Part shown: piece after piece, positions 1-64,000 of the stretch
Layout: each line of letters opens with the position of its first letter
How positions within the stretch are numbered: position 1 is the stretch's first letter
Virus record (IMG/VR): IMGVR_UViG_3300032315_000748
Length of the DNA stretch: 64,000 nucleotides
Direction: 5' to 3' (one strand)
Origin: a virus
Program-made: the position numbers and the translations under genes
The notes under the pieces: generated by a model
Database searches by the model: none
Told to the model about the DNA's origin: nothing
The model's input: the letters and a program-made list of their open reading frames with translations, nothing else

Positions 1-1518
1 AGAATACGTGGTATCAATTCTAAAATCAGAGGCGGAGAAGTACAACACACAGGTGTTATTCCCTTCCTTAAAAAGTTTGAATCAACTGTCAGAAGTTGCA
101 CTCAAAACGGCATCCGAGGTGGTTCAGCAACTGTTCACTTTCCAATTTGGCACCAAGAAATAGAAGATATTATTGTTCTGAAGAATAATAAGGGAACTGA
201 AGATAATCGTGTTCGCAAGTTAGACTATTCCATTCAAATCAGCAAAATCTTCTATGAACGATTTATCCGCAACGAAGAAATCACACTCTTCTCTCCCCAC
301 GATGTTCCTGGTCTTTATGATGCTTTTGGTACTGATGGATTTGATGACCTTTATGTGGGTTATGAACGAAATGGATCTATTCCAAGAAAAACTATCGGTG
401 CTCAAGAACTCTTTCTGGACCTTCTAAAAGAACGTGCAGAAACAGGTCGTATTTATATTATGAATATTGACCATTGCAATTCTCATAGTTCTTTCGTTGA
501 TAAGGTTTCAATGTCAAACCTCTGTCAGGAAATTACTCTTCCCACCAAACCTCTTCAACATATTGATGATCCAGATGGAGAGATTGCTCTCTGTATTCTT
601 TCTGCAATCAATGTCGGTAAAGTTAAGGATGATAGTGAATTTGAAGAACTTTGTGATTTGGCTGTTCGTGGGTTGGAAGAACTCATTGATTATCAGCAAT
701 ATCCAATAGTTGCTGCTGAAAAATCAACAAAAGCACGTAGATCTCTTGGTGTTGGATTTATTGGTCTGGCACATTATCTTGCTAAACTTGGTTTTGATTA
801 TGATTCTCAAGAAGCATGGGATGCAGTTCATGGTCTTTCTGAATCATTCCAATATTTCTTACTCAAATCTTCTAATCAGATTGCCAAAGAAAAAGGTGCT
901 TGTGAATATTTCAATCGCACAAAGTATTCCCAAGGAATTCTTCCAATTGATACATACAAAAAGGATGTTGATGAACTGTCAAATCCAACTCTTCAACACG
1001 ATTGGGAAACACTTAGAGAAGATATAAAACTGTATGGTCTTAGGCACTCCACACTATCCGCACAGATGCCCTCTGAGAGCAGTTCAGTCGTCTCTAATGC
1101 AACTAATGGAATTGAACCACCTAGAGGTTATTTGTCCGTCAAACAGTCTAAAAAAGGTCCTCTCAAGCAAATTGTTCCACAGTTTCAAAGTCTTAAAAAC
1201 AATTATACGCTTCTTTGGGATATGCCTAGCAATCGTGGTTATATTAATATTGTTGCAGTTATGCAAAAATTCTTTGATCAAGCGATTTCTGGAAACTGGT
1301 CATATAATCCGGAGAATTATCCCGATAATGAAGTTCCTGTTAGCGTAATGGCACAAGATATGCTTACCTGCTTTAAGTATGGACACAAAACTGCATATTA
1401 TCAGAATACTTATGATGGTAAGTCCGATGAAATCAAAGAAGAAAAATCCAACCTTGACAGTTTAGTGCAGGACATACTAAACTCAGTTGAAGATGACTGC
1501 GAGAGTTGTAAAATTTGA
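1..1518 (+). CDS. nrdA: Ribonucleotide reductase class Ia alpha subunit (5' truncated by window edge)
   Basis: Frame open from base 1 (RIRGINSKIRGGEVQHTGVIPFLKKFE...); SNLCQEI, CILSAIN, MPSESSS, NGIEP motifs; C-terminal CESCKI. Confidence 0.98.
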   Translation, partial: RIRGINSKIRGGEVQHTGVIPFLKKFESTVRSCTQNGIRGGSATVHFPIWHQEIEDIIVLKNNKGTEDNRVRKLDYSIQISKIFYERFIRNEEITLFSPHDVPGLYDAFGTDGFDDLYVGYERNGSIPRKTIGAQELFLDLLKERAETGRIYIMNIDHCNSHSSFVDKVSMSNLCQEITLPTKPLQHIDDPDGEIALCILSAINVGKVKDDSEFEELCDLAVRGLEELIDYQQYPIVAAEKSTKARRSLGVGFIGLAHYLAKLGFDYDSQEAWDAVHGLSESFQYFLLKSSNQIAKEKGACEYFNRTKYSQGILPIDTYKKDVDELSNPTLQHDWETLREDIKLYGLRHSTLSAQMPSESSSVVSNATNGIEPPRGYLSVKQSKKGPLKQIVPQFQSLKNNYTLLWDMPSNRGYINIVAVMQKFFDQAISGNWSYNPENYPDNEVPVSVMAQDMLTCFKYGHKTAYYQNTYDGKSDEIKEEKSNLDSLVQDILNSVEDDCESCKI

Positions 1519-1520
1519 TT

Positions 1521-2678
1521 ATGGAAGAAACTAAAACAATACAAGGTATGACTGTTCTTAATACTCAACAAGTAGATTCCAAAAAACAACCAATGTTTTT
1601 TGGAGCACCTCAAGGAATCCAAAGATATGATTCTTATAAGTATCCTGTCTTTGATAAACTCACACAGCAGCAACTTGGTTTCTTCTGGAGACCAGAAGAA
1701 ATCTCTCTTCAAAAAGATCGTTCTGACTATCTGACACTGCGACCTGAACAAAGGCATATGTATACTTCAAATTTGAAGTATCAGATTATGCTTGATAGTG
1801 TTCAGGGTCGTGCTCCTGGTATGGCATTTATTCCATATTGCTCTCTTCCTGAACTGGAAGCTTGTATGACAGTCTGGGGATTTATGGAGATGATTCACTC
1901 TAGATCTTATACTTACATTATTAAAAACATCTATTCAGATCCATCAGAAGTCTTTGATACTATTTTAAATAATGATAAGATTTTAGAAAGAGCATCTTCT
2001 GTTACCGGAACTTATGATGATTTCATCAATTCCGCACAACAATATGGATCTTCAAATCTATGGATTCACGCGCAAGAAGGTGCTGGTGGTGCAAGAGAGG
2101 AAAGATTAGAACTCAAAAGAAAACTTTATCGTGCGGTCGCAAATGTCAACATTCTCGAAGGTATCAGATTTTATGTCTCATTCGCTTGCTCGTTTGCGTT
2201 TGGTGAACTCAAACTTATGGAAGGATCCGCTAAAATTATCTCTCTCATCGCAAGAGACGAAAATCAGCACCTTGTCATTACTCAAAACATCCTCAATAAG
2301 TGGCGTGAAGGAGATGATCCTGAAATGCAACAAATTGCTGGAGAAGAAGAAGGGTGGGTAAGAAATGCGTTTAAGATTTGCGTAAATGAAGAAAAGAGAT
2401 GGGCAGAATATCTCTTCAAAGATGGTTCTATGATTGGTTTGAATGATAAACTACTTTGGAACTATGTTGAATGGATTGCGAATCGTCGTATGAAGGCAAT
2501 TGGTCTTAAACCAGAATATGATATTCCGGCAAAGAACAATCCACTTCCTTGGACAGACCACTGGTTAAACAGTAAATCAGTTCAAGTCGCACCCCAAGAA
2601 ACAGAAATTTCTAGTTATGTGGTAGGTGGTATTAAACAAGACATTAAAAACGATACATTCTCTGGATTTCAGTTGTGA
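1521..2678 (+). CDS. nrdB: Ribonucleotide reductase class Ia beta subunit
   Basis: FFWRPEE, EMIHSRSY, EGIRFYVSF, RDENQH di-iron motifs; follows nrdA. Confidence 0.98.
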   Translation: MEETKTIQGMTVLNTQQVDSKKQPMFFGAPQGIQRYDSYKYPVFDKLTQQQLGFFWRPEEISLQKDRSDYLTLRPEQRHMYTSNLKYQIMLDSVQGRAPGMAFIPYCSLPELEACMTVWGFMEMIHSRSYTYIIKNIYSDPSEVFDTILNNDKILERASSVTGTYDDFINSAQQYGSSNLWIHAQEGAGGAREERLELKRKLYRAVANVNILEGIRFYVSFACSFAFGELKLMEGSAKIISLIARDENQHLVITQNILNKWREGDDPEMQQIAGEEEGWVRNAFKICVNEEKRWAEYLFKDGSMIGLNDKLLWNYVEWIANRRMKAIGLKPEYDIPAKNNPLPWTDHWLNSKSVQVAPQETEISSYVVGGIKQDIKNDTFSGFQL

Positions 2679-2681
2679 CGC

Positions 2682-2707
2682 AAGAGGGGTTTTACCCCTC
2701 TTTTTTT
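2682..2707 (+). terminator. Rho-independent terminator after nrdB
   Basis: AAGAGGGG-loop-CCCCTCTT then T run. Confidence 0.85.
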
Positions 2708-2714
2708 ATAAATA
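2707..2714 (+). promoter_or_regulatory. T4-type late promoter TATAAATA
   Basis: Exact T4 late consensus just upstream of ORF 2738; TAAATA precedes many other genes in the window. Confidence 0.7.
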
Positions 2715-2737
2715 ACTAAAAAGTATTTCTTATTCAT

Positions 2738-4426
2738 ATGTCTGGAACTTATAAGTCTAAAGAAATTTACAGTGAAGGAGTATTGAGAGGGTCTCAAAGT
2801 CAAATTAAAAAATCTAGTGGAGCATCAGCATTAACACCAGATGCGGCAGCACAACTTGGACCCAAAGCAGTAGAATTACAAAGAAAAAAAGCAAAACAAG
2901 TAGATGTTCCTAATTTTGTGAAGACTGTAAGAAAAGAAGAAGTTGAACTTGGTGAAGCAAAAGTAGAAAGTGGGAAGTCTCAAGAAGAAAAAGAAATTAT
3001 TAGAAATAAAAGAGCTGGAATTGATAAAGACCCAATGGCTTTTCCGGGCAGAAAAATGCAAAATATCTATAGAATGGAATTACATATGGATACGAGAGGA
3101 GAAAAAAAAGAAAGAGGTAAAAAAGTAAATGAAAAGATTGATGTAGGTGCTGATGCTGGTACAACAATCAGTGATTTCGTTCATTCAAAGAGTGCTACAT
3201 TCAAAGGTGATAGTAAGAAGCAAAGAATTAAGAGAGCACTTGGTGCCTATTACGCAGCACAAAAAGAAGAAACAGAAAACATTTATAATTATGTAATTGA
3301 AACTTTGGTTGATAGTGAATTCGCAGAAGATTATGAGACTGCTGAAAATATGTTTGAACATATGAGTAGTGAATTTGTAGCAGTCATTCTTGAAGAGTAT
3401 ATTGAAGAAAAGGCAAGAGGAACCAGACCAAAAAGAACAGTTCACGCATATGATGTTGACGAGACTTTGGTTGGACACGGTAAGAAAGGAAAAACAAACG
3501 TGAAAGTTCACGTAAATGATGCATCCGGTAAAAGAGTTAAGAGTTTAAGCAATCAAGAATTCAATACTCATAAACTTGATAAGGGACATTCTTATGATTT
3601 TAGTGAATTCAGAAGTGCTAAAAAGTTTGGAGAAACTTCAAGCGCAAACAAAAAAGTAATTAAAGATGTAAAAAGAAAGCAGGCAAGAGGACAAAATGTT
3701 CATATCATCACTGCTCGTGCGAAGTTTGATAATCCATCAGAGTTTCAAGGACATTTGAAGAAGAAAGGTGTTGATGTTCCTTTGAATAAAATTCATTATA
3801 CTGGTGGAATGAAAGGTAGTGATATTGGAAAGAAAAAAGTAGATGTAGCAAAGGGGGTTGCAAAGCAGAGTGGTGCCAAGGAGATCCATATGTATGATGA
3901 TGCCGCAAAGGTTCATAAGGCATTTGAGGGGGAAAAGAAAAATCAACCAACTTCCACAAAAATTAAAACTCATTTGGCAAAACCAAATGCATCTGGCGAA
4001 ACACAACTTCGTTCTTATCAAGGAACAAAAGGCGGAAGAACTAGTGATAATCCATCATCAACTACTAAACAAACACAACGTAGAAGAAACAAAGCAAGAA
4101 AGAATATGGGAGAAGAAGTATTTTCTTATCTAAATATAGAAGAAGGAAAAGTCAAAGGAGAAATTATGTCACATTCCTACCAAGAAATCAAAGAAGATTT
4201 TGATCTTAGAGATAAACTCTTTATCAATTTCTCTGGGACTTCAAAAGCAAAAAATGAATTAAAAGAAGAAACTGAAATGACTCCATACGAACAATGGAAG
4301 TCTTTTGTTAAAGAAAATGAAGTTGAAGAAATTCAAGAGTCTGTTGAAATTGAAACAGAACTAAACGAAGAGTTAGTACCTATGAATTCCTATCAAGCTT
4401 GGAAATCATATCTAGAATCAATTTGA
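2738..4426 (+). CDS. Modular Glu/Lys-rich probable head-internal protein containing a HAD-like phosphatase domain
   Basis: DVDETL (DxDxT), IITAR and YDD HAD motifs; helical module shared with the next ORF; late promoter. Confidence 0.55.
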   Translation: MSGTYKSKEIYSEGVLRGSQSQIKKSSGASALTPDAAAQLGPKAVELQRKKAKQVDVPNFVKTVRKEEVELGEAKVESGKSQEEKEIIRNKRAGIDKDPMAFPGRKMQNIYRMELHMDTRGEKKERGKKVNEKIDVGADAGTTISDFVHSKSATFKGDSKKQRIKRALGAYYAAQKEETENIYNYVIETLVDSEFAEDYETAENMFEHMSSEFVAVILEEYIEEKARGTRPKRTVHAYDVDETLVGHGKKGKTNVKVHVNDASGKRVKSLSNQEFNTHKLDKGHSYDFSEFRSAKKFGETSSANKKVIKDVKRKQARGQNVHIITARAKFDNPSEFQGHLKKKGVDVPLNKIHYTGGMKGSDIGKKKVDVAKGVAKQSGAKEIHMYDDAAKVHKAFEGEKKNQPTSTKIKTHLAKPNASGETQLRSYQGTKGGRTSDNPSSTTKQTQRRRNKARKNMGEEVFSYLNIEEGKVKGEIMSHSYQEIKEDFDLRDKLFINFSGTSKAKNELKEETEMTPYEQWKSFVKENEVEEIQESVEIETELNEELVPMNSYQAWKSYLESI

Positions 4427-4433
4427 GATTGAT

Positions 4434-4470
4434 AAAGGTCTTTCTAGTCCTAGAAAGACCTTTTATTTTT
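4434..4470 (+). terminator. Rho-independent terminator
   Basis: AAAGGTCTTTCTAG / CTAGAAAGACCTTT inverted repeat then T run. Confidence 0.8.
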
Positions 4471-4521
4471 TATAATAAATAAATAACTAAATAATAATAA
4501 GAAAAAGTATTTTTCAGTCAT

Positions 4522-5925
4522 ATGGAAACTTGGAACACTGTCAAAACTCTTAAAGATATCGCAGGGGCATATCAATCAATCTACGAAGCAAAGAAGCAAG
4601 TAGATCAGGATGAAGATGGTGATAATGATTTTGCCGATAATATGATTGCGAGAATGGTTGCTTCTGGTATGTCTAGAGAAGAAGCAATTAAAAAAGTAAA
4701 GAATAAGGAATACAATAAAGAAGAGTATTCCTTGGACGAGGAAACCAAAGCAGAAAAAGAAGCAAGAATAGCAGCAAGACGAGCAAGAGTTAAGCAAATG
4801 GAAGATGAAGGTGCAGTAATGACATCTTCTCGTAGAGCAAGTGAAGTAGCAAAGCAAAGAAAAGAAGCCAAGAAAGCGGAGGCACTTGAAAGAGCAGGGT
4901 CATCTGTCCTCAATCAAATGCGTGGAGCATCTGGAAGGGTCTCCGAGAGGCCTATGGGATCAGAAGCACCCAAGGCAAAGGAGAAGGCACCAGAAGCAAC
5001 CAGAAGACTAAATCCGAACCTTAGAAAGGACAATCTTGGATCTGCTGCTGACCGAGTTCTCAAATCAATGAAAAAAGAAGAATTGGAACTTTGGGTAAAT
5101 GAACTCATTGAAGAAGGTTATGACCTAAGTGAATATACTTGGGATGAGATGGCAGAGATTTATCTCGATGAAGCAACAAGAATGGGAAAGGAACTTGGTA
5201 AGGAAGGTGAGATTGCGACCCGTAAGGAACTTGCGGCACGTTCTAATGCTCACCAACGTTCTGGTAGTATAGATAAGACCATTGCGGCGGCAGAGAGACG
5301 TGCAGACCGTCCTTACATCAAACCAGTGCGTGATGAAAGTAAATCTGATTATAATAAGAGACTGCAGAAAAGTTCGGACACTATGTCAAAACTTGCAGCA
5401 TCAAGAAGAGGTTCAGTAAGAGACAAACCCCGTGCTGGTCTAAGAGGTTATGGTGCTGACGTAAAAGGTAATGATAAAGAACTGCAAAATTCAAGACGTT
5501 CTGCTATGGCTGCAGGAACTCTAACTCCCAGAGAGAAAAAAATGCTCAACAGAGAAGCATACGAAACTTATGAGTTTGTAGCATCATATCTTTTAGAGAA
5601 TAACTTTGCTGAATCCGTTGAAGATGCAAATGCAATTATCAACAATATGAGTGAGAACTGGTTTGAGAGTATTATGGAAGAAAAGAAACCACTTCCTGTT
5701 GCTAAAATGAAAAGAAAGGAAGAAAAGTTAGACAAAGAACTTGAAAGTGAGATGCCCAAAGTATTAAGAACCGAAATTGATTCTCCCGAAAGAAAAGAAT
5801 TTTTAGGAAAAAATAGAAGATTTGGTGATATGCATGATGTGAGACGTAGTGTTTCTACCAGAGGGGGTAAGAGACCATTACCAATGCCCGAAGTTGGTAG
5901 ATATAAGCCAAAAGACGAAGATTGA
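4522..5925 (+). CDS. Modular Glu/Lys/Arg-rich probable head-internal protein
   Basis: Charged segments separated by EE motifs; YEFVASYLLENNFAESVEDANAIINNMSENWFESIMEE module resembles one in 2738-4426. Confidence 0.5.
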   Translation: METWNTVKTLKDIAGAYQSIYEAKKQVDQDEDGDNDFADNMIARMVASGMSREEAIKKVKNKEYNKEEYSLDEETKAEKEARIAARRARVKQMEDEGAVMTSSRRASEVAKQRKEAKKAEALERAGSSVLNQMRGASGRVSERPMGSEAPKAKEKAPEATRRLNPNLRKDNLGSAADRVLKSMKKEELELWVNELIEEGYDLSEYTWDEMAEIYLDEATRMGKELGKEGEIATRKELAARSNAHQRSGSIDKTIAAAERRADRPYIKPVRDESKSDYNKRLQKSSDTMSKLAASRRGSVRDKPRAGLRGYGADVKGNDKELQNSRRSAMAAGTLTPREKKMLNREAYETYEFVASYLLENNFAESVEDANAIINNMSENWFESIMEEKKPLPVAKMKRKEEKLDKELESEMPKVLRTEIDSPERKEFLGKNRRFGDMHDVRRSVSTRGGKRPLPMPEVGRYKPKDED

Positions 5926-5936
5926 TATTAATATAT

Positions 5937-5975
5937 TAAGCACCTCTTGACAGGTGCTTTTTTTATGACTATAAT
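5937..5975 (+). promoter_or_regulatory. Terminator hairpin with nested sigma70-like promoter
   Basis: AAGCACCT...AGGTGCTT + T run; TTGACA 5947 -17 nt- TATAAT 5970. Confidence 0.8.
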
Positions 5976-6036
5976 CACTCTGTTAGGGTTGAAGATAAGT
6001 TGTATCTATATAACTTGAAGAATATTAAGAACCCGA

Positions 6037-6459
6037 ATGAGTTATGATAATCCTTGGTTATATCAAGGAAAGATTTTTGAGACAGAAGATATTGGAGAGC
6101 ACTTTGGATTTATCTACTTAATAGAGTGTGAAGAGAACAGTAGAAAATATCTGGGAAGAAAATACTTCTGGTCTTTTAGGACACCAAAAGGAAAGAAAAG
6201 AAAAGTAAAACAAGAAAGTGATTGGAAGAAATATTATGGGTCTTGTCCAGAACTAAAAGACGATATTAAGATATTAGGTAAAGATAAGTTCAAAAGAAGT
6301 ATTCTGTCTCTTCATAAGACCTTAGGTAAGACAAACTATGAAGAGACAAGATTGTTGTTTTTGAATAATGTTTTGACGGAAGCATTAGAAGATGGGTGTC
6401 CAAGATATTACAACTCAAATATTCTTTCAAGATATTACCGAAAAGATTACTTTAATTGA
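6037..6459 (+). CDS. GIY-YIG-like nuclease-domain protein
   Basis: GFIYLI...KYLGRK and YYGS motifs resembling T4 Seg/GIY-YIG proteins. Confidence 0.65.
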   Translation: MSYDNPWLYQGKIFETEDIGEHFGFIYLIECEENSRKYLGRKYFWSFRTPKGKKRKVKQESDWKKYYGSCPELKDDIKILGKDKFKRSILSLHKTLGKTNYEETRLLFLNNVLTEALEDGCPRYYNSNILSRYYRKDYFN

Positions 6460-6497
6460 CAAATTAATAAATAAGTTATGTGTTAGTAAATATTTCC

Positions 6498-7169
6498 ATG
6501 ACCCTAGATCTTCATAACTTTTTTAAGTATTATGATGATAAGAATCCAAATCACGTAGCAGCAGTTCAATGGTTAGAGGATAATCTACCTGCTGAGTTTA
6601 TGGATGATTCTGAAACAGAGTGGATAGGAATGTTCAGAACAAAACCTCCAACTCCAGCAGTATTGGAGGTTCCTTATTTTAATCAAGTAGACAACTACAG
6701 AGATGCACATAGAACTTGTAATAGTTCATCGTGTGCTATGTGCCTTGCTTTCCTCAAGCCAGGAAGTATCAAAGGTGATGACGAATATGTTAAGAAAGTA
6801 TTTGCGATTGGTGATACGACCGATCATGCGGTTCAAACCAAGGTTCTTGCAGGTTACGGTGTTAAGTCACACTTTAGTTATAATTTGAGTTTTGCTGATA
6901 TTGATAAGAGTCTTGATAGAGGAAAACCAGTTGTTATTGGTATTCTGCACAGGGGTTCTCTTACTTCACCTACTGGTGGTCACATGTGTGTTGTAATCGG
7001 TAAAACACCAGATGGTAAAGGATACTTTGTGAATGATCCTTATGGATCTCTAAATGATAACTATACTGGACCCGTAACAAACGGTAAGAAGACCGTTTAC
7101 ACCAAAGCAGTTCTTAAGCACCGTTGGGCCCCTGGTGGCACAGACGGATGGGGACGTATTTTTGATTGA
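6498..7169 (+). CDS. C39-like cysteine peptidase (putative cell-wall peptidase) with N-terminal domain shared with the lysozyme
   Basis: VPYFNQ...TCNSSSCAM, GGHMCVVIG, VNDPYG = Q-C-H-D papain-like residues. Confidence 0.8.
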   Translation: MTLDLHNFFKYYDDKNPNHVAAVQWLEDNLPAEFMDDSETEWIGMFRTKPPTPAVLEVPYFNQVDNYRDAHRTCNSSSCAMCLAFLKPGSIKGDDEYVKKVFAIGDTTDHAVQTKVLAGYGVKSHFSYNLSFADIDKSLDRGKPVVIGILHRGSLTSPTGGHMCVVIGKTPDGKGYFVNDPYGSLNDNYTGPVTNGKKTVYTKAVLKHRWAPGGTDGWGRIFD

Positions 7170-7187
7170 TACATAAGGAGAAAACCA

Positions 7188-7859
7188 ATGGCAAGAATCG
7201 ATTTACACAACTTCTTCAAGTTTTATGACGAGAAGAATCCTAATCACATCAAAGCAGTTCAGTGGTTAGAAGATAACCTACCTGTCAAGTATCTTGAGGA
7301 TAACATTGATTGGGCGGAGATTTATAGAGGAAAAAAGTCTAGTGCTGCACAAGCATCTACACCAACTGCTAGTGCTCCTGTAACTGGTGGTGATGATATG
7401 CCTATGACTGGTCTAAAACTCATTAAAGAGTTTGAAGGATGTCATCTAAAAGCATATCCAGATCCTCTGTCAGGTGGACTTCCAATCACTATAGGTTGGG
7501 GGACCACTCGTAAGAAGGATGGATCACCATTCCATATGGGTGATACAATCACTCAACAGGAAGCAGATGAGTTATTGATTACTCAATGTAAGAACCAGTT
7601 TCTTCCATCACTTCGTAAAATTCCACACTGGAATGAAATGTCTGATGGTAAAAGAGGTGCATTACTTTCTTTTGCTTATAATCTTGGTGCTGGTTTTTAT
7701 GGCAGTGGTGATTTTAATACTATCACTAAAAGACTGAAGAATAAAGAATGGGACTTAGTTCCCGATGCGCTTTACCTATACAGAAATCCTGGATCTAATG
7801 TAGAAGCAGGACTTGCTCGTAGAAGAAAAGCAGAAGGTGAATCTTGGAAAAAAGGTTAA
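7188..7859 (+). CDS. GH24 lysozyme (endolysin)
   Basis: LIKEFEG...AYPD...TIGWG, ALLSFAYNLG, GLARRRKAE. Confidence 0.93.
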   Translation: MARIDLHNFFKFYDEKNPNHIKAVQWLEDNLPVKYLEDNIDWAEIYRGKKSSAAQASTPTASAPVTGGDDMPMTGLKLIKEFEGCHLKAYPDPLSGGLPITIGWGTTRKKDGSPFHMGDTITQQEADELLITQCKNQFLPSLRKIPHWNEMSDGKRGALLSFAYNLGAGFYGSGDFNTITKRLKNKEWDLVPDALYLYRNPGSNVEAGLARRRKAEGESWKKG

Positions 7860-7877
7860 CCTATTAAACTAACAAAA

Positions 7878-8240
7878 ATGAACAACAAAAAGGAAAATGG
7901 TATGGGGCAACTAATTCGTGTTGTGATTTTGAGTTGGTCTGCCGCACTACTTACCGCAAGTTATGCTGGTATGTTTGCTAAAATGGATCCCACATTCATT
8001 GCTACAGTATTTACTGCATCTGCTGCCACTTTTGGTATTAATACAATGAAGAAAGGTGGAGATGATGACGATGAAAAAAAGGAACAACCACGCAGAGAAG
8101 AATTTGTAGAAGCACCTCCTGAACCACCTGCTTCACTAAAACAACCTGTTTCAACAATTGCTGAAACAACAGTATCTCTTGAAGAAAGAGTTGAAGCATT
8201 AGAAGAAGGACAAGTTCAACCTCGTACAGGTGGAGTATAA
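7878..8240 (+). CDS. Membrane protein, holin candidate
   Basis: Two hydrophobic segments then charged tail; directly after endolysin. Confidence 0.45.
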   Translation: MNNKKENGMGQLIRVVILSWSAALLTASYAGMFAKMDPTFIATVFTASAATFGINTMKKGGDDDDEKKEQPRREEFVEAPPEPPASLKQPVSTIAETTVSLEERVEALEEGQVQPRTGGV

Positions 8241-8344
8241 TGGCAAAATCCGCAAACAAAGGTAAGAAAGGTTCCAATGGTTCTAAACAGAATCAGGGGA
8301 ATGCGACAGCAAAGAAGGCAAAGAACGGTGGCAAGAAAAAATGA
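8240..8344 (+). CDS. 34-aa Lys/Gly/Asn-rich basic peptide
   Basis: MAKSANKGKKGSNGSKQNQGNATAKKAKNGGKKK; GGAG RBS; coupled to neighbours by TAATG/ATGA overlaps. Confidence 0.6.
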   Translation: MAKSANKGKKGSNGSKQNQGNATAKKAKNGGKKK

Positions 8345-8646
8345 AAACTTATAATGAATTTATTATTGAAGCAAATCTAGCAAAAAAAGCAAAAGATTGG
8401 TGGAATAAGGGAAGAGATGAAAGAGTTCCTAATGAGAACAAAGCATCTTGGAAAGAATTGATGGATGATGATAAAAAACAACTCACCAGAAGTGATAAGG
8501 CACATAAGTCGGGAGCAACTGGTATTAAGGGTTGGAGACCTCATAAAGCATTCAGTCCAGAGATGGTCAAAACAGGACCTACACCAGCAGTTAGACAAGC
8601 ATTTGAAAGACCAGTACGAGCAGTTAAATCACTACTTAAAAGGTAA
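8341..8646 (+). CDS. Hypothetical basic protein, possible head-internal protein
   Basis: MKTYNEFIIEA N-terminus resembles the T4 internal-protein capsid-targeting sequence (MKTYQEFIAE). Confidence 0.55.
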   Translation: MKTYNEFIIEANLAKKAKDWWNKGRDERVPNENKASWKELMDDDKKQLTRSDKAHKSGATGIKGWRPHKAFSPEMVKTGPTPAVRQAFERPVRAVKSLLKR

Positions 8647-8652
8647 AATACT

Positions 8653-8856
8653 ATGGCACGAGAATGGAACACTCCAGTTCGTGAGTGTTGGAATAAACCC
8701 ATTCACCAAATATTAAAGGCAATAGATAATCATACCCGTCTTCATTTGGAGACGGGTAATTTTTGGCACGAAGAGCAGGCAAATATATTAAGACAATACT
8801 TAAGAGATTTAAAAGACTTTATACATAAAGAAGAAGGTGGACAATACGATGACTGA
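8653..8856 (+). CDS. Hypothetical protein
   Basis: ORF packed in operon. Confidence 0.6.
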   Translation: MAREWNTPVRECWNKPIHQILKAIDNHTRLHLETGNFWHEEQANILRQYLRDLKDFIHKEEGGQYDD

Positions 8857-8959
8857 GTTTCCTTGGGGAGTTTTTATTATTCTTGGTTCTGGTTTAATTT
8901 TTACCTGTTATTGCATTTACTATATACTAAGAATGGCATATTTAGAGGAAAGGGAATGA
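8849..8959 (+). CDS. Small single-TM protein
   Basis: MTEFPWGVFIILGSGLIFTCYCIYYILRMAYLEERE; ATGA overlap with next gene. Confidence 0.55.
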   Translation: MTEFPWGVFIILGSGLIFTCYCIYYILRMAYLEERE

Positions 8960-9180
8960 AAGAACTATCACTAATTCTATCAGCACTCAGTCTAACCGTA
9001 TCTTTAGGTTTAGCAGTTGGTGCTTATATCACATACAAGAAAGCAGAGACAATTATCAATCATCCAGAAGACTTTGTGAATTCTATTGTAGATAAAGTTG
9101 TGGAGGAACAAATCAGTAAAGCATTTGAAAAACTACCTATTCCCAAACTAAATACTGGGAAGTTTCAGTTACCATTCTGA
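8956..9180 (+). CDS. N-terminally anchored membrane protein
   Basis: MKELSLILSALSLTVSLGLAVGAYITY; true start is probably 8956, not 8863. Confidence 0.6.
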   Translation: MKELSLILSALSLTVSLGLAVGAYITYKKAETIINHPEDFVNSIVDKVVEEQISKAFEKLPIPKLNTGKFQLPF

Positions 9181-9599
9181 TGTCATTAAAGGATCCTTAC
9201 ATTTACAGAATTAAACAAATTTTAAAAGTAGTTGATGGTGATACGATTGACGCATCAATAGATTTAGGGTTTGATATTAGTTTAGAAAAAAGAATACGTC
9301 TTGCTGCTGTTGATACTCCAGAGAGTCGCACAGCAGACGCAAACGAAAAGAAATATGGTCTTGAATCAAAAGAATGGTTGAAGCATAAAGTAGAAAATGC
9401 TAAGAACATTTTAATCAAAACCGAACTCCCCGATAGCACTGAGAAGTATGGTAGAATCATTGGTCATTTATTCATTAACGACCAAGAGACATCACTGAAC
9501 GATCAAATGGTTGTTGAGGGATATGCCTGGCCGTACAAGGGAGACACAAAGAAGAAAAACTTTGCTGAGTTAGATGCCAAACGTACCAGAAATTCCTGA
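9180..9599 (+). CDS. Thermonuclease (SNase-like) nuclease
   Basis: KVVDGDTI, RIRLAAVDTPE, EKYGRIIG, GYAW. Confidence 0.9.
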   Translation: MSLKDPYIYRIKQILKVVDGDTIDASIDLGFDISLEKRIRLAAVDTPESRTADANEKKYGLESKEWLKHKVENAKNILIKTELPDSTEKYGRIIGHLFINDQETSLNDQMVVEGYAWPYKGDTKKKNFAELDAKRTRNS

Positions 9600-10308
9600 T
9601 ATAAAAACAAATAATATAGAAATACCAAAGGTGGAGGTTCCAGTTATTCGTAATCTGGAACCTCCACCTATTCTTGTACCAATCAATAGGAAATTACCAA
9701 TACCCGTTGTTGATGTTCCTATGGATGGTATTCCAAGTTATGAACCGATTGATGCTCCTACAACTGAACAGTTTAGGAAAATGATAAATGCTCAACAGGA
9801 ACCAAAGAAAGAAGAACAAGTACAAGACAAACCCAGAGCACTTCCAGATCTTAAGGGGATTACTGAAGCATTAAAACAAGTACCTCAAGTACCTCAAGCA
9901 TCTCAACCACAAGAACAAGTTGCTCCACCAGTACCAAAAATAGATGCTCCAACTATTACTGTCCCGTATATTGGGGCAATTCCAGTTCCATCCACCGAAA
10001 CTGTTGTATTATCTGGCACCACTGCTACTGCTAGTGTCGCTGCGGCTCTTATTGGTAAATCTATGGTGGAATGGTTGGTAGGAAAAATGAAACCTATTAT
10101 TAATCAGATCTTTATTAGGGGGAAACAATTGTTGAACCGAGATCTGACGCCTTACGAGACTCAGTTACTTTTTGCTTTGGAACTGGATAAGAAGACTTTG
10201 AAACTCTTGAAGAAGGAACAAAAGGCTGAGAAATTACGCCAGAAGCAGGTTTTTGTTGAATCACAACAACATCCGCACATATCTTTGCGTAAGGAGAAGA
10301 AGGATTAA
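9574..10308 (+). CDS. Pro-rich protein with C-terminal membrane segment
   Basis: Long Pro/Gln-rich N-terminal region, hydrophobic TTATASVAAALIG segment, basic tail. Confidence 0.6.
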   Translation: MPNVPEIPDIKTNNIEIPKVEVPVIRNLEPPPILVPINRKLPIPVVDVPMDGIPSYEPIDAPTTEQFRKMINAQQEPKKEEQVQDKPRALPDLKGITEALKQVPQVPQASQPQEQVAPPVPKIDAPTITVPYIGAIPVPSTETVVLSGTTATASVAAALIGKSMVEWLVGKMKPIINQIFIRGKQLLNRDLTPYETQLLFALELDKKTLKLLKKEQKAEKLRQKQVFVESQQHPHISLRKEKKD

Positions 10309-10819
10309 AGAAAATCCCACCTTTCATTGCTTCACCACATTTGAGTAATCTTACAAGTTCAAAATCTAATCGTGCTTTATCAGTTTCTGCTCTTTGTCTA
10401 GCAGTCCAAGTATCAGCAGCAGTCTTACATCTTTCTTGTAATCCACCATCTAATGGAAATGAAAGAGTTGCTGATAGTCCAAAGTTATTTGCAAAACTAT
10501 CTTTCTGACCCGTTCTTTCTAATCCATTAATACCTGTTGTCATATCATTATCAATATTTGCATATTCTTCAAAAGGTCTTGAACCACTTTTAGATGTGGT
10601 CATAAAGGGAGTAAGATTAAAGGTTGGACCCTGACAACTTACTCCACCACCGTATGAGTTGGTCACGTATGGACCCTGTAGCACCTGTACTGCCTGGTTT
10701 GTTACACTTCCTGTTGATGTTGCCTGTGGATTTGCAATCGCAGTTACAGGGGTATCCCCCTCTGCATACGCAGGGAGAACAAAGACACTTAGGGCAAGGA
10801 TTACTTTGAGACATTTCAT
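10115..10819 (-). CDS. Secreted protein with TolC-like beta-hairpin/helix signature
   Basis: Sec signal (AYA/E); PTFNLTPF...NNFGLSATLSFPLDGG then long helix; 4 Cys in mature part. Confidence 0.6.
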   Translation of the reverse strand: MKCLKVILALSVFVLPAYAEGDTPVTAIANPQATSTGSVTNQAVQVLQGPYVTNSYGGGVSCQGPTFNLTPFMTTSKSGSRPFEEYANIDNDMTTGINGLERTGQKDSFANNFGLSATLSFPLDGGLQERCKTAADTWTARQRAETDKARLDFELVRLLKCGEAMKGGIFFNPSSPYAKICADVVVIQQKPASGVISQPFVPSSRVSKSSYPVPKQKVTESRKASDLGSTIVSP

Positions 10820-10820
10820 C

Positions 10821-11180
10821 TTACTGGGTGAATACTGACATTGAATCCGTAACAGATTGAATTGTCGTGGTTCTTTCTACTGTTGTATCTTTAATCAATC
10901 CAGGACCCATATAAGTTTCTGAAAACTGAAATGGTTGTCCTTGATTCACAATACTATACTTTGTTCCAAGAGTTGGAGTTCCTGGAATATTAATATTTGT
11001 TCCCGTAACTGTATAACTAAATCCAGTTTGGAAATCTTGTTGTCTAATTATTTCATTTACTGTTGTGGTGGATTCAGTATGAGAAGTTACAGTACCACTA
11101 GTAAAGTTTGGTGTGACTGGCGCTGCTAGGGATGGTAGGGAAAACCCTAGCAGACAAATGCCTGCTAGGATATATTTCAT
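10821..11180 (-). CDS. Secreted Thr/Ser-rich beta protein (paralog of 11177-11671)
   Basis: Signal peptide (SLA/A); SYTVTGTNI, GQPFQFSET, C-terminal SMSVFTQ. Confidence 0.65.
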   Translation of the reverse strand: MKYILAGICLLGFSLPSLAAPVTPNFTSGTVTSHTESTTTVNEIIRQQDFQTGFSYTVTGTNINIPGTPTLGTKYSIVNQGQPFQFSETYMGPGLIKDTTVERTTTIQSVTDSMSVFTQ

Positions 11181-11671
11181 TTGAATACACTCAGTTCTGA
11201 ACTGCGTTGACCGATTGCAGTGGTTCCAGCACCACCACCAGTAACTGTAAGAGCACCAGTAGAGGTATCAATCGTACCTGCAAGAGTACCTTTCTCACCT
11301 GCTAGTTGTGTGGTGTTCTTACCATACAGAGTTGGTGATGCAATTGCACCATTAGAAACTGTCTGTGATGTAACAGTACTGTCTCCAACAGTTAGTGACT
11401 CTGTAAATGAGAATGCCTGACCATCATTGTTAATAGCATAAGTGCCAGCACTCATTGTTGCTGCTGCACTTGATGTGCCACCAGTCAATCCACCAAGTGC
11501 CGAGACACCGATGTTAGTTCCACCAACTGCGTAGGAACTACCAATTCTTTCTGTTTGTACCGCTGCACCCTGTACTGTTAATTGAACGGAATCAGTGATT
11601 CTTGATGTAATTTCACCTGCAAAAACAGGAGTAGTTAAGAATAACGAAAAGAGTAGTGTTAGTCTTTTCAT
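11177..11671 (-). CDS. Secreted Gly/Thr/Ser-rich beta protein
   Basis: Signal peptide (VFA/G); SYAVGGTNI, GQAFSFTES, C-terminal ELSVFK. Confidence 0.65.
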   Translation of the reverse strand: MKRLTLLFSLFLTTPVFAGEITSRITDSVQLTVQGAAVQTERIGSSYAVGGTNIGVSALGGLTGGTSSAAATMSAGTYAINNDGQAFSFTESLTVGDSTVTSQTVSNGAIASPTLYGKNTTQLAGEKGTLAGTIDTSTGALTVTGGGAGTTAIGQRSSELSVFK

Positions 11672-11727
11672 TGTTCTGTTAAATTGGATACTATTATTTA
11701 TTAATAGAATTTTTCAAATTGAACCAC

Positions 11728-11756
11728 TTGACAAATCATAAATAATCACTTATTAT
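11728..11756 (+). promoter_or_regulatory. Sigma70-like promoter for rlpA
   Basis: TTGACA-17-TATTAT. Confidence 0.7.
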
Positions 11757-11761
11757 GAGGA

Positions 11762-11876
11762 AACCCAAACACATTGGGTCATATCATGAGATTTTGATGT
11801 GAAACTTAGAGCCGTGGGCAATGCCTCCCGAGAGGGTTGGAACTTCTCCTTTGCCTATACGGATGTCGAATTCTAT
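11762..11876 (+). ncRNA. Putative structured 5' leader RNA of rlpA
   Basis: Three successive stems, including CCGUGGGCAA/UUGCCUAUACGG enclosing a CCC-GAGA-GGG GNRA hairpin. Confidence 0.5.
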
Positions 11877-11883
11877 TAAACTA

Positions 11884-12255
11884 ATGCTTTTCAAAAAAAC
11901 AATTCAAACCCTTTCGGTCATTGCTCTGAGTCTTGGTGCTCTTGCTCCAAGTCCTGCTCAAGCATTGACCTGTTCTTATGCCTCACATTATGGAATTGGT
12001 GATGGTTACGATGGTCAAAGAACTGCTAATGGTGAACGGTTTAATGCCTATGGTAACTCAGCCGCACATCGTGATCTTCCATTTGGCACTAGATTGAGAG
12101 TAACTAATGAATCAAATGGAAAATCTGTTGTTATACGGATCAATGATCGCGGTCCATATGTAAGTGGTAGGAGTCTTGATCTTTCTTATGGTGCTTTCTC
12201 AACGATTGCATCACCAAGTAGGGGAGAGATTAGGGTTTGTTATTCTAGACTGTAA
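11884..12255 (+). CDS. rlpA: RlpA-like lytic transglycosylase (DPBB) with signal peptide
   Basis: ASHYG, TANGERF, AAHRDLPFGT, INDRGP, LDLS. Confidence 0.92.
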   Translation: MLFKKTIQTLSVIALSLGALAPSPAQALTCSYASHYGIGDGYDGQRTANGERFNAYGNSAAHRDLPFGTRLRVTNESNGKSVVIRINDRGPYVSGRSLDLSYGAFSTIASPSRGEIRVCYSRL

Positions 12256-12289
12256 TTGATAAATAGGGGAGAGTTCATCCTCTTCCTTT

Positions 12290-12718
12290 ATGTTTAATTT
12301 TAATTTTGGAAATAAAAAACCAGATATTAAACAATATGCAATCATAGGAATTATCTTAAGTTCTGTGATTGCAACTCTTACACAATGTACTGGAATAAAA
12401 GAAACATCTTTATGGGATGTATTTGATGAAGTTCAACGTAAGTTCTTTCCTCAGACGATGTTGAATGATTTCATCATCAAAGATCCCGAAAAATTGGATC
12501 GTAGGGTGAAGAGAGATGTTGATTTGGCAATTGCTGAGTATGAAAGATTGACAGGAGATGATGGAAAGATTAGGATGCCTAAACCACGATATTCAGAGAA
12601 ACCACCAGACGGGTCTTATGCCCAATCAGTTTTGGGTGGTGAAATGAGATTGTGTGCTCCTTGGGTAAACGATTGCCCCTTGACAGACCAGAATAATGCG
12701 GATGTAACTCAGCGGTAG
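12290..12718 (+). CDS. Hypothetical membrane-anchored protein
   Basis: N-terminal TM segment; 3' end runs into tRNA-Gly. Confidence 0.55.
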   Translation: MFNFNFGNKKPDIKQYAIIGIILSSVIATLTQCTGIKETSLWDVFDEVQRKFFPQTMLNDFIIKDPEKLDRRVKRDVDLAIAEYERLTGDDGKIRMPKPRYSEKPPDGSYAQSVLGGEMRLCAPWVNDCPLTDQNNADVTQR

Positions 12719-12769
12719 AGTTCCTGCTTGCCAAGTAGATTGTCGTCGGTTCGAATCCGATCATCCGCT
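12698..12769 (+). tRNA. tRNA-Gly(GCC)
   Basis: GCGGATG/CATCCGC acceptor, anticodon loop TTGCCAA, GGTTCGAATCC T arm, U73. Confidence 0.92.
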
Positions 12770-12826
12770 TTCCCAGAAACACTGGGATATAAATAAACTT
12801 CGTAGTTATAAAACTTAACAAACTTT

Positions 12827-14320
12827 ATGAAATTTTTCAATCAACTGATGCTTGCACCTGTTGCACTTGGAATGATTGCTCCTACTGTTGCGAATGCTGC
12901 AGACCTTAATATTGCTGGAGTCAATCAATACAGTTCCTCAGAGCAGGTCACAAGTATCAGTCAATTCTCCGATGTTCAACCTACGGATTGGGCATATGGA
13001 GCACTGAGCAATCTTGTGGAACGTTATGGTTGCGTTGCTGGTTATCCTAATGGCACCTTTGGTGGTGGTAAGGCACTGACCCGTTTTGAAGCAGCAGCAC
13101 TTCTTAACTCCTGCTTGGATCGTGTTACTGAAGTCACCGATGAACTTCGTCGTCTGATGGCAGAATTCAAATCCGAACTTGCTGTTCTCAAAGGTCGTGT
13201 AAGTGGTCTTGAAGCAAAAGTGGGCAAACTTGAGGCAACTCAGTTCTCTACCACAACCAAACTGAAAGGTGAAGCATCCTTCATTCTTGGTGGAGTTCCT
13301 GGTTATACTACGAATACTGGCACTGTTGCTGGTAGCACTGCGTTTAACTATGACCTTCGTCTGAACCTGGATACTTCATTCACTGGTAAGGATTTGCTTC
13401 GCACCCGTCTGCGTTCTGGTAACTTCTCCAGTCAACCTTTCGGTTCTTCTTCGTCACTGTTCAAACTTGACAAGGCAGAATCTTCACAAGGTACTGGTAC
13501 TTCCAGCAATGTTTGGTTGGACCGTCTTTACTATCAGTTCCCTGTCAGCAAGAGTGTAACTTTGACTGCTGGTCCTCTGGTTCGTAACACTGAGATGGCA
13601 TGGGTTCCTTCTGTTTATAAGTCGGATGTTCTTGACTTCTTTCAACTTGGTGGTGCTTCTGGTGTCTATAACAAGGCAACTGGTGCTGGTTTCGGTGCTC
13701 AATATCGTCAACCAGGAACACAAGGTTTTGTTGCTTCTGTGAACTATGTTGCAGAAGATGGTAGCAATACTTCTACTGGTGAGTTTGATGCAACTGGTAA
13801 ACTGAACACTCTGGTACAGATTGGTTACCGTGCTCCTCAATGGGGTCTTGGTTTCGGTTATCGTTATGGTACTGAGGGAACTCGTGTTCGTAACTTTAAT
13901 GCTCTTGGTGGTGGTTCTGGTGCTCTTGCATACGGTCAAGTCTCCAACAGTTACGCATTCAATGGTTACTGGCAACCCAAGAAGAGTGGTATTGTTCCTT
14001 CCGTCAGTGCTGGATATGGTTCTAACACCATTAACGGTAATGCTACTGTACGAGGTGCTACCAACTCTAACTCTTGGTTCGCAGGTCTTCAATGGTCTGA
14101 TGTGTTCGGTAAAGGCAATGCTGCTGGTGTTGCATACGGACAACCTGGAAACGCACAAGGTCTGACTGCAACTGCTTCTATGTTTGAGGCATTCTACAAG
14201 TACCGTGTAAGTGATAATATCAGTATCACTCCTGCCGTGTTCTATGTTTCCAATAATCAGGCAACTCGGAATACTGCTTCCAATTGGGGTGGTGTAATTC
14301 AGACAACTTTCCGTTTCTGA
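12827..14320 (+). CDS. Cyanobacterial SLH-domain porin (SomA/OprB-like)
   Basis: Signal peptide, FSDVQPTDWAY SLH, TRFEAAALL, coiled coil, FSTTTKLKGE, beta-barrel ending TTFRF. Confidence 0.93.
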   Translation: MKFFNQLMLAPVALGMIAPTVANAADLNIAGVNQYSSSEQVTSISQFSDVQPTDWAYGALSNLVERYGCVAGYPNGTFGGGKALTRFEAAALLNSCLDRVTEVTDELRRLMAEFKSELAVLKGRVSGLEAKVGKLEATQFSTTTKLKGEASFILGGVPGYTTNTGTVAGSTAFNYDLRLNLDTSFTGKDLLRTRLRSGNFSSQPFGSSSSLFKLDKAESSQGTGTSSNVWLDRLYYQFPVSKSVTLTAGPLVRNTEMAWVPSVYKSDVLDFFQLGGASGVYNKATGAGFGAQYRQPGTQGFVASVNYVAEDGSNTSTGEFDATGKLNTLVQIGYRAPQWGLGFGYRYGTEGTRVRNFNALGGGSGALAYGQVSNSYAFNGYWQPKKSGIVPSVSAGYGSNTINGNATVRGATNSNSWFAGLQWSDVFGKGNAAGVAYGQPGNAQGLTATASMFEAFYKYRVSDNISITPAVFYVSNNQATRNTASNWGGVIQTTFRF

Positions 14321-14366
14321 TAGACTACTCATAAACTGATAAACTTTGCCTCTTCGGAGGCATTAC

Positions 14367-14438
14367 TGCGGAGTGGGCAAGTGGTATGCCATCAGACTCA
14401 TAATCTGAAGATCGTAGGTTCAATTCCTACCTCCGCCA
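14367..14438 (+). tRNA. tRNA-Met(CAT), initiator-like 1:72 mismatch
   Basis: TGCGGAG/CTCCGCC-A; anticodon arm TCAGA-CTCATAA-TCTGA; GGTTCAATTCC. Confidence 0.88.
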
Positions 14439-14462
14439 TATAAATAAAAAGAAAAGTCTATA

Positions 14463-14897
14463 ATGGAAACTTTATTTAAATCTTTGAGTGATGCTCAGGC
14501 ATCACTTTTTGTTTTATTTCAAAAGACGTGGATTTATCACTGGAATGTTGTTGGGCCAGACTTTCAACAACTTCATACACTCTTTGGTGAACAATATAAT
14601 GAAATGTTTGAAGAGATTGATACTCTCACAGAACATATGAGGTATTTGGGAATGAAACCAGTCAGCACTCTCACAAGAGTAGTTGAAGTATCTCAAATTT
14701 CAGAAGCAGATAGTTCAATTGGTGCTATGGAAATGGTTTCCCAACTACGTGATGATAATAAGAAACTCATTGAAATGCTTACTGTAATATCAGAAGAAGC
14801 AGATGACCAAAAGCAATACGCAACATCAAATTTAGTTCAAAGTTTATGTGAAACTCACGGTAAATTTGTTTGGATGCTAAGAAGTATTTTAGAATAA
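14463..14897 (+). CDS. dps: Dps / mini-ferritin
   Basis: HWNVVGPDFQQLHTLFGEQY, IDTLTEH, HGKFVWML. Confidence 0.9.
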   Translation: METLFKSLSDAQASLFVLFQKTWIYHWNVVGPDFQQLHTLFGEQYNEMFEEIDTLTEHMRYLGMKPVSTLTRVVEVSQISEADSSIGAMEMVSQLRDDNKKLIEMLTVISEEADDQKQYATSNLVQSLCETHGKFVWMLRSILE

Positions 14898-14928
14898 AGA
14901 CTTGAATTTTTTGAATAGGTATGGTAAG

Positions 14929-15183
14929 ATGTTAAAGGTTAGATGTAAAAATTGTAATGCTGTGTTGGAGTCTCATCCGACACAGACCAGATGTTGTGGT
15001 TGTGATAATTTCACAACTTTAAGAGGAGAGAATATCTCTGGGTTAGATTTAACACGAATAGAATTAATTTCAAATTTTCGTGGTGAATCTAATTCAACAA
15101 CACTTCTTACACAAGAAGATATTGCTTATCACGAAGCAAGACGAAACCGCAAAATTAGAAAAATGGAGTTTGAAATTAGATGA
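14929..15183 (+). CDS. Small Cys-rich hypothetical protein
   Basis: CKNC...CCGC possible Zn site. Confidence 0.6.
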   Translation: MLKVRCKNCNAVLESHPTQTRCCGCDNFTTLRGENISGLDLTRIELISNFRGESNSTTLLTQEDIAYHEARRNRKIRKMEFEIR

Positions 15184-15338
15184 GTTGGGAATCCCCAAAA
15201 CTTTCAAAAAGAGATATTGAACTACTTACAGTCACTCTTGATGATTATATTTTTTATGCCAAAAACGATGGTGGCCCTGATACGGGAGAAGTTGAAAGAT
15301 TTCTTCATAGATTAGAAGATCATTTAAATAAGTTTTGA
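15180..15338 (+). CDS. Small hypothetical protein
   Basis: 52-aa ORF with ATGA coupling. Confidence 0.5.
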   Translation: MSWESPKLSKRDIELLTVTLDDYIFYAKNDGGPDTGEVERFLHRLEDHLNKF

Positions 15339-15399
15339 TTTCAACATAGTTATAGATTTTAACATTTATAACTATTAGTATCCTCTTGATACAAAATAA

Positions 15400-15549
15400 A
15401 TGGATCAACACACCTATGATAATTGGATTAAGATCAAAGAAACTTTTGAAAAATCCGGCAATACTAATAATATGTTTTATAGACGTGCTTGTGAAATTAT
15501 AAAATCAAAAAAAGACCCATTAGCAAAATATCTTGGTGATGAAAAATGA
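15400..15549 (+). CDS. Small hypothetical protein
   Basis: MDQHTYDNWIKIKETFEKSG... 49 aa. Confidence 0.55.
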   Translation: MDQHTYDNWIKIKETFEKSGNTNNMFYRRACEIIKSKKDPLAKYLGDEK

Positions 15550-15689
15550 ATCGTGATGAAATTGAAAAATTGATTGACGAAAAAATTCAACAGCACGAAT
15601 TTAGAATTGGTGCCATTAGTGGAATTTTGGGGTCTTTATTTGTATTTGGAATTATTCACGCAATTTGGTTAATTAAAGAAAGCATATAA
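15546..15689 (+). CDS. Small single-TM protein
   Basis: 47 aa, hydrophobic C-terminal half, ATGA coupling. Confidence 0.55.
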   Translation: MNRDEIEKLIDEKIQQHEFRIGAISGILGSLFVFGIIHAIWLIKESI

Positions 15690-15749
15690 ATTCTCTTGAC
15701 AGGTTAACAGATTTATGGTATAATTAATTCACACAACTTAAATGTGATT

Positions 15750-15950
15750 ATGGAAACTTTTACAATTGAAGAATTTCAAAAAGATTTTGATAATCTTTTA
15801 GGAAGAGTTGAGACTGGTGAATCTTTTATGATTACTAGTGAAGGGAAGGAAGTTATTATAATGCCTGCTGAAGATTATAATTACATAGTTTATGGTGATG
15901 ATATGGACGACCTTATCCGAATACACACGGATCACGAAGAAGGTAGTTGA
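15750..15950 (+). CDS. Phd/YefM antitoxin-like protein
   Basis: TIEEFQKDFDNLLGRVETGESFMITSEGKEVIIMP fits the Phd fold pattern; own TTGACA-TATAAT promoter (~15696-15724). Confidence 0.55.
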   Translation: METFTIEEFQKDFDNLLGRVETGESFMITSEGKEVIIMPAEDYNYIVYGDDMDDLIRIHTDHEEGS

Positions 15951-15984
15951 CAAAAAATCCTAGTTTCCATATACTAGGTCTTAT

Positions 15985-16072
15985 GGTCGTCAGAACAGGT
16001 GTTCAGAGGAGTCTTATAAACTCTTTGCCCCAGATTAGGGCCTTTGGCAGGGATCGTTACCCTGGGCGACTA
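15985..16072 (+). tRNA. Atypical tRNA, anticodon TAT (Ile), long variable arm
   Basis: GGTCGTC/GGCGACT-A acceptor; GGAGT-CTTATAA-ACTCT anticodon arm; CAGGG-ATCGTTA-CCCTG T arm; promoter TTGACA...TATACT just upstream. Confidence 0.7.
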
Positions 16073-16134
16073 TTACTAAATACAACGAGAGAGTTTATTA
16101 CTCTCTTTTTTAATATAATATTGTAAAATTTTTT

Positions 16135-16635
16135 ATGAAAATTGGTTTTAATTGTAGTTCATTTGATTTGTTTCACGCTGGGCACGTTACTATGCTCAAA
16201 ATGGAAAAAGAATTATGCGACTATTTAAAAGTTGCACTTCAAGTTGATCCAACCGTAGATCGTCCTGGCATTAAAAATAAACCAGTACAATCTGCTTACG
16301 AACGTTATGTTCAACTTCAAGGATGCAAGTATGTTGATGAAATCCTTGTTTATGAAACAGAAGAAGATCTTCTTAATTTAATTCAATCTCAAACAATTCA
16401 TATAAGATTTTTGAGTGAAGAATATAAAGATAGAGATTTTACTGCAAAGCAATACTGTATTGATAATGGAATAGAATTGTTTTTTCATTTGAGGAGACAT
16501 AAGTATTCTTCAACTGAAATTAGAAATAGAGTTCATTATCTTGAAGAACAAAAAAGAATAAAAAAATCAGAAGAAAATGTAATAGAACAATATTCCCCAG
16601 AAATTTTAGAAAAATATTCTATTAAAGATAATTAA
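16135..16635 (+). CDS. Cytidylyltransferase (TagD-like)
   Basis: FDLFHAGH, CKYVDEI, RHKYSSTEIR. Confidence 0.88.
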   Translation: MKIGFNCSSFDLFHAGHVTMLKMEKELCDYLKVALQVDPTVDRPGIKNKPVQSAYERYVQLQGCKYVDEILVYETEEDLLNLIQSQTIHIRFLSEEYKDRDFTAKQYCIDNGIELFFHLRRHKYSSTEIRNRVHYLEEQKRIKKSEENVIEQYSPEILEKYSIKDN

Positions 16636-16637
16636 CT

Positions 16638-17558
16638 ATGACAATTTTAGTGACTGGTGGGTGTGGATTTATTGGCAGTAATTTTATTCACCATTTAAAA
16701 AAGAGAACAAGTGAAAAAATCATTTGTATTGATAAAATGACTTATGCTGCTGATTATGGAAATATTTCAAATTTAGATATTGAATTATATCCACTTGATA
16801 TTAATAATTCGGATTATGTATTTAAAGAAAATAAAATTAAAACTGTCTATCATTTTGCTGCGGAAAGTCACGTAGATAATTCAATTAAAAGTTGCTCCGA
16901 ATTTATCAATACTAATATTAATGGAACAGTCAATCTTTTGAATCTTTCTATGAAATATAATGTTGAGAAGTTCATTCATATTTCTACGGATGAAGTTTAC
17001 GGTTCAATTGAACACGGTAAATTTACGGAAACAACAACATATAATCCAAGAAATCCATATTCAGCATCAAAGGCTGCAAGTGATCATTTTGTGATGGCTT
17101 TTCATAATACTTACGGTCTTCCTGCTATCATTACAAATTGTTCAAATAACTATGGACCAAGACAGCACGAAGAAAAATTAATTCCAAAGACAATTAAAAA
17201 TTTAATGATGGGGAATAAAGTTCCTATCTATGGTGATGGGCAACAAATTCGTGATTGGTTATATGTTCAAGACCATTGTGAGGCAATTTTAGTTGTGGCA
17301 AAAAAAGGAAAGTTTGGTGAAAAGTATAATATTGGTGGAGAATGTGAAGTCAAAAATCTTGATTTGATAAAAAATATTCTTAATATTATGAAAAAAGAAG
17401 AAGATGTGATAGAATATGTGAAGGACCGTCCGGGGCACGACCGTAGATATTCAACTGATATTACTAAAATACAAACTGAACTTGGTTGGTCTCCTAGATT
17501 TAATTTAGAACAAGGATTGGAAAAAACTATTGAATGGTATAAAAGTCATTTACAATAA
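16638..17558 (+). CDS. rfbB: dTDP-glucose 4,6-dehydratase
   Basis: GGCGFIG, HFAAESHVD, STDEVYG, YSASK, DRPGHDRRY. Confidence 0.93.
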   Translation: MTILVTGGCGFIGSNFIHHLKKRTSEKIICIDKMTYAADYGNISNLDIELYPLDINNSDYVFKENKIKTVYHFAAESHVDNSIKSCSEFINTNINGTVNLLNLSMKYNVEKFIHISTDEVYGSIEHGKFTETTTYNPRNPYSASKAASDHFVMAFHNTYGLPAIITNCSNNYGPRQHEEKLIPKTIKNLMMGNKVPIYGDGQQIRDWLYVQDHCEAILVVAKKGKFGEKYNIGGECEVKNLDLIKNILNIMKKEEDVIEYVKDRPGHDRRYSTDITKIQTELGWSPRFNLEQGLEKTIEWYKSHLQ

Positions 17559-17605
17559 AGGCATTTTAAACTAGAATACATAGTAAAGACATTAATGATT
17601 GGTTT

Positions 17606-18652
17606 ATGAGTCAATATAAAAAAACTGCACTTGTTCTCGGTGCAGGTGGCTTTATTGGAAGTCATATGGTAAAACGATTGAGGTCCGAAGGATATTGGGT
17701 TACCGGAGTAGATATTAAATATCCAGAATATTCTAAAAGTGAAGCAAATGAATTTATTATTGGAAATTTGACAGATCAAATTTTTACTAGTAAAGTAGTA
17801 ATGTTTAAAGGATATCAACAAAATTTTCACAATTTTGTTCCTTCAAAATACATATCAACATTTGATGAAATCTATCAGTTTGCTGCCGATATGGGAGGTG
17901 CTGGGTATATCTTTACTGGAGAGCACGATGCTGATGTGATGAATAATTCTTGTTCTATCAATTTGAATATTCTTCGTTCAGTTAAAAATTTAAATGATAC
18001 TTTTGGGTTGAATAAAACAAAAATCTTTTATTCATCATCAGCGTGTATGTATCCAGAGCACAATCAATTAGATCCCAACAATCCAAACTGTCGTGAAGAA
18101 TCCGCTTATCCTGCTAGTCCAGACTCTGAATATGGATGGGAAAAACTTTTTTCAGAACGTCTTTACTTTGCGTACAATAGGAATTATAATATACCTGTGC
18201 GTGTATGTCGCTATCATAACATCTTTGGCCCCGAAGGGACCTGGAAAGGTGGAAAAGAAAAGTCCCCAGCAGCAATTTGTCGCAAAGTAGCAGAAATTCC
18301 CGATCTTGGTGGGTCTATTGAAGTTTGGGGTGATGGGCGGCAAACTCGTAGTTTTCTTTATATTGATGAATGTATTGAAGCAACACGAAGATTGATGGAA
18401 TCTGATTTTATGGGACCAGTTAATATTGGTTCCGAAGAAATGGTAACAATCAATCAACTTGTAGATATTACTGCTAAAGTTTCTGGCAAAGCAGTACAGA
18501 AAAGATATAAATTGGATGCTCCCCTTGGCGTCCGTGGTCGTAATTCTAATAATGACTTAATTCGTAAAGAACTCGGTTGGGATTATAGTATGACTTTAGA
18601 AGAGGGTATTACAAAAACTTACAAATGGATTGAGGAACAATTAAATGGTTGA
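17606..18652 (+). CDS. NAD-dependent epimerase, GDP-mannose 3,5-epimerase-like
   Basis: GAGGFIG, AADMGGAGYI, SSACMYP, YGWEK, GVRGRNS. Confidence 0.88.
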   Translation: MSQYKKTALVLGAGGFIGSHMVKRLRSEGYWVTGVDIKYPEYSKSEANEFIIGNLTDQIFTSKVVMFKGYQQNFHNFVPSKYISTFDEIYQFAADMGGAGYIFTGEHDADVMNNSCSINLNILRSVKNLNDTFGLNKTKIFYSSSACMYPEHNQLDPNNPNCREESAYPASPDSEYGWEKLFSERLYFAYNRNYNIPVRVCRYHNIFGPEGTWKGGKEKSPAAICRKVAEIPDLGGSIEVWGDGRQTRSFLYIDECIEATRRLMESDFMGPVNIGSEEMVTINQLVDITAKVSGKAVQKRYKLDAPLGVRGRNSNNDLIRKELGWDYSMTLEEGITKTYKWIEEQLNG

Positions 18653-19298
18653 AAATTTTTCTTGGATTGAAAATAGAAAAAGTAATTTTAGAGAATATGT
18701 TCGCTCTTTAGAGGATACTAATATAAGTGAAATTTTGGGAGCAATTCCTTCTGGTTGGAATCTACCTCCAAAAAGTCATAATGAGTTTGTTATTTGGTTG
18801 ATGAATAGAATACAACCAAATCTGACTGTAGAACTTGGTGTAGATTATGGGTATTCTTCATTTTTGCTTGCATTAAATACTAAAAATAAAGTAATTGGTA
18901 TTGATTGTTTTGAAGCAGAAAAACATGCAATAAGAGAATCTGATGATTATCAATTTGTTTTGGATGTCAAAGAAAAATTAAAACTTGATAATTTGGAAAT
19001 TATTAAATCATACTTTAATGATGTAGCAAAAACTTGGGACCAAAAAATTGATTTGCTTCATATTGATGGTCTTCATGACTATGATAATTGTAAGAATGAT
19101 TGCGACACTTGGGCACCATTTTTGCAAGAAAATGGGGTAATTATATTTCATGATACTATATCTGCTCCAGATGGAGTTGGGCGTTTCTTTTCGCAACTTG
19201 AAGTTCCAAAAGTGAATTTTGAAAATTCTTATGGATTGGGAGTTGCTTCAAATAATAAAGAATTAATTGAAGAAATTAAACAAGTTTTTAATTTATGA
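18645..19298 (+). CDS. Class I SAM methyltransferase (Methyltransf_24-like)
   Basis: VELGVDYGYS, IDLLHIDGLHDY, GVIIFHD. Confidence 0.85.
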   Translation: MVENFSWIENRKSNFREYVRSLEDTNISEILGAIPSGWNLPPKSHNEFVIWLMNRIQPNLTVELGVDYGYSSFLLALNTKNKVIGIDCFEAEKHAIRESDDYQFVLDVKEKLKLDNLEIIKSYFNDVAKTWDQKIDLLHIDGLHDYDNCKNDCDTWAPFLQENGVIIFHDTISAPDGVGRFFSQLEVPKVNFENSYGLGVASNNKELIEEIKQVFNL

Positions 19299-19357
19299 TG
19301 TTTGTGTGTGAAATGTGAACAATTATAAAAAATTAGAAATATTTGATTTTTTAAAAA

Positions 19358-20218
19358 ATGAAAAAAATAACTATTCTTGGATCTAGTGGACAGATCGGCG
19401 CTTATCTTACAGATCATCTACGTGAGAAAGGTCATATAGTTGAAGAGTTTGATATAGTCAATGGACCTTCGCAAGATATGACTGTGATACCTAACCAATA
19501 TCTTGAAATAAAAATTAGAGATTCTGATTTTGTATTCTTTCTTGCATTTGATGTTGGTGGTTCTCGTTACCTCAAAAAGTATCAACATACCTTTGATTTT
19601 ATTGATAATAATACCAGATTGATGGCAAATGCTTTTGGTTTATTGGAAAAACATAAAAAGCCATTTGTATTTGCTTCTTCTCAAATGAGTAATATGACTT
19701 ATTCTCCATATGGTGTTCTTAAAAATGTTGGAGAACTTTATACCAAATCTCTAGAAGGTTTAATTGTAAAATTCTGGAATGTTTATGGTATTGAAAAAGA
19801 TCACGAAAAAGCACACGCAATTACTGACTTTATTCGTAAGGGATTTGAAACTGGCGTAATTGATATGCTCACAGATGGACAAGAAGAACGTGATTTTCTT
19901 TATGCCGAAGATTGCTGTGAAGCACTAGAAACTATAATGAATAATTATAAAGAATTTCGTTCTGATGATGATCTACACGTTACAAGTTTTAGATACACAA
20001 AGATTATTGATATTGCTGAAATAATTAAAGGTCAATTTAATTTGATTGGTAAGTATGATGTTAAAATTGTACCATCTAAAGAAACAGATAATATACAATT
20101 GAATAAAAAAAATCAAGCAAATACATTCATCACAAAATGGTGGTTGCCTAAAACAACAATAGATCAAGGAATTTCAAAAGTTTTTAAAGATATGGAGAAA
20201 AATTATGTTAGCGTGTAA
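19358..20218 (+). CDS. NAD-dependent epimerase/dehydratase
   Basis: GSSGQIG, YGVLK, NVYG, RDFLYAED. Confidence 0.85.
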   Translation: MKKITILGSSGQIGAYLTDHLREKGHIVEEFDIVNGPSQDMTVIPNQYLEIKIRDSDFVFFLAFDVGGSRYLKKYQHTFDFIDNNTRLMANAFGLLEKHKKPFVFASSQMSNMTYSPYGVLKNVGELYTKSLEGLIVKFWNVYGIEKDHEKAHAITDFIRKGFETGVIDMLTDGQEERDFLYAEDCCEALETIMNNYKEFRSDDDLHVTSFRYTKIIDIAEIIKGQFNLIGKYDVKIVPSKETDNIQLNKKNQANTFITKWWLPKTTIDQGISKVFKDMEKNYVSV

Positions 20219-21047
20219 TCAACTTGGCAATAATGGAAGACTTGGGAATCAAATGTTCCAATATGCTGCATTAAAAGGTATCGCACATCGTAGAGGATTT
20301 GATTATTGTATTCCCCCATTTGACCAACAAGGAATTGATAATTATGGACTTGGTGATGCTTTTGATATTAAATCTTTTACTGGTGTAGCAAATCTTCCAT
20401 CAGTTGGAGAACCTCACTTTCATTATAGTGAAGAATTTCATAATACTTGCCCAGATGATGTGACTCTTGTTGGATATTTTCAAACTGAAAAATATTTCAA
20501 AGAGATTGAAGATCAAATTCGCAAAGATTTTATTTTTAGAGATGAATGGATGGAACCTTGTAAAGGGTTTCTGCAAGAGTTTGGGGGGCAAGAGATTGCT
20601 TTCCTTCACGTTCGCCGTGGAGATCCAAATCTAGTAGATCGTAGGGGATTTAAATGGGCATACGTGAATTGCTCTGATCAACACCCAGTTCAACCTTTGG
20701 AATACTACGAAGAGGCAATAAAACGGTTGCCAGAAGATATGCCAATATTGGTATTTTCGGATTCAATTGAATGGTGTAAAGAGCAAGAATTCTTTCAACC
20801 GGATAGATTTTTATTTTCAGAACCAGAAGACAAATATTCAGATGGTGCTTTGGTTCCTTATGTGGATTTGTGCTTGATGTCTTTGTGCGATCATGCTATA
20901 ATTGCTAATAGTAGTATGAGTTGGTGGGGTGCTTGGTTGATGAAAAATCCAAACAAGAAAGTAATCGCACCAAAAATGTGGTTTGGGACAGCGTATTCTC
21001 AACATAACATAAAAGATATTTACTGTGATGATTGGGAGATTATTTGA
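20205..21047 (+). CDS. GT11 alpha-1,2-fucosyltransferase-like
   Basis: GRLGNQMFQYA, GYFQTEKYF, HVRRGD, NSSMSWWGAWL. Confidence 0.9.
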   Translation: MLACNQLGNNGRLGNQMFQYAALKGIAHRRGFDYCIPPFDQQGIDNYGLGDAFDIKSFTGVANLPSVGEPHFHYSEEFHNTCPDDVTLVGYFQTEKYFKEIEDQIRKDFIFRDEWMEPCKGFLQEFGGQEIAFLHVRRGDPNLVDRRGFKWAYVNCSDQHPVQPLEYYEEAIKRLPEDMPILVFSDSIEWCKEQEFFQPDRFLFSEPEDKYSDGALVPYVDLCLMSLCDHAIIANSSMSWWGAWLMKNPNKKVIAPKMWFGTAYSQHNIKDIYCDDWEII

Positions 21048-21874
21048 TGATTTATATTTCTGGATCTAATGGATTGATTGGAACAGAACTGACAAAAAAT
21101 ATTCAAAACTATATTCCAATTTCCTACAGAAATCAATATCCAGAAATAAATTTCTTACCAAATTCTACATTAATTCATTTATCATCATCAACTACTCCAA
21201 GAAATAGTTTTGATGAATTGGAATCATCATTTAATAGTGATGTTTTGATTCCTTTTGAATTGTTTCAAAATTATTTAAAAGTAAATCCAAATGGAAGAAT
21301 TATTTTTCTTTCTACTGCTGGGGATTTGCATAGTTCTGAATTTGATATTTGTTCTAATGAAGAATCGCAACCTATCCCAAAGTCAATTTATGGAACACAC
21401 AAATTACTTTTAGAACATTATACAAAGTTGCTTCATAGTCAATATGATTTTACGAGTATAGTTTTAAGAACTACAAATGTTTATGGCGGAAAGATTGACT
21501 CAAAAAGAGTGAATGGATTGATTGATAAGTTGATTTGTAATAATGGTGAAATCGTAATGACATCAAATATCAAAACAACTGTCAATTTTATTCATATTAG
21601 TGATTTGATTAATTTAATTTTACAATCATTAGATGTTAGTCTTAAAGGATTTAATTTATTTTTGGTTGGTAGTGAAAAGTCCATCTCTATTCAAGATTTG
21701 ATAGAAAAAATATCCACATATATTTCTCCAAATATTGTATTTAAAAATGAGAATTCAAATCCTTCATACATAAACATAGACACCTCAAAGGTGCAAAAAT
21801 ATTTCAATTGGAAATGTAATTATTCAATTGATAGTGGCATAATTAAACAAGTACAATCTTTGAATTCTTTATGA
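21047..21874 (+). CDS. NAD-dependent epimerase/dehydratase
   Basis: GSNGLIG, YGTHK, NVYG, NFIHISD. Confidence 0.8.
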   Translation: MIYISGSNGLIGTELTKNIQNYIPISYRNQYPEINFLPNSTLIHLSSSTTPRNSFDELESSFNSDVLIPFELFQNYLKVNPNGRIIFLSTAGDLHSSEFDICSNEESQPIPKSIYGTHKLLLEHYTKLLHSQYDFTSIVLRTTNVYGGKIDSKRVNGLIDKLICNNGEIVMTSNIKTTVNFIHISDLINLILQSLDVSLKGFNLFLVGSEKSISIQDLIEKISTYISPNIVFKNENSNPSYINIDTSKVQKYFNWKCNYSIDSGIIKQVQSLNSL

Positions 21875-22590
21875 AAATTGCTATTTCATTTTTTGGAACA
21901 GGAAGTTATTTAAATTTCCTTCCAAATTGGTATACGTCCATTCACGATAATTTTCTTCCCGGTGTAGAAAAAAAGTTTATTGTATTTACAGATGGAGAGG
22001 GTGATTTTCCAGAAGACATCACTAAAATAGAAATAGAACATTTTGGGTGGCCTGATGTTTTCTACAAAACATTTGAAACAATTTTGAAAGCAAAGGAAAT
22101 TATTTCTGAATGTGATTGGTTTATTTCTATTGACGCAGATATGATTGTTAATGGTAAAGTATCTATTGAAGAGTTTATTGATGAAACCAAAGATTATATT
22201 GGAGTTCATCATCCTTGTGCTTATTTGAAACTTCCGCCACACGACAAATATCCAGGATCGTTTGATGTAAATCCATTATCAAATGCCTGCATCACCGAAG
22301 ATATGGATACTTCTGTTTATTATCAAGGATGTTTGTGGGGTGGAAAGGTTCCTGAAATTCTTGAAATGATGAAACTTTTAGATGAATGGACAAAGAAAGA
22401 TATTGAAAAGAATTCTACTCCCGTTTGGTATGAAGAATCTTATTTTAATAAATTTTTTATTGCAAACAAAGAAAGAGTACATACACTTCCTCCGTCATTT
22501 GCTTATCCAGAAGACTTTAAACAATATTGCGATTTTGAAGAAAAAATCACACACGTATCCAAAAATAATCAACAATATCATAATCAATGA
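21871..22590 (+). CDS. GT6 family glycosyltransferase
   Basis: GTGSY, IVFTD, DAD, YYQGCLWGG, WYEESYFNK. Confidence 0.85.
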   Translation: MKIAISFFGTGSYLNFLPNWYTSIHDNFLPGVEKKFIVFTDGEGDFPEDITKIEIEHFGWPDVFYKTFETILKAKEIISECDWFISIDADMIVNGKVSIEEFIDETKDYIGVHHPCAYLKLPPHDKYPGSFDVNPLSNACITEDMDTSVYYQGCLWGGKVPEILEMMKLLDEWTKKDIEKNSTPVWYEESYFNKFFIANKERVHTLPPSFAYPEDFKQYCDFEEKITHVSKNNQQYHNQ

Positions 22591-23369
22591 CTATGACCAA
22601 AAATTTATCACTTTATTATCATATCTGGAGTCCTGGTGGAACAGATCTTTGGAAATTGATGGTAGATGAACAACTCAAAAGAATTTATCGCAATGGACTT
22701 ACGGAAAGTGCTTCTATCTATTGTGCTATCAATGGACCACAAGCAAACCGAATTGCAGAATATGTTTCTATCTATGATTGGTTGAATGTTCTTGATGTTT
22801 CAATTGATGAAAGTGAATATGAAGGATTCACTTTAAAGAGAGCATACGAAGAGGCACATTTCAATCCAGATTTAAAGGCAGTTGCTTATCTTCACACAAA
22901 AGGCATTAGTCATATGTGTGGAGTTCGGGATCACTACTCTGATCGTAAATTTAGAGCAGTGAATAGTTGGAGACATCAAATGGAATGGGGCATTCTTGAT
23001 CGGTGGAGAGAAGCAGTAGAAAAACTTGACGAACATCAAGTTTCTGGTGTAAACTATTGTTTAGATCCTTGGCCTCATATGAGTGGAAACTTTTGGTGGG
23101 CACGAGCAGATTATCTTAAAACTTTAATTCATCCCACTAGAGATAGATTTCCAAATGACAATAGAGATTTTGGACCAATTCAAAGAATGAATTTTGAAAA
23201 ATGGATTGGACTGAATAACCCAAAATCTTTCAGTTTTTATGATGCTCCATTTAGTTATGATTTTAAAGGAATGACACCAGACGTACAACCAACTCCACCT
23301 GGAGAACCACATTGGTTCTGGTTATACAGAGACGACATTGAACCCTATTATAGAAAGGAAGGTAAATGA
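22587..23369 (+). CDS. Putative glycosyltransferase/glycan-modifying enzyme
   Basis: YEGFTL, YLHTKG, HMSGNFWWA; lies within glycan cluster. Confidence 0.5.
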   Translation: MTMTKNLSLYYHIWSPGGTDLWKLMVDEQLKRIYRNGLTESASIYCAINGPQANRIAEYVSIYDWLNVLDVSIDESEYEGFTLKRAYEEAHFNPDLKAVAYLHTKGISHMCGVRDHYSDRKFRAVNSWRHQMEWGILDRWREAVEKLDEHQVSGVNYCLDPWPHMSGNFWWARADYLKTLIHPTRDRFPNDNRDFGPIQRMNFEKWIGLNNPKSFSFYDAPFSYDFKGMTPDVQPTPPGEPHWFWLYRDDIEPYYRKEGK

Positions 23370-23370
23370 T

Positions 23371-24093
23371 ATGACTTTTGGATGCTTTCATACAGTGTAT
23401 GAAAATAAAAGAGCAACAGAGTTTATTTTGCAAGAGTTTAGGAAATTTTATCCAGATGCTCCTTATACTCTAATTTGTGATGGTGGAGTAGATTACTCCG
23501 ATCTAGCAAAAAAATATAACTGCAAATACGTTCATTCTTATATGCGTATTGGTAGAAGGAATTGGGGAGATCCTTCTGGGATTTATGGATTTACAAAAGA
23601 TGAAAGTCTTCATTGGATTCATCATTTTCGTGAAGCAGCACTTCATGTTAGAGAGAATGGCGGAACTCATATGATTATGATGGAAGATGATGTCCTCACA
23701 CAGGGGAAAGTTAAAATTGATCCTTCTTGGGAATGTGCTGGATTTGATGTTCCTGGAAATAAAATTGAAACAGGACTTTTGGATTACATCTCGCTCAAAT
23801 ATGGAGCAAAACCAAATGTAGATTGGTATGGTGCTGGGGGCGGAAGCATCTATAATATTGACACCTTTCTGGACAATTATCATAAAATTTATGATTTTAT
23901 TGATTTTGAATTTGATTATATTTTAGAAAATCTAGATCATAGATTTGGATGGTTGGATCTTTATATGCAAATTGCTTATTTTATTTGCGGTAAAGATTAT
24001 ACGATTAATACTAATTTGACTGAAACTTGGAAAACACCAGATTTTAGAAATTCAAATTACTCACTTGTTCACGCATATAAAGAACTTTATTGA
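23371..24093 (+). CDS. Putative GT-A glycosyltransferase
   Basis: ICDGG, MMEDDV, GGGSI; cluster context. Confidence 0.55.
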   Translation: MTFGCFHTVYENKRATEFILQEFRKFYPDAPYTLICDGGVDYSDLAKKYNCKYVHSYMRIGRRNWGDPSGIYGFTKDESLHWIHHFREAALHVRENGGTHMIMMEDDVLTQGKVKIDPSWECAGFDVPGNKIETGLLDYISLKYGAKPNVDWYGAGGGSIYNIDTFLDNYHKIYDFIDFEFDYILENLDHRFGWLDLYMQIAYFICGKDYTINTNLTETWKTPDFRNSNYSLVHAYKELY

Positions 24094-24094
24094 T

Positions 24095-25060
24095 ATGAAT
24101 GTTGCTCTGATTGGTCCTGGCATTATGCCCATTCCTCCTGATGGATGGGGCGCAGTTGAAAGTTTAATTTGGGATTATGCTCTTGAGCTTGATAAGTTGG
24201 GACATACTGGTACGATTATTAATACTCCAAACTGGAATGAGATTTTAAATTACTTAAAGCAAGATAAGTATGATTTTGCTCATCTTCATTACGATGTCTT
24301 TCACGAGATATTAGATCTCATTCCAGACATTCCTAAAATTGCTTTAAGTAGTCATTATCCATATATTGATCAATCTTATATGCATCGTAGAGATGGATAT
24401 GATAAAACTTTTGATTTTATTATCAAAAACAAAAAGTATTATATCTTCTGTATCTCCAAAAAAGATTATCAAACTTTCAAAAATGCCGGTGCCGATGAAA
24501 GCAAATTGCTTCTTTCTGAAAATGGTGCAAATCACGAGACCTTTACTTATTCCAAAGAACCAACAAAAGCAAATCGCTCATTATACCTAGGGCAGATTTA
24601 TCATCGCAAAAAGCAGTGGTTGTATCAATCTATTAATTGTATTGATTTTGTTGGAAAGGATAGCAAATCTACTCCATTTGATACCTCAATCAATTATCTT
24701 GGAGAATGGACAGATGAATATAAAAAAGAACATTTGACCGATTATGGGAATCTTGTACTTCTTTCTGATGGAGAAAATGGAACACCACTAGTTGTAAAAG
24801 AAGCACTGATTAATGGTCTTGGTGTTGTGATTTCCAAATATGCAGCACACGATGTAGATACTTCTCTTCCTTTTATTACTTTAATTGATGACGATAAACT
24901 AGAAGATATTGACTATGTAAAGAATAAAATTGAAGAAAATCGTCAAGCATCTTTACCTATTCGTGATGAAATTCGTGATTATGCTATGGAAAATTTCTCT
25001 TGGGAAAAACTTGTCAAACTTTATATTCAAAATATTGAAAAGATGGAGACCATTCAATGA
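24095..25060 (+). CDS. GT4-like glycosyltransferase
   Basis: PIPPDGWGAVE, SDGENGTPLVVKEAL. Confidence 0.8.
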   Translation: MNVALIGPGIMPIPPDGWGAVESLIWDYALELDKLGHTGTIINTPNWNEILNYLKQDKYDFAHLHYDVFHEILDLIPDIPKIALSSHYPYIDQSYMHRRDGYDKTFDFIIKNKKYYIFCISKKDYQTFKNAGADESKLLLSENGANHETFTYSKEPTKANRSLYLGQIYHRKKQWLYQSINCIDFVGKDSKSTPFDTSINYLGEWTDEYKKEHLTDYGNLVLLSDGENGTPLVVKEALINGLGVVISKYAAHDVDTSLPFITLIDDDKLEDIDYVKNKIEENRQASLPIRDEIRDYAMENFSWEKLVKLYIQNIEKMETIQ

Positions 25061-26010
25061 AAATTTGCATCATTGGTCCTGGGTTTTCTCAAATTCCACC
25101 AGTTGGTTGGGGTGCTGTTGAAATTGTAATTTGGGATACAGCAAATACGTTGAAAGAATTAGGACATCAAGTAGATATTATTAATACTACTGATCCTCAA
25201 CAAATTCTTTCAACGATTAATCAAATTAATCCTGATTTTGTCCATGTTCATTATGATGATTATGTCTTCTTATATCCATATATTCAATTTCCAAAAGCAA
25301 TTACAACGCATTATGGATATCTAGAAAGACCAGAAATGTATGGTGCTTATTCACATAAAGCAAATGGATTTGCAAATATCAAACCAAATATTTTTGCTTT
25401 GTCTGATGGCATTAAAAGCATCTATCAAAATCAAATGAGAATTGCAGAACAGAACTTATATACTGTTCCAAATGGTGTGATTAATGACAATTTTAGATTT
25501 ACTAATGTGCCAGAATTTCCAAATAGATCAATTTATCTAGCAAAGGTAGATTACCGAAAGAGACAGTGTTTATTTCAATCAATACCTTCAATTTATTATG
25601 CTGGCAATATTGTAGATGAAAGATTTGATAGAAATAAAAATTATCTTGGGGAATGGTCAAAGGAATATTTGTATAATAATTTAACTGATTATGCGAATCT
25701 TATTTTGCTCTCTGATGGTGAAGCACATCCACTTGTTTGTATGGAAGCACTCTCTGCTGGATTGGGTCTTGTGATTTCTGAATGGGCAACTGCTAATTTG
25801 GATTTAAATAAAGATTTCATTACTGTTATTCCCGAAAGTAAAATTATAGATTTGGAATATGTGTCTTTAAAAATTGAAGAAAATAGAACAATATCTTTAC
25901 AAAAAAGAAATGAAATAGTAGAATATTCAAAAGAATTTGCTTGGAAAAAACAAATTAAAAACTATTATATTCCTGCCGTAAAACAAGTTATACAAAAATC
26001 TAATGGATAA
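25057..26010 (+). CDS. GT4-like glycosyltransferase (paralog of previous gene)
   Basis: IPPVGWGAVE, SDGEAHPLVCMEAL. Confidence 0.8.
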   Translation: MKICIIGPGFSQIPPVGWGAVEIVIWDTANTLKELGHQVDIINTTDPQQILSTINQINPDFVHVHYDDYVFLYPYIQFPKAITTHYGYLERPEMYGAYSHKANGFANIKPNIFALSDGIKSIYQNQMRIAEQNLYTVPNGVINDNFRFTNVPEFPNRSIYLAKVDYRKRQCLFQSIPSIYYAGNIVDERFDRNKNYLGEWSKEYLYNNLTDYANLILLSDGEAHPLVCMEALSAGLGLVISEWATANLDLNKDFITVIPESKIIDLEYVSLKIEENRTISLQKRNEIVEYSKEFAWKKQIKNYYIPAVKQVIQKSNG

Positions 26011-26800
26011 AAACAAATCTACCTACAAACTTCAAGGAATTGGTCCAATTTATTACATTAATCTTGATGGGCAACCAGAAAGAAAACAATATGTAGAAGA
26101 TCAATTTGAGTATTGGGAAATTGAAAATTATACTAGAATTTCTGCTTATGATGGTCGTAATGATGATTTAAGTGATGTTATATCCGGGCGTTATCCGGAT
26201 AATATGACTTCTGGTGAGATTGGGTGTGTTACCTCCCACCTTAAAGCAATCAGGCATTGGTACGAAACAACAGATAGTCCATATGCAATTATTATGGAAG
26301 ATGATGTTGATCTGCAACTTGTGAAGAATTGGGATTTTTCCTGGAAAGATTTTTATTCATTAGTTCCTTATGATTGGGATGTAGTTCAACTTGCTATTAT
26401 TTGTACTGGACCTCTTCATGTGAAACTTCATAAAAGATTTGTAAATGATTTTTCAACTGCTGCTTATATGATTAATCGGCATCACGCAGAAAAACTTTTA
26501 AAGTTTCATATTCGTGGCGATAAGTATAAGCTTGATAATGGATGCAAACCAAGAGCGGTTGCAGATGATCTAGTTTATAATTCTGGAAATACTTATAGTA
26601 TTCCTTTACTTCTTTATAAAATTCAATTGGGTTCTTCTATTCACCCAGAGCACGTTGATATTTTTCACAAATCAAGTCACGATGGTCTTTTGGAATTTTG
26701 GCAACAGAAGGGGGCAGGGTTGAATATTCGGGAACTGATGGATTATGATCCTTATCTCGGCAGAATTACAGAAAATGCCCCAGAACAAAGTAACACTTGA
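26003..26800 (+). CDS. GT25 family glycosyltransferase
   Basis: YYINLD...ER, GEIGCVTSH, IIMEDD. Confidence 0.85.
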   Translation: MDKNKSTYKLQGIGPIYYINLDGQPERKQYVEDQFEYWEIENYTRISAYDGRNDDLSDVISGRYPDNMTSGEIGCVTSHLKAIRHWYETTDSPYAIIMEDDVDLQLVKNWDFSWKDFYSLVPYDWDVVQLAIICTGPLHVKLHKRFVNDFSTAAYMINRHHAEKLLKFHIRGDKYKLDNGCKPRAVADDLVYNSGNTYSIPLLLYKIQLGSSIHPEHVDIFHKSSHDGLLEFWQQKGAGLNIRELMDYDPYLGRITENAPEQSNT

Positions 26801-26825
26801 CAAGTCTTAACATTTCCTATATAAT
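26797..26825 (+). promoter_or_regulatory. Sigma70-like promoter for hli genes
   Basis: TTGACA-17-TATAAT. Confidence 0.75.
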
Positions 26826-26852
26826 TTTGTAGTAAAACTTCATAAAACGAAA

Positions 26853-27062
26853 ATGACTGTAACAACCAATGAGCGTGGACAAAATAATATGTGGGCACTT
26901 GAGCCAAAAGTTTATATTTCTGATGAAGATGCAATCAAATATGGAATTAAAACTTATGCCGAACGTGCTGAATCCGCAAATGGACGTTGGGCAATGCTTG
27001 GATTTGTTGCAGCAATTGTATCTTATGCAACTACTGGACACCTCTTTTTTGGGGTGCTATGA
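26853..27062 (+). CDS. hli: High-light-inducible protein
   Basis: AESANGRWAMLGF, TGH. Confidence 0.92.
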   Translation: MTVTTNERGQNNMWALEPKVYISDEDAIKYGIKTYAERAESANGRWAMLGFVAAIVSYATTGHLFFGVL

Positions 27063-27148
27063 TGAGTGAAGCAATCTTTACCATCACAAGCATTGCCTTC
27101 TTTGTGCTTCTTGCACATTCTATCAATCAACTTTCAGAAACTTACTAA
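27062..27148 (+). CDS. 28-aa hydrophobic peptide
   Basis: MSEAIFTITSIAFFVLLAHSINQLSETY between the two hli genes. Confidence 0.45.
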   Translation: MSEAIFTITSIAFFVLLAHSINQLSETY

Positions 27149-27159
27149 GGAGAACTAAA

Positions 27160-27279
27160 ATGAAATTCGGATGGACCCCTGAAGCAGAGACTCTTAATGG
27201 TCGCCTCGCTATGCTTGGTTTCGTAATCGCAGTCGGAACCTATCTCACCACCGGGCAAATTGTGCCTGGAGTATGGTGA
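27160..27279 (+). CDS. hli: High-light-inducible protein (short form)
   Basis: MKFGWTPEAETLNGRLAMLGF...TGQIVPGVW; AAGGAG RBS. Confidence 0.92.
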   Translation: MKFGWTPEAETLNGRLAMLGFVIAVGTYLTTGQIVPGVW

Positions 27280-27318
27280 GACCCTAACACAAGTAAGCAA
27301 TTATGCTTATCCTTTGCT

Positions 27319-27351
27319 ATCCTCACTCTAAATACGAGTGAGGATTTTTTT
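27319..27351 (+). terminator. Rho-independent terminator
   Basis: ATCCTCACTC/GAGTGAGGAT + T run. Confidence 0.8.
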
Positions 27352-27486
27352 ATTTAAATGATCTATCATATTTTGGAAATTTATTTTTTGATTATGTTTT
27401 TATTTTTAGTGATGAGAGCGGCAACTTATAAGTAGCATTTGTATTGCGATGGAATAAATATTCTATAATGTAGAGAATATTGTTGG

Positions 27487-30036
27487 ATGAAATTTGATAA
27501 AATAAAAAAATATTCTAAAAAATCATCCAAGCATATTGATGAAAAGTTGCAATTTTTGAATTCTAAATTGCAACAAACCAATATGCTTTCTGAAATTCCA
27601 GCCAACAATACTTCGGGAATTTATGTAGTAGAACCAGAATATATTAGAACTGATATTGGGGAACCTGAAGTTCCAGTTGATTTAACACTAAATGGATCAA
27701 GTGGAAGAGATACTAGTGGTATCTTTGATTATGGAATTTCTTTGATGCAAGATCCGCCAGGGGATGCAAGTTATTTTCTTGGCCCAATAGTTTCCATTTA
27801 TGATTCTGATACAAATTCTACACAGATTGGATATGTCCGTGAATCTGATAGACATATGGTTAATCTGGGAAGAGTTGCTGGAACTTTAGATGCTTGGGAT
27901 GGTTCTAGTGGATTTACCAGTTATGGACAACTTACTGCTGAACAAGTCTCTTGGTATAGAACACAATATTCATCAAATAAAGTAGCAGATTATCCGGTAT
28001 TTTATACAGGTCTTTCTAGAACTCAAAACAATTTATTACAAACTTTTGATAACTTTGGAAGAGTTGTAGCACAAATTCTAAATCTTCCGAAAGCATCATA
28101 CGAAATTCCAAATAGCAAACAATTCTCTTCTCCTGTTCCTCCTGGTGGTTTAAATTGGTATGCACTTCCGGGCCCTCCGTCAAACTTCAATGTCTTCTAT
28201 TATGATACAAATAATCCTCAACAATTGACTGATTATTTAATTCAAAGGGGGCAACAAAATAATATGGGATCATATCTTAATGGTGGTAATGGTCCTGGGT
28301 CTGCCATTAATGAACCTGCAAGTAGTGTTCAAGTCAATCGCCTTACAGGAGATGATTCTGGTTATGTTGAAGTAAGGATTAATGGTAAATTGAGTCTTCG
28401 TTGGTTGAACATCTATAATGCTAGTGATCCAATGTCCGATTGGATTGTAGGTATTACCAATTTGTTGAATCTAAATGCACAACCAATGACAGTACAGGGA
28501 ATAAGAAAGGTTACTACTACTAGAGTTCCTCCAGTAGTAGGACCATTTGATAAGAATTTGGCTCCTGGTTCTGCACTTCCAAAAAACCAACAAAAGGGTG
28601 GATTAATTAATAGTCTTCTGAATGCAATTGGTCAAGTTACTAAAACTGCCGGAAATTTTATGAAAGGTTTGGAAGATAAGATAAATGCCTATTTGAAATC
28701 TGCAGGGTCTCCTGCCGCAACATATTTGTCTTATGTGGCTGCTCAATTGGATTTAATTGATCCTACTCCCGATAAACCTTTTCGCGTTCCATTTACACAA
28801 CAAGATGCTCAACAATATTCAAATGCTATTAATGATGCATTGAATAAATTGAATATTGATGATCCATCCAAAATGACTCAAAGTGATTATAATAAATTAA
28901 ATAAATTAATCACCACTTCTACTTCTAAAAGTGAAGTTAGTGGATCCTCAATGGGTCAAAGTGCTTATCAAACTTTTTACAATTTAAGTGAGAAAGGAAG
29001 TAAAATAACAAAAAATCCAGATGGTAGTATTACAGTAACTGATACTTACCAATTTGATGGTCCTACTGATGTTGCTGGGGGAAATGTTCCTGGTGTAAAG
29101 GAATTATTAATATTGGCAGGACAGCATAGAATGAATACTCTTACACCAGCAGAAAGAAAAAATGATATTCAATGGAGTTCCCAGGAAACAGGTGATCCTA
29201 GATATTATGTAAATGATGTAAGTTTAAAACCAATCTATATTACTGCAACTTTACCTCCTCCATCATCTACTAAATCAACTCTCAAACAATCTACTGAATA
29301 TTCAAGAAGACTTCAAATTCTCAAAGAAGTCAAAAAACCTTATGTTCTTCCAGAACAAAAGAAAGTAAAGATAACTAGAAGACCAAGAGTGATTGGATCT
29401 TCTATGATGAAAGATCCTAAAATTGAACAACCTTTTAAACAAAGAGAAGAAAACATTTGGGGACGAAAAGAATATCAACAAAATGTAAGACTATCACAAG
29501 GAAGAATGAATGAAGTATTAGATAGAGTTGGAACTGGAGATCATTTCTGGGAATGGATGACTGAAAGAAATCATCAAAAGGGAAAGGATATTGCTTATAA
29601 TAATTTCAACGTCAATACTGACAAAGTAAAAGGAAAAGTAGTTCATAAAGAAGAAATTCGTGGTGATAAAATATTGATTGTTGAAGATCCTGAAACTCAT
29701 AAAAAAAGCAATATACTTCAATCTGAATTGAATGAATTGTTAGAAAAACAATTTGGTCATATTGCCGAAGAACCAAAAGAAGATGATTATACTGATAGTC
29801 TTTATAGAAAGTCACTAAAGAAACTTGGATATAATTTTAAGTATGATGACAAACCATCTTCAAGTGGTTATCCAAATAATCCACCGCCAGAAATGGTAAA
29901 TGGTTGGCATCCAGAATACGGAAAGAGAGATGCAATGTATAATAGGATGGACCCTAAAAGTGCTGAAGTTATGCAAAGAGTGAAGAAACTGGAAAAGGTA
30001 AAATCAATAGTAAAGAAATCCAAAGAAACCTCTTGA
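27487..30036 (+). CDS. Large hypothetical protein, probably virion-associated
   Basis: 849-aa ORF; basic N- and C-terminal parts; GYPNNPPPEMVNGWHPEYG motif. Confidence 0.55.
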   Translation: MKFDKIKKYSKKSSKHIDEKLQFLNSKLQQTNMLSEIPANNTSGIYVVEPEYIRTDIGEPEVPVDLTLNGSSGRDTSGIFDYGISLMQDPPGDASYFLGPIVSIYDSDTNSTQIGYVRESDRHMVNLGRVAGTLDAWDGSSGFTSYGQLTAEQVSWYRTQYSSNKVADYPVFYTGLSRTQNNLLQTFDNFGRVVAQILNLPKASYEIPNSKQFSSPVPPGGLNWYALPGPPSNFNVFYYDTNNPQQLTDYLIQRGQQNNMGSYLNGGNGPGSAINEPASSVQVNRLTGDDSGYVEVRINGKLSLRWLNIYNASDPMSDWIVGITNLLNLNAQPMTVQGIRKVTTTRVPPVVGPFDKNLAPGSALPKNQQKGGLINSLLNAIGQVTKTAGNFMKGLEDKINAYLKSAGSPAATYLSYVAAQLDLIDPTPDKPFRVPFTQQDAQQYSNAINDALNKLNIDDPSKMTQSDYNKLNKLITTSTSKSEVSGSSMGQSAYQTFYNLSEKGSKITKNPDGSITVTDTYQFDGPTDVAGGNVPGVKELLILAGQHRMNTLTPAERKNDIQWSSQETGDPRYYVNDVSLKPIYITATLPPPSSTKSTLKQSTEYSRRLQILKEVKKPYVLPEQKKVKITRRPRVIGSSMMKDPKIEQPFKQREENIWGRKEYQQNVRLSQGRMNEVLDRVGTGDHFWEWMTERNHQKGKDIAYNNFNVNTDKVKGKVVHKEEIRGDKILIVEDPETHKKSNILQSELNELLEKQFGHIAEEPKEDDYTDSLYRKSLKKLGYNFKYDDKPSSSGYPNNPPPEMVNGWHPEYGKRDAMYNRMDPKSAEVMQRVKKLEKVKSIVKKSKETS

Positions 30037-30190
30037 CAAGGCCCAGGGTCCATGCTATGATAAATAAATAAGTCAGGAAACGAAGACGAATCTTTACGTT
30101 CCGTAACCTTCTGCAACCGAGATCATCAGAAGTAAAGCATCTCTCGTACCTATACTGGAGGGTGGTGTAGGAATACTGTACTTGTTCAGC
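30033..30190 (+). repeat. Truncated duplicate of psbA promoter/leader
   Basis: TTGACA-17-TATGAT then ~115 nt closely matching 31427-31543. Confidence 0.85.
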
Positions 30191-30219
30191 ATAAATAAGA
30201 TATAAATGAAATTTATAAA

Positions 30220-31380
30220 ATGTCTCTATCCACCAATACTGTTTATAGACTTTTTGTAGAAAAACTTGGTGGTTCTAATCCAACTACCTTTGTGGGGGAT
30301 GAAGGTGAAGTATTTTATAATCCAAATGATGGTGTTCTAAAAATATCAGATGGTTCTACTCCAACTGGAATAGTTATGAACCCAATAATGCCAGTTGGTT
30401 TTTTTACACCACCAGATAATCACTGGTATGTAAATCCAAATAGAACTGATACATACACTTCAACTGGTTCTGTTGCCGCTCCTTATAAAACTGTTGGTGC
30501 AGCATTAAGTGCAATTCAAAATGCTCTACAAACTGGAATTGTATCTTTTACTGATAATGGAGATAGTATTGCAAATCCACAATTTGTTATTCTTCAAAGT
30601 TCTACAACAGAGAATATAGGACTTACAACAGGACACATTTATATTCAAGGAGATACTACAAGTGGTTCTCAAATGCCCATATGGATTTATGGAACAGTCA
30701 CCATCAATCCAACAGTAGGAAGTTTATATCAAAACCGATTTGGTATTTCTAATCTTGGTATTGTAAATACTGGAAGTAATCCTGGTATTGGGACAACACA
30801 CTCATTAATAGTTACTGGTTCAGCACCTCTTCGTTGTTATCTAAATGATTGTAATATCATTGCAGGTTCTACAGGAAACCAGGCAATTTTTATGGATAAT
30901 AGTGGAACTGGAACTCAATTATATGCAGAAGTTCAACAATTATCCAGAGCAGGTACATCAGGAACTGATTATGTTGTAAAAGTCAGTAAAGGATATGCAT
31001 TTTTTAGTAACTGCTCAACTGGTGGTTCAACTGCTACATTTAATGTAAGTGGAACAGGAACTCTACAAATCCAGTATAGTAAAATTGACAGTGCTGGAGA
31101 AGCATGTGTAAAAGTTGATGGTGGAACTGCCATAGTTACTAGCACATCTCTAACAAATACTGTAGGACATGGAGTATCAATGACTGCTGGTACTCTTGTA
31201 ACAATCAATAATTACTTTGATATACCTTTATCTCCTGCCAGTAACAGAGCAATTGCTGGTGTCTCTGGAGTTACTGTTCTTCATTCCAATACAGTAGTTG
31301 CTTATGGAAAAAATGCAAAGTATAGCACTGCAATTGGTGCTGGATATATTGGATTAGTAACTGCATTAACTGCAACATAA
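30220..31380 (+). CDS. Virion fibre/adhesin-like protein (beta-helix)
   Basis: FVGDEGEVFYN...LKISDG fibre N-terminal motif; GS-x-x-x-PYKT; G/T/S-rich beta repeats. Confidence 0.6.
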   Translation: MSLSTNTVYRLFVEKLGGSNPTTFVGDEGEVFYNPNDGVLKISDGSTPTGIVMNPIMPVGFFTPPDNHWYVNPNRTDTYTSTGSVAAPYKTVGAALSAIQNALQTGIVSFTDNGDSIANPQFVILQSSTTENIGLTTGHIYIQGDTTSGSQMPIWIYGTVTINPTVGSLYQNRFGISNLGIVNTGSNPGIGTTHSLIVTGSAPLRCYLNDCNIIAGSTGNQAIFMDNSGTGTQLYAEVQQLSRAGTSGTDYVVKVSKGYAFFSNCSTGGSTATFNVSGTGTLQIQYSKIDSAGEACVKVDGGTAIVTSTSLTNTVGHGVSMTAGTLVTINNYFDIPLSPASNRAIAGVSGVTVLHSNTVVAYGKNAKYSTAIGAGYIGLVTALTAT

Positions 31381-31398
31381 TTTATTTGAGGAAGGGGG

Positions 31399-31587
31399 TT
31401 GACAGCAGGTTCTGATGGTGTTATGATAAATAAGTCAGGAAACGAAGACAAAACTTTACGTTTCTTAACCTTCTGCAACCGAGACCATCAGAAGTAAAGT
31501 GTCTCTCATATCCGTACTGGAGGGTGGTATGGAAATAACTGTAACATTCAGTTCCCCCTGAATTCTTATTTTACCCTTTAACGAAAA
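31399..31587 (+). ncRNA. psbA promoter and structured 5' UTR (PhotoRC-II-like)
   Basis: TTGACA-17-TATGAT; CTTCTG/CAGAAG stem; GGAGGG loop complementary to downstream CCCCCT; position upstream of phage psbA. Confidence 0.6.
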
Positions 31588-32667
31588 ATGACTGCTACAA
31601 TTGCTACACGTTCTAATGATAATCTTTGGGAGGATTTTTGCTCCTGGATTACTTCAACTGATAATAGATTGTACGTCGGGTGGTTCGGAGTCCTTATGAT
31701 TCCTTGCCTTCTTGCTGCAACTACTTGTTTCATCATCGCATTCATCGGTGCCCCCCCTGTGGACATTGATGGCATTCGTGAACCAGTTGCTGGTTCTCTG
31801 ATGTACGGAAACAACATCATCTCTGGTGCCGTTGTTCCTTCTTCTAATGCCATTGGACTTCACTTCTATCCTATCTGGGAAGCTGCTTCTCTGGATGAAT
31901 GGTTGTATAATGGTGGACCTTTCCAACTGGTAATCTTCCACTTCCTGATTGGTATCTTCTCCTATATGGGACGTGAATGGGAACTCTCCTACCGTCTAGG
32001 TATGCGTCCTTGGATTATGGTTGCTTACTCTGCACCTGTTGCTGCTGCTACTGCCGTATTCCTTGTGTATCCTTTCGGTCAAGGTTCGTTCTCTGATGCG
32101 ATGCCTTTGGGTATTTCCGGTACATTTAACTACATGCTTGTATTCCAGGCAGAACATAACATTCTGATGCACCCATTCCATATGCTTGGAGTTGCTGGTG
32201 TCTTCGGTGGTTCATTGTTCTCTGCGATGCACGGTTCTTTGGTTACATCTTCACTGGTTCGTGAAACTACTGAATCTGAAAGTCAGAACTACGGTTATAA
32301 GTTTGGACAAGAAGAAGAGACTTATAACATAATTGCGGCTCACGGGTATTTTGGTCGTCTTATCTTTCAATATGCGTCCTTTAATAACTCCCGTTCGTTG
32401 CACTTCTTCCTTGCTGCCTGGCCGGTAGTCGGTATCTGGTTTGCTGCTCTTGGTGTTTCTACCATGGCATTCAACTTGAACGGATTTAACTATAATGGTT
32501 CTATCGTGGACAATCAAGAACGTGTAATTCCTACTTGGGCAGACATTCTTAACCGTGCTGGTCTCGGTTTTGAAGTTATGCATGAGAGAAATGCACATAA
32601 TTTTCCTTTAGACCTTGCTGCTGCCCAAACAACTCAAGTTGCTTTGACTGCACCTTCTATCGGTTGA
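31588..32667 (+). CDS. psbA: Photosystem II D1 protein
   Basis: Full-length D1, intron-free, [13 protein letters not shown]. Confidence 0.99.
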
Positions 32668-32677
32668 TATAATAAGG

Positions 32678-32702
32678 AGGAACTCTTCGGAGTTCCTTTT
32701 TT
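32678..32702 (+). terminator. psbA terminator
   Basis: GGAACTC-TTCG-GAGTTCC + T run. Confidence 0.9.
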
Positions 32703-32756
32703 ATTTGCTAAATAGTTGAAGTTATGCTATAATAACTTCAATCAATAAAAAGAACT

Positions 32757-33185
32757 ATGAAAACCTGTAAAATCTGCAATCAACCAAAACCACTTACAGA
32801 ATTTTACCAAACTGTAAGAAATGGTGAACCTTATGGTCATCATGGAAAATGTAAATCTTGTTATATTAAAAAACAACAGAAAAATTATGACCCCATAAAA
32901 AAGAGGGATGAGAATTTAAAAAGACTTTATGGTATTGGATTAAATGATTATAATATCCTATTAGAAAAACAAGGTCATAAATGTGCCATTTGCGGAACTA
33001 CTGACCCAAAGGGTAGAAAGAGTGGAAGAGGTGGTTCTATAGATGTATTTTTTGTAGACCATAATCATCAAACAGGGGAGGTTAGAGGTCTTCTTTGTAA
33101 TATTTGTAATAGGACAATTGGTTATGTAAATGAAGATGTAGAACTTATCAAGAATATGATTAAATATGTTAAAAAGCATCAATAA
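32757..33185 (+). mobile_element. Endonuclease VII-family free-standing homing endonuclease (F-CphI-like)
   Basis: CKIC..CKSC Zn finger; CAIC, VDHNH, VRGLLCNICN; directly downstream of psbA. Confidence 0.8.
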
Positions 33186-33273
33186 AAAATGCTCTATATC
33201 CTCCTCCTCTTCCAGTTATTCGGAGTATTCCTCTTTCTAATGTCCCTACTATAAAACCTCAAGGACGGTAAAT

Positions 33274-33897
33274 ATGGCTTATCTAAATCACAACCTTCCA
33301 GATTGGAGTTGTTATATTCGTAATGAGTTTCTATATAATCACAAAAAAGGACAAGGTGAAGTCACAAAATGTGATGTTCACTCTGTCGCAAGTATGGAGA
33401 AAAGAGTTCCATTATTTGAATGTTTTCTAGAGAATGGTGTAAACTGGACACGCAGACCACTACAGTCACTTTGTTGGAGACCTGATGCAGAAATAGAACC
33501 TCTCAATCAAATTATGTATTGGGATTGTTTCTCTTCTTATGTGGATGTTCAACGAAGGAATCGTCTTGCCGGATTGAAAGCAGAACTTATTCGTCCTGAT
33601 AATACTAAAGTACAAGGTGAGTACATGTTCACTCTTGACTGGGGATTTGAGAATAAGGCAATGACGGACTTTAATTATTCAGAAACTCCAGAACATAAAT
33701 GCGCTCATTTGTTCAAGGTGGAGACTGGTAATTATTATGCATATCCAAATAATAGAATTATATGGTATGATAGTGCCTGGACATTCAATCGCATAGAATC
33801 AAATCCAGGATATGAGATTGATACTAATTTATATTCTGTAGAAAATACAAGAACCTTTGAGACTTCGGATCATTACATTTACGACATTAAGGAATGA
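33274..33897 (+). CDS. Conserved phage hypothetical protein
   Basis: Long ORF with RBS. Confidence 0.7.
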   Translation: MAYLNHNLPDWSCYIRNEFLYNHKKGQGEVTKCDVHSVASMEKRVPLFECFLENGVNWTRRPLQSLCWRPDAEIEPLNQIMYWDCFSSYVDVQRRNRLAGLKAELIRPDNTKVQGEYMFTLDWGFENKAMTDFNYSETPEHKCAHLFKVETGNYYAYPNNRIIWYDSAWTFNRIESNPGYEIDTNLYSVENTRTFETSDHYIYDIKE

Positions 33898-34027
33898 ATT
33901 TGGGTTATGATTTCCTCAACAACTCCATACAAACTTGCAGAAATAATCAGAGATACGTGGTATAATCTTTATACACCAACCAAGTACAATCAAATTCACA
34001 AAGAACTTAAATTGAGAGAGAAATCAA

Positions 34028-34336
34028 ATGACGAACAAAATTGAAACTTATGGAAATCCTTTTCGTTCCGGTGAAAAGAATATTGATGACCTTTATAAGA
34101 AACTGATTGAAGACCTTGCAGAACAAAGTCGTGAGGAGCAGAAGTTTCAATACATCTTTGCGGATGTATGTACTGTAATGAAAGATTTGGGATGGGACGC
34201 AAGTGATACTATTCTCACACAGATCGCAGGAACTCTCAAGAGTGATAAGTTCATTGTGATTAAGAATGAGTCTCTCAATCCTAGACCTGATTCCAGGGCA
34301 CTTCCTGAAGGACAGGGAAAACCTTTTAAACCTTAA
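34028..34336 (+). CDS. Hypothetical protein
   Basis: ORF with plausible codon use. Confidence 0.6.
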   Translation: MTNKIETYGNPFRSGEKNIDDLYKKLIEDLAEQSREEQKFQYIFADVCTVMKDLGWDASDTILTQIAGTLKSDKFIVIKNESLNPRPDSRALPEGQGKPFKP

Positions 34337-34362
34337 ATAGATAAGGAGTAAAGAAAATCAAA

Positions 34363-35067
34363 ATGACTTACGATACGGTCTTCATTTCTGATGTCCACCT
34401 GGGCACCGATAGATGTAATACTGAAAAGTTCCTGAAGTTTCTAAAAGAACTTAAAACCAAAAAACTTGTAATGGTTGGAGATATTCTAGACATTCATTGT
34501 ATGGAAAAGTATCATACAAGATGGAAGAAAGAACATACGGAATGTGTTCACGCAATTTTGAACCTATGCAAAAAAGGCACAGAAGTTGTCTATGTTCTTG
34601 GTAATCACGAAGCAACGATGAGAAGATACTGTGATTTTGAACACAAGAATCTTCTGATTTGTAATGAATACGTTCATAAGGATTCCAAAGGAAATAAGTT
34701 CCTATGTGTTCACGGAGATAAGTATTCTGAATATTCTTCAGGTTCTTGGAAGCAACTTATCTTTAATTGGGGATATGAGTTCGTCACACCTTTGAGTATT
34801 TGGTTGAATAGATTTTTTAGATTTTCTTTGGTTCATTACCTAAAGAATACCGTAAGAGGTAAAGAGTATATTGATAAGTATGAGAATGATATTATTGGAT
34901 ATTGTATTCAGCAAGATAAAAAGTATGCCGGAATTATCTGTGGGCATATTCATTCAGGAAACATTCGTCAGTTTGGTAAGGTGATGTATATGTGCTGTGG
35001 AGACTGGTGTGACCAGTGTACTGCGATTGTGGAAAAGAATGGAGTTTATTGTTTAGAGAAGTATTGA
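34363..35067 (+). CDS. Calcineurin-like metallophosphoesterase (LpxH/LpxH2-like)
   Basis: FISDVHLG, GDILD, GNHE, HGD, CGHIH, GDW. Confidence 0.85.
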   Translation: MTYDTVFISDVHLGTDRCNTEKFLKFLKELKTKKLVMVGDILDIHCMEKYHTRWKKEHTECVHAILNLCKKGTEVVYVLGNHEATMRRYCDFEHKNLLICNEYVHKDSKGNKFLCVHGDKYSEYSSGSWKQLIFNWGYEFVTPLSIWLNRFFRFSLVHYLKNTVRGKEYIDKYENDIIGYCIQQDKKYAGIICGHIHSGNIRQFGKVMYMCCGDWCDQCTAIVEKNGVYCLEKY

Positions 35068-35081
35068 ATAAATTGTAAAAA

Positions 35082-35243
35082 ATGTATACACCTGAGGGAT
35101 ATTTGACAGACCCCCCAGATGCAAGATGTCCATACTGTGGAGGGAAGAAAAAAGTTTGTTCTTATGTAGATAGTTTAATTCGTATTTGGGGAAGAGATGC
35201 CTGCAAAAAGAAACATAATATTAGATTTAAAAACTTAGAATAA
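35082..35243 (+). CDS. Small Cys-rich protein
   Basis: MYTPEGYLTDPPDARCPYCGGKKKVCSY...C; 53 aa. Confidence 0.5.
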   Translation: MYTPEGYLTDPPDARCPYCGGKKKVCSYVDSLIRIWGRDACKKKHNIRFKNLE

Positions 35244-35266
35244 ATACTTGTAAGTCGCAATTACTT

Positions 35267-35638
35267 ATGGTTCCTCTGCACTCGCCTAAGGACTATCTGT
35301 TTAATTTACATACCTCATCTAAAAGTGAAGCAAAACGATTATGGAGACAGAATATAAAAGATGCCTGGAATCACGAGTGTGCTTATTGCGAATCCAAAGA
35401 AAACATAACACTAGACCACGTTATACCTCAATGTAAGGGTGGTCTAGATATTAAAACAAATGTAATTGCTTGTTGCCATTCTTGCAATCAATCCAAAGGT
35501 CATATACCTTGGGAAGAATGGTATTATAATCAGTGCTTCTTTTCTATTGAGAACTATGATAAGATCAAAGAATGGATGAAACCTGATGCTCCTTCAAATG
35601 TTTTTGCTTATAAACCAAGAAGAAATATCAATTACTAA
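35267..35638 (+). CDS. HNH endonuclease
   Basis: CAYC, TLDHVIP..KGG, N..ACCHSCNQSKG. Confidence 0.9.
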   Translation: MVPLHSPKDYLFNLHTSSKSEAKRLWRQNIKDAWNHECAYCESKENITLDHVIPQCKGGLDIKTNVIACCHSCNQSKGHIPWEEWYYNQCFFSIENYDKIKEWMKPDAPSNVFAYKPRRNINY

Positions 35639-35661
35639 ATACCAAGTATGAAAAAAACGAA

Positions 35662-36012
35662 ATGCAAATAGAAACATTGGGAGTACATTATATTTTAGAT
35701 TTATGTTCTTGTAATGTAACTCTATTGAATGATACTACTCATATTATGAGTTCGCTAAAAGAAGCGATATTAAAATCAAATGCTACATTACTTGAAGAAC
35801 TTAAATACGAATTTACTCCTCAAGGAGTAACAGCAATTTGTTTATTGTCAGAAAGTCATATTTCCATTCATACTTGGCCAGAAAAGCAATATGCGGCAGT
35901 AGATATTTTCACTTGTGGCGATCATACGCAACCAGCAAAGGCTTGCGAATATATGATAGATGCACTAGAATCTAAGAAGCCAAATATGACTATTGTAACT
36001 AGAGGCATATGA
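35662..36012 (+). CDS. speD: S-adenosylmethionine decarboxylase proenzyme
   Basis: PQGVT, LSESHISIHTWPE, DIFTCG. Confidence 0.95.
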   Translation: MQIETLGVHYILDLCSCNVTLLNDTTHIMSSLKEAILKSNATLLEELKYEFTPQGVTAICLLSESHISIHTWPEKQYAAVDIFTCGDHTQPAKACEYMIDALESKKPNMTIVTRGI

Positions 36013-36100
36013 TTTCTGGCAGTATTAGCCCCCTAGAAGTCCTAGGGGGATCTATAATTTCATTTTTAATTCTTTTTTTACCACTATTGTTAATATTACT

Positions 36101-36349
36101 ATGAGTTTTACAGTTTATTCCAAGCACGGATGCCCATATTGTGATAAAGTTAAAACAGTTTTGAGTCACGTTTCTGCTATAAAAGGAACTCCAGTTGTTT
36201 ATTATGACTTGGGGATTAATTTTACAAGAGAAGAATTTTATGTTGAATTTGGGGAAGGATCTACTTTTCCTCAAGTCATTTACGAAAATGCTCATTTGGG
36301 TGGATGCTCTGATACAGTTAAGTTTTTACAAGAACAGAATATGCTTTGA
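36101..36349 (+). CDS. Glutaredoxin
   Basis: CPYC, TFPQV, LGGCSD. Confidence 0.92.
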   Translation: MSFTVYSKHGCPYCDKVKTVLSHVSAIKGTPVVYYDLGINFTREEFYVEFGEGSTFPQVIYENAHLGGCSDTVKFLQEQNML

Positions 36350-36534
36350 TGGATTCTATAAATAAGTTTGAAAGTCACGACATTAATCGTGGCGTTGAAT
36401 TAATGCTTCGTCGGAGGGAAAAACGCATTCCAGAAGAACTTAAAGAAAGAAGGTTCGCTTTTGGTAGAGTTTTTTCCTTTCTGAAAAGGGAAATACGATT
36501 TAATTTTGAACTTTCTATAATTAAAAAAACGTAA
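36346..36534 (+). CDS. Hypothetical protein
   Basis: Operon-packed ORF. Confidence 0.55.
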   Translation: MMDSINKFESHDINRGVELMLRRREKRIPEELKERRFAFGRVFSFLKREIRFNFELSIIKKT

Positions 36535-36552
36535 ATTTCTCGGAGTAATAAA

Positions 36553-36837
36553 ATGACCGCACCAGAACTCACACTTTTTTGTTTAGTTAGTTTTTTATTT
36601 TTATGCGTTGGTGTAGTTGGTGGTTGGGGATTAAAGTCTTATCTAGATAATATGCTTCCTTCTAGACTGGGTGTTCTTCATCAAGAGTTCTTTGATGAAG
36701 ATGGTAATGTAATTGCTGATGAAGTAGTTTCTCTTCGTTTGGAATCTGGATTTCTTGAAGAATTTCAAGAAGAATATAGAGGTCTTTTTGATGAAGACGA
36801 TGACGATGATGATGACGATGATGACGATGAAAAATAA
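36553..36837 (+). CDS. Membrane protein with poly-Asp tail
   Basis: N-terminal TM; HQEFFDEDGN. Confidence 0.6.
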   Translation: MTAPELTLFCLVSFLFLCVGVVGGWGLKSYLDNMLPSRLGVLHQEFFDEDGNVIADEVVSLRLESGFLEEFQEEYRGLFDEDDDDDDDDDDDEK

Positions 36838-36881
36838 TAGATAGATAGTATTATAAATTATTACTGATTTTTTAAACAAAT

Positions 36882-37463
36882 ATGACTGTAACAACTGGAG
36901 CAAAAAGAGTATCAGTTTCAAGAACAAAAGAAGTTAGTTTGGATCTTCCTCCAAATCCACTTGTGTTTGAAATTTTGAATCTTGTATCTAAACAAAGGAC
37001 AAATGAGAAAAAAGTGGAAGTTCTTAAAAAATATGAAGATCCATCTTTGAAGGCGCTTTTTATTTGGAACTTTGATGAAAGTATTGTTTCACTTCTACCT
37101 GAAGGTGAAGTTCCTTTCTTTGGTGATAATGTGCTAAAGACATCAACAATTACTGAAAGAATTGGTAACGCTGTCTCTACAATGAATGGCGGAAGTTCCA
37201 ATTCCCTTGGAACAATTGATGAAAAGCACTCTACGATTCGTAGAGAATATAAGAAATTTTATAATTTCATTAAGGGCGGAAATGATAGTTTGAATAGTAT
37301 TCGTAGGGAAACTATTTTTATCAACCTTCTTGAAGGTGTTCATCCATTAGAAGCAGAAATTCTTTGCTTGTGTAAGGATAAAAAACTACAAACAAAATAT
37401 AAGATTACGAAGGAAATCGTATCTACCGCATATCCAGATATTCAATGGGGTGGTAGATCCTAA
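36882..37463 (+). CDS. Conserved T4-like phage hypothetical protein
   Basis: LLPEGEVP, RRETIFINLLEGVHPLEAEIL. Confidence 0.7.
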   Translation: MTVTTGAKRVSVSRTKEVSLDLPPNPLVFEILNLVSKQRTNEKKVEVLKKYEDPSLKALFIWNFDESIVSLLPEGEVPFFGDNVLKTSTITERIGNAVSTMNGGSSNSLGTIDEKHSTIRREYKKFYNFIKGGNDSLNSIRRETIFINLLEGVHPLEAEILCLCKDKKLQTKYKITKEIVSTAYPDIQWGGRS

Positions 37464-37482
37464 TTATAACTAAAAAAATATT

Positions 37483-37734
37483 ATGAAAATCATTCATCAA
37501 AAGTGTGAAAAATCTTTATCCAACAACAAAAGTCTTCCAATTAATTCTTACTTGGTAGGATATATTCTTGATGACATTAAATCATATGATATTGTTCAAG
37601 CTTCTTCTCAAGTAGAAGTATTTGATTATTATCACGATTTAACTAAAAATGTACTTTCAATTGAATGGACAAGTGGTAAAGTTAGTCCAAAGGTTTATGG
37701 GTATATAAAACCAGAAGGAAAAAAGAAAAGATAA
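37483..37734 (+). CDS. Hypothetical protein
   Basis: Operon-packed ORF. Confidence 0.6.
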   Translation: MKIIHQKCEKSLSNNKSLPINSYLVGYILDDIKSYDIVQASSQVEVFDYYHDLTKNVLSIEWTSGKVSPKVYGYIKPEGKKKR

Positions 37735-37737
37735 GTG

Positions 37738-37775
37738 AAGGAGGAATTGACGGTTCCTCCTTTTTTGTGTATAAT
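37738..37775 (+). promoter_or_regulatory. Terminator hairpin with nested sigma70-like promoter
   Basis: AAGGAGGAA/TTCCTCCTT + T run; TTGACG 37747 -17 nt- TATAAT 37770. Confidence 0.8.
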
Positions 37776-37797
37776 GGTAGATGTTAAATTCTAAAAT

Positions 37798-37944
37798 ATG
37801 AATAAAGAAAAAGTAAAACTTATCATTAGAAATATGGAATTACTTATTGAATCACTAAAAAATGAAATTTTAGATAAAGGAGAACCACAAAAATGTTCTC
37901 CGGATACAGATAATTACGATGAAGTTTTTGAGGATTTTGATTAA
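37798..37944 (+). CDS. Small hypothetical protein
   Basis: MNKEKVKLIIRNMELLIESLK... Confidence 0.55.
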   Translation: MNKEKVKLIIRNMELLIESLKNEILDKGEPQKCSPDTDNYDEVFEDFD

Positions 37945-38105
37945 TGAAAGCAAAGAAATTAGTTAAGTTGATGGGTAGGTTGATTAAGCAGGATCATTTA
38001 TATTCTCCTGAAAAATTAAAAGAAATGAAATCCCGACTTAGAATGTTAAAAGAAGAACTAGCAAAACTAGAAGCACAAACATCAAAAGGATTTGGAAAGA
38101 AATGA
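37944..38105 (+). CDS. Small hypothetical protein
   Basis: Coupled to thyX; ends SKGFGKK. Confidence 0.55.
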   Translation: MKAKKLVKLMGRLIKQDHLYSPEKLKEMKSRLRMLKEELAKLEAQTSKGFGKK

Positions 38106-38791
38106 AATCAACAGTTAAACTCATTAGCGCAACACCTGACGCAGAAAAACATATTGCTTACTGTGCTCGTGTATCAAATCCAAAAAATCAAGAGAATTCT
38201 AATTTTGAAGGACTTCTTAAGTATTGCATTAAGAATCAACATTGGAGTATCTTTGAACACGCATTTTTGACAGTTGAAATTAATACTTCACTAGCAATTG
38301 CCACTCAAATTCTTCGTCATAGAAGTTTTACCTTTCAGCAATTCAGTCAAAGATATGCTGATAGTACAGAACTTCAACTGCAACTTCCCGTGCCTGATTT
38401 GAGAAAGCAAGATACAAAGAATCGTCAAAACTCTACTGATGATCTTGGTGATTATGTAAAACTTGGTCTTCAAGAAGAAATTCGTAAGCACTTTGAATAT
38501 TCCTTGAAACTTTATAATAAAATGCTTGGTGTGGGGGTTGCGAAGGAATGTGCCCGTTTCGTGCTTCCACAGGCAACACAGACCCGTCTCTATATGTCCG
38601 GTAGTCTTCGTAGTTGGATGCACTACATTGACCTTAGAAGTGCTCACGGGACCCAGAAGGAGCACATGGAGGTTGCCGAGGCAATCAGGTGCATCTTTAC
38701 CTGTCAGTTCCCTACCATCTCTTCTGCTCTTGGATGGACAAGAGAAAACTGCCCAGAATGTGAAGACGCTTCATCTATTACATTGGAATAA
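38102..38791 (+). CDS. thyX: FAD-dependent thymidylate synthase
   Basis: HWSIFE, RHRSFTFQQFSQRY, ARFVLP, TQKEH. Confidence 0.96.
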   Translation: MKSTVKLISATPDAEKHIAYCARVSNPKNQENSNFEGLLKYCIKNQHWSIFEHAFLTVEINTSLAIATQILRHRSFTFQQFSQRYADSTELQLQLPVPDLRKQDTKNRQNSTDDLGDYVKLGLQEEIRKHFEYSLKLYNKMLGVGVAKECARFVLPQATQTRLYMSGSLRSWMHYIDLRSAHGTQKEHMEVAEAIRCIFTCQFPTISSALGWTRENCPECEDASSITLE

Positions 38792-38816
38792 ATAATTTTG
38801 TAAATAATTGTAAATT

Positions 38817-39056
38817 ATGCCAACTTATTATAAAATTCATAAAGAAACTAAAGAGACTCAAACATTCTTTGCTTCATTTAGTGAGCACGATGAATGGACA
38901 AAAAATAATCCAGACTGGGAAACCGACTGGTCCAAAGGATGTCCTTCTACTGTCAGTCAAGTTGGAGATTTCCAAATGAAGACCGATGGTGGTTGGAATG
39001 AAGTATTGCACAAGGTCAGTAAAATTCCTGGCAGCAATGTTCGCCCTCATAAGTAA
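38817..39056 (+). CDS. Conserved small hypothetical protein
   Basis: MPTY..., GWNEVLHKV; typical neighbour of phoH. Confidence 0.6.
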   Translation: MPTYYKIHKETKETQTFFASFSEHDEWTKNNPDWETDWSKGCPSTVSQVGDFQMKTDGGWNEVLHKVSKIPGSNVRPHK

Positions 39057-39075
39057 ATCTTAAACTAAAAATACA

Positions 39076-39843
39076 ATGGCACGTAGAAGAAGAAGTACCC
39101 AAGAGAATCAAAATCTTGGTGTTGATAGCAGTATGACTTCTAGGCAAATGAAAAAAAAGAAGCCAATTAATCTGGCTTCTTTAATTGATATTGAACCACT
39201 TACTGAAAATCAAAAAAAATTATTTGGTTTTTATAGTGAAGGTAAAAATATCTTTGCACACGGAGTTCCTGGATCAGGAAAAACATTTTCGCTTTTGTAT
39301 AAAGCACTTCAAGATGTATTAGATGAAACCTCACCATACGAAAAGATCTATATTGTTCGTTCATTAGTCCAAACAAGAGAAATTGGGTTTATGCCTGGTG
39401 GTGAAGATGACAAAAAATCATTATTTGAAATTCCATATAAAAATATGGTAAAATATATGTTCCAAATGCCATCTGATGCTGACTTTGAAATGCTTTATGG
39501 TAATCTGAAAGCACAAAATACTATTTCATTTTGGTGTACTTCTTTCATTCGTGGCATAACACTTGATAATTGTATAATTATTGTAGATGAAGCACAAAAC
39601 TGTAATGCTCACGAATGTTTTTCTGTAATCTCAAGAGTTGGTGAGAATGCAAAAATTATGTTTGCAGGTGATGTAGAACAGAGTGATTTGATTAAAACTT
39701 CGGAAAGAAATGGAATCATAGATTTCATTAAAATTATTGATATTATGCCTTCATTTGAAAGAATTGAATTTGATGTTGATGATATTGTAAGATCATCATT
39801 GGTTAAAGAATTTGTAGTTGCTAAAAAATCTTTGGGAATGTAA
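39076..39843 (+). CDS. phoH: PhoH-family ATPase
   Basis: GVPGSGKT, RGITLD, IVDEAQN, GDVEQSD, VRSSLV. Confidence 0.95.
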   Translation: MARRRRSTQENQNLGVDSSMTSRQMKKKKPINLASLIDIEPLTENQKKLFGFYSEGKNIFAHGVPGSGKTFSLLYKALQDVLDETSPYEKIYIVRSLVQTREIGFMPGGEDDKKSLFEIPYKNMVKYMFQMPSDADFEMLYGNLKAQNTISFWCTSFIRGITLDNCIIIVDEAQNCNAHECFSVISRVGENAKIMFAGDVEQSDLIKTSERNGIIDFIKIIDIMPSFERIEFDVDDIVRSSLVKEFVVAKKSLGM

Positions 39844-40590
39844 ATGACTAATCCTTGTATTGAAAAATATCTTGAACTCTATCCAGAAAAAAAAGTAGAG
39901 AAATCAACTGCTCGCTTTGAGCACGTTGAACTCAATTTGTCTCCTCTGGATAGAGAAACTATTGATGGAGTACGATACTATTCTATTCCCAATGGAAATG
40001 AGAAACCAACAAAAATGGTTTCTATTACTTCTGTGACTAGTCATTTCAATCGTCAAATCTTTATTGATTGGAGAAGAAAAGTAGGTAATGTAAAAGCAGA
40101 TGCGATTACAAAAGCAGCAACTACAAGAGGAACAAACTTACATAGTTTGGTTGAGAATTATATTACCAATCAAGAACTTCCTGAAGTTCCAGAACCTGCT
40201 CCTACATTGTTTGAAACAATTGAACCAGCACTTCAAAGAATGAATAAAATATACGGAGTAGAAACTGCTCTGTATAGCACTGTGTTGGGTGTTGCTGGTA
40301 CTTGCGATACTATCGCAGAGTTTGATGAAGAACTTGCGATTATTGACTATAAGACTTCTGCAAAACCAAAACCTCGGGAGTGGATTGAAAACTATTTCGT
40401 TCAGGCGATGTTTTATGGTATGGCTCTTTTTGAAAGAACTGGAAAGCAAGTGAAGAAACTTGTCATTATTATGGCTTGTGAAAATGGAGAACTTGTTGTT
40501 TATGAAGAAAGAGATTTGGAGAAATATATGAAATTAGTTATTAAGTATATCAAAAAATTCACTAATGATAAGTTGCAAGAATATGCTTGA
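39844..40590 (+). CDS. PD-(D/E)XK exonuclease (Cas4-like phage exonuclease)
   Basis: SITSV, RGTNLH, AGTCD, IDYKTS, YFVQ. Confidence 0.88.
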   Translation: MTNPCIEKYLELYPEKKVEKSTARFEHVELNLSPLDRETIDGVRYYSIPNGNEKPTKMVSITSVTSHFNRQIFIDWRRKVGNVKADAITKAATTRGTNLHSLVENYITNQELPEVPEPAPTLFETIEPALQRMNKIYGVETALYSTVLGVAGTCDTIAEFDEELAIIDYKTSAKPKPREWIENYFVQAMFYGMALFERTGKQVKKLVIIMACENGELVVYEERDLEKYMKLVIKYIKKFTNDKLQEYA

Positions 40591-40682
40591 CAGATTGATT
40601 AATTTATCTTATAATAGATATTATGTTATGGTGCCTTATGCCTAATCCACTAGAAAGTTTTTTAAATTTAAATCTACCCAGT

Positions 40683-40937
40683 ATGAATGACGAAATAAAA
40701 GAAGAATTGAGTAATAAGTTCTTATGTCCTCAAAAATTTGCACAGGATATTGAGCAAATTGTAAAAATCTCTAAAGTCAATTATATTGATGCTATTGTGT
40801 CTTATTGTGAGCAGAATAGTATTGAAATTGAGACGGTTTCCAAATTAGTTTCAAAACCACTCAAAGAAAAATTAAAGTGTGATGCTATTCATTTGAATTT
40901 TCTCAAAAAAACCACCAAGGCACGTTTGCCTATATGA
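40683..40937 (+). CDS. gp33: Late promoter transcription co-activator
   Basis: YIDAIVSYCE, LKEKL..DA..LNFLK; synteny with gp59/gp32; start uncertain. Confidence 0.88.
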   Translation: MNDEIKEELSNKFLCPQKFAQDIEQIVKISKVNYIDAIVSYCEQNSIEIETVSKLVSKPLKEKLKCDAIHLNFLKKTTKARLPI

Positions 40938-41527
40938 GTCCATTTGAAGTTTATTCAAATTTTTTAGCATTCAAAAATCACTTTACCAAAAAAAATTACG
41001 ATTACTTTAAATATTGTGGAAAGACTAGAGCATCTTTAGATAGTTTTCACAAAAGAAAGGATCGTTATTTTTTTGAGAAGATATCTCGTCAAAAAAATGA
41101 TGAAGAAATAAAATCTTTCTTTGTTGCTAATTTTGCCGAATGTAATGATCCAGAAAGACTCTGGATTGGTGATATTATTCGTAATGGTGAAGACACATAT
41201 TCAAATTGGTTAAAAAAATCTCAAAGTTTAACATATTTGTTTAAAACTGAATGTGAAGTTTTTATATCAAAAGAAAATTTTGAAAACTTATTTGATTGTA
41301 AAAACGGCAATCATCCAGAACTACTCAAAAAGTATCTACAAAAAGCACTTACATTAGAAACCTTGGTTATCTTAAATATGATTTTAAATTATGTAAAAGA
41401 TTTTGATAAAAAAATGAATGATCCTGTGTGGGAAATGATGAGTTTAAAAATTCAGAAGTATCAATCCTTCCTAAATATTGATGTAGCAGGATATAAGAAC
41501 ATCCTCAAGGAGATTGTTTATGAGTAA
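40934..41527 (+). CDS. gp59: Helicase loader
   Basis: KNHFT...YDYFKY, KRKDRYFFEK. Confidence 0.9.
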   Translation: MSPFEVYSNFLAFKNHFTKKNYDYFKYCGKTRASLDSFHKRKDRYFFEKISRQKNDEEIKSFFVANFAECNDPERLWIGDIIRNGEDTYSNWLKKSQSLTYLFKTECEVFISKENFENLFDCKNGNHPELLKKYLQKALTLETLVILNMILNYVKDFDKKMNDPVWEMMSLKIQKYQSFLNIDVAGYKNILKEIVYE

Positions 41528-41852
41528 GTTTTTTGACTCCGAATTAGTCAGAGAATCTTTGACAGAATTAGACCAATTGCAAGAAAAACTTTTCAATCAA
41601 TTGTACGATCTTCCTTCTTCTACGAAAGAAAAAAAGAAGGAACATTTGGATACAATGAGAGAATTTTTAGAAAAACAAAAATTGTTTATTTTTAGAATGT
41701 CTCTTTCTGAAGATCCAGAAGCAGTAGAAATGAAAGAAAAAATCACTCAATCCGCTCAACTTTTTGGATTTAATCCAGAAAAAGGATTAAGCGTTTTCTT
41801 TGAGCAATTAGAAAATACTATCAATAAACTTGAAAAATCACTTGACGACTGA
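41520..41852 (+). CDS. DUF1825-like protein
   Basis: FFDSELVR, RMSLSEDPEA. Confidence 0.7.
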   Translation: MSKFFDSELVRESLTELDQLQEKLFNQLYDLPSSTKEKKKEHLDTMREFLEKQKLFIFRMSLSEDPEAVEMKEKITQSAQLFGFNPEKGLSVFFEQLENTINKLEKSLDD

Positions 41853-41912
41853 CTTTATATCTGCTACACTTAAAAAGTCCAATCCAAAACATCCAATTAA
41901 TCTAAAAATCCT

Positions 41913-42815
41913 ATGTCATTCGCAAACTTAAAAAAACAATCCAAACTTGGTTCTTTAACCGAAAAACTAGTCAAAGAAGTTGAAAAACTGAATAGTGCTG
42001 GTTCTTCTGAAGATGATCGTTATTGGAAATTGACCACAGATAAGAGCCAAAATGGTTATGCCGTTATTCGCTTTCTTCCTGCTCCCGACAACGAAGATAT
42101 TCCATTCGTGAAGATTTATTCTCACGCATTCCAAGGTTCTGGTGGATGGTTGATTGATAATTGTGTTACGACACTCGGTCAACAATGTCCTATCTGTGAG
42201 CACAACTCTGGTCTCTGGAATTCAGGAATTGATGCAAACAAAGAAATTGCTCGTAAGCAAAAAAGAAAACTGACTTACATCAGCAACATCTATGTTGTAA
42301 AAGATCCTTCTAATCCTGAAAATGAAGGTAAAGTTTTCCTTTATAAGTATGGTAAGAAAATCTTTGATAAGATTTCTGCCGCTATGAAACCAGAGTTTGA
42401 AGATGAAACTCCAATTGATCCATTTGACTTCTGGCAAGGTGCTAACTTCAAACTGAAGGCAAAGAACGTTGCTGGTTATCGTAATTATGATTCTAGTGAG
42501 TTTGCTTCTCCTGGTGCTCTTCTAGATAATGATGATGAACTGGAAGCAATCTGGAAGCAAGAATCCTCTCTTGCTGAACTTGTTGCTAACGATCAGTTCA
42601 AGTCTTATGACGATTTGAAGAAGCGTCTTTCTTCTGTTCTTGGAACTAAAGGTGCTCGCACCCAAGATCCAGAAACAGTATCTGAGGAAGATGAATATGA
42701 AGTAGAGCGTTCAACGAAGAGTACATCTTCTTTTAGTTCTTCATCTAGTTCTGCTTCTGATGAAGAGGATGATGATGAAGCACTTTCATACTTCTCAAAG
42801 CTTGCTAACTCCTGA
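41913..42815 (+). CDS. gp32: Single-stranded DNA-binding protein
   Basis: AVIRFLP, HAFQG, YGKKIFDK, NYDSSEF, acidic tail. Confidence 0.96.
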   Translation: MSFANLKKQSKLGSLTEKLVKEVEKLNSAGSSEDDRYWKLTTDKSQNGYAVIRFLPAPDNEDIPFVKIYSHAFQGSGGWLIDNCVTTLGQQCPICEHNSGLWNSGIDANKEIARKQKRKLTYISNIYVVKDPSNPENEGKVFLYKYGKKIFDKISAAMKPEFEDETPIDPFDFWQGANFKLKAKNVAGYRNYDSSEFASPGALLDNDDELEAIWKQESSLAELVANDQFKSYDDLKKRLSSVLGTKGARTQDPETVSEEDEYEVERSTKSTSSFSSSSSSASDEEDDDEALSYFSKLANS

Positions 42816-42842
42816 TTTCAAAATCAACTTTTAATTACCTTT

Positions 42843-42873
42843 ATCCCCGGAAAAAATCTCCGGGGATTTTTTT
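42843..42873. terminator. Terminator between convergent gp32 and gp53
   Basis: ATCCCCGGA/TCCGGGGAT + T run. Confidence 0.8.
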
Positions 42874-42886
42874 GTCTGTAGGGTTT

Positions 42887-43546
42887 TTATACGCCTGTTA
42901 GATTTGGATTATAAGATTGTTTAGTAGTTTGATTGACATATTGTGAAGATTGGTCATATTTCATTATATTTCTTAAATCTGTAATCACTACTGATAGATA
43001 TGCTGGTTTTAATACTCTTATCTTTCTTTTTTCTTCGTTAATGTCAGTTTCATACTCATAATTTGTTACTTGCTTCACGGGCGAAATAGTGGATAAAGTA
43101 TTATCAAATTTAGTATAAGTAACTGTAAAATTTGAATCTACTTGAAGTCCAGAAGGAACCACAAGGCGATCATATTCATCCTTTACTTCAATAGTTTCAT
43201 AATGATGAATGGATGATAGTGATTGTTCTGTGCCATACTTATCAAGCATATAATTGTATAGATCATTATTACTCAAAGGCCACTGTTCTCTTACATTTGT
43301 GATATTGTTAGTAATTAGAATAACCCAATCAAGTTCTGGGTCATTATAAAGTTTAGAAGCAACTACTTCTGGTCTTTGATTATCTTCTACTTGATAATAA
43401 TTGAAAGCAGTAATAATATTAACTATATCTGTCCTTAACTTTGCCCTTTTGAAGAGATTTTTGACGGTAATATATTCTTCGTTTGAACTTACGTCAGGCA
43501 AACGAGAAATATATGATATATTTGGAAGTTCCTTAAAATATGCCAT
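42887..43546 (-). CDS. gp53: Baseplate wedge protein
   Basis: YFKELP, RPEVVA..LY, WVILITN, IHHYET, NEEKRKI. Confidence 0.9.
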   Translation of the reverse strand: MAYFKELPNISYISRLPDVSSNEEYITVKNLFKRAKLRTDIVNIITAFNYYQVEDNQRPEVVASKLYNDPELDWVILITNNITNVREQWPLSNNDLYNYMLDKYGTEQSLSSIHHYETIEVKDEYDRLVVPSGLQVDSNFTVTYTKFDNTLSTISPVKQVTNYEYETDINEEKRKIRVLKPAYLSVVITDLRNIMKYDQSSQYVNQTTKQSYNPNLTGV

Positions 43547-43547
43547 T

Positions 43548-45071
43548 TTAGTATCCTACCTCGTCTGGTGTGATTGGATAAAGATCACCAGAACCATCTT
43601 TTCCTGTAAATTCTCTTCCATCTTCAATATTACTTTGATAATCAGTATCATAAACTGGTTCAAGTTCTTTGAATGACATATTCATAATCACAGATACTGG
43701 TTGTCCTTCATCATATGCCGCCCAATTTCCATCGGCAGCATAATTCATAGCAAATCCAGTCAAAGCACAAGTTTTGATACGATTTACGCCTTTGATTGTT
43801 TTTCCCCCAGCAGTCTTATATTGCAACTGAAAAACATTTGGCGTTCCCAAGAAATATGATTGAGCACCAGCAGAACCACCACCAGAGATTGAACTTATTT
43901 TTTTTGCTGCCATTCCTTGCTTAAAAAATCTTATAATATTGTTTATTATTTTTGCTTCACTGCTACTTCTTGGACTCATTCTATATTGAAATGTAAATTC
44001 TCTTAATGTTGGTGCATTAAATAGAAGTTCAAGGTTACTATTTGGAACAATTCCAAATCCTCTTGCTAAAATACTTTCTGGTGATACACTAACACCAAGC
44101 ATTCCAAGTACTTGGGAATTTACTGCTCCTCCAAGTAAAGTTTTCATTGCTGGAGTTGCTCCTGTTTTAAATGCTCCCATACCTGCTAGAGCACCAAGGA
44201 ATGATGCTATTTGTGCTGCTCCACCACCAATGCCAGCAGCAGAAGCCCCTGCTCTTAATGCTGCAGCTCCTGCTAAAGTTTTTAATGGATCATTTGTAAC
44301 ATATGATGTCAGCGCAGCACTTAAATTATTCATATTATCATCTGCCCAAGAAACATTATTAGAATCAGTTATGTTATTTGGCATAGGAAGATTTACCATA
44401 CCCAATAAATCTTTTAAGGGTGATGTTCGTTTAGAACCATTTCGTAAAGTATTTAAAGGATCTCCAAATATATCATTACTTCTTGGTGGTTTATAACTGT
44501 ATTGTGCTATTGACAGATAATCTTGGGTTTTATTATATAAAGCATCTTCTGGGTAGTTCAATAACGGCATTTTTCTGATTACATCATCTACCGCACCAAA
44601 CTCAAAATTCAAATCTTTGTCTAGTTTTAATGTATCAACATCAACACCTAGATTGTTTAAAAATGGAGTAAGTACATCACCACCTCCTCCTGATGGTGCA
44701 ACTGGGGGTCCCCCGGTTGGCCCTTGTGCTCCTATTGCAGATGCAAGATTTTTTTGCATCGCATATTGAATATTTTGTGTAGTAAATGCATCATAACCAG
44801 CAAAATTTATTGCGGGACTTTTTGCATAATCATTTAAACTATTAAATGTTGCATTGCCATTTCCAGTATCAACATACTGTACTTGCCCAGTATTACTATT
44901 AATTGTATAATTTAATCTTTTTATAAGAGGGTCTTTACTATTTGCATCTACTGGTTTTCCGGCACTATATGTTAAAGGATCGCCAATAAGTTTACTAGCA
45001 TTTATAATTGTTCCTTTAACATTAATTGTACTATTTCCTGATGTGAAATTTATGTTAGGATTTTGAGCCAT
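43548..45071 (-). CDS. gp48: Baseplate tail-tube cap
   Basis: LPMP, PNSNLELLF..PTLREFTF, CALT, FKELEP. Confidence 0.85.
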   Translation of the reverse strand: MAQNPNINFTSGNSTINVKGTIINASKLIGDPLTYSAGKPVDANSKDPLIKRLNYTINSNTGQVQYVDTGNGNATFNSLNDYAKSPAINFAGYDAFTTQNIQYAMQKNLASAIGAQGPTGGPPVAPSGGGGDVLTPFLNNLGVDVDTLKLDKDLNFEFGAVDDVIRKMPLLNYPEDALYNKTQDYLSIAQYSYKPPRSNDIFGDPLNTLRNGSKRTSPLKDLLGMVNLPMPNNITDSNNVSWADDNMNNLSAALTSYVTNDPLKTLAGAAALRAGASAAGIGGGAAQIASFLGALAGMGAFKTGATPAMKTLLGGAVNSQVLGMLGVSVSPESILARGFGIVPNSNLELLFNAPTLREFTFQYRMSPRSSSEAKIINNIIRFFKQGMAAKKISSISGGGSAGAQSYFLGTPNVFQLQYKTAGGKTIKGVNRIKTCALTGFAMNYAADGNWAAYDEGQPVSVIMNMSFKELEPVYDTDYQSNIEDGREFTGKDGSGDLYPITPDEVGY

Positions 45072-45590
45072 TTACGGTGCCGATGAGTTATCTGGATAAT
45101 CCCAAACTTTGGATTTGAATACTGGTTGTCCTCTTTTATCTACAAATCTTTCGGTAGGAAGTAAAGAAACTTCTCTCCATTCACTTTCAGGTACTTTAAA
45201 AAAATGACTAGTTACACCAGAAAAAAGGTAATTATGTAAAGTTTTTCTTGGTGCATTCACATTTCCTGATTTATTTATGTAAGAAGCGGCAATACCTCCA
45301 CGATATTGTGGATTTAGATAATGAAGATTAGAACCAAAGAATATTCCAGATTTTGTGTCAATACTTATAATATAAGTAAGTGGTTGCATATCCCAGAATT
45401 TGTATTTTTGGGGATATTTTGCCGAATACATAAAAAATACCAAATCTCCCGGCGAAATAAAATTTGTATCAATTTCACTAGAATCCTCATTTTGATATCT
45501 TGCTAACTCATTCATCAATCTGTTTGTATACCAGTTAGTGGACCAACGTTTCGTTCCCGCCTCTTTGAGTATTTTTTCTGCGATCATATT
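45072..45590 (-). CDS. gp2: DNA end protector
   Basis: FFMYSAK, WDMQPL, GSNLHYL, LPTERF; start approximate. Confidence 0.8.
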   Translation of the reverse strand, partial: NMIAEKILKEAGTKRWSTNWYTNRLMNELARYQNEDSSEIDTNFISPGDLVFFMYSAKYPQKYKFWDMQPLTYIISIDTKSGIFFGSNLHYLNPQYRGGIAASYINKSGNVNAPRKTLHNYLFSGVTSHFFKVPESEWREVSLLPTERFVDKRGQPVFKSKVWDYPDNSSAP

Positions 45591-46048
45591 TCTATGCCTA
45601 ATTGTTCTTCTGTGAATATGCGGAATTCCCATCCCCTATCAGCACAATATTCCTTACAAGCATTCCATTTTGCTTGATTGGTGACCCAAGTTTTTACTGA
45701 ATATGCCCAAGATTTTGTTCTTCTTTTCGGAGTTCTTTGTGGTTCTTTCAAGTCCTTTGCTGGTTTAATTTCAATTACTACAATTCTGATATTTTTGTCT
45801 TTGTCTTTGTATTTCAATTTCATATCTGGAAAATATCTATGGGTTTTATTGTCTATTGGTGAAACATATGGAACCCAAAATTCTTCACTCTGGTAAGATA
45901 TAACATTTTCAGTCAAATCGCAATATTGAAACATTTTTAGTTCATAAGATGAACGATATATTATATTTGTTGGATCTCCATTATATTTTTGAGGATTTTT
46001 GGGTTTAAATTTTCCTTGATGGTATCCACTATCTTCGTTACGGGGCAT
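45584..46048 (-). CDS. gp4: Head completion nuclease
   Basis: GKFKPKNPQKY, YRSSYE, RYFPD, EIKP, NQAKW. Confidence 0.92.
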   Translation of the reverse strand: MPRNEDSGYHQGKFKPKNPQKYNGDPTNIIYRSSYELKMFQYCDLTENVISYQSEEFWVPYVSPIDNKTHRYFPDMKLKYKDKDKNIRIVVIEIKPAKDLKEPQRTPKRRTKSWAYSVKTWVTNQAKWNACKEYCADRGWEFRIFTEEQLGIEI

Positions 46049-46079
46049 ACATAGTATATAATCGTATACGCTTATTTAG

Positions 46080-46976
46080 ATGGCTAGAGCAAATACATAT
46101 AGAGTAGATCCTCTTTATGTAAAGATGACTACCCCGAGAGATATGGGGGGATCTTCTTTGCCTTCAGTTCAAGAGATGTTTGGTAATGTATCTCTTACAA
46201 GTCAATTTAAAGTTAATATGTTTCTAGGTGGATCAAATGGGGCACAGGATGGAAATTTATTAGAATATTTAAACAAATGTGGAATAACTAATAATATTTC
46301 AAAAACATTTACTTATGATTTTATGTGTGCGGAAGCAGTTCTTCCCGGAGCAACTTTTGACGTTGGAGAAGAAAGTGGAAGTCGTCAGGGCATAATTGAA
46401 AGATTTCCAAATCGTAGAATATTTTCAGATTTCAATTTAACTTTTTATGTTGATAGTGAATATAATATTATTCGTTTATTTGAAGAATGGATGAATTTTA
46501 TAAATCCAATTTACACAAAAGACGGAGAACAAATACCAAATCCTCGTGGACAAGTTGGGTATGAGCAAAGTGAAAATTATTATAGATTTAAATATCCAGA
46601 TCAATACAAAAGAATAATTTCAATCACCAAATTTGAAAGGGACTTTTTGTCAAATCCAAATAATCCAAAAAGTCCAACCGAGACACAAAATCTTTTGACT
46701 TATCAATTTATTGATGCTTTTCCAACTAATATCACTGCACTTCCATTATCTTATGAAGGAAGCACAATAACTAAAACTACAATTAATTTTAGTTATACTA
46801 GATATACTGTAATAAAACATAAAGGAACACAGATAAATCCATATCCATCAAATCTAAACAATACAGACAAACCTAAACCAACGACAACTCCTGTTCAATA
46901 TTATGGCCCTGCTTTTGGTAGCAATGAAGAGGCATATAGACAGGCGGCGATATATAGAGGAGAAACTATCCAATAA
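46080..46976 (+). CDS. Tail-tube-like baseplate protein (gp54/gp19 family)
   Basis: C.EAVLPG, LTFYVD, FEEWM, AFPTNI. Confidence 0.75.
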   Translation: MARANTYRVDPLYVKMTTPRDMGGSSLPSVQEMFGNVSLTSQFKVNMFLGGSNGAQDGNLLEYLNKCGITNNISKTFTYDFMCAEAVLPGATFDVGEESGSRQGIIERFPNRRIFSDFNLTFYVDSEYNIIRLFEEWMNFINPIYTKDGEQIPNPRGQVGYEQSENYYRFKYPDQYKRIISITKFERDFLSNPNNPKSPTETQNLLTYQFIDAFPTNITALPLSYEGSTITKTTINFSYTRYTVIKHKGTQINPYPSNLNNTDKPKPTTTPVQYYGPAFGSNEEAYRQAAIYRGETIQ

Positions 46977-47005
46977 ATAATCACAACTGAACTTAATCAT
47001 TCAAA

Positions 47006-47740
47006 ATGCCTTTACCTAAAATTGCTACGCCACAATATACTCTTGATTTGCCATCAACAGGAAAAAGTATCAAATATCGCCCATTTTTAGTCAAAGAAGA
47101 AAAGATACTTATTCTTGCTCTTGAAAGCGAAGATGTGATTCAAATTACATCAGCAATCAAACAAATTTTAAAGGATTGTATTATTACGAAAGGCATTAAA
47201 GTAGAAGAACTTCCTACTTTTGATATTGAATATATCTTTCTAAATGTTCGTGGACATTCAGTTGGTGAAGCAATTGAACTGATTGTGACTTGTAGTGATG
47301 ATGGAACAACCGAAGTTCCAGTTAAGATTTATATTGATGAAATTCAAGTCCAAAAAGACCCAAATCACTCTACTGATATTAATTTGGGTGATGGATTGGT
47401 ATTGAGAATGAAGTATCCATCTTTGAATGAATTTATTGCGAATAATTTTGATTTTAGTTCAAAGAAGAATTCTTCTACTGAACAAATCAACAAATCATTT
47501 GATATCGTTTCTTCTTGTATTGATATAGTCTTTAATGCCGATGAGTCCTGGGCGGCAGCAGATTGTACCAAAAAGGAACTTAATGATTGGATTGAGACTT
47601 TGACTCCACAACAGTTCCAAGAAGTAGAAAAGTTTTTCAATACGATGCCTAAACTTGCACACACTTTCAAAGTGACTAATCCAAATACAAAAAAAGAAAG
47701 TGAAGTTACGTTGGAGGGATTGACAAGTTTTTTCGGCTGA
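47006..47740 (+). CDS. gp26: Baseplate hub assembly protein
   Basis: MPLPKI, YRPFLVKEEKIL, FDIEYIFL, LEGLTSFF. Confidence 0.92.
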   Translation: MPLPKIATPQYTLDLPSTGKSIKYRPFLVKEEKILILALESEDVIQITSAIKQILKDCIITKGIKVEELPTFDIEYIFLNVRGHSVGEAIELIVTCSDDGTTEVPVKIYIDEIQVQKDPNHSTDINLGDGLVLRMKYPSLNEFIANNFDFSSKKNSSTEQINKSFDIVSSCIDIVFNADESWAAADCTKKELNDWIETLTPQQFQEVEKFFNTMPKLAHTFKVTNPNTKKESEVTLEGLTSFFG

Positions 47741-47742
47741 TA

Positions 47743-47919
47743 ATGGCTCATATGGATCTTGAGTCATATTTTAAAATTAATTTCTCTTTGATGACGCATT
47801 ATAAATATTCTTTGACCGAGATAGAAAATATGATGCCCTGGGAACGGGACATTTACCTAGCATTATTAAATCAGTTTGTAGAAGAAGAAAACTTAAAGGC
47901 ACAACAAAGTAATGGTTAG
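47743..47919 (+). CDS. gp51: Baseplate hub assembly catalyst
   Basis: NFSLMTHYKYSLTEIENMMPWERDIY (absent from the ORF track, <60 aa). Confidence 0.88.
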   Translation: MAHMDLESYFKINFSLMTHYKYSLTEIENMMPWERDIYLALLNQFVEEENLKAQQSNG

Positions 47920-49600
47920 TTCTGTTCTTCAACCAGAAAAAATTATAGGAAAGCAAAAACCAACAAAGGAACAAGCACTTAAATTTGTTTCTGGTGGTTC
48001 TTCTCTTGGTTCCTCAATTCTTTCTAGTGCGAAGAATAAAATTGTAAATTTTGATAGAGCAAAAGTATCGGCAAAACCAAATAATTTGCAGGCATTAATC
48101 AGTAACCTTTCTTCAACTGTCTTTAATACCACAAATACAATTCAAAATATTTTTGGGAATAAAGAAACAAAGGAAAAGAAAAGTTCTAAATTCTTTGGCG
48201 GATTCTTTGATAAATTTAAAGAAGCACTTGCCTTTATCACTTTCTTTGGAGCAAAGAAGAATTTAGATAGAGTTAAAGAAAATATAGACAATTTAAAGGC
48301 TACTTTTGTAGAAACTTTTGATGTTGCAAAGGCATTAAGAAAGGCAATACTTAAAATTATAGAACAAATCTCTGGACTTTCTGGTGGTGGAGGTGGTGGA
48401 GGAATAATTGGTGCTATAATGTCTGCACTTGGTGGATTGGCGGGTGGATTGGTTCCTGGAATGGCGGGAAAACGAGCACCAAATGTTGCTGGTCCTGCGA
48501 TGAAGCAAGAAGGGAATTTATTATCAAAAATACCAAAAGGACTGAAAGGTGGTGGGGGCGGAATAGGAAAATTACTTTTAGGTGGTACTGCTGCTCTTGG
48601 TGCTGGGGCTGCTGTGAGTGGTCTTTCTCAACCTGGAGGCGAAGATGTCCAACCAGGAAATACTACACCAGAAGTTCCAGGAAATGTTTTAGATAAATTC
48701 AATTCCATTTTAGATAGATTTGATAAAATACTTGATGGATTGAAAGGAAAACCCGGAAAATCTTCTGGTGCAAGTTCTAGTTCCGGTTCTAATTCAAAAC
48801 CTGCTAGTCCTGGTGCCCCTCCTGGTGGTAGTCCTGCTGGTGGAGGTGGTTCTCTTGCTGGAGTTACAATAAAAGACGATAAGCAAGGTCTTTCTGAATT
48901 GGGAATATCACAGGAACAATTTAATGCGTATAAACAAGGAATTGCAGATGTAGAAGGAGCAAGATACAATCAAATGGGTGGTGCTGGAGGTAGATTTGCT
49001 GGAAGATATCAAATGGGAAGTGGGGAAATTGCATCTGCTTCTGCTGTGATGGGAATTCCAACTCCATCGCAGCAGGAATATCTATCTAATCCAGAATTAC
49101 AAGAAAAAATTTATATGGGAAGAACTATATTGATGAATAGAAGAATGATGCAATTATCCCCAGAATATAAAGGTATGTCTGCAACGGAAAGATTATCAAA
49201 TCTCGCGGGAGCACAACTTGGAGAGGGCAGTCTTACAGATTTTCTTAAAGGAAAATCAATATCAGATTCTGCTGGAGTAGAAATACAAAGATGGATTAAT
49301 TCCGCAAAAAGAAGAATGGGCCAAGTCGCAGCAGGAAACCCCATTCCACAAACACCAACAAAACCAGGACAACAAGCACCACAAGCACCGTCAGCATCAA
49401 AATCTCGACCACAACCAATAGTCATTCCATTCCAACAACAATCACAAGTTCAACCAGCATCATCTGGAGGTGGTGGTAAAATATCTGCACCACCATCACC
49501 ACAACAAAATGGACCAACTGCTCCATTTTATCCATCATCAAACTATGATAATTTCTTAACATTATATTCAAGAATGGTTTATAATATTGTGGATGGATAA
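47912..49600 (+). CDS. Tape-measure/hub-like protein with lysozyme-like domain
   Basis: Helical N-terminus, Gly-rich middle, VEG..YN...AGRYQ lytic motif; follows gp26/gp51. Confidence 0.6.
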   Translation: MVSSVLQPEKIIGKQKPTKEQALKFVSGGSSLGSSILSSAKNKIVNFDRAKVSAKPNNLQALISNLSSTVFNTTNTIQNIFGNKETKEKKSSKFFGGFFDKFKEALAFITFFGAKKNLDRVKENIDNLKATFVETFDVAKALRKAILKIIEQISGLSGGGGGGGIIGAIMSALGGLAGGLVPGMAGKRAPNVAGPAMKQEGNLLSKIPKGLKGGGGGIGKLLLGGTAALGAGAAVSGLSQPGGEDVQPGNTTPEVPGNVLDKFNSILDRFDKILDGLKGKPGKSSGASSSSGSNSKPASPGAPPGGSPAGGGGSLAGVTIKDDKQGLSELGISQEQFNAYKQGIADVEGARYNQMGGAGGRFAGRYQMGSGEIASASAVMGIPTPSQQEYLSNPELQEKIYMGRTILMNRRMMQLSPEYKGMSATERLSNLAGAQLGEGSLTDFLKGKSISDSAGVEIQRWINSAKRRMGQVAAGNPIPQTPTKPGQQAPQAPSASKSRPQPIVIPFQQQSQVQPASSGGGGKISAPPSPQQNGPTAPFYPSSNYDNFLTLYSRMVYNIVDG

Positions 49601-51549
49601 TGAAAACTAAACTTTTTTCTCCCCTACTAACTGCTGCCAATAATATTGTAAAAACTAGACGCCCATTGACAAAAAGGGCGAAGGAATATGATGCCTTTAT
49701 TAATTGGTTAGATACAAGCAATAAAGATGTCAAAAAAATAAAATTACCAAAGGTCAAAAAAGTAGAAGACCTTGAGTTTTCTATTGGAATGTCTCTTGGT
49801 GGTGGAGGAAATGGCGGATTATTTGGTTCTCTTCTTGCTGCACTTGGAGTTGGTGTTGGGGGGTTTGGATTAAAATCTTTAGTTAAAAAATTCAGCAGAG
49901 GAAAACCAACAATAAAAGCAACAAAGGAAAGTAAAAATATTTTTTCGGGAATATCTAAAATAGGACAAAAAACTAAACCAACAGGAGTTAAGGCAGCAAA
50001 TAATATTGTCAATTTTAATAGACAACCAAGCAAAATTGAAGATGTTGGTTCCACAAAAGCACCAAAAGGAAAAATTGGAAAAATAGGAAAATTTGGTGGT
50101 GGGATACTATCTGTTGGATTGACTGCTGCCGACTTTATGGGAAGAAAAGGAGAAGGGCAATCAGACCTTCAAGCAGGAGTTGGGGCGGGCGGTGGTCTTG
50201 CTGGTGGTCTTGCCGGTGCTTGGGCTGGTGGGCAAGCGGGGGCAGCAGTAGGTGCAGGTATAGGCGCTTTGTTTGGTGGTGTTGGTGCAGCTCCTGGTGC
50301 AGTAATTGGTGGAATTATTGGTTCTCTTGCTGGTGGATTTGGTGGAGGACAACTTGGTGGAAATTTAGCAGATAAACTGACTGGTGCTGATAAGATGGAC
50401 CAGAGACTGAAAGCACAAGAAAAAATACAAAGAGAAGCAGCATCTGCAAGTAATGTTACGTTTGTAAGTATTACTGATAAGTTTGATAAAGTTGTAAGTA
50501 AGTTTGAAAAGATAAAGTTTGGAATGTCTGGAACTGGTCCTGGTGATAAAAATGTCGGTAAAGGTGAGGAGTCAATGAATCCTTATCAGGAACCGGAGCA
50601 ATATCCACCAATCAATCCATCAAATCAAACCTATGATGGACCTATAAGTGGAGACACCTTTTTCCCCCTACCTGGAGGAAAAGCAGGACAATCTGCCAAT
50701 CAACAGTTTGGTGCGGATAGAGCTAGGGGCAAAGGAGCTCATGCTGGACTTGACATGACTCACCATGTCGGAGCATTAAATGCTCCAGTTGCTGCTTATA
50801 AAACTGGTAAAGTCGTAGAATCAGTTAGTAATGGATATAATGGTTATGTCACAATTGATCACGGAGGTGGATTAAAGACAAGATATTATCATACCTCACC
50901 TTCTGTGAATACTGGTGATGTTGTATATGGGGGACAACAAATTGCTAATTTATATCCAGACGGAGATAATACACACTTACACTTTGAAGTTTATCGTGGT
51001 GGAACTGCAATAAATCCATCTTCTGCTGGTCTTGGCCAAAAAATTCCTGCTCCTTTAACAAAAGAAAAGGCAAAACAACAAAGTGAACAATCGGCATCTA
51101 AAGGAAAAGGATCACAAGGAATGGCAGATATGAGAGGAAGTACCCCAGACACAAAGCAACAATCAATTGAAGATTTTGCAAAACAAACTATGGGCAAAGA
51201 AAGAGCAGATAGAGCACTCAAAGATCCCAAACTACCAGAATTCAAACAACTACAAAAAAATTATAATGTTTATGTCAAAGGTATTAGAGAAAGAAGACAA
51301 GCACAAATAGCGCCAGGACAAACACCACAAGTTCCAGGAGCAATTACAACTCCATTACAAGAACAAACACCTGGATCGGCAATATTGCTTGGTCAATCTC
51401 AACCAGCGGGACAACCTTCTATGGTTCCAGTTCCCATTCCAATGGGAGGAGGCGGCGGAGGTGGAGTTGCTGTTGTATCAATTCCTGAAGGACAGATATT
51501 AAATAGTCTATGGAAGACTATGCTTCTTACTAATCTCTCTTCGGCATAA
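49600..51549 (+). CDS. Tape-measure/hub-like protein with M23 peptidase domain
   Basis: Glycine-zipper segment; HAGLD, YYH, HLHFE. Confidence 0.7.
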   Translation: MKTKLFSPLLTAANNIVKTRRPLTKRAKEYDAFINWLDTSNKDVKKIKLPKVKKVEDLEFSIGMSLGGGGNGGLFGSLLAALGVGVGGFGLKSLVKKFSRGKPTIKATKESKNIFSGISKIGQKTKPTGVKAANNIVNFNRQPSKIEDVGSTKAPKGKIGKIGKFGGGILSVGLTAADFMGRKGEGQSDLQAGVGAGGGLAGGLAGAWAGGQAGAAVGAGIGALFGGVGAAPGAVIGGIIGSLAGGFGGGQLGGNLADKLTGADKMDQRLKAQEKIQREAASASNVTFVSITDKFDKVVSKFEKIKFGMSGTGPGDKNVGKGEESMNPYQEPEQYPPINPSNQTYDGPISGDTFFPLPGGKAGQSANQQFGADRARGKGAHAGLDMTHHVGALNAPVAAYKTGKVVESVSNGYNGYVTIDHGGGLKTRYYHTSPSVNTGDVVYGGQQIANLYPDGDNTHLHFEVYRGGTAINPSSAGLGQKIPAPLTKEKAKQQSEQSASKGKGSQGMADMRGSTPDTKQQSIEDFAKQTMGKERADRALKDPKLPEFKQLQKNYNVYVKGIRERRQAQIAPGQTPQVPGAITTPLQEQTPGSAILLGQSQPAGQPSMVPVPIPMGGGGGGGVAVVSIPEGQILNSLWKTMLLTNLSSA

Positions 51550-52865
51550 TGACAAACGCAGTATCTGGTTTAAGATATCAATATGTTACGATTGCATCAT
51601 TGGATGGGTCTAAAAAATTTGATTTGACAAATTCAATTCTTGAAATGAATTATTATGAAGATATTTTATCTCCTTGTATAACAATGATAATTGTTATGGA
51701 GAATACTCATTCTATATTCAATGGTCTTCCTATTCGTGGCGGAGAAAGTGTTGCGATGGAAATTGAAACCGCATCTAGCAATTTCAAGTTAGATGGAACA
51801 CGAGCAATGTTTGTTTATAAAGTAAGCAATCTTGATGCAGAAGGAACAAATGAAAAATTTACATTACATCTTGTTTCTAAAGAAGGATTACAAAACGAAA
51901 CAGTCAGGTGCCAAAAAAAATATCAAAAATTAACACTAGATAATCACGTTAATGATATTTTAAAAAACACATTACAGACAGATAAAATAGGAACAATAGA
52001 AACTACATCAAATTCTTATAGTTTCATAGGAAATAACAAAAAACCATTTCATATTTTGACTTGGTTGGGTCCAAAAGCAGTTTCTCAAATTTCAAAAGTA
52101 TCTAATGTTTCTGGAAATGGTCAAAGTGGGCAAGCAAAAGGAACTTCTGGATTTTTATTTTATGAAAATTATGATGGATTTAATTTTCGTAGTATTGATA
52201 GTTTAGTATCAAATGCACAATTAGGAACTGGAAATAAAAAACCAAAATATTCTTATACTTGGTCACAGAAGGTAATTGAACATAATAATTTAAACAATAA
52301 CTTCAAAATAATAAATTATAACTATGAAAAAAATATTGATTTGATGAAATCATTAAGAGTTGGAATGTATGCAAATAAAACTTATTTTTATGACATTTAT
52401 AATCAAGAAGTTAGTATCTATAAGTATTCTTTGAAAAATGAAATTAAAAATGCAACGCAATTAGGCGGGGCAGAAAGTATTGCGGTTTCGGATCAATTTG
52501 GAGATTCAATTTCTAGAATTTTGACAAGAACTTCAGATCACGGATATTTGGATAAGGGCGGAAAGTTTGAAGAGTCTGGACGAGATAGTGCAGATATTGC
52601 CAAATCCTCATCAAGATATAATTTATTATTCACTCAAGCAGTAAATATAAATATACCTATGAATTTAAATCTTAAAGTTGGTGATATAATTGAAGCAATC
52701 TTTCCAAGAATAGAAGAGGCAAATAGTGGAGAAGCAGATCCAGAACAAAGTGGAAATTATTTAATTAAAGAACTTTGCCATCACTTTGATCCTCGTGGTG
52801 GACATATGCTTACGAGTGCAAAATTAATCCGAGACAGTTATGGTCTCTATGGTCCAAACCAATAA
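51549..52865 (+). CDS. Baseplate hub protein (gp27-like)
   Basis: YYEDILSP, LPIRGGE, FLFYEN..GFNFRSID, SGNYLI..LCHHF, RDS. Confidence 0.7.
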   Translation: MTNAVSGLRYQYVTIASLDGSKKFDLTNSILEMNYYEDILSPCITMIIVMENTHSIFNGLPIRGGESVAMEIETASSNFKLDGTRAMFVYKVSNLDAEGTNEKFTLHLVSKEGLQNETVRCQKKYQKLTLDNHVNDILKNTLQTDKIGTIETTSNSYSFIGNNKKPFHILTWLGPKAVSQISKVSNVSGNGQSGQAKGTSGFLFYENYDGFNFRSIDSLVSNAQLGTGNKKPKYSYTWSQKVIEHNNLNNNFKIINYNYEKNIDLMKSLRVGMYANKTYFYDIYNQEVSIYKYSLKNEIKNATQLGGAESIAVSDQFGDSISRILTRTSDHGYLDKGGKFEESGRDSADIAKSSSRYNLLFTQAVNINIPMNLNLKVGDIIEAIFPRIEEANSGEADPEQSGNYLIKELCHHFDPRGGHMLTSAKLIRDSYGLYGPNQ

Positions 52866-52873
52866 ATACTAAA

Positions 52874-53083
52874 ATGGAACTACAAGAACTTATTGTCAAA
52901 ATATGTGAAGAACTAGAAACTTCTTCACTTAATGAACAGAGAAAAAGATACCTTCAAGCATATCTAGAAGAACTTTTTTCTTATAAAAGAAATCATCCAA
53001 CAGCAACAGAAATCCCAAATTCATTACAATTATTTTGTGATTTAAATCCAGAAGCACTTGAATGTAGAAAATACGAATTATGA
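52874..53083 (+). CDS. cp12: CP12-like Calvin cycle inhibitor
   Basis: C-terminal LQLFCDLNPEALECRKY; located just before gp5 as in cyanomyoviruses. Confidence 0.75.
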   Translation: MELQELIVKICEELETSSLNEQRKRYLQAYLEELFSYKRNHPTATEIPNSLQLFCDLNPEALECRKYEL

Positions 53084-55308
53084 TTGAAGAAAGTTTATTG
53101 AAATCCGGCATTCTTGGTAAAGACGGATTTGTTTGGTGGATTGGTAGAGTTGCTGATGCAAAGGTTTGGAGAAACGTAAATTTAGAAAATTCCTTTAATG
53201 GAGATCCTGGATTTAGATGTAAAGTAAGAATTATTGGATATCACCCATTTGATAATACCATCAAAGAAGAAGATTTGCCTTGGGCTGTTTGTTTGATGGA
53301 TGCAACTGGCGGAAATGGTATGGGAGGTCAAAGCAAGACCTTGCAATTAGAAGGCGGGGAAACTTGTGTTGGTTTCTTTATGGATGGTGAGGATGGACAA
53401 CAACCAGTAATTATTGGATTACTACATCGTCACGCAAATGTAAAATCAAGTATAGACCAAAAGACAATTGAAGCGGAGAAAAGTTCACAATTTAAAAATG
53501 CTCCTCTTTACATTAATAATAATGCGCCTGCGACAAATCTCCCAAAAACAAATACAACACCACTTTCACCGACAACAGCATCTACTGGTATTGGTGCAAC
53601 AATAGACAGAAAAATTCCATCTGCATATATTCCTGGTGGTGTATGTTTAGCACAATGGCAGGTAGAAAAAAAAGGAACTAATATTTCTAGAATACCAAGC
53701 AATTGTGGAAATGATTTAATTGGTAGAATTACGGGAATACTGCAAGATTTTATTGCAGGAATTAGTATTTTAGAAAATTCTTTCAAAAAATTTATTGATC
53801 CAGTTTTAAATAAAATTGTTGATGTAGCATCACAAGTTAAAAATGTTGCAAGTCAAATTGGTGGAATTGTAAAACTTATTATTAATAGTATAAGAACTGC
53901 GATAACAAAAGGAATTGTATTTTTACTTAAACAATTTTTAGCACTTTTGGGCAAAACTGACCCAACAAATCCAGTTACATCTCAAGCAGTAAAGAAAGCA
54001 ACAAAAACAATTTTGGATAAAATATTTTGTATTCTTGAAAATTTAATTGAAGAGATTATTAGTTTTGTTGCAAATATGCTTACAAATATGATTGGGAATA
54101 TTATCAATCCCAGTCTCTGTGTCGCAGAGCAGTTTACTTCCGGCATTCTTGCTAAATTGATGAATATGATAGAAAATGCACTTCAACCTATTTTATCTGG
54201 AATTAGTTGGTTAACTGGTGGAATTTCAAGTGTTACTGGTATTTTGCGTCAAGCAAGCACTCTTGCTGCTGAAATTTATAGTTTTATTGGTGATTGTGGT
54301 GGATTAAAATGCACTCAACCAAGTGAGTGGGTTTCTTCTATGGCAGTTGCAATGCAAAAATCAAGTGATGACTGGGAAAAACAACTTAAAAACGTTGATA
54401 TTCTTGGTGGAATAAGTAATACTTTAACAAAGGTATCTGATAATATCACAAGAGGAGTTAATGATTTTGCAAATGTTGATGGTCTAGTAAATAGTAATCA
54501 AATTGGAGGAATATTACAAACTGCAAATGCTTTGGGTGGAGGTTTGAATACAATTGAAGGTGCAATTGCTACAATTTCTGGATTTGGAAACGCAAATAAT
54601 GCTTTTGGACCTTGCAATGAATCTACTTTGAATCCACAGACACAATATGATTTGGCACCAGTTCCATTGGGATATCAATATGAATATTGTATTCCGCCAA
54701 TTGCAGAAGTATATGGAACTGGTGTTGGTGCGAATCTTGTCCCTATTGTTACAAATGGCGCTATTTTCTCAATAGAAGTAATTAGTGGCGGTGTTGGATA
54801 TACTGCACCTTTGCCAATTTCTATTGTTGATAATAGCGGTTATGGTTCTGGCGCAAAAGCAGAAGCAATTATAGAAAATGGTGTGATTACAGGAGCAATT
54901 GTAATTTATAGTGGTTCTGGTTATTGTGGTGGAAATTACAATAATATTGGAATTGAAACAACTCAACAATCAACAACTGGCGTTTCAACTTCCATAGTTG
55001 GTATTGTAACTTCTATTCATATTGTAACTCCGGGCATAGGATATACTTCTGGCGATACAATTAGTATTGGAACTACATCATTCATACCAAAAATAACTCC
55101 AAATGGTTCAATTGTTCAAGTTAATGTTCCTACAAATTACAATCAAACATTTGGAAGCACCCCAACAATCACAATAAATACATCAACAGGTGTTGGTGCA
55201 AAGGTAATTCCAGTAATGAAATTTACACCACAAGGAGCAACTGTAAATGAAAATGCAACAATAAATGTAAATCAAAGTCAAGTCATTAATGTGGTGGATT
55301 GTATATGA
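53080..55308 (+). CDS. gp5: Baseplate hub/spike protein (gp5 N-terminal OB fold)
   Basis: WWIGRV, RCKVRIIGYH, LPWA, VGFFMDG..GQQPVIIG. Confidence 0.85.
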   Translation: MIEESLLKSGILGKDGFVWWIGRVADAKVWRNVNLENSFNGDPGFRCKVRIIGYHPFDNTIKEEDLPWAVCLMDATGGNGMGGQSKTLQLEGGETCVGFFMDGEDGQQPVIIGLLHRHANVKSSIDQKTIEAEKSSQFKNAPLYINNNAPATNLPKTNTTPLSPTTASTGIGATIDRKIPSAYIPGGVCLAQWQVEKKGTNISRIPSNCGNDLIGRITGILQDFIAGISILENSFKKFIDPVLNKIVDVASQVKNVASQIGGIVKLIINSIRTAITKGIVFLLKQFLALLGKTDPTNPVTSQAVKKATKTILDKIFCILENLIEEIISFVANMLTNMIGNIINPSLCVAEQFTSGILAKLMNMIENALQPILSGISWLTGGISSVTGILRQASTLAAEIYSFIGDCGGLKCTQPSEWVSSMAVAMQKSSDDWEKQLKNVDILGGISNTLTKVSDNITRGVNDFANVDGLVNSNQIGGILQTANALGGGLNTIEGAIATISGFGNANNAFGPCNESTLNPQTQYDLAPVPLGYQYEYCIPPIAEVYGTGVGANLVPIVTNGAIFSIEVISGGVGYTAPLPISIVDNSGYGSGAKAEAIIENGVITGAIVIYSGSGYCGGNYNNIGIETTQQSTTGVSTSIVGIVTSIHIVTPGIGYTSGDTISIGTTSFIPKITPNGSIVQVNVPTNYNQTFGSTPTITINTSTGVGAKVIPVMKFTPQGATVNENATINVNQSQVINVVDCI

Positions 55309-55883
55309 GTAACTTTACAAAAGAGCAATTAGCAGAACTTGAAGATTATTTTCGCCAATATCTTGGTGGAGTAGAAATCACTGCAAATACAAAAAGTGTT
55401 GGTCACGAAAAACTTGAATATGGTATTCATACGCCAACAGGTCAAGGACTTCAAATTTATGAAAAAGGACAGATAAAATTAGTTTCCAATACATCAATTG
55501 AACTTACTACTGGTGTTGATGCAAATAAAGACACTGGACATTTTTACATTAAAAATATGAATGGAACTATTCATATAGAAGCGCCTAATGGGGATATTGT
55601 TTTAAATGGAAAGAATGTTCAAATTAATGCCACTGACGCAAAAGGTTCGGTAACAATCAGATCTCCACATATTATTCAAACTGATGCACCACAAAATACA
55701 GTGAAAGGTACAAATGTAAATATTACAGCAGATCATAGTTTATATTGCTTATCTTCATATGGAACATTTCACGGAGATGTAACTACTGATATATCCACCG
55801 GTAATGAATCTTTATTGAATGGCAGTTTATTATCTAGAATAATAAGCGGTATTAATGAAATTAAAATGTTTTTTAAATTCTAA
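55305..55883 (+). CDS. Spike-like beta-helix protein
   Basis: Short beta-strand periodicity; follows gp5. Confidence 0.5.
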   Translation: MSNFTKEQLAELEDYFRQYLGGVEITANTKSVGHEKLEYGIHTPTGQGLQIYEKGQIKLVSNTSIELTTGVDANKDTGHFYIKNMNGTIHIEAPNGDIVLNGKNVQINATDAKGSVTIRSPHIIQTDAPQNTVKGTNVNITADHSLYCLSSYGTFHGDVTTDISTGNESLLNGSLLSRIISGINEIKMFFKF

Positions 55884-55885
55884 TT

Positions 55886-56701
55886 ATGTCTAATATTCCT
55901 CTAATACAATCATCAAAAGTTATAATTGGAGATTTTGATACTTCCGTAGCATCTCTTGGTGAAATATTGGGACTAAAATCAGGAACACTTGTAAATTGTG
56001 GTGTTTCATATTTTGGAGCATCATTTCCAACTGGAATTGATTTGGGTACAGTTACGATTGGCCCCCCAATTGCAATTCCTGGAGTTGGGTCTATTCCAAA
56101 TTCATTAAATGTTCTTGGAATTACCAATAACGTTGGACAGACAAATCATATAGGAGATACGAATACTTTTGGTGTTTCTAAAAAACTTGGACTTTCTTTG
56201 AAAATAGCAACAGATATATCTGCTGCTCTTAAAGTCAATGAAGGATTTCATATCACCACTGAAAATAAAACTATTACTGGCAATTTGAATGTCACTGATC
56301 TTATTTGGTGCGATTCCATTTATTCAAATTTTGGTAATTTTGCTAATGTTGCTGCTCCATTTAAACAATTTAATATTCCACATCCAAATAAAGAAGGTTA
56401 TAGATTAGTACACGCTTGTTTGGAAGGACCAGAAATTGGCGTATATTATCGTGGAAGACTTGAAAGAGAAAACACAATCAAACTCCCAGAATATTGGAAT
56501 GGATTAGTACATCCAGGAAGTATTACAGTCAATCTTACTCCACATAAAGTTTATCAAGAACTTTTTGTGAAAAGTATGGATGTTTCTAAAATTACTGTTA
56601 TGAATAATTCTGGTGGTCCAATTGATTGTAGTTATGTTGTTTATGCAGAAAGACTTGATGTTGATAAATTAGTTATAGAACAGAAAGAGGTTGAGAAATA
56701 A
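55886..56701 (+). CDS. Tail spike/fibre protein with C-terminal chaperone-like domain
   Basis: KQFNIPHP...LVHACLEGPE..VYYRG...YAER. Confidence 0.6.
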   Translation: MSNIPLIQSSKVIIGDFDTSVASLGEILGLKSGTLVNCGVSYFGASFPTGIDLGTVTIGPPIAIPGVGSIPNSLNVLGITNNVGQTNHIGDTNTFGVSKKLGLSLKIATDISAALKVNEGFHITTENKTITGNLNVTDLIWCDSIYSNFGNFANVAAPFKQFNIPHPNKEGYRLVHACLEGPEIGVYYRGRLERENTIKLPEYWNGLVHPGSITVNLTPHKVYQELFVKSMDVSKITVMNNSGGPIDCSYVVYAERLDVDKLVIEQKEVEK

Positions 56702-57741
56702 TGTCCAAACAAAATATTATTAATGAATTCAATTCAAAATTAGATTCGTTGAATAAACAAATTTCTTCTATTGAAGATTTGAAACTTCCATTGCAAGCAT
56801 CTATTGATGAACTTAAATCACCAACTGCACAGGTAGATGAACAAATTGCACAATTAACTGTTGATTTGAATAATGAAATCTACAATCTTTCTATTATTTC
56901 AAATGATGCATTTGCTTGTGGGTGTGGAACAACAGCACTAGTTACTGTTCCTGTTGCTCCTCCTGGAACAGGAACTACAACTGTAACTATTGTTGTTGGT
57001 GATACTTATTATTATGAAAATGCAAAGGCACATCGTATTAATGCGGAAAATACTAATTATTATGGAATAGCACCAAATAAACCTCTAGAAGGAACTGACG
57101 GATCCACATCATTTAATAGTGGATATGCAAATAATACAGTGATTGTTGGTTCAACATCAAATTCAATTTTAGAGTTAATTGTAAATAATCCTGGTTCTGG
57201 TTTTATCTCTTCTAACTATTATAATCAATCATTGGTTGGTGGTACTGGAAATTCAGCAAAAGCAGATATTACTGTTTCTCCTGCTGGTGCTGTGTCAAAT
57301 GTAATTGTAAATAATGGTGGCACGGGATATTCTGTTAATGATGTGCTTACTATTACAGCATTTCCTGGGGCTTCATTTACAGTTACAGATATTGGTTCTC
57401 CAATTTTAGGAATTGGTATAGATACTTATATTGTAGCAAGTTCTGGAATTGGAAGTGTATTTATCCCAACCATAGTTTCTTCTGGTATAAGTAGTTGTGC
57501 AACATCTTGTGCAACTTATAGTTCCCAAGCAAACGTAGTTTTATCTAATATTACATCAATCAGAAATTACAGAGACACTTTGTTGTCTGGTGTAAATTCT
57601 ATGAAAGTTGAAATGACAAAATTATATAAACAGAGATATGGATATATTTTTGGCGAAGGCACACTTAATGATAGAAAAACACAAATTAATAATATTATAA
57701 ACACTTTAAATAATTCAACATATAACCAGTATTTCTCATGA
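56701..57741 (+). CDS. Virion structural protein
   Basis: Coiled-coil ends; NPGSGF/GGTGY repeats. Confidence 0.6.
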   Translation: MSKQNIINEFNSKLDSLNKQISSIEDLKLPLQASIDELKSPTAQVDEQIAQLTVDLNNEIYNLSIISNDAFACGCGTTALVTVPVAPPGTGTTTVTIVVGDTYYYENAKAHRINAENTNYYGIAPNKPLEGTDGSTSFNSGYANNTVIVGSTSNSILELIVNNPGSGFISSNYYNQSLVGGTGNSAKADITVSPAGAVSNVIVNNGGTGYSVNDVLTITAFPGASFTVTDIGSPILGIGIDTYIVASSGIGSVFIPTIVSSGISSCATSCATYSSQANVVLSNITSIRNYRDTLLSGVNSMKVEMTKLYKQRYGYIFGEGTLNDRKTQINNIINTLNNSTYNQYFS

Positions 57742-60700
57742 GTACTCTTCTTCTCAATAGTATAACTGGACTAACAACTAGTACCGAATTAACTGGTGTT
57801 AATCTAGATTTATATTTAAGAGAATATCCAAATCTAACTAAAGTTGGAATTGCAACCACTGCATCTTCTAACTATTTTGTGATGTTGAATGAGACTAATA
57901 TAGAATTAAGACAACCATATGTAAGTAATAATTTAATTTTTAATCCATATTTAACAAGACTTGGAATAGGAACAAATGATCCTCAAGCCACTTTGGATGT
58001 AAATGGAAGTATAAAATATAGTGGTCCATTTACAAATAGTGGAATTGCAACTTTTGCTGGACCAGTTTATTTTACAAGTGATGTATCATTTGATCGTTTC
58101 ACCGTAAATACAGCAACGATACTTAAAAGATTTAATATTGGTGTTGGTGGGACGATTCTAATAGGAATTGCTTCAACTGATCCAAGTGTTGTTGGAAGTG
58201 CCTCCACCTATTATGGAAATGTTGGTATAGGTTCCACAATTCCACAACAAAAATTAGATGTTGGTGGAAGTGTAAAGATAAGTAATGATATTTACGATTC
58301 TTTAAATGTTCCGGGTGTTGTTGGATCATTTTTAACTAAAGATTCTCAAGGAATTAAATGGACTACGGTTCAACCATCAATCACTCAAGGTATTTTTATC
58401 TATAATGATGAGACTTTAGTTGGAGTTCAATCATTTAGAGGATTGAACTTCAAAACTGGCCGTAGTTCTGGAGTTGGGACAGACCCAATACAAGCATATG
58501 TTGGTGCAGCAAATAGTACTATTGCTGATGTATATGTCTCTGATTATTGGGATTATGTAAATGGAACAAATAACATTTACAGAATGTCTAATGTTGGCAT
58601 TAATGTAAATAATCCATCAGTAGCATTAGATATTGCTGGAAGTGCTTCCATCACTCAAACTATGAGTGCTGCTTATGGTGAAATATCACAAACTCTAAAT
58701 GCTCAAGGTGCAGTTGTATTTTATTCCACATTAAACACAAAAGGAATTACAACACTTGAAGATAAATTAAATGTTACTGGAGATACTGTATTATCTTCTA
58801 CATTTAAAGTTGGTGCCGGTGGTACAGTTATTTCAACGACGGGGATTGGTTCTGTTGGTATTGGAACTACAAATCCATCAAGAGATATTGATTTAGCAAA
58901 AGATATTAGAATTCGTGAAGCAATATTTGATTCTAATAATAATGTTGGATATGTTACAAACTTTTATCAAAATCCAAGAGCAGTATTAACTACTGTTGGC
59001 ATTGGAAGTACTGGGCAAATCATAGGAGGAAGATTCTTTGATGCTGCAAATATGATTCGTTTGAATCTTGATTTTATTGCAAATGAAGCAATCGGATTTC
59101 TTACGAGTACTGATTATAAAAGTCCGGCATTTCAAGTTCCTGGTGTTGGTGGAGTTTCTACTTGCAGAAACGATATTAAACAAATTTTAAAGGCAATCAC
59201 TCTTGATATTACTAAAGGTGGGAATTCACAATCTGTAGGTGCTGGATTATCTTATTATAATGGACCATCACTCATTCATATTACCGGAAATGATGTAAAT
59301 GGTTATTCAATTAAAGATGCTACGATTGTTGCAATTACAACAGCGGTCCAACTTTCCAAATATGTTATCAATAATGCTTTATTGCCAAAATCATATCAAA
59401 GTGGTGTAAGTAGCATTCGTCAAATTCGTGATTTGACTCTCCAAGAAGATAATGGAAGTAATGTTAGTCCAACCGGATGTTCAAATGTAGTTTCCGCAAT
59501 TTATACTTGTGCTGGAATTGTAACTACTATTATTGGAGGAGGTCCAACTTCTGCGCCAAATATTACTTATCCCGACGGTAAAGTAATTTGGGCACCGGCA
59601 GGAGCAGATTCTAGAAACTCAATCTGGGTTACAAAATATGGAAACGATGATAATACCGGAAAAACAGAAGGAGATGCAAAATTAACAATTGGCGCAGCAG
59701 CAGCAATTGCAGAACCAGGAGACACTGTGATTATTCGTCCTGGTGTTTATTATGAAAATAATCCAATTGGATTGAGAACTGATGTCGCTATTAGCGGTCA
59801 AGATTTAAGACTTGTTACGGTTGTTCCTCAAAATTTAGGAAAAGATTTCTTCCACGTAAGAAGAGGGTGTTTGGTTGAAAATATGAATTTTTCTTGTGAT
59901 ACTGGACAATCCAATCCAGGTGGTGGAGCAGTTGCATTCCCACCAACCGATACATCCAAAATAGCAGTATCTGGTTATATTGCTCCTGGACCAGCAACAG
60001 AAGGTCCATCAGGAAGATGGAGATCTCCTTATATAAGAAATTGTACAAACTTTATGCCATTAAGTATTGGTATGAAGATTGATGGAAATAATGCAACTGC
60101 TTCTACGATTGGAGCAGATCTTAAATGTATGGTTTGCGATTCCTTTACTCAATATAATGAAGCAGGAATTGGTGTGTCAGTCACAAATAATGGATATGCC
60201 CAATTAGTTTCTATTTTTACTATCAACTGTGATATTGCAATCTATGCCTCAAGTGGAGGACAATGCGATTTAACTAACTCAAACTCATCATTTGGAAACT
60301 ATGGATTGGTTGCTGATGGTCTTGGTGCTTTGGAATTCACGGCAAATGTTGGTGTGGAATTTACTGGTGGTGGAGATACGATTGTCTTTAATGATGTAAA
60401 AGATACTTCTTTAAATTATCGTATTCCTTATGATGGTCAAGCACTTTGGTTCCAAATTCCAGTAAACGGAAATTATATTACAAGTCCAATGCAACAATTG
60501 GATAGTGTAACTGTACTGAATGGTGGTAGTGGTTATAGTGCAGCATCTCCACCAAGCATAACACTTGTTGATATTGGAAATGGTAATAGTCTTTCTCCAT
60601 TAGGACCAGAAGGAATTATTGCAGAAGTATCCCCAACTATAAATGATTCTGGTGCAATTACTGTAATTGATATTGTAAATAGTGGAAGAAATTACCTATC

Positions 60701-61166
60701 AACACAAACTTTAAGAATTGCTATTAATGGAGTAGTTCAAAGTACAAGTGATTATATTGCAAATATGTCTCCAATATATTATACAGTAAATACTGCAACA
60801 TCAACGAATACTGGAATTGCAACAGTTACATTTAATGAGTTTGTTCCATTTAATATTGGAATTGGAACAACAGTTAGAATGTATAGAATTAGTCGTATTC
60901 TTACTAGTGGTCATTCATTTGAATATATTGGTACTGGAACAGATATAAATACAGCAACACCCCAAAAGGGTGGTGTTCCAATTGCAGAAAATCAAGTTGT
61001 TGCTCGTAATGGTGCCCAAATACCATATACCAGCACCAATCAAAAAGGAGATTTTGAAATCGGAAAAGGAATTATTATAGATCAAACTACCAATACAATT
61101 CGTGGTAGAGATTTCAGTAGAGCGATACAAGCAGAAGTTACACCTTTAATTCTTGCGTTGAGATAA
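57738..61166 (+). CDS. Large tail-fibre-like structural protein
   Basis: VGIGT(T/N)P repeats, beta-helix region, SPYIRNCT, DSFTQYN, SGHSFEYIG. Confidence 0.7.
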   Translation: MSTLLLNSITGLTTSTELTGVNLDLYLREYPNLTKVGIATTASSNYFVMLNETNIELRQPYVSNNLIFNPYLTRLGIGTNDPQATLDVNGSIKYSGPFTNSGIATFAGPVYFTSDVSFDRFTVNTATILKRFNIGVGGTILIGIASTDPSVVGSASTYYGNVGIGSTIPQQKLDVGGSVKISNDIYDSLNVPGVVGSFLTKDSQGIKWTTVQPSITQGIFIYNDETLVGVQSFRGLNFKTGRSSGVGTDPIQAYVGAANSTIADVYVSDYWDYVNGTNNIYRMSNVGINVNNPSVALDIAGSASITQTMSAAYGEISQTLNAQGAVVFYSTLNTKGITTLEDKLNVTGDTVLSSTFKVGAGGTVISTTGIGSVGIGTTNPSRDIDLAKDIRIREAIFDSNNNVGYVTNFYQNPRAVLTTVGIGSTGQIIGGRFFDAANMIRLNLDFIANEAIGFLTSTDYKSPAFQVPGVGGVSTCRNDIKQILKAITLDITKGGNSQSVGAGLSYYNGPSLIHITGNDVNGYSIKDATIVAITTAVQLSKYVINNALLPKSYQSGVSSIRQIRDLTLQEDNGSNVSPTGCSNVVSAIYTCAGIVTTIIGGGPTSAPNITYPDGKVIWAPAGADSRNSIWVTKYGNDDNTGKTEGDAKLTIGAAAAIAEPGDTVIIRPGVYYENNPIGLRTDVAISGQDLRLVTVVPQNLGKDFFHVRRGCLVENMNFSCDTGQSNPGGGAVAFPPTDTSKIAVSGYIAPGPATEGPSGRWRSPYIRNCTNFMPLSIGMKIDGNNATASTIGADLKCMVCDSFTQYNEAGIGVSVTNNGYAQLVSIFTINCDIAIYASSGGQCDLTNSNSSFGNYGLVADGLGALEFTANVGVEFTGGGDTIVFNDVKDTSLNYRIPYDGQALWFQIPVNGNYITSPMQQLDSVTVLNGGSGYSAASPPSITLVDIGNGNSLSPLGPEGIIAEVSPTINDSGAITVIDIVNSGRNYLSTQTLRIAINGVVQSTSDYIANMSPIYYTVNTATSTNTGIATVTFNEFVPFNIGIGTTVRMYRISRILTSGHSFEYIGTGTDINTATPQKGGVPIAENQVVARNGAQIPYTSTNQKGDFEIGKGIIIDQTTNTIRGRDFSRAIQAEVTPLILALR
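58809..58880 (+). repeat. 72-bp direct repeat, copy 1 (copy 2 at 62321-62392)
   Basis: 68/72 identical by manual alignment. Confidence 0.9.
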
Positions 61167-61169
61167 GAA

Positions 61170-61832
61170 ATGGCAGTTGCACCACTTAATAAGTTCCTTA
61201 CCTTTGCGGTTCCAGTTGCACCAGGAGAGCAAGTAGTATATACAACTCCAGTGGGAGTATCGGCAATTTTGCTTTATGCCCAGGCATCAAATGTTGCTGG
61301 AATTACAACTTATCCAAGATTTACATTTACTCATCGCAGAACAACAATTAAAACTGGAAATGTAAGAAACAATAGAGTTATTAAAGGAGGAGCAATTTTA
61401 CCGAATGATAGTTTGATAATAATTGATGGCAGAATGGTATTAGAAAGAACTGCTTTAATTTCGGATTCAATTGTCATTTCTGGTACTCAATCAGGTATTG
61501 TTTCTGTTACTAACTGTAAATACGATAATACGACTGGCATTACGACAGTTACTACAATCAGTCCTCATAATTTTATTGTTGGGGACGAAATTACAATGAG
61601 TGGTCTTGGATTTACTTGTAGTGGAACTAGTGGAGTCACGACAACAATCTATCCATCACCACAAGCATCTTTTGTTGTGAGTGGAATTACTGGAAGCGTT
61701 GGGACATCCCTCACCTTTACTACAAATAGTGGTGTAATTGCAGGAATAGCACATACTTATGTGAGTGGGGGATTAGTTGCACCACTTCAAATGGAATTTG
61801 TTTGTAGTATTTTGGAAAATAGTACAGTATAA
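61170..61832 (+). CDS. Virion structural protein
   Basis: YTTPVG..AILL; YDNTTG...H.F..GD module; HTYVSGG. Confidence 0.6.
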   Translation: MAVAPLNKFLTFAVPVAPGEQVVYTTPVGVSAILLYAQASNVAGITTYPRFTFTHRRTTIKTGNVRNNRVIKGGAILPNDSLIIIDGRMVLERTALISDSIVISGTQSGIVSVTNCKYDNTTGITTVTTISPHNFIVGDEITMSGLGFTCSGTSGVTTTIYPSPQASFVVSGITGSVGTSLTFTTNSGVIAGIAHTYVSGGLVAPLQMEFVCSILENSTV

Positions 61833-61834
61833 TA

Positions 61835-64000
61835 ATGGCAAAGTATTTAAGCGGAAGAGTACAAAGAATTCCACAATCTGGATTAACTTCTGACAGATAC
61901 AGTTATCTTTCATTAGATCAAGCAGAACCAAATCTTGGCGATCCAATTGTTTCTGGGGAAATACTTCCTGTTGGAGTACAATATCAATCAGTATCTATTG
62001 TTGGATATCCCGGAAAAAGATATTGGGTTCCTGTTGGTGGTGGTTTAATTCCAGGTGCTATTAGTGTTTACAATGAAGGACTCCTAGTTCCACCTGGAGG
62101 AGTTAGTAGCATAACTCAGCTTAATTTTGTTGGTGCTGCGATTAGTGCTTCTGGGTATTTGGATTCTTATGGAAATCCAGGCACAATCTCAACAATTACT
62201 GTCTTTGCTCCAGGAAATAATAAAGAATTAATTTTTAATAGCAATAATGAGTTTTCCTCTTCAGTTGATTTAACCTATGATACTAACACCGGAATCCTAA
62301 CTGCAGGAAAACAATTGAATGTTGGCGTCGGTGGTACAGTTATTTCAACGACAGGGATTGGTTCTGTTGGTATTGGAACTACAAATCCAACAGCAAAACT
62401 TCATATTGTTGGAGATTTAAGACTAACTGGAACCATTTATGATTATGCAAATAATCCAGGAATAACTCAACAGATACTAGTCAAAAATGCACTTGGTTCA
62501 TTAGTATGGACCAGTCAAGGTTCAATTAAAGCAGGAGCTGGTGGAACTTACACTCAAATTCAGTATCACAATTCTGCTGGATTGGTTGATGGTGCTGTAA
62601 ATTTTGTATATGATCCAATCAATAATCGTGTTGGTATTGGAAGTACATTACCAACTTATCTTTTAGATGTTGCGGGTGATACTAGAATTACTGGAATTGC
62701 CACATTAAATAAACTTTATGTAACTGGAATTTCCACTTTTAGTTCTTCTGTAGATTCCACAAATGCAACATCTGGTGCATTAATTATATCTGGTGGAGTT
62801 GGAATTGCCAAAAACTTAAATGTAGGAACAGCAGTATCTGCAGTAAGTTTAACAGTAACAGGACAAACAACAACTCAAAATTTAAATGTTGTTGGTGTTT
62901 CTAGTCTATTTGATATTAATGGCACAAGTGCTAATTTTACTGGTATTATTACCGGATCTACATTCAAAGGGCAGATTAGTTCTGGTGTTGGCACAATTAC
63001 CACATTTAATTCTACAAATGGAACAATAACTGCTTTAACTGGAACAGCAGTTACTTATACGACTGGAAATATTACTACTTTAAATGGTTCTGATGTTTAT
63101 TATAATGCAGGTATTGTAACAACATTAACAAGTACAAATTCATCTCTTGCAAATATCATTTCATCTGGAATTAGTACTCTTGGAATTACAACGACGACTC
63201 AATTAACTGCTAGAAGTTTAAATGTTTCCGGAATTACAACAACTCAAACATTAAATGTTTCTAGTACTTCTACCTTTGGTGGTACTATCACACCATCGGC
63301 AACTACAACTTATAATATTGGGAGCATTAATTATAAGTGGAATAGTCTTTATGTTAGTACGATTGTTGCTGATACAATTACTGGAAATACAAATACTGCA
63401 ACAAGTGTGATAGGTGGTTATGCTGATATAACATCTTCATATGTTTCTGGAATTTCTACTACTCAATCTTTGATAGTTACAGGTAATAGTTCTTTAGGAA
63501 TTGCTACTGCCACTAGTTTATCATCACAATCTTTAAGTGTTGTTGGTGTTGTTACAGCAACTACATTTAAAGGTGCTTTGAATGGAAATGCTGATACGGC
63601 TACAAAGTTATCAACAGGTAGAACCATTGCCATTACAGGAGACTTGGCATACACAAGTCCATCATTTGATGGCACTACAAATGTAACTGCGATTGGTACT
63701 TTGGCAACTACTGGTGTTACTAGTACAACTTATGGTTCTACAACAACAATTCCACAGATTGCAGTTGATGCTAAAGGCAGAATTACTTCAGCATCCAGTG
63801 TTAGTGTTAATTTTACTGCTGCTACTGTTGCTCAAGCAGATAAATTAACCACAGGAAGAACTATTGCGATTACTGGTGATTTAACTTATACAAGTCCATC
63901 ATTTGATGGCACTACAAATGTAACTGCAACAGGCACATTAGCATCTACTGGTGTTTCTGCGAATACTTATGGTTCTACAACAACAATTCCACAGATTGCA
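61835..64000 (+). CDS. Tail fibre protein (3' truncated by window edge)
   Basis: MAKYLSGRVQRIPQ...; frame appears open to window end; Thr/Gly/Ser-rich, VGIGT repeats. Confidence 0.75.
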   Translation, partial: MAKYLSGRVQRIPQSGLTSDRYSYLSLDQAEPNLGDPIVSGEILPVGVQYQSVSIVGYPGKRYWVPVGGGLIPGAISVYNEGLLVPPGGVSSITQLNFVGAAISASGYLDSYGNPGTISTITVFAPGNNKELIFNSNNEFSSSVDLTYDTNTGILTAGKQLNVGVGGTVISTTGIGSVGIGTTNPTAKLHIVGDLRLTGTIYDYANNPGITQQILVKNALGSLVWTSQGSIKAGAGGTYTQIQYHNSAGLVDGAVNFVYDPINNRVGIGSTLPTYLLDVAGDTRITGIATLNKLYVTGISTFSSSVDSTNATSGALIISGGVGIAKNLNVGTAVSAVSLTVTGQTTTQNLNVVGVSSLFDINGTSANFTGIITGSTFKGQISSGVGTITTFNSTNGTITALTGTAVTYTTGNITTLNGSDVYYNAGIVTTLTSTNSSLANIISSGISTLGITTTTQLTARSLNVSGITTTQTLNVSSTSTFGGTITPSATTTYNIGSINYKWNSLYVSTIVADTITGNTNTATSVIGGYADITSSYVSGISTTQSLIVTGNSSLGIATATSLSSQSLSVVGVVTATTFKGALNGNADTATKLSTGRTIAITGDLAYTSPSFDGTTNVTAIGTLATTGVTSTTYGSTTTIPQIAVDAKGRITSASSVSVNFTAATVAQADKLTTGRTIAITGDLTYTSPSFDGTTNVTATGTLASTGVSANTYGSTTTIPQIA
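63603..64000 (+). repeat. ~237-bp (79-aa) tandem repeat in tail fibre
   Basis: ACAAGTCCATCATTTGATGGCACTACAAATGTAACTGC and TATGGTTCTACAACAACAATTCCACAGATTGCA each occur twice. Confidence 0.9.

Follow-up and report, generated by a model that had tools for sequence, protein, structure and literature searches.

A conserved late envelope module of cyanophages and its possible role at lysis

Picocyanobacteria account for a large share of ocean photosynthesis, and lysis by phages is a main route of their carbon release. In other phages of Gram-negative hosts, disruption of the outer membrane is the step carried out by spanins; in T7, the slot between the tail-fibre and small-terminase genes holds gp17.5 (the holin) and gp18.5/18.7 (the spanins). 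To our knowledge, the marine T4-like and T7-like cyanophages have no assigned holin, spanin or other gene for the completion of lysis, and a literature search on cyanophage holins and spanins returned no cyanophage lysis study. P-SSP7 has been reported to lack T7 genes 3.5, 17.5 and 18.5 (Sullivan 2005, PMC1079782). Here we analyse a set of genes, centred on an operon for three exported proteins, that is the best candidate so far for the outer-envelope breach made by these cyanophages at lysis.

Gene layout, export signals and protein models

The window, i.e., the whole stretch of 64,000 nucleotides that was analysed (virus record IMGVR_UViG_3300032315_000748), contains three minus-strand genes (A, B and C; Table 1) that are its copy of the cyanophage-specific late operon Syn9 gp167-gp166-gp165. 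Genes A and B overlap by ATGA and a single nucleotide lies between the B stop and the C start, which makes co-transcription and translational coupling of A-B-C plausible; a search for terminators on the minus strand found none within the trio. All three N-termini have K/R, then a hydrophobic core of 10-13 residues (KD peaks 1.5-2.0), then a small-x-small site, read from the sequence as VFA/G in A, SLA/A in B and AYA/E in C. In the alignments, all homologues have a hydrophobic, variable N-terminus and a highly conserved mature start, and the L-x-[GAS]-C lipobox is absent from A, B, C and their homologues. These features are indicative of Sec-type signal peptides, which are presumably cleaved, as had been proposed for the three genes in the original prediction; the reading frames, too, were as it described them.

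Table 1. Features of the locus, with positions in the window
Feature	Position	Strand	Remarks
Peptidase_C39_2-like cysteine peptidase	6480..7169	+	N-terminal ~50 residues common to lysozyme
GH24 phage lysozyme, putative endolysin	7188..7859	+	PF00959
DUF6450 protein	7878..8240	+	120 aa; PF20048; PHROG 721/2714/21865; Syn9 gp161 homologue
Small single-TM ORF	8837-8959	+	40 aa
Small single-TM ORF	8956-9180	+	74 aa
SNase-family nuclease	9180..9599	+	PF00565; no signal peptide; upstream of ProTM, overlapping it
ProTM	9574..10308	+	244-aa Pro-rich bitopic protein; PHROG 9426; family of Syn9 gp164/PHROG 570
Gene C	10115..10819	-	234 aa, predicted exported; PHROG 848/1755; Syn9 gp165 homologue
Gene B	10821..11180	-	119 aa, predicted exported; DUF6322 (PF19847), PHROG 650; Syn9 gp166 homologue
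Gene A	11177..11671	-	164 aa, predicted exported, beta-rich; PHROG 564; Syn9 gp167 homologue
T4-type late-promoter-like box ATAAATA	11695..11701	-	30 nt before A start
RlpA-like DPBB protein	11821-12255	+
N-terminally anchored protein	12290-12718	+	142 aa; PHROG 3316

A, C and ProTM were assigned no named function by Pfam, NCBIfam or PHROGs. A and B are paralogous (BLASTP E 2e-6; hhalign 98.1%, E 7.9e-14), which confirms the relationship claimed earlier for two of the three secreted proteins. B is a member of DUF6322 (67.6 bits against the Pfam HMM, cut-off 30.6); A has no direct DUF6322 match and is connected to the family through B, by the same hhalign comparison, while its look-alike clusters in the ESM Atlas are 99-100% DUF6322. 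The C-terminal extension of A is Gly/Ala/Thr-rich, with the last residues ELSVFK, and the alignments of A and B contain no internal repeats. Membership of A in Phage_OMP (PF24653) was rejected: the window protein, Syn9 gp167 and Syn30 'OMP1' gave no match even at E<=10 or E<=1, and only a homologue of A from a host genome, which ends in ...LTAF, matches weakly (E 0.002; 18.6 bits versus a cut-off of 27).

In the AF2 model of B, two strands of ~24 residues make up a long ribbon that carries a small head, and the invariant residues F26 and F117 are both located at the ribbon end. Structure searches with B (Foldseek against PDB and BFVD, VIA wide, ESM Atlas) returned its own family or non-significant long-hairpin matches only (Foldseek E at least 0.015; VIA Z at most 4.2), the best of these non-significant neighbours being the phi29/Andhra/P68 collar tube, anthrax PA, iota Ib, lysenin, aerolysin and FliF.

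The homologue alignment of C shows an ultra-conserved mature N-terminus, four invariant Cys and a variable Ser/Pro tail. Across 38 homologues, hydrophobic residues and invariant Ser/Thr occupy strictly alternating positions in strand 115-123, and the AF2 model has strands at 66-78 and 108-120 and a helix at 127-166; residues 79-105, the presumed surface loop, vary more than any other part of the core and contain indels. The low-confidence model suggests an amphipathic beta hairpin followed by a 40-residue helix. The outer-membrane hairpin signature that had been ascribed to C therefore has the strand alternation and the modelled hairpin in its favour, but the mean pLDDT of that model is only 56. 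A profile search with the C alignment against PDB sequences gave 0 matches at E<=10, and the VIA wide structure search with the model gave generic coiled-coil matches only (Z<=4.5). A deep profile search of 1.84 billion representatives collected 414 clusters; the best 150 of these are all strong matches to the family itself, and none links it to a named family.

ProTM consists of an acidic Pro-rich N-part (net charge -5), a weak single TM segment rich in Ala/Thr/Gly (143-161) and a basic C-tail (+9), a charge distribution that predicts an N-out/C-in topology. The N-part of marine ProTM proteins carries four Cys, which suggests a periplasmic location. A word-index search found 1570 relatives of ProTM, of which the best 120 are unnamed and have no Pfam domain. 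The DUF6450 gene starts 19 nt past the lysozyme stop. Its product has a hydrophobic peak at ~12-33 that passed the KD scan, a second TM segment at ~38-56 (PTFIATVFTASAATFGINT) that was read from the sequence and is below the scan threshold, and a charged (acidic/basic) C-tail; this architecture (small, two TM segments, charged tail, gene beside that of the endolysin) is holin-like.

Distribution, gene order and late promoters

Phage records with matches to C (462), B (399) and DUF6450 (358) all belong to Synechococcus or Prochlorococcus phages. Among the phages of picocyanobacteria, marine and freshwater, almost all T4-like and some T7-like ones have the module. The order A-B-C is constant in 45 of the 45 loci with enough flanking sequence, within a set of 66 distinct viral loci. 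ProTM is downstream of C, in either orientation, in 57 of 59 loci and abuts the C 3' end in 46; in the window, the two genes overlap convergently by 194 nt. The DUF6450 gene lies within a few kb of the trio, and the layout is identical in Syn9 and Syn30. A-B-C, ProTM (gp164 family) and DUF6450 (gp161 family) are one conserved envelope module: the trio has a fixed order and is accompanied by ProTM and DUF6450 in T4-like and T7-like cyanophages and in rare host islands. This strong synteny supports the multi-component machine in the host envelope that the original prediction had envisaged. Its expectation that such genes are widespread cyanophage 'hypotheticals' lacking a functional description also agrees with the searchable literature: searches on DUF6322, DUF6450, PF24653 and PF20048 gave no papers, those for 'gp165 cyanophage' and 'cyanophage OMP1' gave nothing relevant, and gp165-167 do not appear in the supplementary material of Sullivan 2010.

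The genomic surroundings of the module differ between groups of phages. In the T7-like 9515-10a and P-GSP1, the block ProTM-DUF6450-B-C is located between the tail-fibre and small-terminase genes. Two freshwater loci (L074 and L076) have a contiguous operon of lysozyme, peptidase, DUF6450 and A-B-C, and DUF6450 abuts the lysozyme or the peptidase gene in 21 loci, including that of the window. In marine T4-like cyanophages, the module lies amid replication genes and adjoins hsp20, with no recognised endolysin near; the GH24 lysozyme was found in 69 Synechococcus phage records only. The neighbours listed earlier for the window (the Pro-rich one-TM protein, the two small TM ORFs, the SNase, the endolysin/peptidase and RlpA) were all found as stated, and the PHROG 3316 protein is encoded upstream of A in many of the related loci as well.

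A late box (TAAATA, at about -30) precedes A in 37 of 58 distinct upstreams (64%), SNase-ProTM in 33 of 37 and DUF6450 in 26 of 59, compared to a background of 0.9%. The SNase gene has its own late box at -32, and the nuclease is probably a co-transcribed neighbour and not a part of the envelope module.

Counterparts of the trio were found in 5 of the 301 host-order genomes. Three freshwater Synechococcaceae MAGs have A-B-C-ProTM beside NAD kinase, and no holin or lysozyme is present on the available sequence of these islands. The dN/dS values of the host copies of B, C and ProTM are 0.07-0.16; maintenance of the four-gene core under such constraint, away from lysis genes, indicates that it is kept in cells and is not intrinsically lytic, and some freshwater Synechococcaceae carry a functional copy.

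Possible roles of the module

We interpret the set as a new late envelope module that most likely acts at lysis as a spanin substitute, and we assign this reading a probability of roughly 0.4. The idea of a spanin substitute had been raised in the original prediction; the T7 lysis slot, the lysozyme-peptidase-DUF6450-A-B-C operon and the late boxes are circumstantial evidence for it, but nothing in the module resembles known spanins. The predicted locations of the proteins span all envelope layers. Under the lysis reading, A, B and C would be exported by Sec late in infection, and B would assemble via its long beta ribbon, together with its paralogue A in phages that have both, into a periplasmic ring or tube. 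C would likewise form an oligomer, whose amphipathic hairpins would enter the outer membrane, leaving the variable loop outside and the helix, stabilised by disulfides, in the periplasm. ProTM would reside in the inner membrane: its basic tail would face the cytoplasm, and the Pro-rich N-part, in an extended form, would cross the peptidoglycan as far as the exported proteins. The holin-like DUF6450 protein and a murein hydrolase would open the wall first, and the envelope-spanning assembly would then disrupt the outer membrane.

Several observations count against the lysis reading. The host copies without lysis genes argue for a non-lytic envelope role. On the phage side, the position amid replication genes in marine T4-like genomes, with no recognised endolysin near, weighs against lysis. 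The lipobox is absent, the predicted topology of ProTM is opposite to that of an i-spanin, and the B protomer looks like that of a ring or pore and not like a fusogenic coiled coil. Finally, confidence in the C model is low (pLDDT 56) and all fold matches are non-significant. A more specific proposal is that these phages possess a third, so far undescribed class of outer-membrane-breaching device, neither spanin nor disruptin, composed of a Sec-exported beta-ribbon ring of B (with or without A), disulfide-bonded C as a hairpin/coiled-coil protein of the outer membrane, an N-out Pro-rich anchor that links these to the inner membrane, and a DUF6450 holin trigger, which would be universal in T4-like cyanophages of picocyanobacteria, present in part of the T7-like ones and occasionally domesticated by hosts; this is tentative, and we consider it possible but more probably wrong than right.

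Alternatively, the assembly may remodel the envelope without lysis, altering or plugging it so that other phages fail to adsorb or inject, or preventing progeny from sticking to debris, with hosts retaining the core as a defence. Export would put A, B and C in the very layer that incoming phages encounter; variation within the core is greatest in the presumed surface loop of C, the host A-B-C-ProTM genes are under purifying selection with no lysis genes nearby, and the island in the window also includes a host-type porin. However, exclusion genes are typically early whereas the module genes have late boxes, T4-like and T7-like cyanophages are expected to differ in their receptors and yet have the module in common, and the podovirus position and the synteny with lysozyme and holin-like genes point to lysis instead. 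On balance, non-lytic remodelling or exclusion is rather unlikely.

Less probable still is a secretion channel or surface fibre of the curli, pilus or TolC type, in which A and B would polymerise as the subunits, and C would provide an outer-membrane pore for them or for other cargo. The long ribbon of B with its non-significant ring and pore neighbours, the hairpin and long helix of C, the weak OEP matches of host C homologues, and the LTAF end and weak Phage_OMP match of the host A homologue are in line with such a role. Conversely, the module includes no curli repeats, CsgG/E/F, usher, chaperone, ATPase or other energy source, the OEP and Phage_OMP matches are under the curated cut-offs, no cargo is evident, and a fibre would be of no obvious benefit late in a lytic cycle.

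It is very unlikely that the trio encodes nutrient-uptake or other auxiliary-metabolic outer-membrane proteins, i.e., porin-like genes of host type that boost uptake in infection. A Som-type iron-uptake porin (NF033921, 301 bits; 1.2 kb away), Dps and RlpA do lie near the trio in the window, each gene preceded by a late box, but this porin neighbourhood is local to the clade of the window (10 of 80 loci), the trio occurs in few host-order genomes, unlike true host-derived metabolic genes, and the invariant partners are ProTM and DUF6450 and not transport genes. It is hardly credible that A, B and C have been mistaken for secreted proteins and belong to the virion or its assembly pathway, despite the late-type promoter and the weak likeness of the B hairpin shape to podovirus lower-collar/tail-tube proteins. 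Virions are put together in the cytoplasm, but the conserved Sec-type signal peptides of all three proteins and the invariant cysteines imply export; the genes are common to myoviruses and podoviruses, whose virion parts otherwise differ; and host cells retain them without virion genes.

The compact five-family module, with its late boxes, export signals, inner-membrane anchor, conserved cysteines and cross-family synteny signature, narrows the question of cyanophage lysis to a few candidate genes in systems that are already engineerable. Should the genes turn out to have no part in lysis, they would remain a core set for late, exported proteins, carried by viruses that are among the most abundant on Earth.

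Comparison with described systems

As modelled, C has an amphipathic beta hairpin and a long periplasmic helix in common with the TolC/OEP proteins, and both would need an oligomer to close the barrel. However, the ~215 residues of mature C provide one hairpin and one long helix, compared with ~450 residues and two OEP repeats in TolC, and the four invariant Cys and the Ser/Pro tail of C are foreign to TolC. No PF02321 match exceeds the cut-off: C of the window, about half the size of one OEP protein, matches no Pfam family at E<=0.1, and host C homologues reach 16.4 and 17.8 bits (E 0.003-0.008; cut-off 22) over one partial stretch, in the helix only. The earlier description of C as TolC-like was accordingly abandoned.

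The curli-like arrangement suggested for the locus did not hold either. Both systems have two paralogous, small, secreted beta-rich proteins beside a gene for a putative outer-membrane component, but A and B have a single ribbon-plus-head unit in common and no Sx5QxGxGNxAx3Q repeats, and the module has no CsgG-type lipoprotein and no CsgE/F. None of the module proteins matches Pfam curlin or CsgG. Chaperone-usher pilins were rejected too, the sole support being a 13.9-bit DUF2574 match over a signal peptide.

In its long two-stranded ribbon with a small head, B has the shape of the giant-barrel protomers of anthrax PA, lysenin, aerolysin, the phi29 lower collar and the FliF beta-collar. It differs from these long-hairpin pore and ring protomers in that its ribbon is built from the N- and C-terminal strands and not from an internal hairpin, and is polar throughout, with no obvious lipid-facing tip. 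The DUF6450 protein is similar to class II holins, both being small proteins with two TM segments whose C-terminal tail is highly charged; its gene directly follows that of the lysozyme here and in podoviruses takes the place of T7 gp17.5. The protein is not homologous to any named holin family, however, and in marine myoviruses its gene adjoins regA, with no endolysin near.

Spanins (lambda Rz/Rz1, T7 gp18.5/18.7) and the module have no sequence or fold similarity, and no Rz/Rz1-like pair or lipoprotein was recognised among the module genes, in agreement with the original prediction. The signal peptides of A, B and C are of the SPase-I type; these proteins and their homologues have no lipobox as in an o-spanin, and the set contains no outer-membrane lipoprotein. 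The only hydrophobic segment of ProTM (residues 143-161 of 244) is two-thirds along the protein, with a predicted N-out orientation, and follows an N-part that is Pro-rich and not a coiled coil; compared to Rz/Rz1 the parts are reversed, as here it is the anchor that is Pro-rich and the exported protein that has the coiled coil. The module has three exported proteins where spanins have one, and it is kept in host genomes that have no lysis genes. The organisation of the two systems, on the other hand, is alike. Both combine a component anchored in the inner membrane with one or more exported partners, and conserved cysteines occur in the periplasmic parts. In each system the genes invariably adjoin or overlap one another (for ProTM and C, in 46 of 59 loci), and the module is linked to lysozyme, peptidase and DUF6450 in the window and in L074 and L076; both sets are late and lie beside holin- or endolysin-like genes, and in T7-like genomes they occupy the same slot.

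Export signals and gene structure of the trio

The window derives from a T4-like cyanomyovirus whose closest isolates are S-H38, DSL-LC02/03 and S-CRM01; proteins identical to those it encodes are also found on metagenome contigs reaching 196 kb. We analyzed its three minus-strand genes for secreted-type proteins, designated A, B and C, which are homologues of Syn9 gp167, gp166 and gp165, respectively. The A and B genes share an ATGA overlap, and the B stop codon is followed by the C start after 1 nt.

Features of the window (nucleotide positions)
Feature	Position	Strand	Description
Two large proteins	2738-5925		with late box
SegE-type GIY-YIG homing endonuclease	6037-6459		PF19835, E 4e-51
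C39-like peptidase and GH24 lysozyme	6480-7859
DUF6450 protein	7878-8240	plus	PF20048; Syn9 gp161 homologue; holin-like architecture
ProTM (Pro-rich, single TM segment)	9574-10308	plus	Syn9 gp164 family
C/ProTM convergent overlap	10115-10308	minus/plus	194 nt
Gene C	10115-10819	minus	234 aa; PHROG 848/1755
B/C junction	10817-10823
Gene B	10821-11180	minus	119 aa; DUF6322 (PF19847), 67.6 bits; PHROG 650
Gene A	11177-11671	minus	164 aa; PHROG 564
Late box of A	11695-11701	minus	~30 nt before A start
Sigma-70-type promoter	11728-11756	plus	TTGACA-17-TATTAT (11/12)
PHROG 3316 protein	12290-12718		142 aa
SLH + OprB porin region	12698-14438		intact; NF033921 iron-uptake porin, 301 bits

Each N-terminus consists of a basic residue, a hydrophobic core of 10-13 residues and a small-x-small site (candidate cleavage at VFA/G in A, SLA/A in B and AYA/E in C), and a lipobox is absent from all three proteins. 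In the alignments of all A, B and C homologues, the first ~20 residues are hydrophobic though variable in sequence, and positions right after the predicted cleavage site rank among the best conserved. This combination marks a cleaved signal peptide, and from it we infer the cleavage itself; the original prediction of Sec-type signal peptides in all three proteins is thus borne out by a pattern kept in homologues. The proposed paralogy of two secreted genes was confirmed for A and B (BLASTP E 2e-6; profile-profile comparison 98.1%, E 7.9e-14); the profile match spans the signal peptide, the first long strand and the 'SYxVxGxNI...GxAFxFxE' head, and A differs from B in an extra Gly/Ala/Thr-rich C-terminal part.

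The B/C junction is unusual in some lineages (loci L049-L059, L061-L063 and L021, the podovirus 9515-10a), in which C has no ATG, GTG or TTG within 14-40 codons of the mature N-terminus and its frame is open 87-146 codons back into B. In all cases, the stop codon of B overlaps an ATA that is in frame with C (CAATAG or CAATAA). In L049-type phages, the sole upstream C start is an ATG formed by the conserved Gly-Trp codons of B, and its use would give C a basic leader of ~68 residues. Reinitiation at a non-canonical codon, a signal peptide with a very long n-region, or a frameshift from B into C could account for this.

Distribution, gene order and late boxes

Matches by tblastn came from 462 phage records for C and 399 for B, but from 81 for A, the most divergent member of the trio; they were exclusively Synechococcus/Prochlorococcus phages or uncultured marine viruses. 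The T7-like cyanopodoviruses P-GSP1, 9515-10a, SS120-1 and P-SCSP1c also encode C. The DUF6450 protein was found in 358 isolate records, cyanophages only, and lies 1-5 kb away from the trio in every isolate among the matches listed. As anticipated, the only catalogue entries for these widespread genes are hypothetical proteins, DUFs and PHROGs without assigned function, and no functional description of the module genes was found in the searchable literature.

Gene order was compared in 80 IMG/VR loci encoding C, annotated by iterative HMM searches seeded with the window proteins; counts refer to the 66 loci with non-identical C. The co-occurrence and synteny expected across cyanophage genomes were observed: the order A-B-C is kept in 45/45 loci having at least 1 kb upstream, and ProTM lies downstream of C, at whatever distance, in 57 of 59 loci; in 46 of these 59, it adjoins or overlaps C at its 3' end (35 convergent, 11 co-directional). 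Syn9 gp164 (PHROG 570), whose gene converges on that of gp165, can be aligned with ProTM in its marine form, so marine T4-like phages have the same layout. The DUF6450 gene occupies one of three places: next to A on its upstream side, forming one operon (L009, L020, L074, L076 and L088), overlapping ProTM, or right after the lysozyme/peptidase pair, as in the window.

Convergent C/ProTM overlaps span 190-320 nt in related loci, compared to ~30 nt only in co-directional arrangements. The variable Ser/Pro tail of C is antisense to the Lys/Glu-rich ProTM tail, and either tail may be unselected read-through. In marine myoviruses, Syn9 gp163 (L001:6867-7502, PHROG 605; 211 aa), located between ProTM and DUF6450, has an N-terminal TM segment and a C-terminal glycine-zipper-like hydrophobic region, and could be one more membrane protein of the module; among the window's genes, we recognised no counterpart.

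Several other neighbours should be noted. The peptidase and lysozyme, which lie directly downstream of the homing endonuclease gene, share ~50 near-identical N-terminal residues (DLHNFFK.YD.KNPNH..AVQWLEDNLP), cross-match in iterative searches, and occur together in most related loci. The PHROG 3316 protein, encoded upstream of A in 25 related loci, has three Cys and an N-terminal hydrophobic anchor ending ...ATLTQC; it may be an extra envelope component, lipoprotein-like with a non-canonical lipobox. The porin gene is flanked by tRNA-Gly(GCC) and tRNA-Met(CAT), followed by a Dps/ferritin gene; both protein genes have a late-type box, and porin homologues occupy the same position in ~10 related loci.

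The late box was defined as the T4-type TAAATA within [ACT]TAAATA. It was present in 37/58 distinct upstream sequences of A, 33/37 of the SNase gene (which precedes and overlaps ProTM), 26/59 of DUF6450, 1/61 of ProTM, 0/65 of B and 0/70 of C, versus 0.9% of random positions; the upstream sequences are related, hence these are not independent events. The position of the box is conserved over freshwater and marine clades; in Syn9 and Syn30, none was detected ahead of A. Within the window, 17 ORFs are preceded by a late box at a distance of 23-43 nt (e.g., 2738, 4522, 9180, 12290, 12827, 14463, 27487 and 57738), among them those of the two large proteins, SNase, porin, Dps and several large ORFs; these sites probably mark a late regulon. 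The near-consensus sigma-70-type promoter points towards rlpA and stands back-to-back with the trio's late box, so that the two divergent units may differ in expression time.

Predicted shapes of B, C and ProTM

In the model of B (37-sequence alignment; pLDDT 75.7, pTM 0.33), strands 28-51 and 94-118, ~24 residues each, pair as a long ribbon, polar and Thr-rich, with a small head at 55-91 and invariant F26 and F117 at the far end. No structural match was significant (best Foldseek E 0.015; best VIA Z 4.2); at this non-significant level, the top of both lists consisted exclusively of protomers whose long hairpin becomes part of a giant oligomeric barrel or ring (phi29/Andhra/P68 collar and tail, anthrax PA, iota Ib, lysenin, aerolysin, FliF and SpoIIIAG). 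We treat putative oligomerisation of B as a lead, not as evidence.

The model of C (38 sequences) is poorly determined, and consists of a hairpin (66-78/108-120) and a 40-residue helix (127-166). In strand 115-123 of the homologues, hydrophobic residues (I/L, A, I, I/F, L) alternate with invariant S, T and S; strand 67-73 is partly amphipathic, and the connecting loop 79-105 is the most variable, indel-rich part. The beta-hairpin ascribed to this protein is therefore upheld insofar as a hairpin is modelled and strand 115-123 alternates, and weakened by a pLDDT of only 56. Four Cys are invariant (C62, C131, C161 and C181). Although disordered in the model, the N-terminal ~30 residues of the mature protein (TAIANPQATSSGSVTNQAVQVLQGPY) hardly vary at all, which hints at an interface.

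In ProTM, conserved 'hydrophobic-Pro' repeats and a Y-P-x-I-[DN]-VPTQEEF motif precede a K/E- and Pro-rich spacer, a weak Ala/Thr/Gly-rich TM segment and a basic tail. The charges of the N-part (-5) and the tail (+9) predict an N-out/C-in orientation, and four conserved Cys in the N-part of marine forms fit a periplasmic location.

Host copies and possible function

A search of 185,579 species genomes yielded only 7 matches, most of them mis-binned phage contigs. Three freshwater Synechococcaceae MAGs (L010, L011 and L012; 67% G+C) carry A-B-C adjoining NAD kinase, in an island of 56-60% G+C versus 67% in the flanks, with a CYTH-like and a bestrophin-like gene as further neighbours. ProTM is convergent in L010 and L012; contig L011 (G001) ends before it. 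Purifying selection acts on the host copies (dN/dS 0.13-0.35 for A; 0.07-0.16 for B, C and ProTM), and PF19847 occurs in 5/301 genomes sampled from the order of these MAGs. Cells can thus keep the four-gene core, apparently with neither lysozyme nor the holin-like gene, though each contig stops within ~300 bp of its final module gene (ProTM in L010/L012, C in L011).

It is safe to state that the module is conserved, cyanophage-specific and late-type, comprising a two-TM protein and an inner-membrane anchor in addition to the three proteins exported by Sec. The function we favour, with a probability of about 0.4, is in the last step of lysis, as suggested by operons in which lysozyme, peptidase, DUF6450, A, B and C are contiguous, the late boxes, a set of predicted components that covers each envelope layer, periplasmic cysteines, no recognisable spanin, and the position of the module in T7-like genomes. 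However, host copies are maintained and marine myoviruses have no endolysin near the module, both of which fit a constructive or protective envelope role, e.g., exclusion, which we consider distinctly less probable; the GH24 lysozyme was found in just 69 Synechococcus phage records. A channel or fibre, for which the grounds are weak analogies of shape and OEP and Phage_OMP matches below threshold, is more doubtful still. The TolC-like third protein and the curli-like arrangement of the original prediction were rejected, C not being TolC by sequence family (the OEP matches of host C homologues are sub-threshold) and the module not being curli, as was the identity of a virion part.

The possible role in lysis can be compared to the T7 layout. 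The cyanopodoviruses 9515-10a and P-GSP1 have ProTM - DUF6450 - B - C, in this order, between the genes for the tail fibre and the small terminase. The 9515-10a record lacks an annotation of B, which is covered by the over-extended 'gp165' CDS as deposited. The equivalent slot of T7 holds the holin gp17.5, followed by the spanins gp18.5/18.7 just after gp18. P-SSP7 is without T7 genes 3.5, 17.5 and 18.5, and has hypothetical ORFs at homologous positions (Sullivan et al. 2005, PMC1079782).

Follow-up and report, generated by a model that had tools for sequence, protein, structure and literature searches.

The gene at positions 10115–10819 (minus strand) of the window, the whole 64,000-nt stretch of viral DNA that was analysed, encodes a 234-aa exported protein of the gp165 family. 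We propose, with a probability of about 40%, that gp165 is a subunit of a conserved cyanophage envelope module that breaches the outer membrane at lysis. Each day, phages of Prochlorococcus and Synechococcus account for the death of a sizeable fraction of the primary producers in the ocean. If the module is their missing outer-membrane step, it would define a new construction principle for membrane-active beta-barrels, in which the hairpins come from separate subunits. If it does not act in lysis, it is still a widespread envelope system common to phages and some cyanobacteria.

The gp165 family in cyanophages

The window has a GC content of 30–43%, and its nearest matches at the DNA level were two myoviruses of freshwater Synechococcus, DSL-LC02 and S-CRM01. 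The genes around gp165 are also typical of T4-like cyanophages, which makes the window part of the genome of a T4-like cyanomyovirus. The same phage region also encodes an SLH-OprB porin and an RlpA-like exported protein.

The open reading frame given in the preliminary description was confirmed exactly in ends, strand and length. The two motifs quoted there were also found, GPTFNLTPF at residues 64–72 and NNFGLSATLSFPLDGG at residues 111–126. Among the PHROG profiles, gp165 matched phrog_848 (E 1.3e-69) and phrog_1755 (E 2.8e-59), both hypotheticals with no assigned function. A metagenome set of 5.8 billion proteins gave 3,309 matches, with 312 representatives at 50% identity. In a family that large, the motifs of gp165 are far beyond chance.

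Homologues were found by tblastn in 462 phage records, which comprise only phages of Synechococcus or Prochlorococcus and uncultured marine viruses. With P-SSP7 gp45 as the query, 453 phage records were found, again only from cyanophages or uncultured marine viruses. The family is thus near-universal in T4-like and T7-like cyanophages. The orthologues include Syn9 gp165, P-HM2 PHM2_195 (annotated as T4-GC 235) and S-RIM8 gp165. The window protein has the profile match, the four invariant cysteines and the DUF6322-type gene directly upstream that mark the family, and synteny is kept with Syn9, P-HM2, S-RIM8 and P-SSP7. P-SSP7 gp45 aligned with the family at 99.7% probability in hhalign.

Syn9 gp164–gp167, P-HM2 T4-GC 234–237 and P-SSP7 gp42–gp45 are direct orthologues of the window genes, with the same order and coupling. 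The window gene starts with a canonical ATG right after the stop codon of gp166, whereas many relatives lack such a start and are annotated with spurious N-terminal extensions.

No known family was found for gp165 in Pfam (E<=1), NCBIfam or the PDB sequences, either with the single protein or with the family profile; the best PDB sequence match was a haemagglutinin (E 0.71). A search with a 9-sequence gp165 alignment returned 25 'bacterial' matches, and all of them were mis-binned or co-sorted phage contigs. Searching the ESM Atlas by shape and features retrieved only the viral hypothetical clusters of gp165 itself. In the literature on OMP1, DUF6322, gp165, and cyanophage signal peptides or lysis cassettes, no functional study was found. 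The family is catalogued only as hypothetical and, with its partners, matches no characterised system by sequence or fold.

Sequence features and predicted structure of gp165

The first 19 residues (MKCLKVILALSVFVLPAYA; 10763–10819, minus strand) form a signal peptide with a Kyte-Doolittle peak of 1.76 and no lipobox. The AYA/EG junction suggested a Sec-type signal that would be cleaved after AYA, and the equivalent PA.A motif is conserved in an alignment of 40 homologues. The mature protein contains four cysteines (C62, C131, C161 and C181), each invariant in 40 of the 40 sequences, and a fifth (C3) lies within the signal peptide. G114, G168 and D183 are likewise invariant. These results agree with the earlier view of gp165 as an exported protein with four cysteines.

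An AlphaFold2 (AF2) model was computed from the 40-sequence alignment. Its mean pLDDT was 67.7, and that of the beta part only 61–78. Strands were predicted at residues 53–56, 60–63, 66–69, 72–82, 106–116 and 119–122. Together with the column statistics of the alignment, they outline a long amphipathic beta-hairpin at residues 66–123 (10451–10624, minus strand) with a variable tip loop at residues 83–105. The loop is acidic (D.DG..DNPG-like) and variable in length, and in homologues it can be extended by as many as about 80 inserted residues.

The hairpin is followed by a 40-residue helix at residues 127–166 (10322–10441, minus strand; pLDDT 90–96), which carries C131, C161 and an invariant RLDFEL.RL motif. 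In P-SSP7 and in the cellular homologues described below, this helix is exactly 7 residues shorter. A short helix follows at residues 176–180, and the protein was predicted to be disordered from about residue 190. The C-terminal tail (residues 191–234; 10118–10249, minus strand) is rich in Ser, Pro and Lys, poorly conserved and of low pLDDT (51–57). Its coding region overlaps the 3' end of the convergent gene at 9574–10308.

Among the 40 homologues, columns 67–73 and 109–123 alternate strictly between hydrophobic residues and S, T, N or G. Nearly all of columns 23–76 and 108–123 are free of charged residues, and the charges of the hairpin are limited to columns 77–107, that is, the distal strands and the tip loop. 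A hairpin that is both charge-free and amphipathic argues for burial in an assembly or in the membrane. Neither a lipobox nor a C-terminal aromatic beta-signal was present in gp165.

The preliminary description had presented gp165 as a single hairpin repeat followed by a long amphipathic helix, which would need a higher-order homo-oligomer. The order of hairpin and helix was supported by the model and the column statistics, no internal repeat was seen, and the need for an assembly is supported by the charge-free amphipathic face.

When the gp165 model was compared with the PDB by Foldseek, the best match had an E of 0.31, and the weak hairpin matches were to pore toxins and the flagellar L-ring. 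A VIA-wide comparison gave a best Z of 4.5, and all of its matches were single long helices. The model, with its pLDDT of only 61–78 in the beta part, thus led to no recognised fold.

The gp167-gp166-gp165 operon

gp165 is the last gene of a trio. The gene directly upstream, gp166 (10821–11180, minus strand), encodes a DUF6322 protein of 119 aa with a signal peptide (PF19847, E 1.5e-18). The first gene, gp167 (11177–11671, minus strand; phrog_564, E 5e-32), encodes a 164-aa protein, also with a signal peptide, which is named 'OMP1' in S-RIM8. gp166 and gp167 are paralogues (BLASTP E 2e-6). The junction between gp167 and gp166 is an ATGA overlap and that between gp166 and gp165 is TAAgATG, from which we concluded that the trio is translationally coupled.

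A late-promoter-like TAAATA box is located at 11695–11700 (minus strand), 24–29 nt upstream of the first ATG of the trio. TAAATA is not enriched across the window (85 found against 97 expected), and what makes it suggestive is only where it lies with respect to start codons. In P-HM2, the orthologues PHM2_191–197 are expressed late or mid-late, and the gp165 orthologue itself was clustered as 'Mid (C)' (PMC5082946 supplement).

gp166 was predicted to fold as a single giant beta-hairpin. The AF2 model (24-sequence alignment, mean pLDDT 80.8) has strands at residues 28–51, 55–61, 85–91 and 94–118. Its nearest shapes were the pore stems of lysenin, aerolysin, anthrax PA and iota-toxin, and the phi29-like tail hairpin tubes, all of them weak matches below significance (Foldseek E of at least 0.008, VIA Z of at most 4.5). 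These stems and tubes occur solely as barrels made of several subunits. The hhalign probability between gp165 and gp166 was 2%, which gives no sign that the gp165 hairpin is a paralogue of gp166.

Linkage to a gp164-like gene, DUF6450 and endolysin genes

The gene convergent to gp165 (9574–10308, plus strand) belongs to phrog_9426, the same PHROG as P-SSP7 gp42 (BLASTP E 3e-5). It is thus of the podovirus type and not of the Syn9 type (phrog_570). The 244-aa gp164-like product has an acidic N-terminal part of 145 aa with 28 Pro (net –5), one TM-like segment at residues 143–170, and a basic tail (net +8). Since the N-terminal part is acidic and the tail behind the hydrophobic segment is basic, the positive-inside rule suggests an N-out/C-in orientation.

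About 2 kb from the trio, three genes are contiguous at 6480–8240 on the plus strand. The first two encode an endolysin pair, a C39-like peptidase (6480–7169; PF13529) and a GH24 lysozyme (7188–7859; PF00959), both matching PHROG endolysin families. The third (7878–8240) encodes a DUF6450 protein (PF20048, E 1.2e-16) homologous to P-SSP7 gp43 (E 1e-11). Two hydrophobic segments were recognised in this protein by eye, one of which was flagged by the scan. It may be regarded as holin-like by its position only.

In P-SSP7, gp42–gp45 are contiguous, and gp44 resembles gp166. The holin (17.5) and the spanins (18.5/18.7) of T7 are found at the equivalent genome position. Because they lie between the tail fibre and small terminase genes, gp42–gp45 occupy the holin/spanin slot of T7.

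A tblastn survey placed DUF6450 near gp165 in 26 of 31 loci. In the podovirus-type loci, gp164, DUF6450, gp166 and gp165 are contiguous, and in loci L004 and L005 a C39 endolysin-like gene also adjoins the module. The gp164 gene is convergent in the window as it is in Syn9. In DSL-LC02 it is co-directional and in the podoviruses it lies upstream, and in every case it is adjacent. The linkage therefore persists despite rearrangement. In S-PM2, gp165, DUF6322 and DUF6450 are all absent together; this phage has been called the 'odd one out' among cyanomyoviruses (PMC3037559). In Syn9 and P-HM2, no recognisable endolysin gene was found in the 8–8.5 kb stretches around the module.

A possible role in outer-membrane lysis

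We interpreted these features as those of a lysis module. gp165 would be made late in infection from the coupled gp167-gp166-gp165 operon, leave the cytoplasm through Sec, and be held together by two disulfides, probably C62–C131 at the base of the hairpin and C161–C181 at the far end of the helix. The exported protein would present its charge-free amphipathic hairpin, which would be unstable alone. Together with the giant-hairpin proteins gp166 and gp167, it would form an oligomer of the beta-barrel type that sits in or on the outer membrane, with the helix and the C-terminal knob of gp165 projecting into the periplasm. The inner-membrane side would be supplied by the Pro-rich, anchored gp164-like protein and the DUF6450 protein with its two putative TM segments. 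We infer the insertion, the oligomeric state and stoichiometry, and the contacts between these proteins. Their most likely job would be the last step of lysis, the breach of the outer membrane, in phages without recognisable spanins.

In their systematic survey, Kongari et al. (2018; PMC6139136) listed P-SSP7, Syn9, P-HM2 and 17 other phages isolated on Prochlorococcus or Synechococcus, P-HM1 and S-SM1 among them, as spanin-less. They suggested that spanins could be replaced by an outer-membrane protein together with an inner-membrane protein anchored at its C-terminus (PMC6139136). The module fits this suggestion.

Several observations favoured lysis: the near-universal occurrence of the family, the linkage kept through rearrangement, the T7 lysis slot occupied in P-SSP7, the endolysin genes nearby, the late TAAATA box, the late or mid-late expression in P-HM2 and the predicted hairpin structures. 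On the other hand, the holin role of DUF6450 is positional, the P-HM2 orthologue of gp165 falls in the 'Mid (C)' cluster, and the fold matches are insignificant. The homologues on cyanobacterial chromosomes, the lack of an endolysin gene near the Syn9 and P-HM2 modules, and the lack of a lipobox or beta-signal in gp165 also counted against it.

In a bolder form of the proposal, which we hold to be unlikely as it stands, gp165, gp166/gp167, gp164 and DUF6450 would together make a trans-envelope machine, in which the exported hairpins form a hetero-oligomeric barrel that perforates the outer membrane from inside. If true, this machine would add a third class to the outer-membrane lysis devices, after the spanins and disruptin, and would explain how progeny are released by the ocean's most abundant phages. 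The chromosomal relatives in cyanobacteria may then have been co-opted for a cellular purpose.

Cyanobacterial homologues and a non-lytic alternative

A profile search of 400 sampled cyanobacterial genomes detected distant homologues of the C-terminal half of gp165 (strand, helix and knob) in seven of them. The relationship was weak but real (hhalign 95.4%). These homologues are encoded in chromosomal operons beside housekeeping genes, with no phage context, and the genes behind them encode a small membrane protein as well as one or two exported proteins that look hairpin-like. The hairpin-like partner aligned with gp166 at only 1% probability in hhalign, and the two are alike only in size, composition and position. 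Such a chromosomal setting is odd for a dedicated lysis protein, and a non-lytic function therefore stays a serious rival.

According to this rival, which appeared to us doubtful but well short of improbable, gp165 and gp166/gp167 build an outer-membrane channel, a conduit or a surface appendage, of which DUF6450 and gp164 would be the inner-membrane parts. Such a structure might let nutrients or solutes pass, hide receptors from superinfecting phages, or serve as a fibre on the cell surface. The cyanobacterial homologues, in their conserved small operon free of phage genes, speak for such a function, and the SLH-OprB porin and RlpA-like protein of the phage region would be in keeping with it. 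The two paralogous secreted subunits, rich in Ser, Thr and Gly, together with a distinct third protein recall fibre-secretion systems, and the highly variable acidic tip loop is as expected for a surface-exposed loop.

However, proteins that are expressed late have little time left to bring a physiological benefit, and the module sits in the T7 lysis slot of P-SSP7 and adjoins endolysin genes in several loci. Furthermore, the Pfam searches with gp165 and its relatives revealed neither an usher nor a secretin, and a BAM-type beta-signal and amyloid repeats were likewise absent.

A regulatory role was also considered. T4 has a periplasmic antiholin and superinfection sensor, RI, and gp165 could be a lysis-timing regulator of this kind that binds the periplasmic face of DUF6450. 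The window phage is T4-like, gp165 is tightly linked to and co-absent with the DUF6450 protein and its two putative TM segments, and it is exported and, judging from its invariant cysteines, probably disulfide-bonded. Yet a sensor would need far fewer components than these three or four exported proteins, of which two are giant hairpins, and an amphipathic hairpin free of charges points to burial within an assembly or the membrane. T7-like podoviruses carry the module as well, and we know of no reports of lysis inhibition in them. We consider this role improbable.

Relationship of gp165 to TolC

The preliminary description had called gp165 half-TolC-like. A true half-TolC would be a divergent member of the OEP family with a single repeat, and at least six copies of it would come together as a beta-barrel with a helical tunnel. 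Neither gp165 nor its 40 relatives matched PF02321 at E<=10. For a profile-profile comparison, OEP was represented by an alignment of six TolC-family genes, which were taken from two bacterial genomes. The core of gp165 aligned with the six OEP proteins at 4.6–8.6% probability in hhalign, and the control, the N-repeat against the C-repeat of OEP, gave 99.3% (E 1.9e-20). No TolC-family chain was among the Foldseek PDB or VIA rows for the gp165 monomer model, which is of moderate confidence.

The best local alignment did fall on the motif noticed earlier (..FGLSATLSFPLDGG.. in gp165 and ..SVGVQLSVPILNG.. in OEP), and it pairs the second strand and helix start of gp165 with strand S2/S5 and the following helix of OEP. 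The order of hairpin and helix and the putative periplasmic disulfides are also compatible with a half-TolC. The similarity seen by eye is thus one of local pattern, in that an amphipathic strand continues into a helix in both, and does not amount to demonstrable homology. The earlier proposal was to fall if there were no OEP match and a soluble globular fold without an amphipathic hairpin were predicted; the match was indeed absent, and the hairpin is still predicted.

With an alignment probability of 5–9% against 99.3% for the control, no PF02321 or PDB sequence match, no TolC chain among the structural neighbours, and an AF2 model that has no helix before the hairpin, no returning helix and no equatorial domain, the half-TolC reading is very improbable and, as homology, close to refuted.

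Comparison with known systems

TolC and gp165 are alike in that both are exported envelope proteins, both have a ..G.S.S.P... amphipathic strand leading straight into a long helix, and both have a hairpin that needs completion by other subunits. They differ in architecture: TolC has two repeats, each of helix-hairpin-helix-helix, whereas gp165 has one hairpin and one 40-residue helix. In addition, gp165 has no significant sequence or profile similarity to the OEP proteins and no equatorial domain, contains four invariant cysteines, and is essentially restricted to cyanophages.

The two-component spanins (lambda Rz/Rz1, T7 gp18.5/18.7 and T4 PseT.3/PseT.2) resemble the gp165 module more in their setting. 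Both are late and exported, with disulfides (putative ones in gp165), and the genes of both are linked to one for a small membrane protein and, at some loci, to an endolysin gene. The T7 spanins and the P-SSP7 module occupy the same genome slot. In both systems an inner-membrane-anchored partner would be paired with an outer-membrane-directed one.

The components themselves are different. Unlike an o-spanin, gp165 has a signal of the signal-peptidase-I type and no lipobox; its junction reads AYA/EGD with no Cys at +1, and the predicted mature protein is 215 aa long with a hairpin and a helix. An i-spanin is an N-anchored coiled coil, whereas the gp164-like protein is Pro-rich with a putative C-terminal anchor; its TM-like segment is at residues 143–170 of 244, and the N-terminal 145 residues, with their 28 Pro, are non-helical by composition. 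The module also has the extra giant-hairpin subunits, and no sequence similarity to the spanins.

The beta-barrel pore toxins (aerolysin, lysenin, anthrax protective antigen and alpha-haemolysin) can be compared with the predicted hairpins. They have long two-stranded hairpins with an alternation of hydrophobic residues and Ser/Thr, as do gp165 and gp166, and their stem hairpins exist only inside oligomeric barrels. The stems of these toxins were the top but weak structural neighbours of the gp166 and gp165 models (E of at least 0.008, Z of at most 4.5). No cap domain and no Pfam toxin family was found for the gp165 family; the alternation in the hairpin is present, and the resemblance to the stems is weak. 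Unlike the toxins, gp165 and gp166 have no cap or receptor-binding domain and belong to a system of several components, and the gp165 module would act from the periplasmic side of the cell that produces it.

Helix length and cyanobacterial homologues of gp165

The exported four-Cys hairpin-plus-helix protein gp165 (window 10115-10819, minus strand) carries two cysteines in its helix, and the span between them (residues 131-161) is 7 residues shorter in P-SSP7 gp45 (locus L047, 2784-3239) and in the cellular homologues (locus L059, 9069-9686). This difference is exactly one heptad, so both cysteines stay on the same helical face in the shortened proteins.

Operons with a gp165 homologue were found on cyanobacterial chromosomes (L058, 9081-10119, minus strand; L059, 9069-11218, plus strand), surrounded by tRNA-synthetase and primase genes. 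The homologue, a four-Cys protein of 205 aa, is followed by one or two exported S/T/N-rich proteins (126-147 aa) and then by a membrane protein of about 155 aa.

Envelope-type and lysis genes in the window

Envelope-type genes also lie beside the minus-strand trio gp167-gp166-gp165. Transcribed divergently from the trio is the gene of an exported RlpA-like double-psi beta-barrel protein (11821-12255, plus strand; TIGR00413, E 3.6e-27), and a near-consensus sigma-70-type promoter, TTGACA-17-TATTAT, is present at 11728-11756. A full-length SLH-OprB outer-membrane porin of 497 aa with a signal peptide (12827-14320, plus strand) is flanked by tRNA-Gly (12698-12769) and tRNA-Met (14367-14438). Its SLH domain and OprB barrel form a cyanobacterial-type architecture, here phage-encoded, and the GC content of this stretch (43%) is above that of the neighbouring DNA. 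The porin looks like a host-derived envelope gene. Adjoining the gp165 envelope module, a 142-aa protein of phrog_3316, a family of unknown function (12290-12718, plus strand), has an N-terminal hydrophobic segment whose last residues, ATLTQC, resemble a lipobox but are non-canonical; the protein contains two more cysteines. It may be a lipoprotein.

A C39-like peptidase (6480-7169) and a GH24 lysozyme (7188-7859), both on the plus strand, open with a common N-terminal domain of about 55 residues (DLHNFFK.YD.KNPNH..AVQWLEDNLP). PHROG profiles 3617 and 10051 cover both genes, and the pair was therefore read as one two-enzyme endolysin, which looks split here or fused elsewhere. A SegE-type GIY-YIG homing endonuclease gene (6037-6459, plus strand; PF19835, E 4e-51) is inserted immediately 5' of the pair.

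TAAATA was not enriched overall (85 observed vs 97 expected). Many plus-strand genes have it 20-35 nt 5' of the start codon (plus-strand sites at 2709, 4476-4493, 6468, 12260, 12790 and 14441), and this recurrent placement is consistent with T4-type late promoters.

Start and 3' end of gp165 compared with its relatives

The window gp165 begins with a plain ATG, whereas in many homologues in our alignment (A1; L001 4863-5702, L045 3711-4595, L047 2628-3239) no canonical start codon precedes the signal peptide. Annotations of these homologues add 50-100 spurious N-terminal residues, an out-of-frame reading of the end of gp166, the DUF6322 gene directly upstream; that of P-SSP7 gp45 leaves the signal peptide out. 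Reinitiation and frameshifting are possibilities for their initiation.

At the other end, the tail of gp165 and the 3' end of the plus-strand gp164-like ORF overlap convergently by 194 nt (10115-10308). The gp165 portion of the overlap encodes a disordered C-terminal tail. In DSL-LC02, by contrast, the gp164-like gene lies downstream of, and co-directional with, a shorter gp165 (L049, 5923-6980).
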